In this document: positions 1 to 64,000 of the stretch, piece after piece
Position numbering within the stretch: position 1 is the first letter of the stretch
How the letters are laid out: the number at the start of each line of letters is the position of its first letter
Assembly (NCBI RefSeq): GCF_964188315.1
Contig: NC_135661.1
Span: forward strand, 58,466,001-58,530,000
Length of the DNA: 64,000 nucleotides
Direction of reading: 5' to 3'
Source of the DNA: Podarcis muralis
Taxonomy: Eukaryota
The notes under the pieces: generated by a model
Database searches by the model: none
The model's input: the letters and a program-made list of their open reading frames with translations, nothing else
What the model was told of the DNA's origin: nothing
Position numbers and translations under genes: made by a program

Positions 1-1299
1 ACATGCATCCCCTGAAACTGGAGCTGAAATTGTGTGGATGTGCCCATCCAAATTTGACACGCACAGACTTTTCCAACTTCCTTAAGTCGACACTTAACTT
101 AGAACTTAAGTAAGATGCAGAAACCAAGCCCAGAGTGATGAACCTGAGCAGTGTTCATCTGACCTCCTGGCAGCAGAGCTGCTGCTGTTGCTTACAAGGA
201 AGAATGGGGAGATCATTGCTGGGCAAATGTGCTGGCTGAGCCGATATGGCACTCCTGTCAGTGGATCTGCATAACAGAAACCTCCTCACCTCTTCTGCTA
301 CTGGGCCTCAGAAACCAGATGTTGCTGCCTACTCTAATTATTATGCCAACTTGTAATAGTCACTTGTAGAGAGTTCAGATCTCCTCTATTCAGGGAAATT
401 GTTAACTGGAACACTTGGTGTGGTGTTGCACTTTTTAATGTTCTCACTGTGCCTGCAATGACCACCAGTGTGCGAGAACAGGTAAGTAATTTTTGCAGGA
501 CAAATGTTTGTGGGGGTAGAGAGATGCACAACTTCAGTCCTCCTCTGCAAACACACATAGAGTTTCATCTAATGTATGAAGACTATCAAGAGTAGCTATT
601 AATACCACTTTGATATCAATGCAGAGGTAATAAGGATAAATAATCCAAAGTAAAAGCCAAAGATGGTTTTGGGGTTTAGAGGAAGCAGCACAGCTCTAAA
701 AGGCTGTAACAGGGATGATCTTCCCATGCAGAAGATCCCAGGTTAAATCCCCAGAATTTCAACACATTGGGTTTCAGGTATCAGGGCTGGGAAAACCCTC
801 TGCCCAGGGCCAGAAGGTCCACTAAGGTAGCTGGTATAAGGAAGAGATAGAGAAGCTGTGGCCCTCCAGATATTGTTGGAGTACAAGTCACATCACCCTC
901 AGCCCCATGGCCAAAAATCAGGGATTATGGAACTGGGAATCCAGCAACAAGTGACTGCCACGTTTCCCATCCCTGGTATAAGGCAACAACTTGTATCTTA
1001 CTACACATTCAGAAGTAAAATAATTTCAGAAACCGCCAATCTGTCAGAGTGACTACCCATGCAAACATTCTTTACTGTTTCATATTGTTACTCTGCAAAA
1101 TTAGCCCAGGAGTGCACTTGTCATGCTGTGTGAACAGACTCAAAAAGAGGTTTGAACGCCCAGGAAGACCTCAATAAAAGCCAAGTAGAAGTTTATCAAG
1201 GGCGGGAATGTAAATTTAGAGCCACACAGGCCCTCAAAATACTCCTAATATCCACCTTCTGATGTACTTATCACGACTCCTGGGAGCAGAAAGCAAAGC

Positions 1300-2460
1300 C
1301 CCGAATGCCGACAGGGACACCGACGGCGGGCCTTCCTAGCCCACAGAGGGGAAAGGAGACGGACACCTCACAAGCGCTGCCTCTTGGCGCGAGATGGAGC
1401 ACCTCGCCCGTAGGGAGGAGAACTGGGGACACCTCACCCACCCGCCCCAAGGGATGGAAGGGCTAGAACTGGGGCCGAAGCCACGCCGGCACGGTCGGAA
1501 TACCTGGAGCCAGGGGCGTGGGCGCCGGGGAGCAGCAGTGAGAGCTGCCGGAAAGGGAGGAAGAAGCCGAGGAGGGAGAATCGCCCGACGACCCGCCCTC
1601 CTGTTGGGTTATTACCGTATATATCTCCCCTCACATACAGACGTATCGTGAAGGGCTGGCACTTCTCTCCTGCCTCAAACTCAGCCGCGGAGGGAGACGG
1701 GGGAGACTCCCTCCTCCTGCTGCTTAGAGGCGGCCCAGAAGGGCAACAGAATACAGCCCCGGCCTCAGCGGAGCCCCCGCCCCACCTTCAAGGGACGGAG
1801 CGCGAAGGCCTCGCTGGAGCAGCGACGCCAGAGGCCGGAATGGGGTGCGGAGGAGACCCGGGAGAGAAGGGCCGAAGAGGCCCTTAAGGAAGGGAGGAGA
1901 CCCTCTCGCCGCCCACCCCGGGAGCCCAGAGAGGGGGAGGGAGAGGCGCCCGAGGAGGCGCCCCATGCCCGGCGCAGGCCCTCCCCGCCGAGCGCTTAGC
2001 CTCACCCATGCCTGCGTGCGTCCGTCGCTCTCTCTTCCCTCCAAAGGCGGCGGCAGCGGCGGCGGCAATATGGCGGGCGGGGCCGGAGCGGTGGGCCAAG
2101 CGGACGCGCCGGGAGGCGGAGGACGGGGCCGAAAGGGAAGCCGACGGCGGCCGAAGCGGGACAGAAAGCCTCGGTGGCACCGAGCGCCCGAGACCGGCCC
2201 CTTCCCTGAGCACGCCCCTTTTTTAAAGAGACAGTTGGGCGGAGCTGAGGGCGGGGCGTGGGGAGGTGGGCGGGGCGAGGAGGAAGAGGCCGTTTTGAGA
2301 CCGGGACAGGGCGCTTCGGGCGGGATGCAGGAGCGGGTGAAATCCCGGCGGGGCAAGCCGTGGCAGCGAAAGGAGACGGGCATCTGGTGGCCGTTTCGAA
2401 GGAGGCAGTTTTTGTTGTGGCCTGAATTCCCTTAGGGGAGGAGAGCCCGCTTCCTCCGCT
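1300..2460 (-). promoter_or_regulatory. CpG island and promoter of a minus-strand housekeeping-type gene
   Basis: Very GC- and CpG-rich. GC boxes (GGGCGG) at about 2236-2275 and a YY1-like CGCCATATTG on the minus strand at about 2066-2075. Boundaries approximate. Confidence 0.75.
2006..2009 (-). CDS. Candidate 4-nt coding first exon (ATG G|gtgag) of an unidentified gene; remaining exons would lie left of the window. Resembles KPNA5/KPNA6-type exon 1 from memory only
   Basis: Minus strand reads gcaggcATGG|gtgaggc: ATG at 2009-2007, donor GT at 2005-2004, inside the CpG island downstream of the YY1-like motif and GC boxes. Confidence 0.4.
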
Positions 2461-2644
2461 GCGTAAAGTGATAAGACGGGATGGGTGTATTTGTATTTGA
2501 CGAGAGTCAGTCCGTTAAATTAGTCGATTTCAGATATTCTGACCGTTTCGGAAAGAGGCCTCCTCCCCCCCACTAGTTAATCAGTGCTTTAAAAATACAA
2601 GAACTTTAAGCACCATCACAAAATTATTTCCAGCAATATAGTCC

Positions 2645-2822
2645 TGTTAGCCTCTTGCACCACAAAGAGTCTTGTGGCACCTATAGGCTAACAAATTTAT
2701 TATGGTATAACCTTTTGTGTTGCTCTGAATTATAGGTCAGAACATTATGCATCAGCTGAAGTTGACCGTAGGTCATGAAATCTTGTGCCACAACAAATCA
2801 TTTACCCTTTCAAGTTACCACT
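2645..2822. mobile_element. Penelope-like element terminal-repeat remnant (inverted pair)
   Basis: AAGAGTCTTGTGGCACC..GGCTAACAAATTTATTATGG followed by an inverted degenerate copy (TGCATC..GAAGT..GTAG..GAAA..TGCC..CCAC). Matches the reptile PLE terminus pattern as I recall it. Confidence 0.6.
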
Positions 2823-3554
2823 CTGTCACCTAAAAAGAGACATTCCTCCTCCTCCTGGGCAGGAGGGACCATCTCTTCTAAGATGAAGACTGTACACATA
2901 GAATCTAAAAATAAAAAACTCGCAACTTTTTTGAAGTGCCTCTTTCGAAGTGAAGTAAAAAACAGCTAAAGACTGCAGTATTCAGTTGGGCACTAGCTCC
3001 TTCCTTTATTAGAATATTTTGTGCCCACCTTTGGTACCCAAAAACAGAATACAAAACAGAGCATCTATTTAAAAATGGGGTGGGGGGGGTGTTGCACATG
3101 TGAAAGGCTATGAATGCAAAGCCACCTGCCACCCACCAGGGGGGTCTCAGCAAATGGTTGTAGCATTTAGGCAGTCTCCTGTGTGGCCTTTTAGATACCA
3201 ATTAAATGGTACAACAAACTGGCACCCAGTAGAGCTACTTGAGAACAAGTTTGAAAAGTTCATTTCAGCTGGGCCAAGTTATTAACCTCACTACTGTATT
3301 TTGAACTGGCAGAAGTTTCTCAGAAGTCTGCAAAGACAGCCCGTTATGTAACACACTGCAGTAGTCTAGCTTGGAGGTTAATAGTGTAGACATATATGGC
3401 TCAGATTATTTCTGTTGCAGAGTGGGGCAGTTTAGATGGGGATCATTTTATGTCAGATGTGCTACCTGGATTGTCTTTAATGAAGTAGAACTTTATCAAG
3501 TAAATTAAAAATCCAGTAGCAATATTGGATGCACGAAGAGCTTTTAAAGGAACT

Positions 3555-3723
3555 ACAGAATTGTAGGTTTAGAAGGGACCCCCCTGAGGGTCATCCAGTT
3601 CAATCACCCCCCCCCCTTCTGCCCCACAATGCAAAAATCCTGCTTGCAGCTATCCCTGGGAGGGCTCGAACCACCAACCTTCTGGTTAACAACCACACCC
3701 ATTGACCCATTGTGCCACTCAGG
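3555..3723 (-). mobile_element. tRNA-Asn-derived SINE with CR1 3' tail
   Basis: Minus 3722-3652 reads GTGGCACAATGGGT..TGTTAACCAGAAGGTTGGTGGTTCGAGCCCTCCCAGGGA (tRNA-Asn-GTT-like), followed by a CR1-type tail (GATGACCC..CCCTTCTAAACCTACAATTCT). Confidence 0.7.
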
Positions 3724-4228
3724 CTGTGAACCTGCCTCAGGTGTGTTTGTATGCACAATCTCATCCAACGCAAACTTTTCCACTCAGATGAGCCATCCAC
3801 CAACAACACTGCCATCCTCTTAGCGTGGAGCCTGTTTATTAGCCATCATCCATTACTGACCCCAGGCGCTGCTTTAGTGCTTTCACAGCCTCCAAGGCAT
3901 AGCAGAACTGAGTGTTAGCAGCATGGGCGGAATTAATTTTTTAAGAGAGAATAAGAGCTTGAGCTTCCATGCAAATAAAGCTCTCTGACAGAGGAGCTAT
4001 CCCTCCAAATCCCAGCAAGGGTTTGGGGACAGGGTGGTCATGGCAGCTGGCTGGGCTTACGCATCAAGGAGGGAAAGGTCCAGTTGCACCCTTTTATTAC
4101 CTGCATGTCCTGGGGCTGATTCCACTCCCCACTGCAGGGTTGATATGGGGAGGGGAGGGGAGCAGCAACAGAGAGAAACGAAGCAGAACTCCAGGAAGGA
4201 CACCCACAGAAACATTTTAAGGTGTCCT

Positions 4229-4234
4229 TTTATT
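4229..4234 (-). terminator. Candidate poly(A) signal of FAM229A
   Basis: AATAAA on the minus strand about 110 nt after the stop codon; a second one at 4093-4098. Confidence 0.5.
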
Positions 4235-4345
4235 AAAATGTGCGTCACTGTTCTGTGTGGCTTGCTTTGCTGTTGTCCGGCTGTCAGTGTGTTTCCTGGG
4301 ACAGCCGCTGTGGCCTCAGCACTCGAGCCCGACCTAGGGGAGCCT

Positions 4346-6706
4346 TCAGGTGGTTCGTGGCCTGTGGCTCCCACCCATGGCAATGTAGACGTCAATGGGG
4401 ACGTTGGGCAGGGTCAGGCAGTGGCACCCTGGACATCTTCGCAGCTGCCTGCCCAAAAGACAGAGAGAGTTGATCCCTGCATTTGTTAGGAGCTGCATAT
4501 TCATATGCACTATGCAAAATGAAATGTGTCCCAGAATGTCATTCTGTTTAAAATAAAATAAAATCCAAGTTCCAATTTCAAACAGAACTTAGGTGCTCCA
4601 CTTCACTAACACAGGCAATCGTTTCCATGTGTGGAGCTAGTAAGTGGGTGCAACTCACCAGGACCCATGATGGGAGGTGCTCAAGACAAGGACAGATTCC
4701 TCTAGTTATCATTGTTGCACCAAGTCTTACCTTTGGGGACACATTTAGGAAACCACTAGGAGCAGCAGAATGGGAAGGGCTGCTTAACACAACCTTTCCC
4801 CCCTCCCCGCCCCCCTTGATGTTTTGGACTACAGCTCCCATCAACCTCTGATTTGAGTTGTAGTCCAAAACATCAGGAGGGAACCAAGTTGAGGACAGCT
4901 GGATATTTGCCTGCACAAGCCCCACCGGACTAAATGAAATATATTAATTAGCACATGGCAGGGTGGGGGGAGATACAGATCTGGATTTGCCACTTCAGGC
5001 ATCAAAACATTGTGGGCCAGGGGAACGTCAATTCCAGATTTTCCCATCTACCTTCAAAATGCTGCACAGAGAGCGTGACAAAGCACAGTACAGTTGTTGT
5101 TGTTGTTGTTGTTAATCATCATTATTTATATTTGGATCCCACGTTTCCTCCCAAGAGATCAAGGTGGCTTACCTGGTTCTCCACTCCCATTTTATCCTCA
5201 AAACAACCCTGTGAGTTAGGTTACAGTAGGCTGAAAGTGAGTGAGTGGCCCAAGGTCACCTAGTGAGCTTTATGGCTGAGAGGGGATTTGACCCCTGGTC
5301 ATAGTCTTATACTTTCTATTGCCTGTTAGTTTCCCTACCACCAGGAAAATAATATATTTTATCCACTCCACACATATTTTCTTGACCATTTCTATCCCTC
5401 ATCAGCTAATTTATTCTAACAGCCCTTCATCTGGTCTCTGCATAAGCTGCAGTCAGGCTGGCAACTGACAACTGTTGACTGAGCCCTGTGAGGTTTGCAT
5501 ATGACTAGAGGTAATTTGCTGCTAAATTACCAAAGGACGATCCAGAGCAAATTTAGTGTCATTTCTTCTGCACTGCTTGATGGTTTGGGTGTACAGTGGT
5601 ACCTTGGGTTAAGTACTTAATTCGTTCCGGAGGTCCGTTCTTAACCTGAAACTGTTCTTAACCTGAAGCACCACTTTAGCTAATGGGGGGTCTCCCGCTG
5701 CAGCCGTACCGCCAGAGCACGATTTCTGTTCTCATCCTGAAGCAAAGTTCTTAACCTGAGGTACTGTTTCTGGGTTAGCGGAGTCTGTAACCTGAAGCAT
5801 CTGTAACCTGAAGCGTATGTAACCTGAGGTACCACTGTAACTAGTTCTGTCCACCCATATTTTCAGAGGCAGATTCCCTCATACACTTGCCTGCTCGATG
5901 CAATAGAAGACGGCTTAGCACCTGCACTCCACAGAAAGAGGAGGAGTGGCAGTTTAGGGAAACAGGAACCTGCCTTTTTTGAAGTCCATCTAGCCCATTA
6001 TCATCTATGCTGACTGGCAGTGGCTCTCCAGGGATTGAGGCAAGGGCAGTTTCCAGACCTGCTTGGCTATAAGGAAAAGGTAAAGGTACCCCTGCCCGTA
6101 CGGGCCAGTTGTGTCCGACTCTAGGGTTGCGCGCTCATCTCGCTCAAGAGGCCGGGAGCCAGCGCTGTCCGAAGACACTTCCGGGTCACGTGGCCAACGT
6201 GACGAAGCTGCATCTGGCAAGCCTGCACCAGCACAGCACATGGAAACGCCGTTTACCTTCCCACTATAAAGCGGTCCCTATTTATCTACTTGCACTTAGG
6301 GGTGCTTTCGAACTGCTAGGTAGGCAGGAGCTGGGACCGAACGACGGGAGCTCACCCCACCGCGGGGATTCGAACCGCCGACCTTACGATCAGCAAGTCC
6401 TAGGCACTGAGGTTTTAACCACAGCGCCACCCGCGTCCCACTCTTGCTTGGCTATAGCAGAGACTAAACCTGTGACCTTCTGTGTGCAAAGGAAATGCTC
6501 TTGCCAACTGAGCTACCACAGCCCTTCTCCTTCAGCTGTGGTGCCAGGGCTGAATCCTGCCTGTCGCACTGTGAAACATTTCCTTACCTTGTTGCAGTGC
6601 GCTCAGGGGCAACTGGCTCCTGTGTTTCGGGGGCAGTCGCCAGGCTGGGAGAATCTCCTGCCTCTATTGGAAATCTCCGAGCTTGTGGGGTCTCTTGGGA
6701 GCTCAT
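4346..6706 (-). CDS. FAM229A: FAM229A small protein, 73 aa, 2 coding exons (6706-6588, 4448-4346)
   Basis: Translation MSSQETPQARRFPIEAGDSPSLATAPETQEPVAPERTATR|QLRRCPGCHCLTLPNVPIDVYIAMGGSHRPRTT* carries the FAM229 motifs RRFPIEAGD and LRRCPGCHCLT..VPIDVY. Phase-2 junction AG|gtaagg ... tttgggcag|G. Lies head-to-head with TSSK3 as in mammals. Confidence 0.93.
4817..4875. mobile_element. Palindromic core of a hAT-type MITE (GACTACAACTCCC family)
   Basis: Arms TGATGTTTTGGACTACAGCTC and GAGTTGTAGTCCAAAACATCA. Confidence 0.6.
5096..5300 (-). mobile_element. MIR/Ther1-related (Squam3-like) SINE
   Basis: CCCATTTTATCCTCAAAACAACCCTGTGAG..TGGCCCAAGGTCACC..GGGGATTTGA, with a (GTT)n/(ATT)n tail at the left end. 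Confidence 0.6.
5594..5837. mobile_element. Tc1/Mariner MITE
   Basis: TIRs CAGTGGTACC / GGTACCACTG, TA target duplication, internal AACCTGAAG repeats. A near-identical copy lies at 46939-47163. Confidence 0.85.
5985..6525 (-). mobile_element. Older tRNA-derived SINE interrupted by a Sauria SINE
   Basis: Left part GTCCATCTAGCCC..CTGACTGGCAGTGGCTCTCCAGG; right part ACCTGTGACCTTCTGTGTGCAAAG..CTGAGCTA. Boundaries approximate. Confidence 0.55.
6075..6439 (-). mobile_element. Sauria SINE (Squam1), full length
   Basis: Minus strand starts GGGACGCGGGTGGCGCTGTGGTTAAAACC, has box B GGTTCGAATCCCC and ends in (ACCTTT)n. 12-bp TSD TGCTTGGCTATA at 6060-6071 and 6445-6456. Confidence 0.93.
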
Positions 6707-8548
6707 GTCCGAGCCCCAGACCTGTCTATGGAAGAGGAGAAGTGTTCAGTGGGACATCCCTCTGCCCCTGCGCCAGGCCCATCCACCTACTCCAAAATGC
6801 CAGCTGGGTAAGCAACTCAAGGAGCATCACACAGCAGCCTAGGAAGCTCCTGGTTCTTCCAAGGGTCCCCTGCCCCACTCTCAGGCCTCACAAGTGGGTG
6901 CTCAGAAGACATATCTGCCGATACCAATGAATTCTTTACTCCATTGGTTCGTTTTAGGGTTGTGATCTTTTGAAAAATACTCTGAATGTCTACAGTGTTT
7001 TTGTATATGCTGCCTGCTTAGATAATACATTGATATGTGAGTCACAGAAAGGGAGGGGAGCAAGAGAGAATCTGGTTTATGTGATTGGAAATGCAGCAAT
7101 AGTGTGTTCACAAGGGGGAGTGGATCCCATGTATTTGTGCATTGCTAAACATCCAATAGTTCTACATTTCTGACCATGTATGAAAGGACTCAGAGGGGTG
7201 CCAGAAGCTGCCTGGAGGCCCCAGCCAACCCCATACTTCAGCTGCTAGGAAGGTAAGTGTCTGTCTTCCTGTTCCTGTCCGTCCCCCGTCCCCCCACGTA
7301 CTACAGTATGGCTGCAACATTATTTAAAACAACTTCACCTTGTACCTTCAACCGAAACCTGACACAGAAAGTTTTCTCCTGGTGTGGAGAAAAGTTCGCC
7401 CCAGGCACTCTAAGTGGACTCCAGGCCAGCCCAGCCCAATACATTTCACTGCTCCCAAGGCAAAGGGCAAGAGGACAGCTGCTACCCATCCTGCAGAGGA
7501 AAGTTGCTGGGCTTGCAAGTGAATCGCAAGCAACAGGGTGGTGTCCTCTGCTGCACCCAAGGCCCCAGGTTAGTTTGGGGGGGGCGCAGGGCAGACCACA
7601 TAGCATGAACAAGTCCAACCAAGGGGAACAGCTTGGGGTGTTAAGGAACAGCAGCTGAGGGACCACTGCTATTGCCACTGCCCCCCAGAATCTACCACCT
7701 GAGGTGGTCGCTCCATTCTGCCTCATGACAGGGCCGACTGGTTCCACTCCTGCTTTGGTTGAGTATTGTTTGGGTGGCCCCACCATGGGATGCCTGGAGT
7801 CTGGCATCCTGGGCCAGCCTATTCTTCTGTCTTGCCCTTGGCTCCTCCGTCCCAGCCTTACCTATCAAAGGCGGAGGAGTGCTCCCTAAGAGTCTACTGG
7901 GCAGGTTGAAGCGCCTATTGCAAAGGGCAGGCTGGGACGGAGCCCAGAGGGAGGCAGCGGCTCAGCGGCATTGTGACTCGGAAGGGCTATGCTTGCATCA
8001 CAATGCATCCTGGCCTTCTCTCTGCTGATGGTCTCCAGGGCAGGGAATCCTAGGCTGAAAGCTCAGCCGAAGGCAGGCGGGCCCATTCCCTTCCTAGCCT
8101 TGCGGACAAGGAACTCAAGAGTCACTTCTTGCTCTCTGACAATATCCATCCATAATGGCATCAAAATCTGGGACGTTTGTGAGAGGACAATCTCATTTAC
8201 ATTCGCAAACCAGCCAACCCTATATGCTTTGCCCCTATTGTAGCACCAGTGTCTTCTATTACCCCCAGGTAAGAGCTTCTTTATTCATATCAGCTGACAG
8301 GTTTATATGATACCTCCAAGGGTTCGCAGTTGCTCAGCTCCTAGCAATTTTCCCTTTAACAAACCCTCCTCCTCCTCCTCCAGCCTCTCTAGTGATGTGG
8401 CTTTCTGGTCCTCCTGAGGCACAAAGGTGATGCTAGAAAACCTGTCTCTCTTGTCTTCCTTAACATGTGGCGCTGTATGAAAATGCCCACAGTGCCTTAA
8501 AGATGCCAAGCAGAAGTTAGGACTCCACCATCACGGGTCTGTTTAGAG

Positions 8549-8674
8549 CAGGGATGAGGAACCTGTGGCTCTCTAGATGTCCTTGCGTTGCAAAGTTCCC
8601 TTTGTCCATGCTAGCTGGAGGAAGGGGAGCTGGAATCTACCAATGTCTGTTGGACCACAAGTTCCCCATCCCTG
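8549..8674. mobile_element. hAT MITE
   Basis: TIRs CAGGGATGAGGAACCTGTGG / CCACAAGTTCCCCATCCCTG; 8-bp TSD GTTTAGAG / GTTTAGAA. Confidence 0.75.
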
Positions 8675-9472
8675 GTTTAGAAAGAGAAACACCAGTCTTT
8701 ACCTAATGGGTAAGGGAGGGATTAATTTTGGTTTCTAACTTTCTAGTGTACAACATGGGCCTTGAAGATTTCATTTGAAAAACCACTTACAATGGGTATA
8801 TTTGTTTCCAAACTCCAAGTTATGTCATCTCAACCCTTCAGATCTTGAGTTATTCATACATTTAACATCATAACTGCATAGTTCCAGGTCTTGCTACCAG
8901 CATACAAGATGGTGGTCTTCAGTTTGCCCAAAAGCACCAACATCAAAGCCCAAAGTGCTATCAGGCAGCCATTATTACAGAAGTCCAAAGAACAAACTTA
9001 CTGTTGTGTTTTCTTTCAGAAACTGATCATCTTCCTTATAAAGATCTGCTTGTACTGCTGGGACCTTTTAGCTTATAAAAAATGGTAATTGTGAGGGGTT
9101 CTCTAGTTAACAGATGGAGAAAAACAAGAAAAAACAACCCATCAGACCCTGATACACCTGGCTGGCCCTTCAGAAGGCATAATGCTCAGCTAGGTGGCCT
9201 ACTGGGGTTAAAATTAGTTTTGGGGTTCATCTTGACAGAATATTGTGCCCTGTTTTTTTGCAAATTCTGGAAGCTCTCTGTTGTGCACACAAATAGGTAT
9301 GCGGTCATAATTTTGGGAAGTGTGTGTGTTCTCTTCCTTTCAGAGGTTCCAGATGAAACACTGCTGTCTTAGAGGGGATGGGCAATGAGACTGGATACAT
9401 TGCCAAAATAGGGGCTAGCACTAGCCGCTATCCTCTTGGAGAATGCAGTGAGTGGGAGGGTGAAGGAGCTGT

Positions 9473-9537
9473 CATACCCTCCAACATTCCTCAGAAAATA
9501 GAATGTCCCTATTTTCTGAGAAATGTTGGAGGGCATG
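9473..9537. repeat. 65-bp inverted repeat (29-bp stem, 7-nt loop), probably a collapsed MITE
   Basis: CATACCCTCCAACATTCCTCAGAAAATAG aatgtcc CTATTTTCTGAGAAATGTTGGAGGGCATG, 2 mismatches. Confidence 0.8.
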
Positions 9538-10707
9538 CTATCTGGCCAGAAGGGTAGGATATTGAGGAGTGAGGGAATAGAGGAGAGGCAGTGGGGATGG
9601 CAGTGGAGGCCCACCAGCCTGCTGTAAGCCTTCAAGGACAGGAATAAAAGCAGCCGCATCCTTCAGTTTCTGTTTGGATAGTTCTTCCTTGGGGGTCTTG
9701 ATGAGTGAGAGAGCAAGTTATTTGGAGCAAAGCCCCTGCTTGGCTTCTGGCTGCAAATGCCTCTAGGGCATCTCTCCCTGTGCCCAGACCCAACCCACGA
9801 GGCTGCTGTACCACACTGGCCCTCTCTGTGCTGATAAGTCCCATTATATATCATAGATGAGTGATTCGAAGTAGACCACAGACTGATGCCCAGCAATTCC
9901 AGCAGCCACAGGTGCAATTCCCAATGTGGTGTTCACAGATACAGAAGCACATGCAAAGCCCCCCTCCTGCAGCGTCCACAGGTTCCCTTCTCTGTACTTG
10001 AAATTTGGTTTGAATGAAGCATTCTGCTGTAGCCAACAGAACATGTTGCGTTGTGTGTGGCACCCACAACAGATTATCTGGTTTGCAGATGTGTCCAACA
10101 AACTTTTATCTTAAGGAAATCATCTCACTGAATAAGAAAATGGTTGAGGGAATTAGAATACTTACTCTTAAGAGTTGCCTGACGTAGTTAGACCCAAATC
10201 CTGCCAAGTAGCCTCAAGCCAGCAGACTTCCATGATGGGGAAAAGAAGACTAACTTAATTGTCCATGTTCACCCTGGACAAATAAAGAGGTTCACTACAC
10301 TACAGTGTGGACTATATTCATCTCTTACCCAAGGCCTCAAAGCTGTAGGCCTCTTGGCAGGTTAACCCATCACCCCCCTGGAGGGCACTGGAGGATGCTG
10401 AGGGCTTGGGCAATGCAGGCTTTCCAAGGAAGCATGTCTGCTTTCCTCCCATTGGTGCAAAACTACTACCTCCAGCCGGGGGTCCTCAGGTAACACAAGG
10501 TTGCATCACAATGGGGGCTCAAAGTTTCAAGATGTCCAACCTCAGTTTCACCCCTCATCAAAGGACCTTGTCTGGGCAGGAAAAATGATCTAGCATCCTG
10601 GGCTGCAATCAATGCAGACCCTGGTCTGGGAGGCGAAGGACGGCGATGTATATACTTTGTGGTGACATGATGTCCTGAGAATGACAGATGAGCACGTTAA
10701 AGACACA

Positions 10708-13570
10708 ATGGAGGAGTTTCTTCTCTCCCATGGTTACCAGATGGGTAAAACCATTGGAGAAGGGACATATTCAAAGGTCAAGGAAGCTTTTTCAAAAAAA
10801 CACCAACGAAAAGTGGCCGTGAAAATTATAGACAAAATGGGAGGACCAGAAGGTAAGAGCCAGGAAAAAGCATTAAGCACAAGACAGATAAGGTTCTGCC
10901 AGTTCACACACCTAAATCGAGGAACGAATAGGCCCAGTAGGTTGTATTTTCCTCCAGGGAGTTGGGATCCTCTGGTACAATTGCCTGCAATTGTCATTGA
11001 AACACTCTGCAAAAGCACTGCCATTCCTCTGAACGGAGACTGGGCTGTCTTTGCCGATGTGGCTGACTAGATTGTTCTACTACAACATGTAGCAAACTGC
11101 ATACTACTTTGCAGTTTGTCCTTTCTGCAGGTGCTTCACCAGAACATTTGGGGTGGGGTGGGGAGAAGAGGAAGTAAGGACAGTGAACCAAAGATCCCTA
11201 AGAGCAAGCAGGAACAGCCTACTCCTCTATCTAGTCTGGAAATACGGGGCCCCTTTAAACATTACTCTAGTTTTGTCCAAATTGCTTTTATGCAAGTGGT
11301 AAAAGGAACCACCAAAACAGCAGGGCTGATTATGCAGCAACCAACAAAGGAAGCTCCCCATGGGAAGACGTCTGAGGTTAGTCCTTGCCCATGGAGGTGG
11401 CATTGCTATTCAGCCTGTTGTGGACAGTTGGGAAGGGGGGGGGGTATCACAGCTCCAGCTTTTTGCTGGAGGGCCAAGTGGCACAGAGCAGCTTCCAACC
11501 AGCTAAAACAGGTACACTAGCTGTGGCTTTTTCTTGACACATAGAGCCTGGCCATAGTTATCCATGGTCTGGCATTCTCCTAGTTAGTAAGTGGGTTGTG
11601 TGGGGACCAGCTTTGAAGATTGCTTGGGAAGGACAGCTAGTTCCAGACACAGCTGCAAGCTTCCTCACTAGGATCAGGTATTGGAAACACATTTCACCAA
11701 TAATGGTCTCCACTAGCTCCTGGTGTGTTTTCAAGGGCAATTCTAGGTGCTAAGCTTTCAATCCATGGCTTATGATCTGGACGCCTGATGGAACATTCCA
11801 ACATTGACCAGTCCAAGCCCCAAAATCTTTGAAGGTCTTCCTCATTCTCTTGTCTGAGGGGTGCTGAGTGGCAATTAGGGAGAGGACTTTTTTGGTTGTA
11901 ACCCCTCTTTTCTCAGGGAAGCTTGCCCAGTACCTGCTTAGAGGTCTTTTAGGCACCAGGCAAACCCCTATTTATTTTCTCAAGCTTTTTAAAACTAGAT
12001 AGTTTTTAACATTCATTTCTACTGTACTGTTTTAGCATATTGAAAGTCAGCATATAAATGCTTTAATTGAACCATACCTCCACCTATGGTGGGGGTTGTA
12101 CTAGAGTGCAAGAATTTTGGGCAATGGTATTCAGAGAAATTGATAAGATTTTAAACTACCACTTTATCCCAACTTCTCAATTAGCCCTTTTATTTATATT
12201 TGCCCAGAGTGATAAAATTTGCATAATAAAGACTTGCTAGTACACCTGCTTATAGTAGCTAGAATGACTGTGGCACTGTTTTCAAATAATTGGGACAGAG
12301 CCAATCTTACTACTTGGTACACTGAAGTTTGGATATTGCCTGCTGGAAAAACTAATAAGCTATGAGTCCTTAGGGGCAAGAATGGATTTCATGCCTTCTT
12401 CGTCTGACTTTATTTCATTTGTAAGCAAGGAGGAACATGGCCAAGAAATCCCCCTCAGCCTATGAACTAATATGACTTATAGAGTATTCAAATGTCCTGA
12501 AACAAATGTAACAACTTTCCCTTGTATAATAGGGCACATATTTTGTAACTCTTTTTTTTTAACCATTACATCTATGCTGTAAATAGTTCCAGTTGCTACC
12601 TTCCACACATTCACATACCTGTGGTTTATTTATTATGGTTTATTTTATGTCTTTGTTTGACAATGAGCTATAATTGGTGATGGACTATGTATATTGTCAT
12701 CACGTCTTGTTTGAGAACTTCCCCGGTACTATCATGGTAATTAACAGAAACACATACCGTAATTTCCCTGGAGGGACTCCTGATTTAATTTTACCAGGAA
12801 TGTGTAAAAAAGCTCTTCTCCAGCCAGCTTAGTTGCTAGTTAGCTCCTTAGTTGCTAGATAGCTAGTTAGTTAGCTATCTTTGCTTACTCTGTCATTTCC
12901 CTCAGCAGAGTTTATCGAGAGGTTCCTGCCCAGAGAGCTCCAGATCGTCAAGCGCTTGGACCACAAGAACATCATCCGAGTGTACGAGATGCTGGAGTCA
13001 ACGGACGGGAAGATCTACCTGGTGATGGAACTAGCAGAGGATGGAGACGTGTTCGACTGTGTCCTGCAAGGGGGGCCCTTGCCTGAGAGCCGGGCCAAAT
13101 CGCTCTTCCGCCAGCTGGTGGAGGCAATCCGCTACTGCCACAGCTGTGGCGTGGCGCACCGTGACCTCAAGTGTGAGAATGCGCTCCTGCAGGGTTTCAA
13201 CCTGAAACTGACCGATTTCGGATTTGCCAAGCTGCTCCCCAAAAACCGGAAGGAGCTGAGCCAGACATTCTGTGGCAGCACAGCCTACGCAGCCCCCGAG
13301 GTGCTGCAGGGCGTGCCCCACGACAGCCGGAAAGGTGACATTTGGAGCATGGGCGTGGTTCTCTACGTCATGCTCTGTGCAAACCTGCCCTTCGACGACA
13401 CAGATATCCCCAAGATGCTGTGCCACCAGCAGAAGGGGGTCTCCATTCCTGGCCACTTGGGGATTTCCGAGGAATGCCAGGACCTCCTCAAAAGCCTGTT
13501 GGAACCGGACATGATCCTGAGACCTTCCATCGAAGAAGTGAGTTGGCACCCATGGTTAGCAAGCTCCTGA
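10708..13570 (+). CDS. TSSK3: Testis-specific serine/threonine kinase 3, 268 aa, 2 exons (10708-10852, 12909-13570)
   Basis: MEEFLLSHGYQMGKTIGEGTYSKVKEAFSKKHQRKVAVKIIDKMGGPE|EFIERFLPRELQIV..HRDLKCEN..DFG..GSTAYAAPE..WHPWLASS*. Phase-1 intron G|gtaaga ... cag|AG. All kinase motifs intact. An in-frame upstream ATG at 10681 would add 9 aa. Confidence 0.97.
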
Positions 13571-13599
13571 GAAAAGGACCGTGTCAAAAACTCTCCCCA

Positions 13600-13605
13600 A
13601 ATAAA
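13600..13605 (+). terminator. Candidate poly(A) signal of TSSK3
   Basis: AATAAA 30 nt after the stop codon. Confidence 0.55.
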
Positions 13606-13775
13606 AGGGGACAGGCTGTTTCCAAAATGCTCACATATATTTTAACGTTATGCTCAGTTTCTGGTCTATCCTTGCCCAATTCTTTGCACACTTCCCCCTC
13701 TCACTGGGCAAATTTGAAGTGGCCCCGGCCTCCAGAGATATATGAACAAGAGCAGAGAGGTGTGTCTTCCCTTGC

Positions 13776-13778
<3 letters not shown>

Positions 13779-13813
<35 letters not shown>
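13779..13813. repeat. (TC)n microsatellite
   Basis: About 17 TC units. Confidence 0.95.
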
Positions 13814-13816
<3 letters not shown>

Positions 13817-14694
13817 ATCCAAAGCTGCCTCCAATACAGACCAAGGGCATGTGTGATGACTCTTAAGGAGGGCAATTGGCTCCTCCCCAGCTGCCTCTTA
13901 AAGGCACTGTTTTCAGTGGGCATCCCACAGGAGTACTTGCTACTTTGCAAAAAATATTCCATGTCAAATATAAAACCCTAAGAAGCTGTCTTATACTGAC
14001 CAATCAATCCATCTAGCTCAGCATTTTCAGCTCCAGCCTAAAAGAAGAGGTAAAAAGCTCCAGCCTACACCAACCTGGTGCTATGAAAATGTTTTAGACT
14101 AAACAAAGGCAGGGCAGCAGGTTGGCAAAGGCTGCTCTAACTGACAGGGAGGTTTTCCCCAGGCTGATACCTCAAGAGCATTTTAACTGGAGGCCTCAGG
14201 CACGTAGAGCACAGGGTCTGCTGAGTGACAGCCCATCCTTCCATAGGTGATAGATATATCTAACAAGCTTCTGCAATCTCTTTGGCTACGAGTGGGAAAA
14301 GAGCAAAACAAGGCAACTAGAGCACTTGCAGCCAGAGGCCAAGCAGGGGCTGTGGATTACTTGCTCCCAAGAGTGCTCTTTCTCCCTTTTCATGAAGGCC
14401 CCAAGGAAGGAACTTTCCAAACAGAATCTGAAGGAAGCAGCTGTTTTTATTTTTGTCATGGTGGACCTAGAGCTGGGGCGGGGGGGGGGGGGAGGGAGGG
14501 ATCCCACTGCCACTCCCACATTCTCTCTCCTCTTCAGCCACCCCTAAACACCTTGCCCTTCAGACTAGAGGGTACAGATCCTTCACCCTCCCATCCCACC
14601 ATATCTTCCAAGAGTATAGCAGCTAGTTGTAACCCCTATTCTGGCAATACAGCCTGTCTTGTTGTGTGTTATTTGGCATCTCTGAAAGGAAGAG

Positions 14695-14876
14695 AATCAT
14701 AGAACGGCAGAGTTGGAAGAGACCCCAAGGGTCATCTAGTCCAACCTACAATGCAGGAATCAAAGCTAACAAATCTCTGGCAGGTGGGCAGCCAACCTCG
14801 GTTGAAAAACCACCACCTTCCGAAGTTGTTGATTCCACTGTCAAACAGTTATCAGCGTCAGAAAGTTCTTCCTAAG
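14695..14876 (-). mobile_element. CR1 LINE 3' fragment
   Basis: AATCATAGAA..GAGTTGGAAGAGACC..GTCATCTAGTCCAAC..TTCCACTGTC..GAAAGTTCTTCCTAA, similar to the 3' end of the CR1 at 32031. Confidence 0.75.
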
Positions 14877-17800
14877 ACTTTGAATCTGAACTGAATTTGA
14901 AAAAACACACACTTCCCAGACTATGGCTGCTACACCTACTTGCACAACAGGGTTGGCTGGGGGGGGGGGGGGGAGTCAAGAAACCAATATCACCAGGCCA
15001 TTTCTGTAGAACTCTTTTAATTGCTGTTAACGGCAAGTCTGTAAAAGGTTCAGGAGAAAGTCATCATTACAAAACTAAACAGCTGTTAGAGTCACTTCTT
15101 CACCCCAGCTAGAAAACAGTCCAGGGAGTTGCAGTATAATTTAAAAATGAGAGAATATTGCACAACCAAGAGAGAAGAAAATCAACTATGGAGAATTATG
15201 ATGAAATCAGAGCCTCAGTGCTTTTCCCCAACCCTAATTGGGAATGAGCCTCGTCCCCTTGGCAGGCTACCTCCTTGAAACAGAATCTGGCTCTATACTA
15301 CCATGCTTTGCCCCATCATCACACAGACACATCTAAAATAGCAAGCTGACCCAGGAGCCACAGATGTCCCTTGACAACCACCATCCTTCTCGGACACTTG
15401 GGTTTGGGCTCTTCTAGGCAGATGTCACACCACTGATTCCTGGCACCCCTATGCTCTGCTAAACTCAATGCGATCCAGTCTTCAAGGGGATATAGAACAT
15501 AGCTCATTTTCTAAACTATCTTCGTGTCCCGTGGCTTAGCCAGGCCCTCATATGGATGATTAAGACACATCCAAAAGCAGCCCCCTCAAGACTGTGGTGG
15601 AGCTCGTACCTGCAAATGCAGGGAACATTCATTTTTGCACTATGCTGGAGAAGGGCAGTGGGGCACATGCTACCCTGCCCCCCAAAAATCTATCCTGTTT
15701 TTGATCACAGGAACAGAAGTGGCCTTATACCAGCAACTCAGGCAGAAGGTCAAACCCCCCTCCTGCTGCTACATGATCTTTCCAAAGGGAGATGGCAGGG
15801 ACTGAGACAGGGATGCAGCATGAATGTATGTGCTCTACCACTGATCCCCATTTCAGAAGCAACAGCTCATGTGGACCGAGGACAAACACAAGAAGAAATA
15901 CTGTGAACAAAGCAACCAAGAAACTTGGGTGCTTCACTCTCCTTAATCTGCTTTTAGGGTTGACTCTGTTGCTAGTTTCCCCCAAATGGGGGTTCATTTA
16001 CATGGGCTGGCTCATACAGGAGCCTGCAAACATGTCTCCACACCATCAGAAGCCTCTAGGAGAGGTGACTGTAGCAGCTATAAATTCTGACAGCTACTAA
16101 GCGACCCATGGAGAGCCTCCTTCCAGCTCTCGCACAGCACTGCTGCGTGCTCAGTTGCTTATTTTCCTTTTGGCAGTGTTTGGCTTCCAATAGGAGCAGG
16201 AAAGAGAAATAAGTAGCAGGAACTTTCTTAATCCTGTCTGGTACTCTTAAGAAGCCAAGCACTGTTGAGAAGATGAATGAATGAGCAGCAGCACTGTGAG
16301 AAGGCTGGAAGGGAGTCGCCTTTGGATGGCTCTGGCAAATATCAGATGCTTCTGAAGGCTCAACCACAGGGGCTCTGGTATGAAAGCAGCCTAGGAACCC
16401 CCCCCCCCAGGTATATTGCATCACTGGGGAGGAACATAAGCACATTTCCTGTCACAGCTGTATGCATCAGAGAGATGCTGAACCTCTGCACAACTCCCAT
16501 TTGTTTCAACGGAGTTTGTGCACGAGAACTTCCTAATGGAGAGGAAGCCCATTTCCATTTTGGACCCATTTTAGAAAAGCATGAACAGAGCTAATCAGTT
16601 CTGAGGTCAGAGATGCTCAAGTAGTTACATACGCTTTCGACTCAACTATGTTGTGGCAAGGAGCATATCAGGAAAAGGGGGGATCGCACCAAAAGGAAAC
16701 AGATCTGCCTAGAGAAGGTCAGAGGGATGTGGGCAAGGAAGGAACACAGCCTTGTAGGCAGTTGTAGCTCTTGGCAAGGTTGGGGAGCAGGAGAGACCTC
16801 TCCCCGGGGATGGGGTTTTTCCAGAGGCTCACTACATACTAGCCTTCACTAGGTTGGCAAAGGCTGACATAGACAGAGATTGACAAATGCATCAGCCCAA
16901 GTGGGGGCGGGAAAGAGGGGCGTGAGGCTTTGGCAAATGCTGGTCCTTCAACACTGACCGTCAGTGCTTCTCAGGGATGCCTAATAGCAAGGCCACCAGC
17001 AGAGGAGCTGCACTTGCACCATTCAGCAGCTCCACAGAAACTCACACCCAGCCCTTTTCAAAGAAGGTCTCAGCAGCACAACCCAGCAGGAACATCTCCT
17101 TCCACTTGCATTCAATTCAGGGGAGCTTGTGCAGCAGATGCTCCCGCTAGTGTCACGTGCTGCTAAGCAAGGATTCGGCTTAAGATTTCATTTTTATTTT
17201 TTAAAAAGTGCTTCAAGTCCCAGAAAAGCAGAGAAGGAGCAGTTCAGGAGGGATAGGTAAGGATGAGAGGACTCTCCCAGCTTTTCAATGTCCTGGCTTC
17301 CTATCAGGCAGTGCAAGATGCTAAGGGAAATGGGTAGGAGCAATCAGACACCATGCTAGAGGGGTTGTCTTCTCCTTCTCTAAAAGCTTATTGGGTTTCA
17401 TGAAAACACTCACACAGAAGGAGGCACAGCTAGGAAGTGGCCGGCCTAATGAAGAACAGGCATAATAATCCTAATTATCTTCTAGAGCCCAGTCAGACTC
17501 ACCTCACACCCACCCCAAACCACCATCAACTGACACCCACCTCAAACCGTGCCCTCCCCAAAGGAAAATAAATCCACACTGAGACAGCTCTGAGAAGCAA
17601 TAGTCCAGAGGACCTACTGGGAAGATGCACCTATCCCTGTGCCCCACTCCCTCTGCCGAGGCTCTTCAGCAGCCCCACATGATACCAGCCACCACCAGGA
17701 TCCAAGTGTGGGTTATGGTCCAAGGTCCCCAACAGGATTTCAGCAGAGATGAGATGCAGCCAGCCCGGAACACATTTACACAGGAAAAAGGAACCGGTTG

Positions 17801-17890
17801 CTCTGTGGTTTAATTCACATTGGATGGTGCGGAGGGGGGAAGGGGGTGGGGGAAGATACCAAGATGCACCACAGAAGTGACGGCCCCATG

Positions 17891-20800
17891 TTATTCCCAG
17901 TCTTCCCATTCTTCATCTTCCATCTGCAGTAGGAGAGGGAGGGAGCGCAAGAAGAAAGGTGTTTTAAGGTAGGATGTTACAAAGAGACAAAGAGCAAGCA
18001 CTGACCGAGGTCACACAATGATTGTGCACAGGATTACACCAAGAGCTACCAGCAAATTAAAGCATTTTAAGTTGATTGATCCTTTGCCTTGCAAAGAACC
18101 AACCAAGCAATCCAGTCTATGTGCTGCTGAAACATTATTAAAACCTGAGACCAGAAGCCATATATACAGTTGCAATCAAAATTATTCAACCCCTATTGCA
18201 AATCAGGTTTATTATCAAAATTTTACACTTTCAGCTGTTGGCAATGAGGAAATCAAACAAATACAATTGAAATAACTCAACCCAATGGATACTTCAAGCG
18301 GTTTCCCCAAATTCAGCTAAAATAGATGTGGCCTTGAAGATACAAGTGATTGGATCCCAGTCAGCCGTCTTGCCAGAGAGAACTAAAGCATTAAGATAGT
18401 CCTCCTCTTCCTCCCCCTCAGTGCCTGGCTGCTCCTCTTCTACAAAAGAGCAGGCGTGGCATTTTTCTGAAGCACAAGGACATGCCTGTGTCCAACACAA
18501 GTCATGTACATGTTGGTGTCACAAAGGTGTGAGCAACAAAATAAAGAAAAATAAGGTCCTCATTGTCTCTTCTGAAAGCCCTCTTAAGCCTGCAACCCTA
18601 CAACCCTTTCCCGGGAGTAAGCCAGTGACCAAACAGCAGCCTTTTTTCAAAAGGCCTTTGTAGTATGTTCTGCCACCATCCCAAGAACCCCAGGGACAGT
18701 CTTCTGGACCTGCCTGCCTGCAAGGACTCACCTCCCCAGAGATGTCCACCTTGGAGAGGGCCAACTGCACCTCTTCTTCAGTCATGTCCAGGTCAAAGTC
18801 CTTTTCCCAATCCTCACTAATATCTGTGCTGGAGCCTGAAATGAAAAGAACAACAGAGGCATCCCGTGCTCAAGGCTTTTGATGTACCACAAATGCCACA
18901 GCAGCTAGTAAATCACTAAACAACAACCAATGCACTCAAGGCTGTGCGGCATCCACACCTTTGTAGCCAGACCACACCAACATGGAAATGGGTGCCGTTC
19001 CACAGCTGTCAAGGCTCAAGAGGGGCTTGCAAATGGGTAACTTTCCACATGCTAATGCACATTTACAGAGGGCTGAGGTTTGGCTCACTGAGCACTGTCC
19101 AGGCTACCCACCTTTCTTCCCATTGTTGGAAGGAGTGGATTTCCCACTGTCGGAGTTGAGTTCAAAGAGTCGCAGATCCATCGGCCCGTCCTCTCGCAGA
19201 GTCTCTGTCCTGCTCACTGGCTTGGCCTCCACTTGCTCCTTGGGTTGCTCTGGGGAAGGCTTTGCTTCTGGAGCAGCTGGGGAAGGATGTGCAGGCTCCA
19301 CGGGCTTTGCGAGTGAGGTCTGCTCCTCTGCGGTAGCTTCCTGCAGCCTCTGAGAGATGTCCCCTGCCCCAGAGAGCTGGGCTCCAGTCTGTAAGGGCAC
19401 AGCAGGTGAAGCAGCAGGTGCAGCAGCAGCAGCAGCAGTAGCAGCAGGGTTTGCAACCTGAGTCACCAAAGAAATGCTTTCGCTGCTTTCAGATGGAGTC
19501 ACCTCTGCCGGGGCAGTGCTCAGCATAGCCCAGCTTTCCACCGATGCCTCTAGGGTCGGAGTGAGCACTGCTGCAGAGGTGGGGGAAGCTGGCTTCACCT
19601 CTTGGGGAGATTGCGAGCAGACGTTAGACTGGGAGGAGGATGACCCAAGGAATTCCTCTGCGGTAGAAGAGGTGAGAGAGTGAGGCAAAACGGGTGAGAA
19701 AATGTGTCACTGGTGACATTCATAAGCAGGGGGAAATGAGCAGTGGGAAACAAGCAGGGGGAAATTCTTGCTTTCCCCTCTGACTTGGTAAGGGAAAGAC
19801 TGAACAGGAAGTTTTCCTAACAGCCTTCTGAATACTAATAATGCCAGGAGTTTCCCTCCAAAGAGAAGGTTTCTCTCCCCTGCCCTTCTCTTTTGTACTT
19901 CCTGGCGTGTTATTTCTTAGCAATGAGGGCACTACCATGCAATAAGCCATTTAATTTCCCCCTGCCAGGATGCCTGCAATTTTTTCTCCCAAACTTTAAA
20001 AATGTCCAAAAATTGTAACACTGCTAAGCAAAACAGCAACTAAGATTTTTTTGTGCAATAAGACAAGCAAAAACTTCATCTGGATTCATTAGTGAAACCT
20101 CAGGTGAGGGCCCCGTCTTTATATATATGCGTGGCTTATGTTACTCTGTACACAAATAGGGCTACATTAACCATCAAGGCAGACTAACCTGGGAATCCCC
20201 AAACAGAAACAGAGGAGGATGGGCAACTTGCCTAGAAAAACCCACGCTTGCACTGCAACCCAGAACAAAACTTTAGGGGGCTAGAGCATGTTTGCAGACT
20301 CCATCAGGAAAGGAGCAAATAGTGGCCCTAACCATGTTTAAATAGCCAAAACAAGCCCAGCTGCTAAGGAGGCAGCCAATATTGCAACTTTCGGCCCAAT
20401 GAAAACACACCAACTCCAAATCTGTCTCCAGGAAGATTTCAAAATGCTGGTTCTCAACTATGTGGAGGCCTGAATGACCTGGGAACTGGTTACCTGAAGA
20501 ACTGTCACCTGTCAAATAGATCTGCTCATGTCCTGAATTCATCAGCTGAGGCCTTGCTTCAATTAACTACACCTTCAGGGGTTAGACAGGTGGCTACCAA
20601 AGACAAGACCTTTTCTAGCATTGCACCAAAATGATGGAAGGCCCTTCCCCTTTACTATTCTTTTAGGCACCAAGTGAATTCTTCTCTATTGTCCCAATTT
20701 CTGGAGATAAAAAGCATGAGTGGTTTAGTCATTGTATTTGTTCTCAAGGCAGATGCTCTTCTGATGTTGATCTGAGTTTTATTTTGTATTTTATCCTTGC

Positions 20801-23800
20801 ATGGTTTTAATTTGGCATGGAAGTTGCCCCAAAAGGTATTAGTGGAAAGATGCAGTAGGCATCATTTCAATAAATAAATTGTGCATAAAGTGCAGGAATC
20901 TATAAACAAAAGGGCCAGAAGACCCCTCCAGGCATCTTGCCCAGCTGGGAAGCAATTTCTGTTCACTAACCTTCTTCCTCTTCCCAGCCTGGCTCCTCTG
21001 AATGAACACTTTGTTCTGCCCGCTGCTTCAAAACCTCTCTCCGGACCTCCTCCTGGGACAGAAAGGAATTCAGATGGCTGTCAGAAGTTGTTCACCTGCT
21101 GACCAGGGAGAGGGCACAAGACTACCCCTGCAGGCAGAGTTCAAGAGCTCATACTCCTGGGTGAGAAAAGATTTCTGACAGCTGAACATGGGAAGGAAGG
21201 TGGCAAGCAAGGGGAAGAGAGGAAATACTTATAGAGCTAAATCAAAGGGAGATGCCCAAGAGTAGGACAGAAGCTTCTGGGGCCAGGCCTCAAGGCAAGC
21301 CCTCAATCCCCTGGAAGGTACTATGGGAAGTCCTCACTTGAGCATCAGAACAGATCAACAGGAACCCCATAGGCCTGAGCGTAAACCCTCATCTGCAGGT
21401 TTACCAGTTGGTGTTCATTGCTCATGATTCTGGCAGGCTGACAAGACTTGGGCTAACAAAGGCTTGACTTTAAAATGTCTTGGCACAAGCAAAGAGTTTC
21501 CTGCTAACAAACAATCCCTCACCATACAAAACAGCCACTCCTTCCACTTCTCCTTAGTTCAAGCTGCACTTTGCATCTAGACTTCCAAGTCATTTGAAAT
21601 GTGACCACATATGCCGCCTTACCACTTGCATGCTTGATTCTTCCAACTGCTCCAGTCTCTTCATAAGGGCATGATTCCTGTAGTCTGAAGCAGCGGCACT
21701 CTCTTACCACTTCCCACCCCCCAAACTGAGTAGGCCAGAATCTCAAAGAATTCTACAAGCCTAGGACATTTCCAAGGGTTCTGCTGTTCCACAGTGCAAC
21801 TGAATGCTAAGTGACACACTGTCTGATTCAGGAAAAAAGACAGGAAGGGCTTGGCAAGCAAGCTGCATTAAGGGATGAGGTAGAAGCCACTCTGTGTGCC
21901 CACAGGTGCACATGAGAAAGACCTATAAGCATCTTTCCCTGAACTTAGAGCCTCTCTCTGGAAATGTGACTTAGAAGAAAGAAACTGTTGCACCCTCCTT
22001 CAGACACCCTTGTGTTGCCCCTTACTGCATCCTGCAATCCTGCAATAGAGAAAAACTGACTCTGTCTCAGTCTCTCCCAGAGATAACCTCTACAAACTCA
22101 CCTGCTCCAGCTGATGGACTTTGTAGAAGTAGCGTTGCCAGAATTCAGAATGGGACACAGCCACTGGCACCTGATGTCAATAGAAGGAAACAGAAGAATG
22201 AACAGGGATGCAGTGGATACAATTGTCTTAAACCAGAATCACATTATGGGAGTACACACAACCCCCTCATAGGTTCACCCAGGAGAGCAAGGCAGTTGTG
22301 GGGTTGCACTCCATAGCCCCATCAACACCAAGTGTGAGACAGGCCCTGCATGCATATACAGAGACTCCTCCACACTGGGGGGACTCTAATAAGACAGACT
22401 GCATGGCTGAATGTGTGTAGGGAATTATCCGTAGAGAGATTACGTCTGTAAGAGGTAAGAGAAGAAACCCCTAGATTTTAAGACACTGCTGCTCCCTAGA
22501 ATCTTCTGTTAGGAACCAAATTTCCTGCATTCAAAAGCATTACACAGGAATTGCAATGGACATGTTCTGGAGCCCTGCCTCTTTCTTCAGAATAGAGAAC
22601 AGCACCACCCCACAGATAAATGTGAGCAGCTAACTTCTAGAGCAACTGTTTGAAAACAAGACCCAGAAGATCAAGGGACTAAGCCACACTGCACCACCTT
22701 ACCATCTTGGAGTAGAGAGAGCGGATGGAAGGGCTGTTCACCAGCAACTCCGAGATCTCCCCTTTCTTCTCCTCTAGGTTGAAGTGCAATAGCCAGGCCT
22801 CAAAGAGCTGAGAGGGTCCTGCAGAGGATGGAAGAAACACCACCATAGCACAGCGGAAGTGGTACAATCAGCTTCCATACCTGAGGACTGGAAAGTGACC
22901 AACGTAACACCAATTTTTGAAAAGGGATCCAAGGGGGATCCTGGAAAATTGCAGTCTGGTTAGCTTAACATCTTTCCCAGGAAGACTGGTGGAAAGTATT
23001 GTTAAAGAAATCTGGAAGGTGGCAACACGAGCATGGGCCTGTCATGGCTCCCTGTTTCTGGAATGCCCTCTCCAAGGAGGCTTGCCTGGCACCTTCATTA
23101 CATTATCTTTAGGTGCCAGGTAAAAACATTTCTCTTCAACTAGGCATTTGGCTGATTATTATTCTATGACTTTTTAAATGTGTTTGTTGGTTGTATTATG
23201 TATTTTGCGTTTTCATTTTGTATCGTGTTATGAACTGCCCTGTGACCTTCAGAGGAAGGGCTGTACACAAACCTAATAAATAAATAACAAAATTATGCAT
23301 GGTGCGCAGAAAGTGGACAGAGAAAGGTCTTTGTCCCTCTCTCATAACTCTAGAACTCAGGGACCTTCGATGAAGCTGAATGTTAGAAGATTCAGGACAA
23401 ACAAAAGTACTTTTCCAAAAAGCATATATAAAATTCGCTCCCCCAAGAGGCAGTGATGGCTCTTGGATGGCTTTAAAAGAGGATCACACAAATTCATGGA
23501 TAAAGCCCACAACAGCTACTAACCAAGATGGCCATGTTCTACCTCCACTGCTGGAGGCAGTATACTTCTGAATACCAGTTACTGGAAAACACTGGAGGGG
23601 AGAGTGCTGTTGCACTCAAGTCTGTCTTGCTTGTATGCTTCCTACAGCCATCTGTTCTGTCACTGTGAGAACAAGATGCCGCATCAGATGGGCAACTGGC
23701 CTGATCCAGCAGGCTCTTATGTTCTTAAATGGCCAAAGTTTGTTGGACAACAAACCAAAACCAGCACTACACCATGACAGACTGCAGTCGCTCAAGGAGG

Positions 23801-26800
23801 CAGTGGTGAAAATTGCGTTAACTTGTTTTTCCTGTAATGTATGCTGTGCTGTGTGTGATTATGACAACGGGATTCCTGCCACACTGCTGCTTGTGAGATA
23901 AAGCTACTTTGGCAGTGTAAACAAAGTGGCATGGACTTTAAGAGATAAAGCACAGTCGGCTTAACTGTGGAACTATAGCTGTGGATGAGAAGCCTTGATT
24001 TCAGTAAGTCTGCTATTTGAGAGAGGCTTATAGACAGAGATATATTACAGAGAGCTCAAATGGTGGGTGGAGGTTGGAAGATTAGACACATTGAAATTCT
24101 CAGGGTCTGGACATTGACACATCCACACCTTCCTGGCTTTAGTGGAATATGCTTTCTGAAAAAAAGTACCCAAGGGTGCCATGACAAAAAGTAAAAGGGG
24201 CAGCCCCACTTTGGCCCCATCCCCATAACATAAGCAGCGCCTCTGCACATGAAAAGTTCCTTTAACTATGTTCATTTGGCCTCAATGCTGTTGAGAGATC
24301 ATGCAACCATGAATTTGTTCAATCCTTTTCTTTAAAGCCCTTTACAATATAGGTACCCCATGTTTAGCGACAATAAATCTCAAAAGTTAATTATGCCTTG
24401 TGTAAAACTGCTGATTCCTTTTACCTTTCCTGAACCTACCACCAAATCAAATTGGGTCATCCCAAATTATAGTATTATAGAAAGAAGAGGGGTGATTTTC
24501 CTAACCATTATCATGTCTTTGCTTTGTCATTCTTTTAAAAATAAAATTAATACCCCCCACAGGGAAATTACTCCTGTACAATGACATTGCATTACCAAGA
24601 TAGTATTTGGCTGGGGTGTGTGTGTGTAAATGATACAAGAAAAACAAAGAAATGGTAGGCACGAAGGGGCCTCTTCAGCAGAATTCTCTTCCCAAAGAAA
24701 CTTGCCTGGCACCTACATCAACATCATATTGGCACCAATTAAAGACTTGCCTCTTTCGCCAAATATATGATTATTTTCCCCCTCTCCTTTTCTTGCTGCT
24801 CTGGCCATTTTATTTTTATATACATATACATATATATGTATATACACACACACACATATATTACACACACAATCACACACACATATATATATGCATGCTT
24901 TTCTGCTATATCTCATCTTCAACACATACTAGGTTACAGTCATACATAAACTAATAGAAAAAAGATAGCATAGGTATAAAACATAAACATATGGTAGAAA
25001 TAACGTATCTATATTCTTCCAAGATTATTTAAATCCTCTATATCTTAAATTATTAAGTATGATCACTTCAGTGCTTTGAATCTCCTATATACTTTTGGAA
25101 TTTGTATTGTATCCTTTATTATTAATCATCTTGAGATTTTTTTGGCTAAGACAAGGAACAAATGAAACAACAAGAATACATAGATTCAACTAATTTCACA
25201 AAATGCCTCCCCACCCTCCACCTGTATGTAGGTTTAACACTCCAAGCTAGCATCCTCAAAGCAGGTTTGGCAGGCAGGCATCCACCAGGAGACTTCCCAC
25301 ACATTTGTTTACAGTTCCTGCCCTTTCTTAAGGCACTCAGCAGAGGTCAGGCTATGTCATGGATGTGAAACCTCTGGCCTGTGGGCCAATCTAGGGGGTT
25401 GGCCCTCCAGGGCTGGGGTGATAAGGATATGGGCTAGCTAGCCTAAAAAGCTTCTACACCCCTGCATTACACTGTTCTTAGACTCAAGTTTCCATGGTTT
25501 CTGCCCACACACCTATTTTCCAGGCAGGATCTCAGCCTGCCAGAACTGACTCTTCTGACCTTAAAAGACCAGCATGTGTATGCAGCAGCTAATGGCTGGA
25601 AAGTGGAGTGCAAAACTATCCTGGTTGCCTCTCCAGGCCAAGAAGGTGGCAGGGTAGCTTCACCCTTGCCAGTCTGGCACAGAAGACTGTGAGGATAGGG
25701 GGAGTGGCAGAGGGTGGGGGAAAGCAGCAGGAGAGGGGAGGGGAAGGTGCAACTTGGCTTTTCATGAGAAGCAGGTGCCTTGCAACCCTTCCTCATTATT
25801 TGCAAAAAGTCCCACTTGCCAGAGGTCACCCGTGGCTGAGCAGGAATTCTGAGAATAGCCTCCCATGATGAAGCATAACGCTTCCACTGCATCATGCACC
25901 AATCCCCAACCTGTCACCCTACCTCCTTCGGACCTTTCTACTGCAGCACCCAAGCCTAGAAGTTACTTTTTCTTTTAGTAAGGCCTGCATTTCAAAATCT
26001 GGGCCATCCCATCAGGTTTTGCTTTATGAAAGCAAACAGCATGTTGTGGACTTCAGTCACCCTCCAGGTAGATAGTTCACCCAAACACTTCCCTGACTGT
26101 GCGGTTTTTCAGTCCAAATCAGCCCCCAACTTACCATCAGGTTCATTGCAATAGGTGGCTGGGTCAGACTGAAGGCTGTACAGCCGAGCCTGGAAGAGGA
26201 CAGACAGGGAGAAGCATATGAGCACAAGACATTAATGGCGGGGACAGAGGCCACCTTTTGGGGGTAGAGGCTAGAGGCACCTTGGCACTGTCGTATAACT
26301 CTGTTGTTCCAGAAGGGGTCGCCATCAGGGTTATGACGTCACAGTCAATGGTCATATCTGGTGAAGGTGCAAATGTGTCGGAGATAACACCCAGGAAGTT
26401 GGAGAGCCCTTTTCTCACTTTCTCTGTCGCACCCGAGGAACTTTCCGTCTTCACAAAAACAAAGAAATTCACAATGAAAACTAATCTAAGGCAGAGTGGG
26501 CAGTATCCCACAAAGCCTTGCATTGCTATGGGCTTGATACACCAAATCAACAAAGAGAATAATGAAAAAAGTTGCGGGGAGAGGGGAATGGCAAACACAA
26601 ATGAAAACCTGCCAGCCCTTCCCAATGACATGCATTCCTGCCCCTGCCTCTCCCTCCATTTCTGTTTTTGATGCCCACTCACAGCCAGCTTCTCCTTGAC
26701 CACACTGGCAGTGGCAGCAATGGTGCAGGCTGTGTCATGCTGGACCACTTGCGTGAACTCGGTCAGGTCACGTTTCATGAACTCCAAGGCCTCTGTGGAC

Positions 26801-29315
26801 TGTAACAGAGTGAGAGGAGAATATACTTATTGTTGGGTACACTGTGGCTGAATTTCCAATGAGTGTGGTAGTTAGCCTGGGTTGGGGGTTAACAATCAAA
26901 GAACACCAAGTGTTTATCAATCTAAGAGTGTGGCCACCAGGAGGAGAAAACAGAATTCATACATCCAAAACAATAAGAACCTGACAGCTCTTGTTCCAAT
27001 CACCTCACGTGGCTTCAGGAGCATGTTCACAACTGATCCCAAAACAAGCATTTTTTATTCCAATAACAGGTACATGAAACATGACTGTGAGATGTGAATG
27101 CTACTCCAATGAACCAAAGTATTACCCTGGAAGATCAGGCCAAGGTGGGTCCATCTAGTTCAGCCTTCCCCAACCTGGGGTCCTCCAGCTGCTTTTAACT
27201 ACAACTCCCATCAGCCTCAAGATCCTACAGCCATGCTGTGTGGGACTGAGCTATAGTCCAAAACAGTTGGATAATACCAGGTTGGGGAAGGCAAGACTAG
27301 TTCAGTATTTCATTTCCAACAGCTAGAAGCAGGTGCCTGAGAAAGTCTCATAAGCAGGGGCACAAATATCATGGCCTTTCCCTGGGACCTAATACTAAGT
27401 AGTATAATAAGCAAAGAGGTTTTTATTACAAAGGGAGTCATCAGTCATTAATTCAGAAGTAGCCAACTTGATGTCCCCAGACCATGATGGACTCCCACCA
27501 GCCTCAGGCAGCATGGCCAAATATCAGTTTGAGCTGTGTCTTTTTGACATCCTCTCTCTCTCTAGTTTACCAGTGGATACAAAGCAGACCCACCTACCTT
27601 ATCTTTGACTGTCTGAAGGCTTTGCTGTAGCCAGCTCCTCCACCAGCCTCCATCTTCCCTATTACAGGACAAACATATGAAGCTGAAATTGGGAATTTTA
27701 CATAATAAACGCAAGACAAAGAATGCAGAACAGTCAGCTACTGCAGCAAATCCTACAACAGCAGCCTTTGTTTCTATGAAATGTTAACAGAATCTTTTTC
27801 CAACCCCAATTCAGGACCTTCCCTTTCAAGAGCCAATGCAGAAACACCTTAAAATCAGTACGGTACTACACTTGTGTCCTTGGCTTGACCTCCTCCTGCC
27901 ACAAGCAGAATAATAATTTAAATTCTTAGGCACACGTTCCAAAGATTTCAAAACTTGTGCGACACTTTCAAGCACTACTGCAGACCAAGGCCCCCATTTT
28001 TCTCATGAATTGTTACACATTACCTCCTTCCTTCTCTCTCTTTTGCCCTTTCTCAACATTACCTCCCAAAATAACCAATTACAAAATAAAAAGCACTTTA
28101 ACAACTTAGCAGGTAATTAAATACTTATTTAAGTTTCAGGGAGTATTATTGAACTCCTACAACATGATGTGAACGATGCAAAAAATGTAATACAAACTCA
28201 AGCCTCCTACAGTATTTACTAGAAATCTATGAAAAAGGGTATGAACAAAATAATCTCAGGCTTTTACAGCACACAGCCTCAAAGACATACAAGTGAATTA
28301 GAGGTTCCTGTGCCACCTGTTTAAATCATATAATTTAGTTTGGGGAGTAGTGAAAGAATGTGGATTTACTGGTTCCCTCCTCCCACACACAGCCTTTTTA
28401 GTTTGCCACAATTAATACATCATCATGGAACACACTATAACCACGAACATATTCTAGTGCTACTTTAGAGTTCTGTATATAAATGACTATACAAGTGATC
28501 TAAGAGCAGGGCTTGGCCAAGCAACCTTTGATTCAAAGCCTTCCTCAAACCATTAAACCCCCTGCATAGCAATCAACTGCACTTCAATCTCCATGCCCCC
28601 ACTATCTGTCACACTAAGGTACTACCTTACAAGGCAGCTCAACAGATGCACATGGCAAGAAAGGTAAAGCGAGTCAGTGATGAATAATCTCATATATTAA
28701 CAACAGACCTACAAAATGGGTCAGACTGCAACACAGTGGCTTACCCAAGGCTGCCAGAGAGTCTGAACCCAAGTCCCACACATCCAAACACATCATTTGA
28801 GGTGCTGTAACAAAGCAGATGTTTTTCAGGACCCTCTTTTCCAGTTGTCCCCAGTTATGCCCACTTTGACAATTCTGAGGCCTCACCGCACTATTAACCC
28901 CGAATTCCTAGATGTCTTCCTAATACAGCCAACGCTGCCCTACCCCCAAGCAATCCTAAACTGGCCCCCCCATACCATACAGTACAATCCTACCTTTCTC
29001 CTCCGCAACCTGTTCCCCTGAAAAACCCACACTTCATCTTCTGGCTTCGCGACCACCGCCAGGGCTGCCTCTACAAAACAAGAGTGCCCAGACTCAAGAG
29101 GGAGGGGGCGGGGCTAACAACACTAACTCAGGGCCAAGGAACGCTCTCTATGAATTACCAGCGGTACTCTTTCCTGCCTAATTAGTCCAGGGGTCCCGAG
29201 GCGGAGCTCTGGCACAACCTCCCGCCCCTCCTCCTCATTCGCCCCCAGGTCTCCCCCACGACAGTCGCAAAGGCACCACTCCCAGCGATACCAGTTACGC
29301 TCACCCTTCCGCCAT
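17891..29315 (-). CDS. BSDC1: BSD domain-containing protein 1, 453 aa, 11 exons: 29315-29305, 27658-27598, 26799-26683, 26448-26281, 26189-26135, 22818-22703, 22170-22102, 21052-20971, 19657-19112, 18835-18732, 17923-17891
   Basis: MAEG|EDGGWWRSWLQQSLQTVKDK|STEALEFMKRDLTEF..|ARLYSLQSDPATYCNEPD|G..EEKKGEISELL..|VPVAVSHSEFWQRYFYKVHQLEQ (BSD domain)..KSTPSNNGKK|GSSTDISEDWEKDFDLDM..|MEDEEWEDWE*. All junctions GT-AG with consistent phases; total 1362 nt. Confidence 0.96.
22880..23727 (+). mobile_element. Old CR1 fragments with an L2-like 3' end between them (BSDC1 intron 5)
   Basis: CR1 RT-like piece at 22880-23008 (CCTGAGGACTGGAAAG..ACCAATTTTT), L2-type tail ending AATAAATAAATAA at about 23288, then a CR1 3' end finishing GGCCTGATCCAGCAGGCTCTTATGTTCTTA. 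Confidence 0.6.
24817..24892. repeat. Compound (TA)n/(CA)n microsatellite
   Basis: Direct reading. Confidence 0.85.
27161..27293. mobile_element. hAT-type MITE
   Basis: TIRs CAGCCTTCCCCAACCTG / CAGGTTGGGGAAGGC with an internal ACTACAACTCCCATC. Confidence 0.7.
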
Positions 29316-29900
29316 CTTGGCCGTCTGACGTCACCAATATTTACTGACCTTTGACACCCGGCAGAAGCCCCGCCCTTTTGACGCAGCAACCGCCACTACT
29401 TCCGGGGGATCCCCCACTTTCTCTCAATCGGGCTATCACAACTTCAGTGTTACCATAGAAACACTTCCGGCTTCCACGATAGAGAGCTCTGGGTAGAGTG
29501 GCTTCCCTTGGGTTACACATCCAAGTAGAAAAGCCTTTTGGCGATGCCGTTGTTTTCGCATTATGCTCCTCACACGGGCGGCTGTCAAAAGGAACCCGGA
29601 AGTGAGGGCTGGAGTGGGGAGCGTCTTCTCTCACTCTCTTTTTAATCTGTATGTTTCTCCTTGGTTTGGTCGGCCTCTGTGGATACGGCAACTGCCGAGG
29701 GCCAAAAATGTTCGCGCGAAGCACGTTCAGCGTTTTCCTCCCTTCTCTCTGCAGCATCGAGGCGGAGCCGGGAGAAAGGTCCTCCCCTTTCCCCTCCCTG
29801 GAGTTTACGAAGGAAATTCCGTAGCCCCGTTGAAGTTAGCATTCTGCAATCACTCGCAGCTCTTACACATACCGGGATTTCACAATAACGCATTTAAAAT
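29316..29900 (-). promoter_or_regulatory. BSDC1 CpG-island promoter
   Basis: YY1-type AAGATGGCGG over the start codon, full CRE TGACGTCA at 29326-29333, CCAAT at 29334-29338, GC boxes, and ETS sites ACTTCCGG (about 29462 and 29396) and CCGGAAGTG (about 29596). Confidence 0.85.
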
Positions 29901-29916
29901 ATAATCTAATAGATAC

Positions 29917-29956
29917 GTATGTATGTATGTATGTATGTATGTATGTATGTATGTAT
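29917..29956. repeat. (GTAT)n microsatellite
   Basis: 10 units. Confidence 0.95.
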
Positions 29957-30002
29957 CATTTGCATTTTAAAACACTCATCCCTCCTCACCCGATCTCAAC
30001 AT

Positions 30003-30137
30003 GTTTGTTGGCATCCGTCTGTCCCGAGAGACCATGGAGCATTCCTCCAGGGATGAAGTCAAACCGCTGCGTAGGCAGCACCAAAGTGACTCTCCTGGAG
30101 CGCAAGCCTGGGCAGTGGGCATGGAAAGACTAGTGCA
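30003..30137 (+). repeat. Dispersed repeat fragment (second copy at about 47600-47860), family not identified
   Basis: Both copies share TTTGTTGGCATCC..CCTCCAGG..TGAAGTCAAACC..GCAGCAC..GCGCAAGCCTGGG. Confidence 0.6.
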
Positions 30138-31548
30138 GTGGTTACCAACTGTTGGTCCGTGGACCCCAGAGGGTCCATGTAACCCACACAGGGGGTCCGT
30201 GGCACCATTCATACAACAAAAACTAACACAGAGATATCAAAAAAATAATAACGAAAAGTAGAAAGTCCAAAAGTACTCCCTAAAGTAGGCTTTTGAAAAA
30301 CAGGGGGACCGCAGTACTTAGCTAATTGGGAACCACAGCTCTAGTGGTATCTGAGGCGTTGGTTGCGGGAGGGCCTGGGTGTTCCAACCCCCACAACATT
30401 CCTTATGGAGGGGCGGGCACCCACCGTTTTTTGTGCCAGGTGCGCGGAGGGAGCCCGCTGCGCCCAGCCCCGCCTGGCCCAGGAATGCTGTCCCAGCAAC
30501 GCTGTATCACTGATATCAACAGGATAACTCCTGCAATCTTTACCACTAACTTCAGAAGAGCCCAACACACTTTAATAGACTATACGGTGAACCAAGGTTG
30601 TAGGGGAACTTTTCTATCCAAGAAACTTAGCAGAACAATTTTGTGCCTGTCATCTCAGAAGTAAATCCCACTGTGTTCAATGGGACTTACGGGTAAATGC
30701 GCATAGGGTTGTGACTGTGCTGACTGGGGCTGGTAGGCGCTGCGGTTCAAAACATCTGGAAGGCACCAGGGTGGCAAAGGCAGTGTAATGGGGTGACCTT
30801 TCCATTCTATCAAGCACACAAATAATCCTAGAATAATCTAGGACCAAATGCACCAGCACCTCAAGGCTCCTGCTTGTTCTCCCCACCATTTATATACAAA
30901 TAAAACCAGAGGGCTTTTGTTAATGAAGGACACTCCTGTCATATGCTATATAAACAAAAAGAGCTGGTGCCCTTCATATGCTTTGAGCTTCAATCAGCCC
31001 CAGCCAGCACAGCTGTATTGTGCTAGTGCTATGGGAGCTGTTGGGAATTGTAGTTCAAAGCACCTGGAGGGCACCAGTTTTGGGAAGGCTGCCATAGTAG
31101 CTAAGAAACTCAAGTTTCCAGATAATTTGACCTGAACCCCTCTTGTCCAGCTATAATCATTAGCTTTATATTGCCATCTGTGCACATGACACTTTACAAA
31201 GAATAGACCCTTGGCCTGAAAACTACACAAGCGAGACAGCAGTGAAAGGGGAGGCAACTAGGCCTAAACTGTTCATCTCCTTTTCATCCTATCTTTCCTC
31301 CAAGGAGTGCTTGCCATCCCCAGGGAGACTTGCCTGGCACATTGGTTGTTATCTTACATACAACATAAACCCTATCTTATTCACTCAGGTCTTTGGTGGG
31401 TAATTTTAATTACTGGTTGTGGGTCACCACCACCATAATTTTAGAAATATTTTTAACTGCCACCCTAGGGAGTTCTTGCTTCTCTTATTAGTTGCACAAC
31501 TAACTAAAGACTAATTTGTTTTGAGACAATTTTTAGTAGTGAGCAACA

Positions 31549-31586
<38 letters not shown>
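31549..31586. repeat. (AAT)n microsatellite
   Basis: About 12 units. Confidence 0.95.
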
Positions 31587-31588
<2 letters not shown>

Positions 31589-32030
31589 TACATAATGGCA
31601 AACTGTTCTTATTTGTAGGAGAAAGGCAGTACACAATTTGTTGAAAAGAAATAAATACATTTAAGCCATGAACATCTAGTCTTCCTTGTATCTTTAGTCT
31701 TTAGTGTGTGTTGAAATTTAGCCTATACCTATCTTAGCAAGGCCACTCTTGTGCTCCTATATAGCTTGTGCTATTTATAGAGTAGGATGGATATTCCTCT
31801 TTTTTCTCTTTCTTTCTCATCTATCTATTCCTCCACTCCCTTGCTCCACAGGGAATTTCCAGAGGAAATACGCTTGGCTGATAAAGCAGCCAGTGAATTC
31901 ATGCCATCTGCTTTCAATCAGTGACTCTCTGAGAGTCGGCTTCACACAAGTTGGTGGGTCCAATTATTCTAGCATAAGGCTACCATATACCTATATTTCA
32001 GAAAGAATGCTTAATGCAGTACACACGCAT

Positions 32031-33982
32031 ATAGAATCATAGAATCATAGAATCATAGAATCATAGAGTTGGAAGAGACCACAAGGGCCATCGAGTCCAA
32101 CCCCCTGCCAAGCAGGAAACACCATCAGAGCACTCCTGACATATGGTTGTCAAGCCTCTGCTTAAAGACCTCCAAAGAAGGAGACTCCACCACACTCCTT
32201 GGCAGCAAATTCCACTGTCGAACAGCTCTTACTGTCAGGAAGTTCTTCCTAATGTTTAGGTGGAATCTTCTTTCTTGTAGTTTGGATCCATTGCTCCGTG
32301 TCCGCTTCTCTGGAGCAGCAGAAAACAGCCTTTCTCCCTCCTCTATGTGACATCCTTTTATATATTTGAACATGGCTATCATATCACCCCTTAACCTCCT
32401 CTTCTCCAGGCTAAACATGCCCAGCTCCCTTAGCCGTTCCTCATAAGGCATCATTTCCAGGCCTTTGACCATTTTGGTTGCCCTCCTCTGGACACGTTCC
32501 AGTTTGTCAGTGTCCTTCTTGAACTGTGGTGCCCAGAACTGGACACAGTACTCCAGGTGAGGTCTGACCAGAGCAGAATACAGTGGCACTATTACTTCCC
32601 TTGATCTAGATGCTATACTCCTATTGATGAGGCCCAGAATTGCATTGGCTTTTTTAGCTGCCGCGTCACACTGTTGGCTCATGTCAAGTTTGTGGTCAAC
32701 CAAGACTCCTAGATCCTTTTCACATGTACTGCTCTCAAGCCAGGTGTCACCCATCTTGTATTTGTGCCTCTCATTTTTTTTGCCCAAGTGCAATACTTTA
32801 CATTTCTCCCTGTTAAAATTCATCTTGTTTGTTTGGCCCAGTTCTCTAATCTGTCAAGGTCGTTTTGAAGTGTGATCCTGTCCTCTGGGGTGTTAGCCAC
32901 CCCTCCCAGTTTGGTGTCATCTGCAAATTTGATCAGGATGCCCTTGAGTCCATCATCCAAGTCGTTGATAAAGATGTTGAATAAGACCGGGCCCAAGACA
33001 GAACCCTGTGGCACCCCACTAGTCACTCTTCTCCAGGATGAAGAGGAACCATTGATGAGCACCCTTTGGGTTCGGTCAGTCAGCCAGTTACAAATCCACT
33101 GAGTGGTAGCATAGTCAAGACCGCATTTTACCAGCTTCTTTACAAGAATATCATGGGGCACCTTGTCAAATGCCTTGCTGAAATCAAGGTAGACTACATC
33201 CACTGCGTTCCCTTCATCTACCAGGCTTGTAATTCTGTCAAAAAACGAGATCAGGTTAGTCTGACATGACTTATTTTTCAGAAATCCATGCTGACTATTG
33301 GTGATCACAGCATTCCTTTCTAGGTGCTCACAGACTGTTTGCTTAATGATCTGCTCCAGAATCTTCCCTGGTATTGATGTCAGACTGACTGGGCGGTAAT
33401 TATTTGGGTCCTCTCTTTTCCCCTTTTTGAAAATAGGGACAACATTTGCCCTCCTCCAGTCTGCCGGGACTTCGCCTGTTCTCCAGGAATTCTCAAAGAT
33501 GACTGCCAGTGGTTCTGAAATCACATCTGCCAGTTCTTTTAATACTCTTGGATGCAGTTCATCTGGCCCTGGAGACTTGAATACATCTAGACTAGCCAAG
33601 TATTCTTGTACTATCTCCTTAGTTATTCTGGGCTGTGTTTCCTCTGCTGAATCATTTGCTCCAAATTCTTCAGGTCGGGCATTGTTTTCTTTATCGGAGA
33701 AGACTGAGGCAAATAAGGCATTGAGGAGTTCAGCCCTTTCTGTGTCCCCTGTTTGCATTTCACCATCTTCTCCTCTGAGTGACCCCACGGTTTCTTTGTT
33801 CTTCCTTTTGCTACGAACATACCCATAAAAGCCTTTTTTGTTGCTTTTAACCTCTCTAGCAAGCCTGAGTTCATTTTGTGCTTTAGCTTTTCTGACTTTG
33901 TGTCTACACGTGCTGGCTATTTGTTTGAATTCCTCTTTGGTGGTTTCCCCCCTTTTCCATTTTTTGTACACATCCTTTTTTA
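32031..33982 (-). mobile_element. 5'-truncated CR1 LINE (RT region of ORF2) with one frameshift
   Basis: ORFs 33971-32820 and 32823-32125 encode RT motifs ([38 protein letters not shown]). 3' tail (ATTCTATG)4. Frames join at [13 protein letters not shown], indicating a 1-nt loss near 32832. Confidence 0.96.
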
Positions 33983-36096
33983 ATATATATGTGCTAGCAT
34001 TCTCCCTCCAAGCTGGGAGTAGATTTGGAGCTGTAGGGGGTATAGATTGTGGACTGGGGAAATGCTGAGTACCACCTAGTCTGCAAACTAGGGGTTGTGC
34101 CTATGATGCTGTTGCTTGTATCCTGAGAAAATTCCTTTTATCCAGAGTGTAGCCTTCTGTTATTTTACATCTCTATAGATCCCAATCACAAAACATAAAT
34201 TTGTAGTAGCACATCTCTTTGTTTAAAGCACCCCTCTCCCTGGCCACAAATTCTCCCTTCCTCCTCTCCCTCCCTCCATTTGGAGTCTTTCTGGGGCAAC
34301 TGCCAAGAAATGCAGCAAGCCCAGGTGGGATCCAAGGGGTAGAGGACACAGAGGGGCTTTTTGTCTGCCTTCTTCCAGCTGCTACCTTTGACAGTTGTTT
34401 TGCAGCTGCCCTCACTTAAATTATTTATTTACTTAACTACATTTGTAGAACCATATTTGTATAAGCTCAAAACATAAAATGTTCACATACAATAAAAATA
34501 ACAAAATCAAACAACAAAATTCTGCCTACAAAATTCCAGCAGAAAGCATAAAACCAGATGTCTGAAAATCACACATGCACAAAACCAAAGCCACAGATTT
34601 TTTTATAAAAAACAAACAAACCCCTGAGGGAATTAAAAAAAAGTCTTCACCTGACACCAGAATGTAACCACAAATAAGCCCCCCTTTTCCCTTGTGTGCC
34701 ATGTTTTTCTTTTCTAGATTATAAACCTGTAGGCTAGGGATTGCTTGTTTTGGTAGTATGTAAGCCTCTCTGGGAGCCTTTTTGGCTGAAAAGCAGGGTA
34801 CAGATGCTCTAAATAAAGAATATATGATAGGGGTTTAGAGGAGTCAAAACATTTCACAAATGTACAGTGACAGGCTGATGGGAGTTGCAGCCCAAAACAT
34901 CTGAAGAACACCAGGTGTCATGAACTGGCAGGACAATGAGGAGAGAGGACAACCCAACAAGATGTGTAGCCATGACTGGTACACACCGGGGCAAGCTGGG
35001 GGTGGAGAAGGAGAGGTTGGGGGCATAGAAAGTACTCAAGGCCAACAGAGGGTGGCTAGGGGATGGGGGTCAGTACACAGGAAGCAGAGGAGCAGGACTC
35101 ATCCACAGAGCCAGAGGGGCCCCTGTGTCTATGAACACAGCAGGCTTGGAGGCATAAGAAGCAGCGGGGGGTAGCTGGCTATGTAGGGGCTTGTTAGCTC
35201 TGGAAGGAGGTGTGTGAGTCCTCAGCTGGAGTAAGCTCAGGAAAGGTAGGGTCACATGCTTTGTCAAACCCAGATGCTGCAGTCAACATTCATGGTATAA
35301 AATTGAAGTATAAAATTGGTATAAAAATGAAGTAGGAGGTGAGGAGGTCTGCTCAGCTTCCCACATTGAGGGACCTTGGTTTGGATGTTCTAGGAACTAC
35401 AGGATTACTTTTTGGGACTGTATGTACCAGTGGAGTCTTGCTGCCAGGTGTGCTAGGGGTTCAGGACACCAGGAGGGTAAAGACTGTGCTAGAGCCTTCA
35501 TACTGTTAAGGCATTACATTTTCTCAATCAACAGAAAGCAAAATTAAAACATGTTTCCCATGCAATGCTCTTTCTTAGGGCCAAGATGCTTTTGTAAAGT
35601 TTACTCACAAGTGAATCCCATTCAGCAAAGATCCTTTGGAATGTTAACTGAAAGTGTCCTCCTAGCATGTTATGCCCAATATCAGTTTGTTCCCAACCTA
35701 GGGGGTGTGTTCTATTCACAATACAACAGTTATTTAAAATTATTTCAAGAAACTGCATTATGAGCCCCTTGTGGTCCATGTGCATCAGCTGGAAAAGTGG
35801 AATAAGCCCCACCCATGGTGCTGATGCACCCAGTGGCCCTCCACACTGGTGCCATTCCGTCAGTGTATGAGGGAGGTTTATATATATGTACACTGAGATA
35901 TGTGTGCAGAGATCCTCCATGCAAGGGGAGGAGGATGGCCTTGCTTGGGCCTTGCTTTGGAACTCTTCAAGTCGTTGCCCTAGAAGTGAATACAAAACTA
36001 AGCTAGATGGATCAGTGGTGTGACTGAGCATCTAGACAGGTCTTTGGTCTGATCCAGCAGGACTCTTCTTAGGCATAGAAATTTATCAAATAAATA

Positions 36097-36505
36097 TGGA
36101 CCATAAAGAAGGCTGATCGGCAAAGAATTGATGCTATTGAATTATGGTGCTGGAGGAGATTCTTGAGAGTCCCATGGACTGCAAGAAGATCAAACCTATC
36201 CATTCTTAAGGAAATCAGCCCTGAGTGCTCACTGGAAGGACAGATCCTGAAGCTGAGACTCCAATACTTTGGCCACCTCATGAGAAGAGAAGACTCCCTG
36301 GAAAAGACCCTGATGTTGGGAAAGATTGAGGGCACAAGGAGAAGGGGATGACAGAGGACGAGATGGTTGGACAGTGTTTTCGAAGTACCAACATGAGTTT
36401 GACCAAGCTGCGGGAGGCAGTGGAAGACAGGAGTGCCTGGCGTGCTCTGGTCCATGGGGTCATGAAGAGTTGGACACGACTAAACGACTAAACAACAACA
36501 GCAAC
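36097..36505 (+). mobile_element. RTE-BovB LINE 3' fragment
   Basis: TGGACCATAAAGAAGGCTGA..LRVPWTARRSN..LKLRLQYFGHLMRREDSLEKTLMLGKIEG..GTCCATGGGGTC..GACACGACTAAACGACTAAACAACAAC. Confidence 0.92.
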
Positions 36506-37153
36506 AGGTATATTTATCTCTTAATTTGGCTTTGTTCAAATATTTTATCAGCCTTGAAGCTTGCTATAGGGAAGGGTCATAACTCAGCAGTAAGTACGGT
36601 ACATTTTTCTCATTCAGAAGGCCACATGTTCAACCCCTTGGCTGCCAATTAGCCACTGGGCAACATTCAAGGTGCTAGTGGTAGTGGTATACAAAGCCTT
36701 CTACAACCTGGGACCAGGTTACCTAAAATATTATCACCTCCCTTGAATACTTTACCAACTATTGTACTTGCAGGAGAGGGCATCCTACTGATATCACCTC
36801 AGCAAAAGCTCATTTTGTGTGATGTCAGAATTGGGCTTCTAGTGTGGTGGCATCTCCTACCCTTTGGAACTTAATCCCATTACATATCAGATGGGCGCCA
36901 TCTCTACTGTCTTGTTGGAATCTGTTGAAGACTTGCCTCTGTGATGGACAGGCCCTGGGTCTGCCTCCAGGTGACCCAGAGACCAGTGTTTGCTGGTAGG
37001 ACCACCACTCAATCCAAACAGAGAGTGGGGGAATTTAAGTGAGGTGACAGTTTAACCATCAGGTAGGGACTCTCCATGTGTATGAGAGAGGGACTATATG
37101 TGAGGATAGACAGTGACTGTCAGTGTGGGCAGTTGGGGTTTGAACTATCTGAG

Positions 37154-37232
37154 TTCGGTTAACTGGGCAACCCAGTTTTAAATCCTTAAATCCTTCGGTT
37201 AACTGGGCAACCCAGTTTTAAATATTAAATCC
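37154..37232. repeat. 40-bp tandem duplication, each unit with an AACTGGG-CAA-CCCAGTT hairpin
   Basis: TTCGGTTAACTGGGCAACCCAGTTTTAAATCCTTAAATCC followed by TTCGGTTAACTGGGCAACCCAGTTTTAAATATTAAATCC. Confidence 0.9.
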
Positions 37233-37270
37233 TAGAAGGGGCTGAGCAGATGGGAAAAGCCTAGCTTGCC

Positions 37271-37426
37271 CACTGCTTTTTTTTCCTTCCTTTTTAAAAA
37301 AATGTTTAGGGGTACTCTCATTTTCCTACTCATATTGAAATACTGCCTCTCAATGAGGCCAAACTTAGATTCACAAACTATTTAAGGGTATGCGTACCCC
37401 TGTGTCCCCCCAGAAAAAAAGCACTG
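37271..37426. mobile_element. hAT MITE
   Basis: TIRs CACTGCTTTTTTT / AAAAAAAGCACTG; 8-bp TSD AGCTTGCC / ACCTTGCC. Confidence 0.75.
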
Positions 37427-37889
37427 ACCTTGCCACTTGTTCCGATTCAGCAATAAACCATGGAAACCATATGGGGCAAACAGAGGTGTAGGTGACTTCA
37501 TGAACTCTGGTGTTTTGTGCCTAACATGTGAAACCACCAAGCCCGAAATCTAGAGAGAGTGTAATTAAATAAACATTTCAGTTTTATTCCAGAAGTGCCT
37601 CCTCATCCTTTGAAGCTCTGAGGATTGAGTGGACACTGGGCAGAAGTACAATACCTAGCTGCTGTTTGATCATAAATGCTATGACAAATAGCTATTCAAG
37701 ACCTCTTATGCATTAATAACAGGGAGTTTTTATCTATTAACTCAGAAAATTGGAAATTGGTCATGTTGCCCTGCTCTTATCTTCAGTGAGGGTCTCATTC
37801 AACAACCCTTCTGAGTGGAGATGGTTATTTCAGCCAGTATCCATACTTGATTTGAAATTGTTTTTATATTTGTAATTCTTTTAATATTA

Positions 37890-38420
37890 CTCTTTGAGTT
37901 GGTCCAGAGGGTGCAACTGGTGCAGAATGTGGCGGCTAGGTTGCTTGTAGCGGCGAAACTACCACCAACATATAGCAGCACCCTGCTTATCGGATTTGCA
38001 CTTGCTGCCAGTCTGTTACCAAACCAAGTTCAAACTGGGATACTAACATTTAAGTCCCCACATAGCTGAGAACCAGGTTACTTGAGAGGCTGCCTATTTT
38101 GCATCCAACAGGCCACCATGGTCTGCAGGAAAGTTTAACCTGCATGTTCCAAAAAACTCGGAAGCCCCTTCCACAGAAACTCGGAACAGGGCTTTTGTGT
38201 GGTTGACTGTTTTGTGGAAGAGCATACCTGTCCAGTTCTGCCAGGCAACCACTATCTGCACTTTCCAGAAACAACTTAAGGCATTTTTGTTCCGATGGGC
38301 TTTCCCTAGCTGGATAAATGTACTACGAGTCTTGTTTTAAATGTATTTGTTGTTCTTGTGCTTTTAAATATCTTATGTGTAAACTCACCTCGAGATGGTG
38401 GTTTAGAAGGCGATTAATTT
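37890..38420 (+). mobile_element. Old L2 LINE 3' fragment
   Basis: CAACTGGTGCAGAATGTGGCGGCTAGGTTG (QLVQN.AARL-like) ..TTCAAA..TTTAAG..GAACCAGGTTAC..ACTTAAGGCATTTTTGTT, then a TTAATT-type tail. Boundaries approximate. Confidence 0.6.
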
Positions 38421-38750
38421 ATTACTCATTATAATGTAAATGATTTTAACTATTTTTGTACATGCAGTTGTTTTAACTGTTTTACAGATTTTTTTATGGT
38501 ATTGTGACATTTATCCAAGATGCTTTAAAGGAAGTAATTCGTGATAGAAATAATATGATAGCTGCATTAGTATGTAATGAGAGTGTCTAATAACTATAAA
38601 GGAATTCCTTCTGGCTTGCTGGGTAGACTTCCATCCTCCCTTTGGCCCTATTAAGAAAAGCTGAGGGGCCTCAGTTGTCCCCAATCTGAGGCTATGTGCA
38701 TTATCTTGCTAGCATCTTAGAGGTTCACGATTATGGAGATATAATAACCA

Positions 38751-38780
38751 AAGCAAGCAAGCAAGCAAGCAAGCAAGCAA
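38751..38780. repeat. (AAGC)n microsatellite
   Basis: About 7 units, 37 bp left of the LTR element. Confidence 0.9.
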
Positions 38781-38817
38781 ACCTTTAAACCAATACACAG
38801 AAATATTTCCTTCCCAT

Positions 38818-39536
38818 TGTTACAGGAAAAATCTGAGGGCTCCCTTGGACAAAAATAAAACACCAACCAGAGCAAATTGAAGCAAATCAGCAGCCTGTAG
38901 GCCTGGTCTTTATTGAAGAAAGACTGTCGCGACAGGGTGCTCCCCTCACTCGCAGGTGAGAGGAAAGACCCAGAAAAATAGTGTGCAAGGTCTTATAAAA
39001 ACTTTTGAAATTCCCCTCCTCTAGGTCAAGCCCACCCCCCAGAAACATCATGCATATATTACAGAAAGGAGGGGTTGAGGGAGGAGTTGGTGGTAACCTG
39101 AGTATCTTGTCACCTGGCTGGTTCCTCCTTTCCCCCCTCCCCATGAGTCACTTCCAGGAGACAAAGGGGAGTTTGCAGTTTCCTGCCCCCTGAGGGAAGA
39201 TCTGATCATTGTCCTTTGTTTCAGTCCATGCTGAATCCACTCCCATATGCAAGTTCTTTGTGGTCTTGATTGTCTTCTGTCTGGGATCATCTGGGCAGGG
39301 CTCCTGCAGATGTGCTGAGACAGTGAAGGGATTTTGGCTGACCAGGGTCAAACCCCCCTCCCCTTTTGTTAGTTCTTGTCATATGGAGTAAAATAAAAAT
39401 GGAACAGTGCAAATCCAATGTATGGTTGATTTTCTATGAATTTATAACAGAAATGTGGCGTATGTAGTGTGTGAGTGTGTGTGTGTATGAAGTTTGTACA
39501 AGCAGAATGATTGGGGTGGGGGGGGTTCCTGCTACA
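38818..39536 (-). mobile_element. 3' LTR
   Basis: On the minus strand TGTAGCAG..TGTAACA; TATAAG at 38997-38992, AATAAA at 38914-38909, AP-1 TGAGTCA at 39144-39150. Confidence 0.92.
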
Positions 39537-39548
39537 GTTCCCCCCTTC
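39537..39548 (-). other. Polypurine tract
   Basis: Minus strand GAAGGGGGGAAC directly before the TG of the 3' LTR. Confidence 0.8.
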
Positions 39549-41602
39549 GGAGATAAGATTGCAAAGGTGGCTACTTTGCAATCCTTTTCTCCGCACAATT
39601 TAAGGTGGTAAATATTAACCTGCTATTCTCCATGTGTCCATGTGAACGTGAAAGGGACTTGGATGTCATGCTTCTTAAGGATATTTGCATAGAAATATAA
39701 TGGTGTAACAGTGCACATAGTTAGACGTAGGATATCATGTAAAATTAATATTTTGTTGCTCAGTTACTTGTGGCATTCTAGTACCTTGGAAGAGATATTT
39801 TCTCAATAGTGGCGTATGCTTTACATTTAGCAGGAAGGTCCACTAATGACTGAAAAATGCAGTTTGCTTTGTCCCCCGCCATTTTTGTGTTCTCAGGTGT
39901 CAAGGTAGCTCTTCTATGGTCTCACACCAGCATGGTGTCACAGCAGTGGCAATCCCTGGTGAATCCACTTAGGGCTTTCATATTAACCATGTTGTCTGGC
40001 ACTCACCACAGCTGGCACAGGTTTGGGCACGTCCTGAGGGAAATGTCTTCGCCTTGGCCAGTCTATGGGATTTTTTTATTATAGGCTGTGGTCTTGCACT
40101 CATGGGACGTTGCTCACTTGCACTTAAAGGACCAAAAGCTAATTGCAGCCTGGATACACTTGCCCAATTCAAACTGAGTCCAATTTGAATTTATCTTGCC
40201 CCATGGTTCTCAACTTTTCAAACCAATCTGTTAAACCCATTCTTAAAGGGCACTTGTCCAAATAAGTCAATTTAACTCTATAAGGGATTATTCCTACTAA
40301 ACCAAAGCATATCCACCTTCATGTATCTTAGAAGCTTCTCATTAGTAAAGCGAGTTTTAGCACATTTTTTAAATGGGTAGGGAAGGTTGGCATAGTGCCA
40401 GGTAGAACAACGAAATATGGTTATAAATTTATCTAATTCTAAACATTGGACTACATAATAGCCTGGTCTCTTAAAAGGCATAAAATGTTTGAGAATCCTC
40501 CACTGGGTTGTAAGGAATAAGACATTAAACATAAAAACAATTATACAGAAAAATAGGCCCAAAAATAGCCCCCCCCCTTTGTGGAAATCACACTGTCAGA
40601 CACATTTCAACATTCCTACATAATAACATATAATACAAAACAAACTAATTAAATATCAGTTGCATATCTTGACACAATTGTGATCTTTTACGTATGTATC
40701 TTTTGAATCCTGGAGCACAGAGGCTTGAGTTTCAAAAGTGAGAAAATGTCCTTGCAATTCAACTCCTCCCCCCTTTGTCAGCCCCACTTCCCCTTTGAAA
40801 GAAATTGCTGTGGCCACTTTGAGAACTTTGGCGTCTGTCGTTGCTGCTGCAGGTAATAGTCTTGTGGTGGCGAAGCTTTTCCTTGGATCTGTAGTAGCAC
40901 ATCTGTAGAAGTGATATCCTGTAAGGGGCAGGGTTTTGGAGACTTAAAAGACAAGAGTTAGAAAAGAAGGGGCAAACACTTTGTTAATGGGGTTCACATA
41001 TCCTGTTAAAAGGGGAAATTATTTCATGTGAGAAGTCTGTCAGGAAATGCTGTTCCTAAAATGCATAGGCATATACACACACACACACAAAAACTGTTAT
41101 AAAATTTAAATCCCATTGGGGAGGCAAACTACTCAAGAGAGGAACTCACAGTGGGAGTGCTTTGATATTTACCTGTGAAAAGAAATCAGCATGTCAAGAC
41201 CTGAAACCTGGCAACCTCTTGACCCTTGATGGTCCAGTACCCAACCCCTTTGTCTTAATTAGCCCCTAGAGCAAAAGACACATCAAGGATGATCTCCCCC
41301 AATGGTTCCAAGTTCTTTTCATAAGGAAATTTGGATAAGCTTCTCCCTGCAGGCAAGCTCTCAAAACCTCCTCTCTCCACCCTACAGTTCCCCCTCCTTC
41401 CTCTCTCTCTCTCTCTCTTTTTTTGACTGATCTAGCCTCTGTGTATGTGCAGAGTTCATGTCTCAGCAAACCTTTTATACTATTGAAAATGTTGCATCCT
41501 TTGGCTAAATTACCATTTGAATAAGGGAAGGAAAAGGGTAAGGAGTAGATTTTAAAAATAGGGTTAGATTTTAAAACAAAAAGGGGAAACTCAGCAATTC
41601 AA

Positions 41603-41760
41603 GTATTCACCAAAGCTAGCAATTGCAGCCCAAGCAAAGGACTGCTTCCTTTATGTACAGGAAAGGGCTAATATCCCTCTGGTATTCACCAAAGCTAGCA
41701 ATTGCAGCCCAAGCAAAGGACTGCTTCCTTTATGTACAGGAAAGGGCTAATATCCCTCTG
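41603..41760. repeat. Perfect 79-bp tandem duplication inside the LTR element
   Basis: GTATTCACCAAAGCTAGC..GCTAATATCCCTCTG twice (41603-41681, 41682-41760). Confidence 0.93.
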
Positions 41761-43900
41761 GCTATTCGTGGAACAATGCCACGCCCTTATATATGGGGGA
41801 AATGGCCAGAGAGTCAGAATTCATAGGATTTTATTAATATTATTATTATTATTTTAAATATTCTCAGTCATTTCAGCCACACCATTTGCAGACAAATTTT
41901 TTCCTGCCCTTTATTTACAGGATTGGTCAAGGCCCCCATATGTATTTGTATGTGCTTAAACTTTGAATTGACTCTGAAGTCTGATCCCCCCCCCAATGAT
42001 AAACACTGTAATCAGCTTGATATTACCAGTTGTGCTTCAAAACATCACAGCTTCACCTCTCACCTTTTAAGACTAAAGAGCAAAACTAGGCTGAATTTCA
42101 ACTCCATCAGCACGCCAGAATTTAAGAATTACCCTCCAATGCTTGCAGACACATGTTCCTTCCACACAGCCACAAATTGGGAGAGTTGAAAGAGACCCTG
42201 GGGTCATCTAGTCCAACCCTCCAAATATAGAGTTCACAGCAAGATTCCACAGCAGGATTTGTACTATCAAAGAGACATACACATTTAAGTACAGGTTTAC
42301 AACTGGGAAAGGAAACATCTATGCTCCTATCATGTACTAAGGAAGAGGAAAATAAAAGTACCCAACTTTACACAGAACCCCTTTTAGCAGATCTTGAGAT
42401 AGTTTGAGTGAGTTTGCTTCCTTAGACTAAAGAATGCAAGTTCTTAGAGAAATTATCTTTAAAGGAAGATTGAAGTGAACATTTTTCCTAAGATAGGGAG
42501 AGGATCTCTTATAAAGCAAAGTTAATTCAATCGATATAACCACTCACAAATAATTAAAACAGCCATAGATTTGATTTAAAGGGAACACAAAAGTGAATAG
42601 GAAAGTGAGATGCAGGGTACCTTGGGAAAGATTGCTCCCCCCCTCTTTGCAGTTTCCTTTAAAGGAAGCTTACTCGGGAGTAAATTTACCTGGCACAGAA
42701 GTAAGAAGGGAGGAAAAAACTGAAACAGATAGAATGAAACAAGGGGGGGCATTTTCTGAGAAAAGAGGCCAAGAAGTCTTATAGAGACTGATATTTGGAC
42801 TGGACTCATAGAATTTTGCTAGCCATGGAAGCCTCTACATTTAATAACAATTTTCTTAGAAAGAACACCATCCTTTCATAGGCATGTGCTTAATGAAATA
42901 CATACACTGCATTTTAGCTTGAGAGAGCAGTTGGCTCAACTAGGCTTTTGCAGCAGAAACATTAGGTTTTTTTCACAGCACATTTCAAAATACTGAAACA
43001 AAAGACTGGAACACGGATGTAGACTCACAAACTCAAAAGTTACAACAAAACATCATTTACCACTAGACTTAAAATCACCCTCCTCTTTTAAACTAGTGGA
43101 AGGAGGGGAGGTAATCCTCCTTTCAGAACACAGGTAGCATGTATACAGGATTTTACCACTTGGGAGGAAAACTCTTTTTTTTAGAGCTTTTCTCAAATAA
43201 CAAACATTTGCACACTTCATATGTAAATACAAACCCTTGGAATATTTCTAAATCCTTGAGATCATCTCTTATTCATTTATTATTATTATTTTATTAACTA
43301 AGATCTCTAATGCGTGGGCTCTCAGGCTGGGCTGTTATTATATCTACTGCCTTCTGAGCACCATTAAGTTTTCATTTTATGTTCTAGCTTTAGGTCATAG
43401 TTTAACAACACAAATTTGATGTTTTCAGCTCTCCCTATGGGTTCACACCCTGATTTTGTTGAAGGATCCCTGAGGTGGCTGCTGTGCCCTGGGTTCCAGG
43501 TGGTGAGCCTAAGCCACCCACTAAAAGTTACAACGGTCTCATACTTTGTACTTGAAAGACCATATTGCCCCTTTTTTATTTTTATTTTTTCCCCAATTGG
43601 AGATGACAAGCTGGAGGGGCATATTAGAATCCTCTCTGGGGCAAAAAGGCTTCATGGAAGCTTTGTTGCCAGGAGGAGTCCAGCTAGGGTGTTTAGTGAG
43701 CTCCCATTCTCTCATATGTTATTATTGGGCTTTTTTTCCGTTAACGAAGTACACTAAAGACAGAAAGAGTGGAAACACACACACAAGGGAGGAGGACAAT
43801 GGGAAGAAAGATTCTTTCAGTATTTGGAGTATCCTTGACTTAACACAATCCCTACTTATTTCTTGACCACAAATTATTTGCTGAAAACGTCAAGCCTGAA

Positions 43901-44051
43901 CGGAAACCTAAACCACGGGTCTCTGCCCGGAAACCTTAACCACGGGTCTCTGCCCGGAAACCTTAACCACGGGTCTCTGCCCGGAAACCTTAACCACGGG
44001 TCTCTGCCCGGAAACCTTAACCACGGATCTCTGCCCGGAAACCTAAACCAC
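43901..44051. repeat. 27-bp minisatellite (about 5.6 units)
   Basis: Unit CGGAAACCTTAACCACGGGTCTCTGCC; it explains the GNLNHGSLP and WLRFPGRDP repeats in the ORF track. Confidence 0.95.
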
Positions 44052-44315
44052 AGCACTGTTTTTTTCAAGACTAACCCTAGTGTGGGGCCCCAATTGTGAA
44101 CCTCCCCTCTACCTTCCACAACAGCCTCCTGCCTAGCCTTTGGACTAAGTTCAGATTCCTTACTGAACGCCTGCGCAGTGCAGTGCCAGATCAGGACCCG
44201 AGAAAACAAAGTTTTGAAAGGAAACAAATGACCTTGCGTTCTCACGTACCCGGGTCATCCCTAACGAAGGTCGCCGGGCAGGAGGGGCAGCTTCATTTGC
44301 ATAAACAGGGAAAGC

Positions 44316-44564
44316 AGAGAGAGGTTTGTAGGGACGCCCCTGGACGACTCCGAAAAAGGACGTCAGAGAAACAATAAGCACCACGTTCTCCTGGCCACAC
44401 TCCGAGAGGAAAACGGGGGAGAAAAAGGAGAGAGAGATTTGTAGGGGACGCCTCTGGCAGACTCCGAAAAACGACGTCAGAAAAACAATAAACACCACGT
44501 TTTCCTGGCCACACTCCGAGAGGAAAACGGAGAGAGAGAGAAAAGGAGATTCAGGATTTGTAGG
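44316..44564. repeat. Imperfect 113-119-bp tandem repeat (2 units plus a partial third)
   Basis: TTTGTAGG recurs at 44325, 44438 and 44557; units share GACTCCGAAAAA.GACGTCAG..CACCACGTT.TCCTGGCCACACTCCGAGAGGAAAACGG. Confidence 0.85.
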
Positions 44565-44868
44565 TGTAACGTTGGAAATAAAGGAGAAAAGTCCGGCTGT
44601 TGTGGAGACGTTACTTTCCACCCCCCTCCCAATGTATTTTCTTCAGAACCATACTCACGTTCGAAGATGTCCCCCGTGGATCCCAGGATCCTTTCCCCTT
44701 AGCCGGCTTGACCTTGCCTTTGCTTCCTCTAGTTGGGCTTTTGGTGACGATTGATTACCGCCCGCAAAGAGGAGGCAGGGAGAGGAAGAAGGATCCCGGG
44801 GCTAAGGTTGCCCAGTGGCGCCCGATCCCCTCTATCTCCCTCCTCACCTTTGCAGGAGAACCAAGTGT

Positions 44869-44886
44869 CCCTGAGAATGGTCGCCA
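44869..44886 (-). other. Primer-binding site, tRNA-Arg-like
   Basis: Minus strand TGGCGACCATTCTCAGGG begins 2 nt after the 5' LTR. TGGCGACCA..AGGGAC resembles the complement of the tRNA-Arg(UCG/CCG) 3' end as I recall it (imperfect match). Confidence 0.65.
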
Positions 44887-44888
44887 AC

Positions 44889-45607
44889 TGTTACAGGAAA
44901 AATCTGAGGGCTCCCTTGGACAAAAATAAAACACCAACCAGAGCAAATTGAAGCAAATCAGCAGCCTGTAGGCCTGGTCTTTATTGAAGAAAGACTGTCG
45001 TGACAGGGTGCTCCCCTCACTCGCAGGTGAGAGGAAAGACCCAGAAAAATAGTGTGCAAGGTCTTATAAAAACTTTTGAAATTCCCCTCCTCTAGGTCAA
45101 GCCCACCCCCCAGAAACATCATGCATATATTACAGAAAGGAGGGGTTGAGGGAGGAGTTGGTGGTAACCTGAGTATCTTGTCACCTGGCTGGTTCCTCCT
45201 TTCCCCCCTCCCCATGAGTCACTTCCAGGAGACAAAGGGGAGTTTGCAGTTTCCTGCCCCCTGAGGGAAGATGTGATCATTGTCCTTTGTTTCAGTCCAT
45301 GCTGAATCCACTCCCATATGCAAGTTCTTGGTGATTTTGATTGTCTTCTGTCTGGGATCATCTGGGCAGGGCTCCTGCAGATGTGCTGAGACAGTGAAGG
45401 GATTTTGGCTGACCAGGGTCAAACCCCCCTCCCCTTTTGTTAGTTCTTGTCATATGGAGTAAAATAAAAATGGAACAGTGCAAATCCAATGTATGGTTGA
45501 TTTTCTATGAATTTATAACAGAAATGTGGCGTATGTAGTGTGTGAGTGTGTGTGTGTATGAAGTTTGTACAAGCAGAATGATTGGGGTGGGGGGGGTTCC
45601 TGCTACA
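44889..45607 (-). mobile_element. 5' LTR
   Basis: Matches the 3' LTR at offset 6071 except 5 substitutions found by eye (45001, 45273, 45330, 45334, 45336). Confidence 0.92.
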
Positions 45608-45611
45608 CCAT

Positions 45612-45915
45612 TGACACCTAACCCACCCCGCGCCCGCTTTATCACAGCGCCTCAAGATGAGGGAACTACAATCCCCATCAGGCCATAGGCACGGGGCATG
45701 CTCTGTGGGAGGAGAAGGGTAGGGGGCGATGAAACCGCCGCACAGGCGCAGCTGAACTTGCTGTGCTAGCTCCGCCTTCTTTCGCTCGCGGCTGAAGCTG
45801 CGATTGGCGGCTGGCGATGCTCGGGGAGTTTGGGCGGCTCCTGCGAAGCGTGTGTCTATGTATGTGTGTGTGTCAGGCTAGGTAGAGCCGTGCAAGGCAA
45901 GGGACCGGCTAGAAG
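45612..45915 (+). promoter_or_regulatory. ZBTB8B: ZBTB8B CpG-rich promoter and probable non-coding exon 1
   Basis: ZNF143/THAP11-type ACTACAATCCCCA at 45665-45677, ATTGG (CCAAT box) at 45803-45807, CpG-rich, donor AAG|GTGAGC at 45916. Coding exon follows at 50464. Confidence 0.65.
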
Positions 45916-46938
45916 GTGAGCAGCACAGGGAGAATGGAAGCGGCTGCTACTGCGGTTTTTGGTGTCGCTGCTCCGCCTTTGCATTGAGGGGGAAGAGGAG
46001 GAAGCCTTTCCTGGCTAGCCGTGCGTGAGCATAGGTGGGCGCTGCCAGAAAGGGCCACTGCCCTTCTCCTTCTCCGGAGACTGCTGGACCTGGGTGGTAC
46101 CCGCCTCTTCTCCCCCCTCCCATTCCCCCCCCATTACAGGCTTAATGTGGGGGGGGGGGAGTATTGGCCCAAGAAGCCTATCCTCAGCTTCTCCTGTACC
46201 TGTGATATTTCATCTTCTGTAGAAATCAGTAGGAGGTGAAGGCTGTAATAACAGAGAGAGAAACCTTTTTGTCACCTGTGAGCGTCTGTGTGTCTCCAGG
46301 CAAAGGTGCTGTTTGCTGGGGTAACGGAGCAAAAAAGGGGTGGGGAAAGTTGGCAGTGCTAGAAAGACGTTGGAGCCAGCTTTGTATGAGAATTGCACCT
46401 TTCCTCCTTGTCCTTGTAGTTCTGGGAGAGAGGTAGTGGAAGCACCCGGTACCCTGGCTGCTCTTACGTCCTATGCTCCAAGGTTGAGATCTTATATCGA
46501 AAACAGTTGCCAGGGCTGAGTCTTGAATGACGCTGAAGAGGGTGCTTTCGTGTGTGTCTTTGGGACTTGCCTGCTTAAAAGGAGACCCGCTGGGGCTGAG
46601 TCTCTGTGGCAAGCATGTGTGCGGTGACCTGGAATTTCCCACTGAAGGCAGATTCTGGGTGCTCAGTAGGGAAGGGCAATCTGTACAAGCTCAGAGGCAC
46701 TGTCCCTATTGCTTAGTGGCACTGGACCAATTTGAGACATTTGAAGTGGGAGCTGGATGGCACTTATTTTGCAGGTTGAAAGATCCAGCCTCAAAGTGCT
46801 GGACTTGGTGTCCCTGAGCTTTACAGAGCTGTGATCTTGTGTTGCCTATGAAGGGAATTCTCCAGTGCTAAATTTCTAGGAACAAATATGTGTGGGCAGC
46901 TTGTGGGTACCTTGATGGTAAGGGGAATGCACTCTGTA

Positions 46939-47163
46939 CGGTGGTACCTCAGGTTAAGTACTTAATTCGTTCCGGAGGTCCGTTCTTAACCTGAAACTGT
47001 TCTTAACCTGAAGACCACTTTAGTTAATGGGGCCTCCTGCTGCCGCCGCGCTGCCAGAGCACGATTTCTGTTCTTATCCTGAAGCAAAGTTCTTAACCTG
47101 AGGTACTATTTCTGGGTTAGCGGAGTCTGTAACCTGAAGCGTATGTAACCCGAGGTACCACTG
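46939..47163. mobile_element. Tc1/Mariner MITE (same family as 5594-5837)
   Basis: TA|CGGTGGTACC ... GGTACCACTG|TA. Confidence 0.85.
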
Positions 47164-47335
47164 TACATGCTTTGGGGCTCTTTATTTTACTTCTTTTAAG
47201 TCCTTGCATTTCCAAAAGTGTGTTCTGTATTCATCATTTTGGTTTGGTCTGTGGCTGTATTGGCATTTTTCGTAAAAGGGTCCCATTCCATCCCCTCACT
47301 GTTTGCACACAGTGAGGGTGGGACAGAGGATAGTG

Positions 47336-47471
47336 TAGGCATAGGCAAACTTGGCCCTCCAGATGTTTTGGGACTACAACTCCCACCATCCCTAGCTAAC
47401 AGGACCCGTGGTCAGGGATGATGGGAATTGTAGGCTCAAAACATCTGGAGGGCCAAGTTTGCCTATGCCTG
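47336..47471. mobile_element. Young hAT MITE
   Basis: About 35-bp TIRs TAGGCATAGGCAAACTTGGCCCTCCAGATGTTTTG and its complement; perfect 8-bp TSD GGATAGTG (47328-47335, 47472-47479). Confidence 0.92.
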
Positions 47472-48291
47472 GGATAGTGTGATAAGTTTGGTCCCCTGGA
47501 TTGTCAAGGCTACCTTCTTGCCAACACATGTTGCAGTCCCCGCTTATACTTGCATGCTCTCAAATTTAGAAGAAAATGAGATCTTATTCTATGTACTGAC
47601 TTTGTTGGCATCCATTTGTCTCAAGGGACAAAGGAGTGCTCCTCCAGGAGTGAAGTCAAACCACTGTGTTTGCAGCACTTAAATGACCTCCCTGGGGCGC
47701 AAGCCTGGGTAATGTGTATGGAGGACCTGGGAAGCCCAGACAACAATAAGCCCTCCACCTCTGAGCATAACTGATGTCCAGAGGAAAACAATTGGCACCA
47801 GCCTGGTTGCAGGACTTGCCAGAAGGAGGCATATAAGGTGCCATCCAACTTAGGGACAGATCTCTGGATTTGTGTAGGGTTTAATCCTTCTCCCAAAAAT
47901 ATCCTGCAAGGCAGTGGAGGCTTAGGATCAGAATTTCCTTCTCCCATCTGTCCCTGGCTTCCCTCTACAGCTTATGCAGAAACCACCTTCTTGACTGTTG
48001 GACCCAGTATTGGATTTGTTTGCTCAATCCTCCAGAGCCTGTCTTCACATGCAGGGAAGTCCCTAACTCAGGGAGGGTTTGAGGCCCATCAGCTACCATC
48101 ACCTGGTTTAGCTGGCCAGTGGAAGCTGTTCCCAGGTAGTGGCTGTTGTCACATGCTGACAGTTTCTAGGAGCTATATCTGAGAGCTGAGTTCAGGGTAG
48201 GGACTAAAGGTGGACAAATCACCCTAGAAAAGCATGATGTGTCCCCAAGCTGAAGTATTGCCCCACCCCTAATATCCCATAGACCCCTGTA

Positions 48292-48533
48292 CAGTGGTAC
48301 CTTGGTTGTCGAACTTAATCCATTCTGGGGGTCTATTGGACACCTGGAACTGTTCGAAAACCAAGGTGCGGCTTCTGATTGGCTGCAGGAGCTTCCTGCA
48401 CTCAATCAGAAGCCACATTGGATGTTTGGCTTCCAAAAAATGTTCGCAAACCAGAACACTTACTTCCAGGTTTCTGGTGTTTGGGAGCCGATTTGTTTGG
48501 GAGCCAAGCCGTTTGACAACCAAGGCACCAGTG
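48292..48533. mobile_element. Tc1/Mariner MITE, second family
   Basis: TA|CAGTGGTACCTTGGTTGTC ... GACAACCAAGGCACCAGTG|TA. Confidence 0.8.
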
Positions 48534-49402
48534 TACTGACTGCAGCAACACTAATGTGGTGGTTTTAGGGATGAAACTCATCTATAGTCTCAAAAGGAAT
48601 TTATAGTTGCATGCCTTGATTCTCTTGCCTGCAAAATGGGTGCCTCATCCCAACTGTGTTTCTCTCATTTTTATTCTAGTAATAGCAAAGAAAGGCTACC
48701 ATTGTGTCAGTAACACAATAATTGTGATTTTCCCCCCTGCCATTTATTCTTAACCTCTGTAGTGAGGACTGTTTTCTTCTGTCTGCAGCCAATTTGTGAA
48801 GGAAAATAGGTTTGGAATAGTTATGGCAAAAAAAATGTGGAAAGTGAGATTTCTGGAGAAGATTATTAAGGAGAGTTAGACTGGAGAAGCGGAGGTGAGG
48901 GGTACTGAAGGAGATGTGGTAGCTCAGAACTGACAAAAGCATGCAAGTATTTCAGGGGTGAAAAGGCTGAGTGATCTCCCGGATGCTCCAGTTTTTGGTG
49001 TGTGTTTTCCTTGCTGGCTGTGCTGAAAATTCTTTGTTCCTAGGACTGACTGGCTTCCCCTGGAGGGTTATGCTACACAAGCCACATGGTTGAGGAGGAA
49101 GAAGAGTCTGCTTGGGTCCTAATGCCCTCTCTGTAGAAGGGTGACCTTGCATAGTTTTGGACTCTCGCAAGAGGAATGTAGCGAGAGAAGCTGCATTCCT
49201 GTTCCCACTTTCTCTGCTCCTTCAGGCACAGTGATTAGATATCCCATTAAAAAGCACAGGTTTTTCTCTCTACTTCTCCATTCCACTTGTGCATTTTAAG
49301 AACTCATATATGGACAAATAAGTCCTATAATCCTGGTACACCAGCTGGCTGCTTAACACCCCTGATGAATTTGATGTTCAGATTCAGGCCTATCTGCCTT
49401 TT

Positions 49403-49751
49403 GTGGCAGGCGCTGTGGGTTAAACGACAGAGCCTAGGACTTGCTGATCAGAAGGTCAGCGGTTCGAATCCCCGCGATGGGGTGAGCTCCCGTTGCTCAG
49501 TCCCTGCTCCTGCCAACCTAGCAGTTCGAAAGCATGTCAAAGTGCAAGTAGATAAATAGGTACCGCTCCGGTGGGAAGGTAAACAGCGTTTCTGTGTGCT
49601 GCTCTGCTTCGCCAGAAGCGGCTTAGTCATGCTGGCCACATGACCCGGAAGCTGGACGCCGGCTCCCTTGGCCAATAAAGCGAGATGAGCCTCGCAACCC
49701 CAGAGTCGGCCACGACTAGACCTAATGGCCAGGGGTCCCTTTACCTTTACC
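49403..49751 (+). mobile_element. Sauria SINE
   Basis: GGCGCTGTGGGTTAAAC..GGTTCGAATCCCCGCGATGGGGTGAGCTCCC..GTGCAAGTAGATAAATAGGTAC..CCCTTTACCTTTACC. Confidence 0.9.
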
Positions 49752-50463
49752 CTTTTAAGGGCTCCTAAAATATGTTAAATGGTGAAGGAGTTGATAGCCA
49801 GACTGGGAAATGCATTTTTCTGCCTGCAACTGTGGAGAGCATCTTTTGGACCAGACAGTAGTGAGCTAGAGATGAACCAGTTGTCCAACTTGTAATTGGG
49901 CAGTTCCATACATCAATAGATCATTGAAAGCCACTTTTAGCATAATGTGTGAATTGGCAATGCATGCTGACAAACCCCTGAATGGATACAATTCTCCTAA
50001 ATCAAGCCATTTTCAGACAATCTCATGCTGATTAGTCTGTGGGGAGATTAGACGATGTTGCATCAAGCAAATGTTATCTCACACGATTTCCTCACCACTT
50101 AACACAAAAAGTTCAAAGTGGGTTTGTTGTGCAAGAGCTCCAGAGCAACTTCAAATGCACTTCCTGAATTTGCCAATATTTGATTGAATCTCATCTGAAA
50201 ATAGCAGTAGTCTGAAAGCGCCCTAGTGTGCTCAGCTTCTGGTTGAGGTGATGTGTTCAGTATAGGTCAATGTAGATGGAGTATTCAGATTACTGGGTTT
50301 TTAAAGGTTTCTTGCCAGCATATGCATCAGCTGTTCTGGATGGGGTGGGGAGATACACTACTATGGGGAGGGACTGTGCACGAAAGGAAAGGCATTTCTG
50401 TGCTGATGTTCTGTTCCTGCATTTTCTTTCAGAGTCAAGAGGTAGTTCTTTGCTGTAGGAGCA

Positions 50464-53400
50464 ATGGAGATGCAATCTTACTACACCAAACTCTTGGGAG
50501 AGCTCAATGAGCAGCGGAAGAGGGACTTCTTTTGTGACTGTAGCATCATTGTGGAGGGGAGGATTTTCAAAGCCCACAAAAACATTCTGTTTGCCAACAG
50601 TGGTTACTTCAGAGCTTTGCTGATCCACTACATCCAAGACAGTGGCCGACACAGCACTGCTTCCCTGGACATTGTTACATCAGAGGCCTTCTCAATTATC
50701 CTGGACTTCCTTTATTCAGGGAAGTTGGATCTTTGTGGGGAAAACGTGATTGAAGTTATGTCTGCAGCCAGTTACCTGCAGATGACTGATGTTGTCAACT
50801 TCTGCAAGACATACATCAGGTCGTCACTGGACATCTGCAGGAAAATAGAGAGAGAAGCTGCCTTTTATCAGGCTGACAGTGGGAGCTCTAGTTCTGCTCG
50901 AGAGGGCACGTCGTATGGGGCAAAGAGCCAGTGCTCAGCGTCAGTTTCATCTCTGCAGGAGAAAGAGAGGGTTCCAGATTGCCAGCGAGACCCTCCCTGC
51001 GGGGAATGTTGCAGCTGCCACCCCATTCAGCTTGTAGTCCGGGACCCTGTAAGCAGTGACTCTCCAGATGACACAAATTCTTCACTGCCCAAAGTGGTAG
51101 AACCCAAAGTAGAGTTTGATGCAGACGAAGTGGAAGTGGAAGTTGGCGAGCGACTGCAGCAGTACCCAACACCGCTGACGATTGAGCAGATAGAGGAGGG
51201 GCTCCATAGTGGCCAGGCCATGGACCTGGCATGCAACAACTATCACATGAAGCAGTTTCTAGAAGCTCTGCTGCGCAACAGTGCAGCCCAGAGGAAGGAC
51301 GATGTGGTCCATCATTTTGTCCGCGGGTTTGAGGGTAGGCCAGAGGATGCAGGAGTGCCCATGAGTTCCGTGGTGGACATTCACAATGACTGGTATGGAG
51401 AGGATGCAGGTGAGATCAGATCCCATGAGGCTGGATGAGATTCTTCTGTTGCAGTGGATAGCTTTCTGGATGAAACTGTAGAAAGTTATACCTGCAAGGG
51501 GGAGCAAAGAATAAACATACATCCTGTTTTGATGACTTGTAACATTGCCTTGGCAGTGCACAGTACCAAGAGTTCACTTTCATTAGGGCCAACCAGAATG
51601 TTACAAAATCACAAGCAAGTTTTTCAGAATGGGCTGGATATTGGGCAAAAAGGGGTGGGGTGGGCAAGGGGCTGCAGGAGAGTAAAGGAGGAGGGTACAA
51701 TATACAAGCCTACAAATCTGCAGCATGTAACAGTCTTAAACTCGAGAGCAGAAGTCTGTTAACCAGACTGAATTAGCTGAGACTTTGCTTGGTGTAAAAC
51801 AGATTTCAGGTGGTACTGAGGACTGTTGGGGAAAAAAGAAGCAATTACTATTTGTCCCTTTATCTATATTTTAAAAGCCTCAAACAGTTCCCTGGGTCTG
51901 TCTCCAGCACCAAATGGAATGCAGGGGTCTTTTGTAAGCAGGTTAAGAATTCCATTGTGGTCTTTTTGTTAGCAAAGATGGAGAATAATTTTAGATGGTA
52001 CACTAAACAGTAATTCAAAGCCAAATTACGTGGCATCACTTCATGGTTGGAGGGCATATATAGCCTGCTGCCCCCCTCCCCAATGTCCTAGCTTCAGGTC
52101 GTAAAATACCTTTTTTCTTTCAGTTTGAAGATTTCTCTCCTGGAAGGTTAATAGAGTAATCCTATTCGAGTTTACTCCAAAGTAAGTCCCATAGAATTAA
52201 TTGCAGCAGGAAATTGCTGGACTGCAGACTTTTGGTAGAAATAAGCAGTGTTTATAACAAGCTTGAAATATCAAGCCTTGGGTGAACAGGCACAAACATC
52301 CTTATGAATAAAAAGCAAATTTTGTAGCATTTATTTTTTGCTGTTGATATGCAGAAAAATGGTTTGCAGTAGTATGTTGAGGCTGGGCAGGCTAGTAAAA
52401 AACCATGAAAAAGAAATGTTTGTTGACTCGGGCTTGACCTATGCAGACAGTGGAGCAATAAGAATCTCCCTGCGAGTAAACAGTCAGAACATCGGGAAGA
52501 AAGATTCCAGGCCTGCTAGCTATCACTTTGTGCTAGTTTTATACTTATAGGGAGTTGCATTTAGAAATGTTTTACCACCTGCAGCCTGAAGTAGTGCAAC
52601 CTGCAGGGGTAGTCCAGGTATCAGCCTTGTAAGGGAAGTTTGGCCTTAATTTCTGCCAGAATGAAATGGCCGACTATACTGCCTTGCTTCAGGCGTGTGG
52701 GTGAGGGTGTGTGAAGTATGAAAGCAACTTGATGCAAGTAGAAAGCTAGCATAACAGGTAACAAGCAGGACCAGAATCTTTCCTCCTGATATTTTTGTTT
52801 TCTATTTGCAGATTTTTATGTGTGCATTTTTCCAGGACAAGAGTTGCTATGTTTCTGTGTGGAATTTGGATGCATTTCCCCCAAAGAAAGCAATTCTTTT
52901 GCTGGGAGATTACATTTCCTTAGGTTCTTCTTGACCCAGCGCCCTCCAGCTGTTTTGGACTACAACTCCCTTGGCTGGGGTTGATGGGAGTTGTAGTCCA
53001 AAACATCTGAAGGCACCAGGTTGGAGGAAGGCTGCACTAAGTGAATTCCCACCACACCCTGATGCTGGGTCAGCTGTAGCAGTAGTGTTGTGTGGCATGT
53101 GTGTAACCTCCTCTTTCTCCCTCATATATTCTAAACCATAAAAAATGTGCTTTTCTTCAGTTACCAGCATTTTAAATTCTGACCCCTCTTCAAGAACAGC
53201 GAGTTGACACCTCTGAAATGCTTCTGTTTCCAAAGGTGATGTGCTGGTCGTGCCGATCAAGCTGCACAAGTGCCCATTCTGCCCATACACGGCCAAACAG
53301 AAAGGGATCCTGAAGCGGCACATCCGTTCACACACGGGCGAGAGGCCCTACCCATGCGAGATATGCGGCAAGCGTTTCACACGGCAGGAGCACCTCCGGA

Positions 53401-55083
53401 GTCATGCTCTGAGTGTAAGTCAGAGATGTGCAACAAGAGGCGAGTTAAAGAGGAAACTAAATTGTGGCGTGGCTGGTGCTGCTGTCACTCCCAGGACTCT
53501 GACAGCAGAATCCTTAACACCCGTTGATTTTAAAAAGCAGACTTCAACTAGTGCTAATACGCCCAGGAACCTCACCAAAATGCTGGAGAGGATGCACCTC
53601 CACAGGCACATACCTCCACATGTGGTGGGAATGTTCCAAAACCCAACTATTCTGGACAAGAGCCATACGAGAAATATGCAAAATAACTAAGCAAGTATTA
53701 GAAGTCACCCCAGAATTGGCCCTACTAAACATCTTCCAAGATAATAATGCCCACTACATCATAAAGAGCAGCCAGAATCATCATAGCCAGACACTGGAGA
53801 GACCTGTCAGGAGTAAGCATGGACCAATGGTACCAAATAGTATGGGAAACAGCCCTATTAGAAAAACTAATCAATAAACTGAAACTGACACGGGGACAAA
53901 TAGAAGAAGACGCCTTCACCCCGGTATGGCTCCCCTTTATCACATACGCAGCCCAACAAGACAGTGACAAGAATCCACCAACAGCATACGAATCAATATG
54001 GCTAACTTGATTCAAAAACACCCGCCCACCCCACTCACACATGAAAACAAAGTTCACCACAGCCAGTCACAAAAAACAGCCACACCCTAGGCCAATCCCA
54101 ACCTCTCTCACCACCAAACAAACACAAGCGAATAGTAAAGAGAACCCGCATAAGCAATGCTGGCACAAAACCTCACACATGCATTAAGTAAAATAGAAAC
54201 ATCGTCACCCAACTCCACCCCCACTCACCATGGCCCCCTCCACCTCTGTCCCCCTTTTCATCCTAATGTAACACTAATGTCTCAACAAATGAAACTGATC
54301 TGTAGAAAATGTAACTTGAAAATAGAGACATTGCACATAACTTTGTAAACCAAGAAATCTTTAATAAAAAATAAATTTTAAAAAGCAGAGTTCAAACCAC
54401 TTGTAGGGAACCTCTGCCCCCAACCCCCAGTATAATTGGGCCTGGCATGGCGCTGACTTTTGTCCAGGAGACGATTTTCTCCAAACTGATAGCCACCTGC
54501 TCCACACCTGGCATTGTATGTGGCAACCATTTTGACGTCCACTTTGTCCCATTTGCAGGTGGGGTTTGGATTCAGACCGCCCCTGGAAATGGACTTTTGC
54601 CCTGATCAGCAGTTAAATGGATCCCTTCTGAACCTTGATAGGTGGTTGGGGCTGCTGACCTGTCAAAATTGATCTGTGGGGAGTGCAGAGCCTGGCCAGA
54701 AGGCCAGATCCAGTTCAACCTGTCATGCTTGTGCCAGCCACTGACCCTTCCTGCTTTGTGTCATGATGCTCCAGGTCCATCGGTCAAACAAGCCAATCAT
54801 CTGCAAGGGCTGCAGGAGAACGTTTACAAGCAGCCTGTCCCAAGGCTTGCGCCGCTTTGGATTGTGCGACAGCTGCACTTGTGTTACGACTACGCACGAG
54901 GATTCGATGCCCATTAACCTCAGTCTGATGGAACCTTCGTCTGAAGGCCAAGAAAAGAGCGACCCAGACAACGACTGGCCCATCTATGTGGAATCTGGTG
55001 ATGAAAACGACCCCCCTGAAGATGATGATGCTGACCCTGATCCTGACGACAAGCAGGATCTCCATCGAGAAGCACTTATGTAG
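50464..55083 (+). CDS. ZBTB8B: Zinc finger and BTB domain-containing protein 8B, 477 aa, coding exons 50464-51409, 53236-53414, 54775-55083
   Basis: [26 protein letters not shown] (BTB domain); DWYGEDA|[60 protein letters not shown]|[22 protein letters not shown]. Phases consistent; total 1434 nt. Confidence 0.96.
52951..53005. mobile_element. Palindromic core of a hAT-type MITE
   Basis: Perfect 20-bp arms TGTTTTGGACTACAACTCCC / GGGAGTTGTAGTCCAAAACA with a 15-nt loop. Confidence 0.8.
53548..54379 (+). mobile_element. 5'-truncated L1/Tx1-clade LINE in ZBTB8B intron 3
   Basis: ORF2 C-terminal knuckle [15 protein letters not shown], then a 3' UTR and an AATAAAAAATAAA tail. TSD AAAAAGCAGACTTCAA / AAAAAGCAGAGTTCAA at a TTTT|AAAA site. 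Confidence 0.88.
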
Positions 55084-58000
55084 CAGCAAAAAGAGGGTGG
55101 GGAGATGTAAATTCTTTTTCTTATTTGATTTGTCATCTTGACAGCCGGAAAACTGCATATTTATCCCAAGTTGTGAAGTTTGTGGGGGTTTTTTATATGA
55201 ATAAATTCCATTTCCTAGAACAGGTAGGAACAACTGGACTTTTAAAATTCTGAAATGTCTTTTTAACTTGTTAGTGCTGTGCGCTATACCTTTGAAAGGA
55301 ATTGTGTGTCCAGGCTGAGCAGAGGCTATGTTCCTTGCAGACCTTCTTCCATCGTTTGGATATGAGGCCAGGCTTTGTCCCTTTATGGCCAGTAATCTTC
55401 CATGTTCCTGTGATCTTGCCTCTTCCCCCACCCCACCCAGTTTTTGCCTCTCCCTCTCTCTCTCTCTCCTCTCAGGATCTGGGTTTCAAACTTAATTCCG
55501 AGCTGCTGCTCTCTTTCCTGGACTTTTAATTCTACCTTAGAAATGTAGATGAGGACTTAATCAATGCAAACAAGGCTAAAAGTCCACCACCATTAAAGCA
55601 TATCCAAGAATGAACAGTTGTGTATACATAAATCTAGAAATGGCTCTTTTTATACAGTATTTTATTTTTTACTATACGTTTATAAAAAGTAAATACTGAC
55701 ACTTCTGTTCATCCTCAAGAAACCTGCGAGGAAGGTATCTAGTCAGGCAGCAGATAAACAGTATGCAGATTTCTATGGCAACCTTCTTGAGGGTCTGAGC
55801 CATTCAACCAGGCACTGACCGTTTTCGTAGTGCTTGAACCGGGAAAGGCCTTTCAGGGTTAGGCCATATATCTACTACTAGCCTCATACTTTTGATGAGT
55901 TTTGAAGTGGGACCAAACTCAGTGGTACAGAAAGCCCCAGGTAGGATCCTGGCAACATCACCAGCTAGAAGGATCAGGTAGCAGCAGGCAGTAGGAAACA
56001 AAGTCACTGCCTGAGGCCCCATTCTGGAGAGGAACTGCTGCTGCTGTCACAAATCAGCATAGAAAATAATGGGCTGGGTGGACATACCTTCCTATGAATT
56101 AGAGTATTTTTGTTACCAATCTGTCTGGAGACAGGTCCATCTGTTAAACATTTATTTAAGTAGGTAATTACTGAAGATGTTCTTCTCATTGTGCAGGCCC
56201 ATTTTTTTCCCTTAAGAAAAAACCAAAACAAAACCAGCATGCCTGCGTGCCTTTAATGGATTTGCAAAATCGCACCTGCTTATATCTCTTAAGCACCAGG
56301 AGAGCAGACATGGCAGCAGCAGGAAGTCCCTCACAATGAGGGGAAATGTGAGAGGGATAAATATAAAATCCTGAAGAGGATCTCATGAAATGCCTGAGAG
56401 CTGGCCATAAAGATGCTTGTTGGAATTGCAAGAACCTCAGTTTCCTCCCCCTCATTTAAGCAACAAACTACTCAAGGCTACAAGAACACCAGAGTTCTGG
56501 TCATTGTAGATGGAGATGGCATGAGTTGCCCCCTTCTCAAATAACTATACTCATGCAATTATTGTAAAAAATGTGAATAAGCAAGGTAGCTGGCCGCTCT
56601 TCTGCTTATACGACTTCTCTGACGTAGCCCCTGTGCTCTGGCTGTCCTACAAACCCCCCGCCCCCCCGTATATGTTCCTGCTACTTGTACAGTCAGTTGG
56701 TCGTATTTGTTGATCATCGTGGTTTCTACATTTGTACTGTCTCATGAATTGGTCTTGAGTACTATTCCTTGTTAAAATTTTCAGCTTGGGCTCCACCCTT
56801 TTCCTGTTGAATGGCAGGAATTGGGCTTCTTGAAGGATGTGAGGTTACTTGTTTTACTTTTCTAGTGCTGAATTTCTCTAGGCTATTAAACTGGCTGGAA
56901 AACTGTGAAATGTCTGTAGACATAAGATAATGAAGATACCAAAACTATCCAGTTAAAATCAAGGTGCATAACTGTACATGGCAGTTCCTAGCCATCTTGG
57001 TCATTTGAAAGATTTGGGATTATACCTAAACCTGCTTACCTGAATGACAATGGCACACTCAGGTTGGCCACCAGTCTTACAGGTCTGCCTTAATGAGGCT
57101 GGTGTTCCTGTTCTGTGTTGGGCAGCTCTGATACGGACTGTCCTGCAAACAGCATTCTGTCTAATTTGTGATGCTTGATGGATTATATTAACTTTTAACA
57201 TGCAGGTTTCTCCCACCTGCTTCTTCTTGAAATGAAGGTGTAAATTTTCTTGTGCATTCATAAAACACTACTGTAGAAGGGGTTATGATGTCATAAATGT
57301 AGCATTTTTATATCATCATGAGATTGTGCAGGATGAAACAAGGCAAGGAAAGAAGCAATAATCTTTCTTTTTTTAAAAAAAAGTTGTAACTGTATAGCAA
57401 AAGAAAAAAGAAAAAAAGATATTTACAATAGGCTCCCTTTTTCCTTAAAAGAACCAAGGCTCTGAAGACCACTTTTGTAAGGTGTCTTTCTGAATAGGTG
57501 AGATTTGCATAGTTATTGGAAAACACAGTGAGGGGGGGGGATGTAGTCTGATCTTTCAAGAAATTGGTCTTGAGAAACAATTTGAAAGGTTCAGCCCTGA
57601 ATGTTAGCAATGGCTTTCCCCAAAGCTGAGCACAAGGGAGCCTGGAGTTTACAAAGCAGTTGAAGGTGCTCTTGAACCTCTAATGAACAGAGTTGCTCAT
57701 TGAATGCAGGTTAGGGACACAATTTGTGCTCCTAACTCAGGCTTTGCCAACCTGGTGTCCTCCAGATGTTGAACTACAACTCAGCACGTACAGCACAGTG
57801 TGTTGGCAGAGGCTAGCTGTATTGCAACATTTGGAGAGCCTCAGGTTGGTGAAGGCTATTCTTAACCCATTAGCTCAGAACATTTGGGATACTTGCTCCT
57901 TTCTGTCCTCATTCGGACAGCTTATCACTTTGTTTTGAGTTCTTTAGAAACCACTGAAGACTTGTGATGCCCAAGATTTGTAATGGCTTGTATGCTAAAA

Positions 58001-59156
58001 CTGATATGAGTGGCTTTTCACACAGTGCGTCCTGGAGGTGCATAAGCAGAACTAGGAGGAAATGGACCACCCTTCTAGATTTGAGAGATGTGGATTCCTT
58101 TTAGGCTGCTTCTTTTGATTCTTAGAGGTTTTCTTGTGTACCTTGTGAGTAAAGAATGAATCTGTTGACATTTTTGTGTTATGGGAGTTGGAGTGGAACA
58201 GATTCCAATCTCATTCCTGTTAGGAGACTGCCAAAATAAGATTTCTAATTGTTTCCAAGTGGATCCCATGTGTCATCTTGTGTTTAATTGAAAATGATGC
58301 ACTTGACTTGCTCATCTGTGGCAGGTGTTTTGTAAGTGTAGTACATGCTGTGATTCTAGCTCACTTCCATGACGTGTCCTTGGAACCCTCCATTAAAAGT
58401 GTGCAAGCAAAAGAGATACTGCAGTTCTAAGAGACAATTTCATGGTGCTTAAAGAAGAAATAAAAAGCCACCTGAGCTTGCCATAACTAATTTTGCAGAG
58501 GGAGTTTCCTCCCCCCCCAAGTGTAATTTCCCTAGTCCCCCCCCCCCCTACATAAATATGCAGTTGGTATATTAATGGCACATTGTACTGCTAGGTAAAC
58601 CTCTTCATCTTGCAATCTTACTCCTGTCCTAAATGTTCATACTGTACTTGGAATTAAATCCCATTGATTTCAGTGGAAGTTGCTTTTTAAGCATTTATGG
58701 TGTCTGCCTTTCAGAAATTCATATGCTTGATTTTGTTAACAGTGAATGGTAACTTTATAGCCATAGCCCTTTTTAAACTTTTTTTTTTTACAAATGAAAG
58801 TTGAGATTAGGACCAATCTAAGAATATAAACATATATTAGAAATTATGACTCTTTAGGGAAATAATTCCTTTAATTTATGAAGTTTTAATCAAGGACTGC
58901 AAGCTAAATGGAAGCAAAAAACAAATTACTTTAAGTAAACAGAAAAGATCTTGGCTGAATTTCAAGCAGACAGCTCAATGTTCTCACATTCTGCATATGA
59001 TATGACTCTTCCTGTCATCTGTGTTAACTTGATTCTGTTCTGCAGGCATCCTATTGAAATCAATTGGACCAATGCAACAATGGATTGTGTGTGAATTTCT
59101 GAAAGTGCAGTCATATCACAGTTTGGATTTGCTGTAAGTGGATGTACTGACACAGC

Positions 59157-59395
59157 AACATGGAAGAGCCCTGCTGGATCAGGCCAAAAGTCCATCCAGC
59201 ATCCTGTTCTCTCAGCAGTCAACCAGATGCCTGTGGAAATCCCACAGAGAGGAGCCAAGCGCAAGAGCAACTCTTCCCACTTGTGATTTCCAGCAATTGG
59301 TATTCAGAGGCAAACTGTCCTGGAAGGTGGTACACAGCCATTCATGGCTGCATGAGTTTGTCTAATCCTCTTTTAAAACCATCCATGCCTGTGAC
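59157..59395 (-). mobile_element. Old CR1 3' end
   Basis: AACAT.GAAGAGCCCTGCTGGATCAGGCC..CCAGCATCCTG..GTCTAATCCTCTTTTAAA, the reverse of the family at 23290-23727. Confidence 0.6.
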
Positions 59396-60610
59396 TATTC
59401 CTATAGTTTTAACTGTGTCCTGTGGGAAGAAGTACACCATCAGTTTACAGGTTACTTTATATAGCTTCGTAAGGAAAATATTTGTAAAAGCTGCTCTGTG
59501 CTCCCAACGAGCTTTCAAAATCCTACACAGAACAGAGCAAGGGTAGGGAGAGATAAGGCTAGGGAGTGACTAATGCCATGATTACGGCTCAAGTACAAAG
59601 CTCTTTAAAAAAGTTTCCCTGAACATCTCAAAGAAAGATGCCACATTCTTAGTTGGTCAGGTAAGAGCTTGCACATAACTTAAGTCATATGCGCTTCATT
59701 GGCAGCAGGTGTTTTTTGCACATGTAGTTCTGATGTGTGTGTGCACCAAGAGCTGGGAGGGGGTCTTCTGTTTAACGCAGTCAGCACAGCTCTGTGTTCA
59801 CATTTCCACTGCCTGCACGGAGCTGCAACTGATATTACAGGGAATGGAGTGACTCATATTCCCCAAACTTGAGTTCTATGTGCCTGTGGAGCTTTGGACT
59901 GGAATATGGCCCATTTGACCTGTAAATTATAAACGACTCAGAAGCCATTTTGGCATATAAGTGGCTATATAAATAATAAATAGTAAGGGGGCCAAAGGTG
60001 TAAGAATTAAAGTGGTCTTGGTGGTATGCAGGGAAACGACCTGATCCGATTGCTTTCTTAACATACCAGGGCTCAAGAGACTAATCAGAACTGTGTGTTT
60101 ATCTGTGGGTCCCTAAAGGGAAAGTAGTACTGAAGTGCCATCACTGCCTGCCTAATTTCTGGTGTCTCCTTTCTGATGTTTGACTTGTGTCAGGGTAGAT
60201 CAGAAATAAACCAAAGTTGAGAATCTGCAGAGACCACCACTATAGCAGCTATTTTTATTTTGTCTTTTTCTTCCCGGGGAGGCGGGAGAAACAAATATGA
60301 AGTGCTTTTGTAATTTTGTTTCTGCAGTGGTGCATTATCAAGTCTTGTATGTTTAAACTGTTTATGTACTATACATGTTTATATAACTGTAGTCCAGTAC
60401 TTTTATAGCTGAAAATGTGAAAAAATAAATATCAAAATAACATTGAAATAACGGTGCCGCCTTCTATTTGTATGTAAGGTACTCAGCTGTGTAAGAAGGT
60501 AGTTTGGGGTGCACAAATAGTAGGGTGGTTTTCCAACCCACCCACTTCAGATGTAGACTTGGAACAGAGCATTTGCCTGGTGCTCCTGTGGTTGGAGTAT
60601 CAGACTAGGA

Positions 60611-60850
60611 ATTATTATTATTATTATTATTAAAATTATATACCTCCCTTCACCCGAAGATCTCAGGGCAGTTCTCAAGATAAAAGTACAAAATAAATTG
60701 ATTATACAAGAACTAAACTAAACAATAACCCCCCTTCCACAAATACATTTTAAAGGCTGTAGAATATTAATCAGCCAAAGGCCAAAGAGGAAATTATTCA
60801 TATGACACCTAAAGATGTATAATGAAGGTGCCAGACAAACCTTCCTGGGA
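60611..60850 (-). mobile_element. L2-like 3' end with (ATT)n tail
   Basis: Reverse copy of the 23040-23288 family (GAAGATCTCAGGGCAGTT..ACCTAAAGATGTATAATGAAGGTGCCAG). Confidence 0.55.
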
Positions 60851-62199
60851 ACGGGGAGACCAGGGTTCAAATTGCCAGTCAGCCCAACCACTAACTCTTA
60901 GCCTCATCAAGGTAGGCTAAAATGGGCAAGTCTCATATGCTAGCTTGAGTTGCTTGGATATAAGTGTATAAATTATACCATCTAGGGTAGCCATATTTCA
61001 AAAAGTGAAAATCCGGACACAAGTTGTTTGACTTCCCCCCTCTCCCCGCCACCAAAATCTACCCTTCAGATCTGCCATGCATCCAGATTTTCCCAGACAT
61101 TTTTTAAAAAAGCAATTTCCGCCTGGACGCTGTTTACAAGGGCCAAATACCAGCTATGACCGGGAAGTTCTGGCCGTATGGCAGCCCTACCCTTGGCAGA
61201 CTGTAAATGCAAGAACCCCAACCGCATACATAAAGGGGATCTGCTGGTTGAAGCAGCCTTTCTTATGCACACAACCAATAGGGATGCCCTTCTGGATATG
61301 AACTGTCATATGCACTGTGATGCTCATCCAGTCTCAGTGAATTGGTTGAATAGGTCTTTAGTGAGTCTGGGCGATGTGTGGTCTTTTCTAATGGGGAGGA
61401 AAGGAAACCAGCTTCTTTTATGGACAACTAGAACTTGAATTAGAGAGATTGTCATGAGAAGCTGCCTTATACCATGTCAAACCGTTGATCCATCTAGCTC
61501 AGTATTGTCTGGTAGTGACTTCGCAGGAGGTGCTGGAGATGGAATCAAAGACCTGCATGCAAAGCAGATGCACTGCTAATGAGCTGCTGTCCTGACCCAT
61601 AAATAGAAACCAGTGGGACACTCACCCAAAGGGGGGGGGGGACCATGCAGTCACCAGTGCAAGCCCTTTTTCTGGATTTATTTTTTCCTAGGGGAAATCC
61701 CTTCATAGAAACATGCTGTCAGCTCTTGGTGGCTGTTTCAAAGCCCATCTTGAGCTCAAAATGGATCAAAAGGTGGTGGATATGAATAATCCTAAAAGCG
61801 TTCCCTTTTTTAAAAAAAAGTGTTGCAATTTTCAAAGTCATTTGCATGCCCAATTATTTTTCCTGCTGGGAGGTTTGTCGGTTTTAGGTCCCCAAACCAT
61901 TTCCCTTGATCCAGGAGGAACTGCCTCTACCCTTCCAGCTAAGTGAGGGGACAGATTCAAGAGCACCGTGAAAGGGCAGGAGGTCGGTAGAGTTTATTCG
62001 TTAACCAAAGGCGTTTAACCATTCAAGAGTCCCAGTACACAGAGACCAAGTGTTTCTTGTTCAGCAGCCCCGGATGGCTCGCTGGGTTTCCAGCCAAATC
62101 CACGCAGCACACCGTGTCTTGGCCCAGCTCCGCCTCGGGGCTTACCTATTCTCCAGCTAAGCCCTCACTTTCCAGCTTTGAGGGCGAGAAAGGAACCGC

Positions 62200-64000
62200 A
62201 CCATTAAAACCAAGGCGGTTCGGAGCTGCAGCAGCAGCGGTCGTTGACCTTTTGAGCAGAACAGAGCCCGGCGAGGGAGGCCCGTCTCGAGGGGCTCCTC
62301 CAGTAAGTGCCCATTTCGCGTGGCTCCTTTGGGCTTCGAGAGGCGCGCCCGCCTGGAGCCGCCTTCGAGACCCCGGGGAGGCGAGCGCGCTTGCGCCCAC
62401 TGGAGAAGCGGGGGGCAGCCGGGCGCCCAGCTGGGGCTGGCAAGGCGAGGCGGCGGAGGAGGAGGCGGCGGCGGAGGGGAGGGGGAGGCGCCCGCGCCGT
62501 CGGCAGGCGCAGAGCGGCGTGCGCGCCTGGCCCCTGCCGCGCTCGCTGCGTTGCCCCTTTAATTGTGTCCCCAGCCCTCGGGCGTCTCTCTCCAACGCCC
62601 ACGTCAGCAACTACCTTTTGTTTCTCTCCCGGCCGGGCTGCTCAGCGCTTTGGGGCGGCGGCGCCCGGCGAGGTTTCGCGCCCTCACCCGTCGAACCCCG
62701 AGCCAGCGCCGCTTGCAGAGCCCCGCCGCCCCGCGAACGCCCGCCTCGCCGCCGCCCAGCCCGTGCCTCTGCCGAGCGGTAAGTCAGCGGCGCCTCCGCG
62801 GCAGCGCCAGCAGGCCGAGCAGGGCGTCCTCCGGGCTGAGGCGGCTCTAGAGTGAGCCGGGCGCGCCTCTGCTTCCCCGGCTAGCGGAGGATGTCCGGCC
62901 GCGCTGCCTCTCCCCCCTCCTGCGCGGCGCCCCAGTCGGGCAGCGCCCGGCCAGCCCCGTCAGGCGGGCGCCATTTGCTGCCGATGCCGCCCCGGGCGCG
63001 GCGTTCGGCTCGCAACAAAGGGCTGGCGAGGGACCGACAGAGTCCTCCCTGCCGCGCGTGCGGAGCTCCGAGCCGGGCAGGGGCACCTTCTGCGCCCGGG
63101 CATCGAGTGGCGGCGGCGGCAGCGGGAAAGGCCACGCTAGGCAGCCCGGCTGCGGCGACGGCTGGGAATTCCGCATCGCCTCCCGGCGCCCTTCCCAGGA
63201 AAGGCGGGCGGGCGGGCGGGCGGGTTGGGTGGTGGTGGCGGTGGTCCTCCTCCCGGCAGGGCGCGCGGACCGGTCCCCCTCTGGAGGCGACGCCGGGGAT
63301 CGGTCCCTGGTGACTTGGCGGGCGCGCCTCCAGCGCCGTCGGGCGTCCCTGGCTCCCGATGGCCGAGCCTCTAGCTCGGGGTGGGCGGGCGAGAGACTGA
63401 CGGCGCCCTCTGCCAATGTGCGGCGCTGGCGCCCCTTGTGCTGCCGGGCAGGGCTAGGGGAGGACCGGCGCTGCCGCGGTGTCAGCCGCCTGCTCGGAGG
63501 CAGCTCCTCTGATTGCAGCTTCCGCGCCGCCGCCTAGGCGCCCTTTCTGGCGGCCAGCGCGGCGCACCTGGCGAGCGGAGGGTCAGCCCTGCCGGTGGAT
63601 GCGGGTCTGCGACGAGAGGGAGGCGGCGGGAGCAGTGGCTCCCGCCGGCCCCTGAACGCCACACACTCGGCATGCCAGCAAGTCCCGTTTCCCCACTTTT
63701 CGCCTCCAGGCTGGAAGGACGCCTGTCGTCTCGGGGGCCCGGATTTGGCGAGCGGAGTCTCCAGTTGCTGACCTCTGCGCTAGAGTCGCGGAGCCCCGCG
63801 GTGCGAAGGGCTGGGGCGCTGAGCGGTGTGACAAGGCGTCGCGCTGCTAGCTGCGGGCTTGGAAAGCAGCAGTCCAACCCAACTGGCGTGCCCGTTGCAG
63901 GTGAAGCCCAGATCGGCTGCCTTGGGAATAGCGATCCAGCTGGCTACTGTCGGGACTGAGAAGCAAGCGCCAGCCCCCTCCCCCCCCCCCCCCACGACAC
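62200..64000 (+). promoter_or_regulatory. CpG island, probable promoter and non-coding exon 1 of ZBTB8A (by synteny only)
   Basis: Extreme GC/CpG density, (GCG)n tracts, donor GCG|GTAAGT at 62779, YY1-like CGCCATTT at about 62969. No ZBTB8A coding sequence lies in the window. Confidence 0.6.

Follow-up and report, generated by a model that had tools for sequence, protein, structure and literature searches.

How can an LTR retroelement without recognisable genes be copied in recent time, and from what was it assembled? The question is raised by positions 38818-45607 of the window, that is, of the whole 64,000-nucleotide stretch of Podarcis muralis DNA that was analysed. An earlier note, made from the sequence alone, had described a young, multi-copy, non-autonomous element dependent on a helper, and this description proved right: about 40 copies with near-identical LTRs were found. 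Of the two helpers that it proposed, a class I ERV was retained and a Gypsy element was discarded, since the ends and a gag stub are of class I. We consider, at a probability of about 0.85, that the element, itself non-coding, derives from a class I ERV and is likely copied by means of the Gag and Pol of coding, env-bearing relatives.

Structure and copies of the element

The element belongs to family 1; family 2 is a second non-coding family with other LTRs. The following features were delimited.

45608-45611, no strand: TSD CCAT beside the 5' LTR, from the sequence
44889-45607, minus: 5' LTR, 719 bp, with a TATA-like box at 45063-45068
44923-45140, minus: 218-bp patch of the 5' LTR, 78% identical to the family-2 LTR
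44867-44886, minus: PBS of 20 nt, imperfect tRNA-Arg type, 2 nt past the LTR; variant also in 5/30 coding copies
43704-44866, minus: leader from the coding ERV, 71-94% identical per 250-bp tile
44311-44564, minus: 114-bp repeat in the leader, also a feature of the coding ERV's leader
43901-44051, minus: 27-bp array in the leader, also a feature of the coding ERV's leader
44116-44295, minus: leader patch common to both non-coding families and the coding ERVs, from sequence comparison
43446-43703, minus: stub of the gag matrix, broken and with stop codons; 54-55% identity with the N-terminus of the partner Gag
43221-43445, minus: family-specific spacer, unmatched in coding ERVs and family 2
39750-43220, minus: non-coding core common to the second LTR family, 75-99% identical per tile
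41603-41767, no strand: 79-bp tandem duplication inside the core, from repeat analysis
40960-40976, minus: scar left by the loss of 863 bp between direct repeats of 17 bp, from comparison of copies
39603-39749, minus: family-specific 3' spacer, used as a probe for copy counting
39537-39602, minus: 3' untranslated end and PPT from the coding ERV, 82-85% identical
38818-39536, minus: 3' LTR, 719 bp, with AATAAA at 38909-38914
38814-38817, no strand: TSD CCAT beside the 3' LTR

The LTRs (TG...CA ends, 5 mismatches, no indels) and the 4-bp TSD agree with the earlier account, as do the tandem arrays of the interior and the Arg-like PBS (44886-44867) and PPT (39537-39550), both on the minus strand, which is the orientation of the element. 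The interior of the window copy is 5352 bp long; it had been called AT-rich, but is only mildly so (42% GC, and 39.7% in the core, versus 46.8% in the window). The longest sense frame starting with Met has 84 codons, and a Pfam scan in six frames, with X at stops, gave no match above the cut-off. LTR pair, TG...CA ends, TSD, PBS and PPT are all intact and nothing that could encode Gag, Pol or Env is left, as in non-autonomous ERVs; the broken gag stub is the sole remnant. Three of the five LTR mismatches are packed into 7 bp. Both states of these three occur as standing variants of the family (in 9 and 25 other LTRs of the fetched loci), so that recombination or conversion, rather than age, is their likely source.

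All copy counts are lower bounds. The family-specific 3' spacer gave 47 candidates, of which 40 were scored and all 40 matched, which corresponds to about 40-47 interiors. LTR-PBS junctions numbered 34, including 2 from coding copies. Among 29 full family-1 copies, the LTRs differed by 0-1 mismatch in 24 (none in 17) and a perfect 4-bp TSD was present in 27; it was also present in 9/10 solo LTRs. The non-coding copies are colinear, have identical LTRs and are spread over many contigs, and the family was thus amplified as a non-coding unit. Of what had been proposed as a check, many copies, many solo LTRs and a coding class I ERV that has the same PBS and PPT were found. The 2015 LTR candidates of a first look are a hint of many solo LTRs, as is a contig depth about 10-15 times higher for the LTR than for the interior, a ratio that is not a copy number.

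Family 1 (17/32) and its coding partner (14/30) are frequent within 3 Mb of contig ends, where 7.9% would be expected; an unrelated ERV gave 5/35. Family 2 is free of this bias (5/42), which counts against one shared integrase and history. In a look for empty sites, the contigs of two DNA-like runs broke off in a simple repeat immediately beyond the LTR. CpG-rich flanks were found in 7/29 family-1 and 2/21 family-2 copies versus 6-9% of single background tiles, an enrichment that is not convincing.

In one run of raw RNA reads, 20/21 interior bins were covered, at about 10:1 in favour of one strand, which is the element sense if the library is of the usual stranded kind. Only 25/399 reads were at least 99% alike to the window copy, and the RNA can therefore not be attributed to it.

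Ancestry of the ends and the coding partner

The earlier note had recognised no trace of gag. A tblastn search with the partner Gag refuted this: the matrix stub at 43446-43703 aligns at 54-55% identity over 82-84 aa (E 1e-19), and Pfam alone misses it. A stub of this type was found in 22/27 family-1 copies tested and in 0/8 of family 2. The interior was also to be compared with decayed gag-pol as a possible objection to the first reading; such an alignment extends over about 260 bp only, and about 3.9 kb are without coding trace. Alignment to the partner covers element positions 252-2150 and 6006-6095. As judged from these alignments, a class I ERV is the ancestor of the 5' part, from the LTR to the gag matrix stub, and of the final 66 nt that precede the 3' LTR.

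The partner, in the same genome, is a class I ERV of about 30 copies with gag, a pol reached by TGA read-through, and env; 30 gag-bearing loci were fetched. Open frames were found in gag, pol and env, and the LTRs of a copy differ by 0-1 mismatch. Gag_p30, RVP, RVT_1, RNase H, rve and MLVIN_C domains scored above the Pfam cut-off, and the TLV_coat match of env was weak (E 2e-6). Gag, stop and pol in one frame, Gag p30, an integrase C-terminus of MLV type, a gamma-type env and an RT placed with class I assign it to the gamma/epsilon-like class I ERVs. Its RT lies outside the mammalian MLV-like clade, so it is not a gammaretrovirus proper. Its neighbours are lacertid, snake, turtle, fish, newt, opossum and pigeon sequences, and the clade that holds the gammaretrovirus entry is separate from them (SH-aLRT 100, in a midpoint-rooted tree with no named epsilonretrovirus). 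Unnamed class I ERV Pol proteins of lacertids in UniRef/NCBI (P0001-P0003) are 92-95% identical to the partner RT region; they are automatic annotations in which no family description was seen, and they bear on the partner, not on the non-coding element.

The cis signals are shared. The 14-mer of the PPT next to the LTR is identical in the element and in 5/5 parsed coding copies, 3/5 of which have a 4-bp TSD and another of which agrees at 3/4 letters. The 20-nt PBS form occurs in 18/30 coding loci, and the exact variant of the window in 5/30. Predicted hairpins in the leader patch 44116-44295 show two-sided change in 9/37 pairs, and this patch may be a packaging or dimerisation signal. Element and partner have LTRs that are 67-72% identical in alignable parts or U3, differ in length (719 versus about 1090 bp) and have different starts. 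None of the copies seen therefore belongs to the direct parent lineage, and which helper acts at present is a matter of inference; mobilisation in trans is suggested by the shared PBS, PPT, TSD length, leader and distribution.

Other candidates for the helper or partner were rejected. Of two LTR pairs 13 kb apart, one was a copy of the family that has a LINE nested in it and the other consisted of two separate rearranged copies. The ten top Gag_p30 ERV loci, with what we take from their motifs to be His, Pro, Gly and Glu primer sites, have no DNA in common with the element. A sister ERV lineage (8 loci; presumably a Lys-type PBS, by its motif) shares only a 38-66-bp patch and has a weaker gag match.

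In its first 9 nt and again in its last 6, the window PBS agrees with the 3' end of the tRNA-Arg(TCG) gene of the genome. The imperfect 20-nt form was present in 26/35 family-1 junctions. With two patterns searched for a tRNA gene matching this form, 0 and 1 matches were obtained, the latter being another family copy. An exact 18-nt tRNA-Arg complement was present in 8/35 junctions, five of tRNA-Arg(TCG) and three of tRNA-Arg(CCG); tRNA-Arg ends were thus copied into the PBS of some copies. Copies with the exact PBS are scattered over the tree, and two of them with the tRNA-Arg(CCG) form are near-identical (L072 and L087). Since the trees are poorly resolved, with bootstrap unsettled, it is only suggested that exact-PBS copies are dead ends.

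The non-coding core and its origin

The core (about 3.5 kb) recurs, with sharp breakpoints, in family 2 (43 junctions), which has its leader and gag stub from a different ERV lineage. All family-2 matches begin at element position 2388 (18/19 copies listed with a match there) and stop at 5857-5858. The segment of 863 bp deleted in the window copy is kept in 22/29 family-1 and 21/21 family-2 copies. Core segments have been exchanged: family labels need at least two changes on two of three core trees, and cross-family identity reaches 97%. Reading of 33 junctions revealed no coding partner that has family-2 LTRs; the donor of the family-2 leader (L167) is single-copy in the genome and its pol is interrupted. 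The core gave no Pfam or protein match, and tblastx against 17 coding ERV loci gave nothing.

We propose that helper particles would take up the element RNA by way of its leader, that tRNA-Arg would prime its reverse transcription and that the product would then integrate. A switch of template between RNAs packaged together may have put the core in place of gag-pol-env, may still swap core segments between families and may also have produced the 863-bp deletion of the window copy. Most likely, the core would be a filler of suitable length and not a gene, and the imperfect PBS likely persists because copies with an exact match would be more easily silenced.

The core could be the unrecognisably decayed body of an older PhER-like retroelement, passed from family 2 to family 1 in a recombination of recKoRV type. 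This is plausible, at somewhat less than even odds, and is compatible with a class I ERV derivative mobilised in trans, as it merely specifies where the core came from. The fixed edges of the family-2 matches, a PPT-like purine run followed by TGTAG near 41381-41400, and the layout of recKoRV1, which is exactly alike (PMC6112702), argue for it. However, no protein trace emerged when the core was compared with 120 Pol hits from the database and every fetched ERV frame. Family 2, for its part, derives from a third lineage and keeps a gag stub, so that neither family is an evident source. Capture of a selected RNA module (export, packaging, silencing escape or long non-coding RNA) by different retroviral frames as an aid to their spread is quite unlikely. 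A core of 3.5-4.3 kb, transcribed on one strand, has been kept and exchanged in more than 70 copies of two young families, which differ in their LTRs and gag stubs, but it tolerates deletions of hundreds of bases (family-2 copies cover 1028-3416 of 3861 core nt, besides the loss in the window copy), has no Rfam match at E 0.1, and with a nested LINE fragment still formed a copy with intact LTRs (L089+L019).

A small accessory protein is very improbable. The 84-codon frame (40281-40532) is at least 65 codons long in 15/35 copies, from both families, but it is missing or broken in 20/35, and deletions are not frame-keeping (multiples of three in 3/13, 12/49 and 5/27). It has no homologue and no Atlas match, a blank that indicates neither absence nor novelty. 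The remaining explanations are scarcely credible. The 4-bp TSD, which is also found in some Gypsy groups, would by itself permit a Gypsy-mobilised LARD, but a class I ERV is the source of leader, arrays and gag stub, and the helper is therefore not Gypsy. Two solo LTRs flanking unique host DNA, an objection anticipated in the earlier note, do not fit an interior that is multi-copy and colinear, and identical LTRs leave no time for a provirus to decay in place.

Known systems and significance

LARDs are plant elements of Gypsy type, and VL30 of mouse and rat is not known to be derived from the leader of its MLV helper. The lizard element resembles both in its order of LTR, PBS, non-coding interior, PPT and LTR and in its dependence on a helper. 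Its retroviral ends and gag remnant set it apart from LARDs, so that the label LARD-like, given to it at first, is less apt than that of an ERV of ETn/recKoRV type whose interior has been replaced.

The two subtypes of ETn/MusD are set apart by part of the LTR and by the 5' internal segment (PMC1331978, PMC2265474), and the commonest PBS is imperfect, with exact-PBS copies scattered over the tree (PMC7472051). The lizard system is alike in having a non-coding family, a coding relative with the same primer tRNA, two subtypes and an imperfect commonest PBS. It is not a member of ETn/MusD: it is of class I with tRNA-Arg, not class II (beta) with tRNA-Lys; its partner keeps env, which MusD lacks; ETn and MusD LTRs are nearly identical, unlike those of element and partner; and the 5' ends of its two families come from two different coding lineages, unlike those of the ETn subtypes. 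Trans-mobilisation has been demonstrated for ETn and is proposed for the lizard element.

The koala recombinant recKoRV (KoRV-PhER) has the ends of a coding class I virus around a foreign non-coding middle that it has in common with another multi-copy retroelement (PMC6112702). The lizard element is similar, with the 5' LTR and gag leader and the short 3' end and LTR of a class I virus around a middle shared with a second retroelement. In recKoRV the ends are very recent and hardly differ from KoRV, whereas the lizard ends have drifted 10-30% from the partner, which makes the recombinant lineage old and its copies young. The recKoRV middle is PhER; for the lizard middle no donor was found. A literature search over titles and abstract openings gave no description of the lizard family, which is new, as judged against that literature only, and of the known ETn/MusD and recKoRV kind.

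A BTB zinc-finger gene has a CpG-rich, promoter-like stretch within a few hundred bases of the window copy; because of this nearness the copy may, if polymorphic, affect the host gene.

The structure itself is ordinary, as gene-less ERV hitchhikers are known from mouse and koala. The value lies in a complete young system outside mammals, with a coding partner, two parasites with a common core, and exact and imperfect PBS in dozens of copies that are nearly identical. Data on methylation, small RNA and long reads make it possible to ask here whether copies with an exact PBS are silenced more and whether the non-coding interior is active. It is conceivable, though unlikely, that the core is a selfish cargo of non-coding RNA on which selection acts and which has gone from shell to shell between two retroviral lineages, one now almost extinct here, and that the clade keeps an imperfect PBS to escape silencing by tRNA fragments. 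If this were true, the trade-off known from the mouse, with priming on one side and silencing on the other, would extend to reptiles.

Structure, age and copies of the element

The element at 38818..45607 is one copy of a non-coding family (family 1), with retroviral ends as follows:

38818-39536, minus strand, 3' LTR, 719 bp, TG start and CA end
44889-45607, minus strand, 5' LTR, 719 bp, TG start and CA end

The LTR pair was as the earlier note had described it, with five differing sites, no indels and TG...CA ends, and is flanked by CCAT on both sides. The primer-binding site (PBS) begins 2 nt inward of the right LTR, so the element lies on the minus strand; in this orientation, a polypurine tract directly adjoins the left LTR and each LTR carries a TATA-like box and an AATAAA. 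The interior (5352 bp, 42% GC) contains tandem arrays with units of 79, 27 and 114 bp, and its longest Met frame on the sense strand is 84 codons. Searching it in six frames, with X at stops, gave no Pfam match above the cut-off, and an Rfam search gave none.

The family is present in many copies. An LTR search returned 2015 candidates, and all 40 scored matched at 92-100%; an interior search found colinear copies across many contigs. The LTR-PBS pattern gave 34 exact junctions (two in coding copies) against none in the control, and a search with a 161-bp piece specific to the family returned 47 candidates and matched in all 40 that were scored. After the rearranged pair L003+L004 and copies with unparsable ends had been left out, 29 full copies were retained. 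LTRs were identical in 17 and differed by at most one mismatch in 24, and a perfect 4-bp target-site duplication (TSD) flanked 27 of them and 9 of 10 solo LTRs. A possible insertion hotspot lies at interior positions 2428-2472, where three copies (L001-L002, L019 and L007) are interrupted at almost the same point, one by a full LINE whose ORF1 and ORF2 are both open, one by a 2.9-kb insert that includes a LINE tail and one by a 0.5-kb insert.

With five mismatches, the window copy is among the more LTR-diverged members. Three of these mismatches fall within a 7-bp cluster whose two states stand in 9 and 25 other LTRs, so only two look post-insertion. If substitutions are assumed to accrue at 1-3 x 10^-9 per site and year, an age of about 0.5-3.5 million years follows from 2-5 differences, and most copies would be younger than this one. 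An 863-bp segment between two 17-bp direct repeats, present in 22/29 family-1 copies, is also missing from the window copy.

Coding partner and ancestry of the ends

Some family-1 copies carry an exact 18-nt PBS, which was found at 29 places; among 20 fetched, seven were coding class I ERVs and nine belonged to a second non-coding family (family 2). The coding ERVs have frames of about 635-655, 1290-1300 and 690-700 codons, with a single TGA between gag and pol. Gag_p30, protease, RT, RNase H, integrase and the MLV integrase C-terminal domain were matched above the Pfam cut-off, and env weakly. A gag search listed 30 loci of this partner lineage, all of which were fetched. Partner LTRs measure about 1090 bp and differ at one site at most within a pair, and the TSD is 4 bp in three of five parsed copies. 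Its RT is 92-95% identical to sequences of lacertid lizards and 47-55% to those of turtle, fish, newt and opossum; a quick RT tree, built without a named epsilonretrovirus, placed it outside the MLV-like clade.

Element and partner align from the LTR through the leader (between PBS and gag stub) into gag, in tiles of 69-94%, and again over 66 nt before the 3' LTR, where the last 14 nt are the same in all five parsed partner copies. The earlier note's claim that the interior bears no gag trace did not hold: a broken gag stub at 43446-43703, with stop codons inside, is 54-55% identical to partner Gag over 82-84 residues and was present in 22 of 27 family-1 copies tested. The coding ERV leader likewise contains both the 27-bp and the 114-bp array. 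All groups share a leader patch of 180 bp, a candidate packaging signal. In its predicted hairpins, 9/37 pairs show two-sided changes, counted without controlling for relatedness, and z-scores of single sequences range from -0.9 to -2.4.

Ten other Gag_p30 ERV loci had nothing in common with the element. A separate burst (L029-L032, L039-L040) comprises more than 100 class I ERVs that are near-identical to one another and unrelated to the element; gag is open over about 648 codons, the 1.3-kb LTRs are 99.8-99.9% identical, and we take the PBS to be His-type. A sister coding lineage (L151-L166, at least 27 loci) has several PBS variants, presumably Lys-type, which suggests a primer switch inside one ERV clade. 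Loci L021-L022 and L023-L024 are 91% alike in gag-pol and unlike in LTRs and primer sites (assumed to be Pro-type and Glu-type), a sign of further end swapping.

Core exchange and primer-binding sites

Family 2 (43 junctions, LTR pairs mostly identical, TSDs mostly 4 bp) has an LTR unlike that of family 1 and shares with the element the non-coding core 39750-43220, with sharp breakpoints that are the same across copies. Its leader is 81% identical over 885 bp, and its 38-codon gag stub 60-63% in protein, to L167, a third coding lineage that is single-copy in this genome and interrupted in pol. This donor lineage of the family-2 leader (L167-L168) has LTRs 99.8% identical and, presumably, a different Arg-type PBS. 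Cores are up to 97% identical across families. Of three core-segment trees, two mixed the families, with supported branches forcing at least two family changes, and one separated them; the core has thus been exchanged. Core deletions are not frame-keeping, and no Met frame of at least 60 codons is common to more than 19 of 35 copies. Against 120 Pol hits and the fetched ERV loci, the core matched nothing except a 40-bp common-repeat piece (42179-42218).

The two exact PBS forms are fully complementary to the 3' ends of tRNA-Arg(TCG) and tRNA-Arg(CCG) genes present in this genome. Among 35 family-1 junctions, 26 had an imperfect 20-nt form, five exact TCG, three exact CCG and one a near-exact site; copies with exact sites are scattered across a poorly resolved tree. 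Among 30 partner loci, the counts were 18 for the 20-nt form (five with the window copy's own variant), eight exact TCG, three CCG-type and one unread. The common family-2 form carries a 4-nt duplication; the site was exact in 12 of 33 junctions read, all 12 fetched because exact. Pattern searches of the genome found no tRNA gene fitting the 20-nt form. In retroviruses, the primer tRNA is copied into one PBS strand, so the exact forms are footprints of tRNA-Arg-primed reverse transcription. Mouse ETn, MusD and IAP have the same exact/imperfect pattern, and imperfect sites were proposed to evade 3' tRNA fragments (PMC7472051).

Expression, genomic position and proposed mobilization

Reads from 12% of one raw RNA run reached 20 of the 21 interior bins at a mean depth of about 2, with a strand ratio of about 10:1, element sense if the library was stranded in the usual way. 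Only 25/399 reads were at least 99% alike to the window copy, so the signal is family expression. Within 3 Mb of contig ends lay 17/32 family-1 and 14/30 partner loci (expected 7.9%); family 2 (5/42) and an unrelated ERV (5/35) were not clustered. Integration preference or selection may account for the clustering.

A CpG-rich stretch (45608-46100; o/e 0.82 in 250 bp) adjoins the 5' LTR and contains what we take to be a ZNF143-like motif at about 45663-45676. Five kb beyond are two plus-strand exons, one BTB and one C2H2 (50446-51438, 53217-53690), presumably of a ZBTB8B-like gene. If the stretch is the true promoter of this gene, the element stands head to head with it. MITE-like short repeats with terminal inverted repeats occur nearby (5590-5839, 46935-47165, 47337-47470).

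The data show directly the retroviral ends and their ancestry, the young age of the copies, the spread of a non-coding unit to many sites, the copying of tRNA-Arg and the exchange of the core. In the proposed mechanism, element RNA would be transcribed from the 5' LTR, packaged through its leader by helper Gag and, after priming, reverse-transcribed and integrated by helper Pol, and template switching would produce the mosaic structure. The partner LTRs, only about 70% like the element's, and the different distribution of family 2 count against this simple picture. ETn/MusD (PMC1331978, PMC2265474) work in the same way and recKoRV1 (PMC6112702) has the same build; the element is a member of neither. 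Four of five features of non-autonomous ERVs were found in the element, and the fifth, trans-mobilization, we infer here. Literature searches, at the level of listings and abstract starts, found no description of the family.
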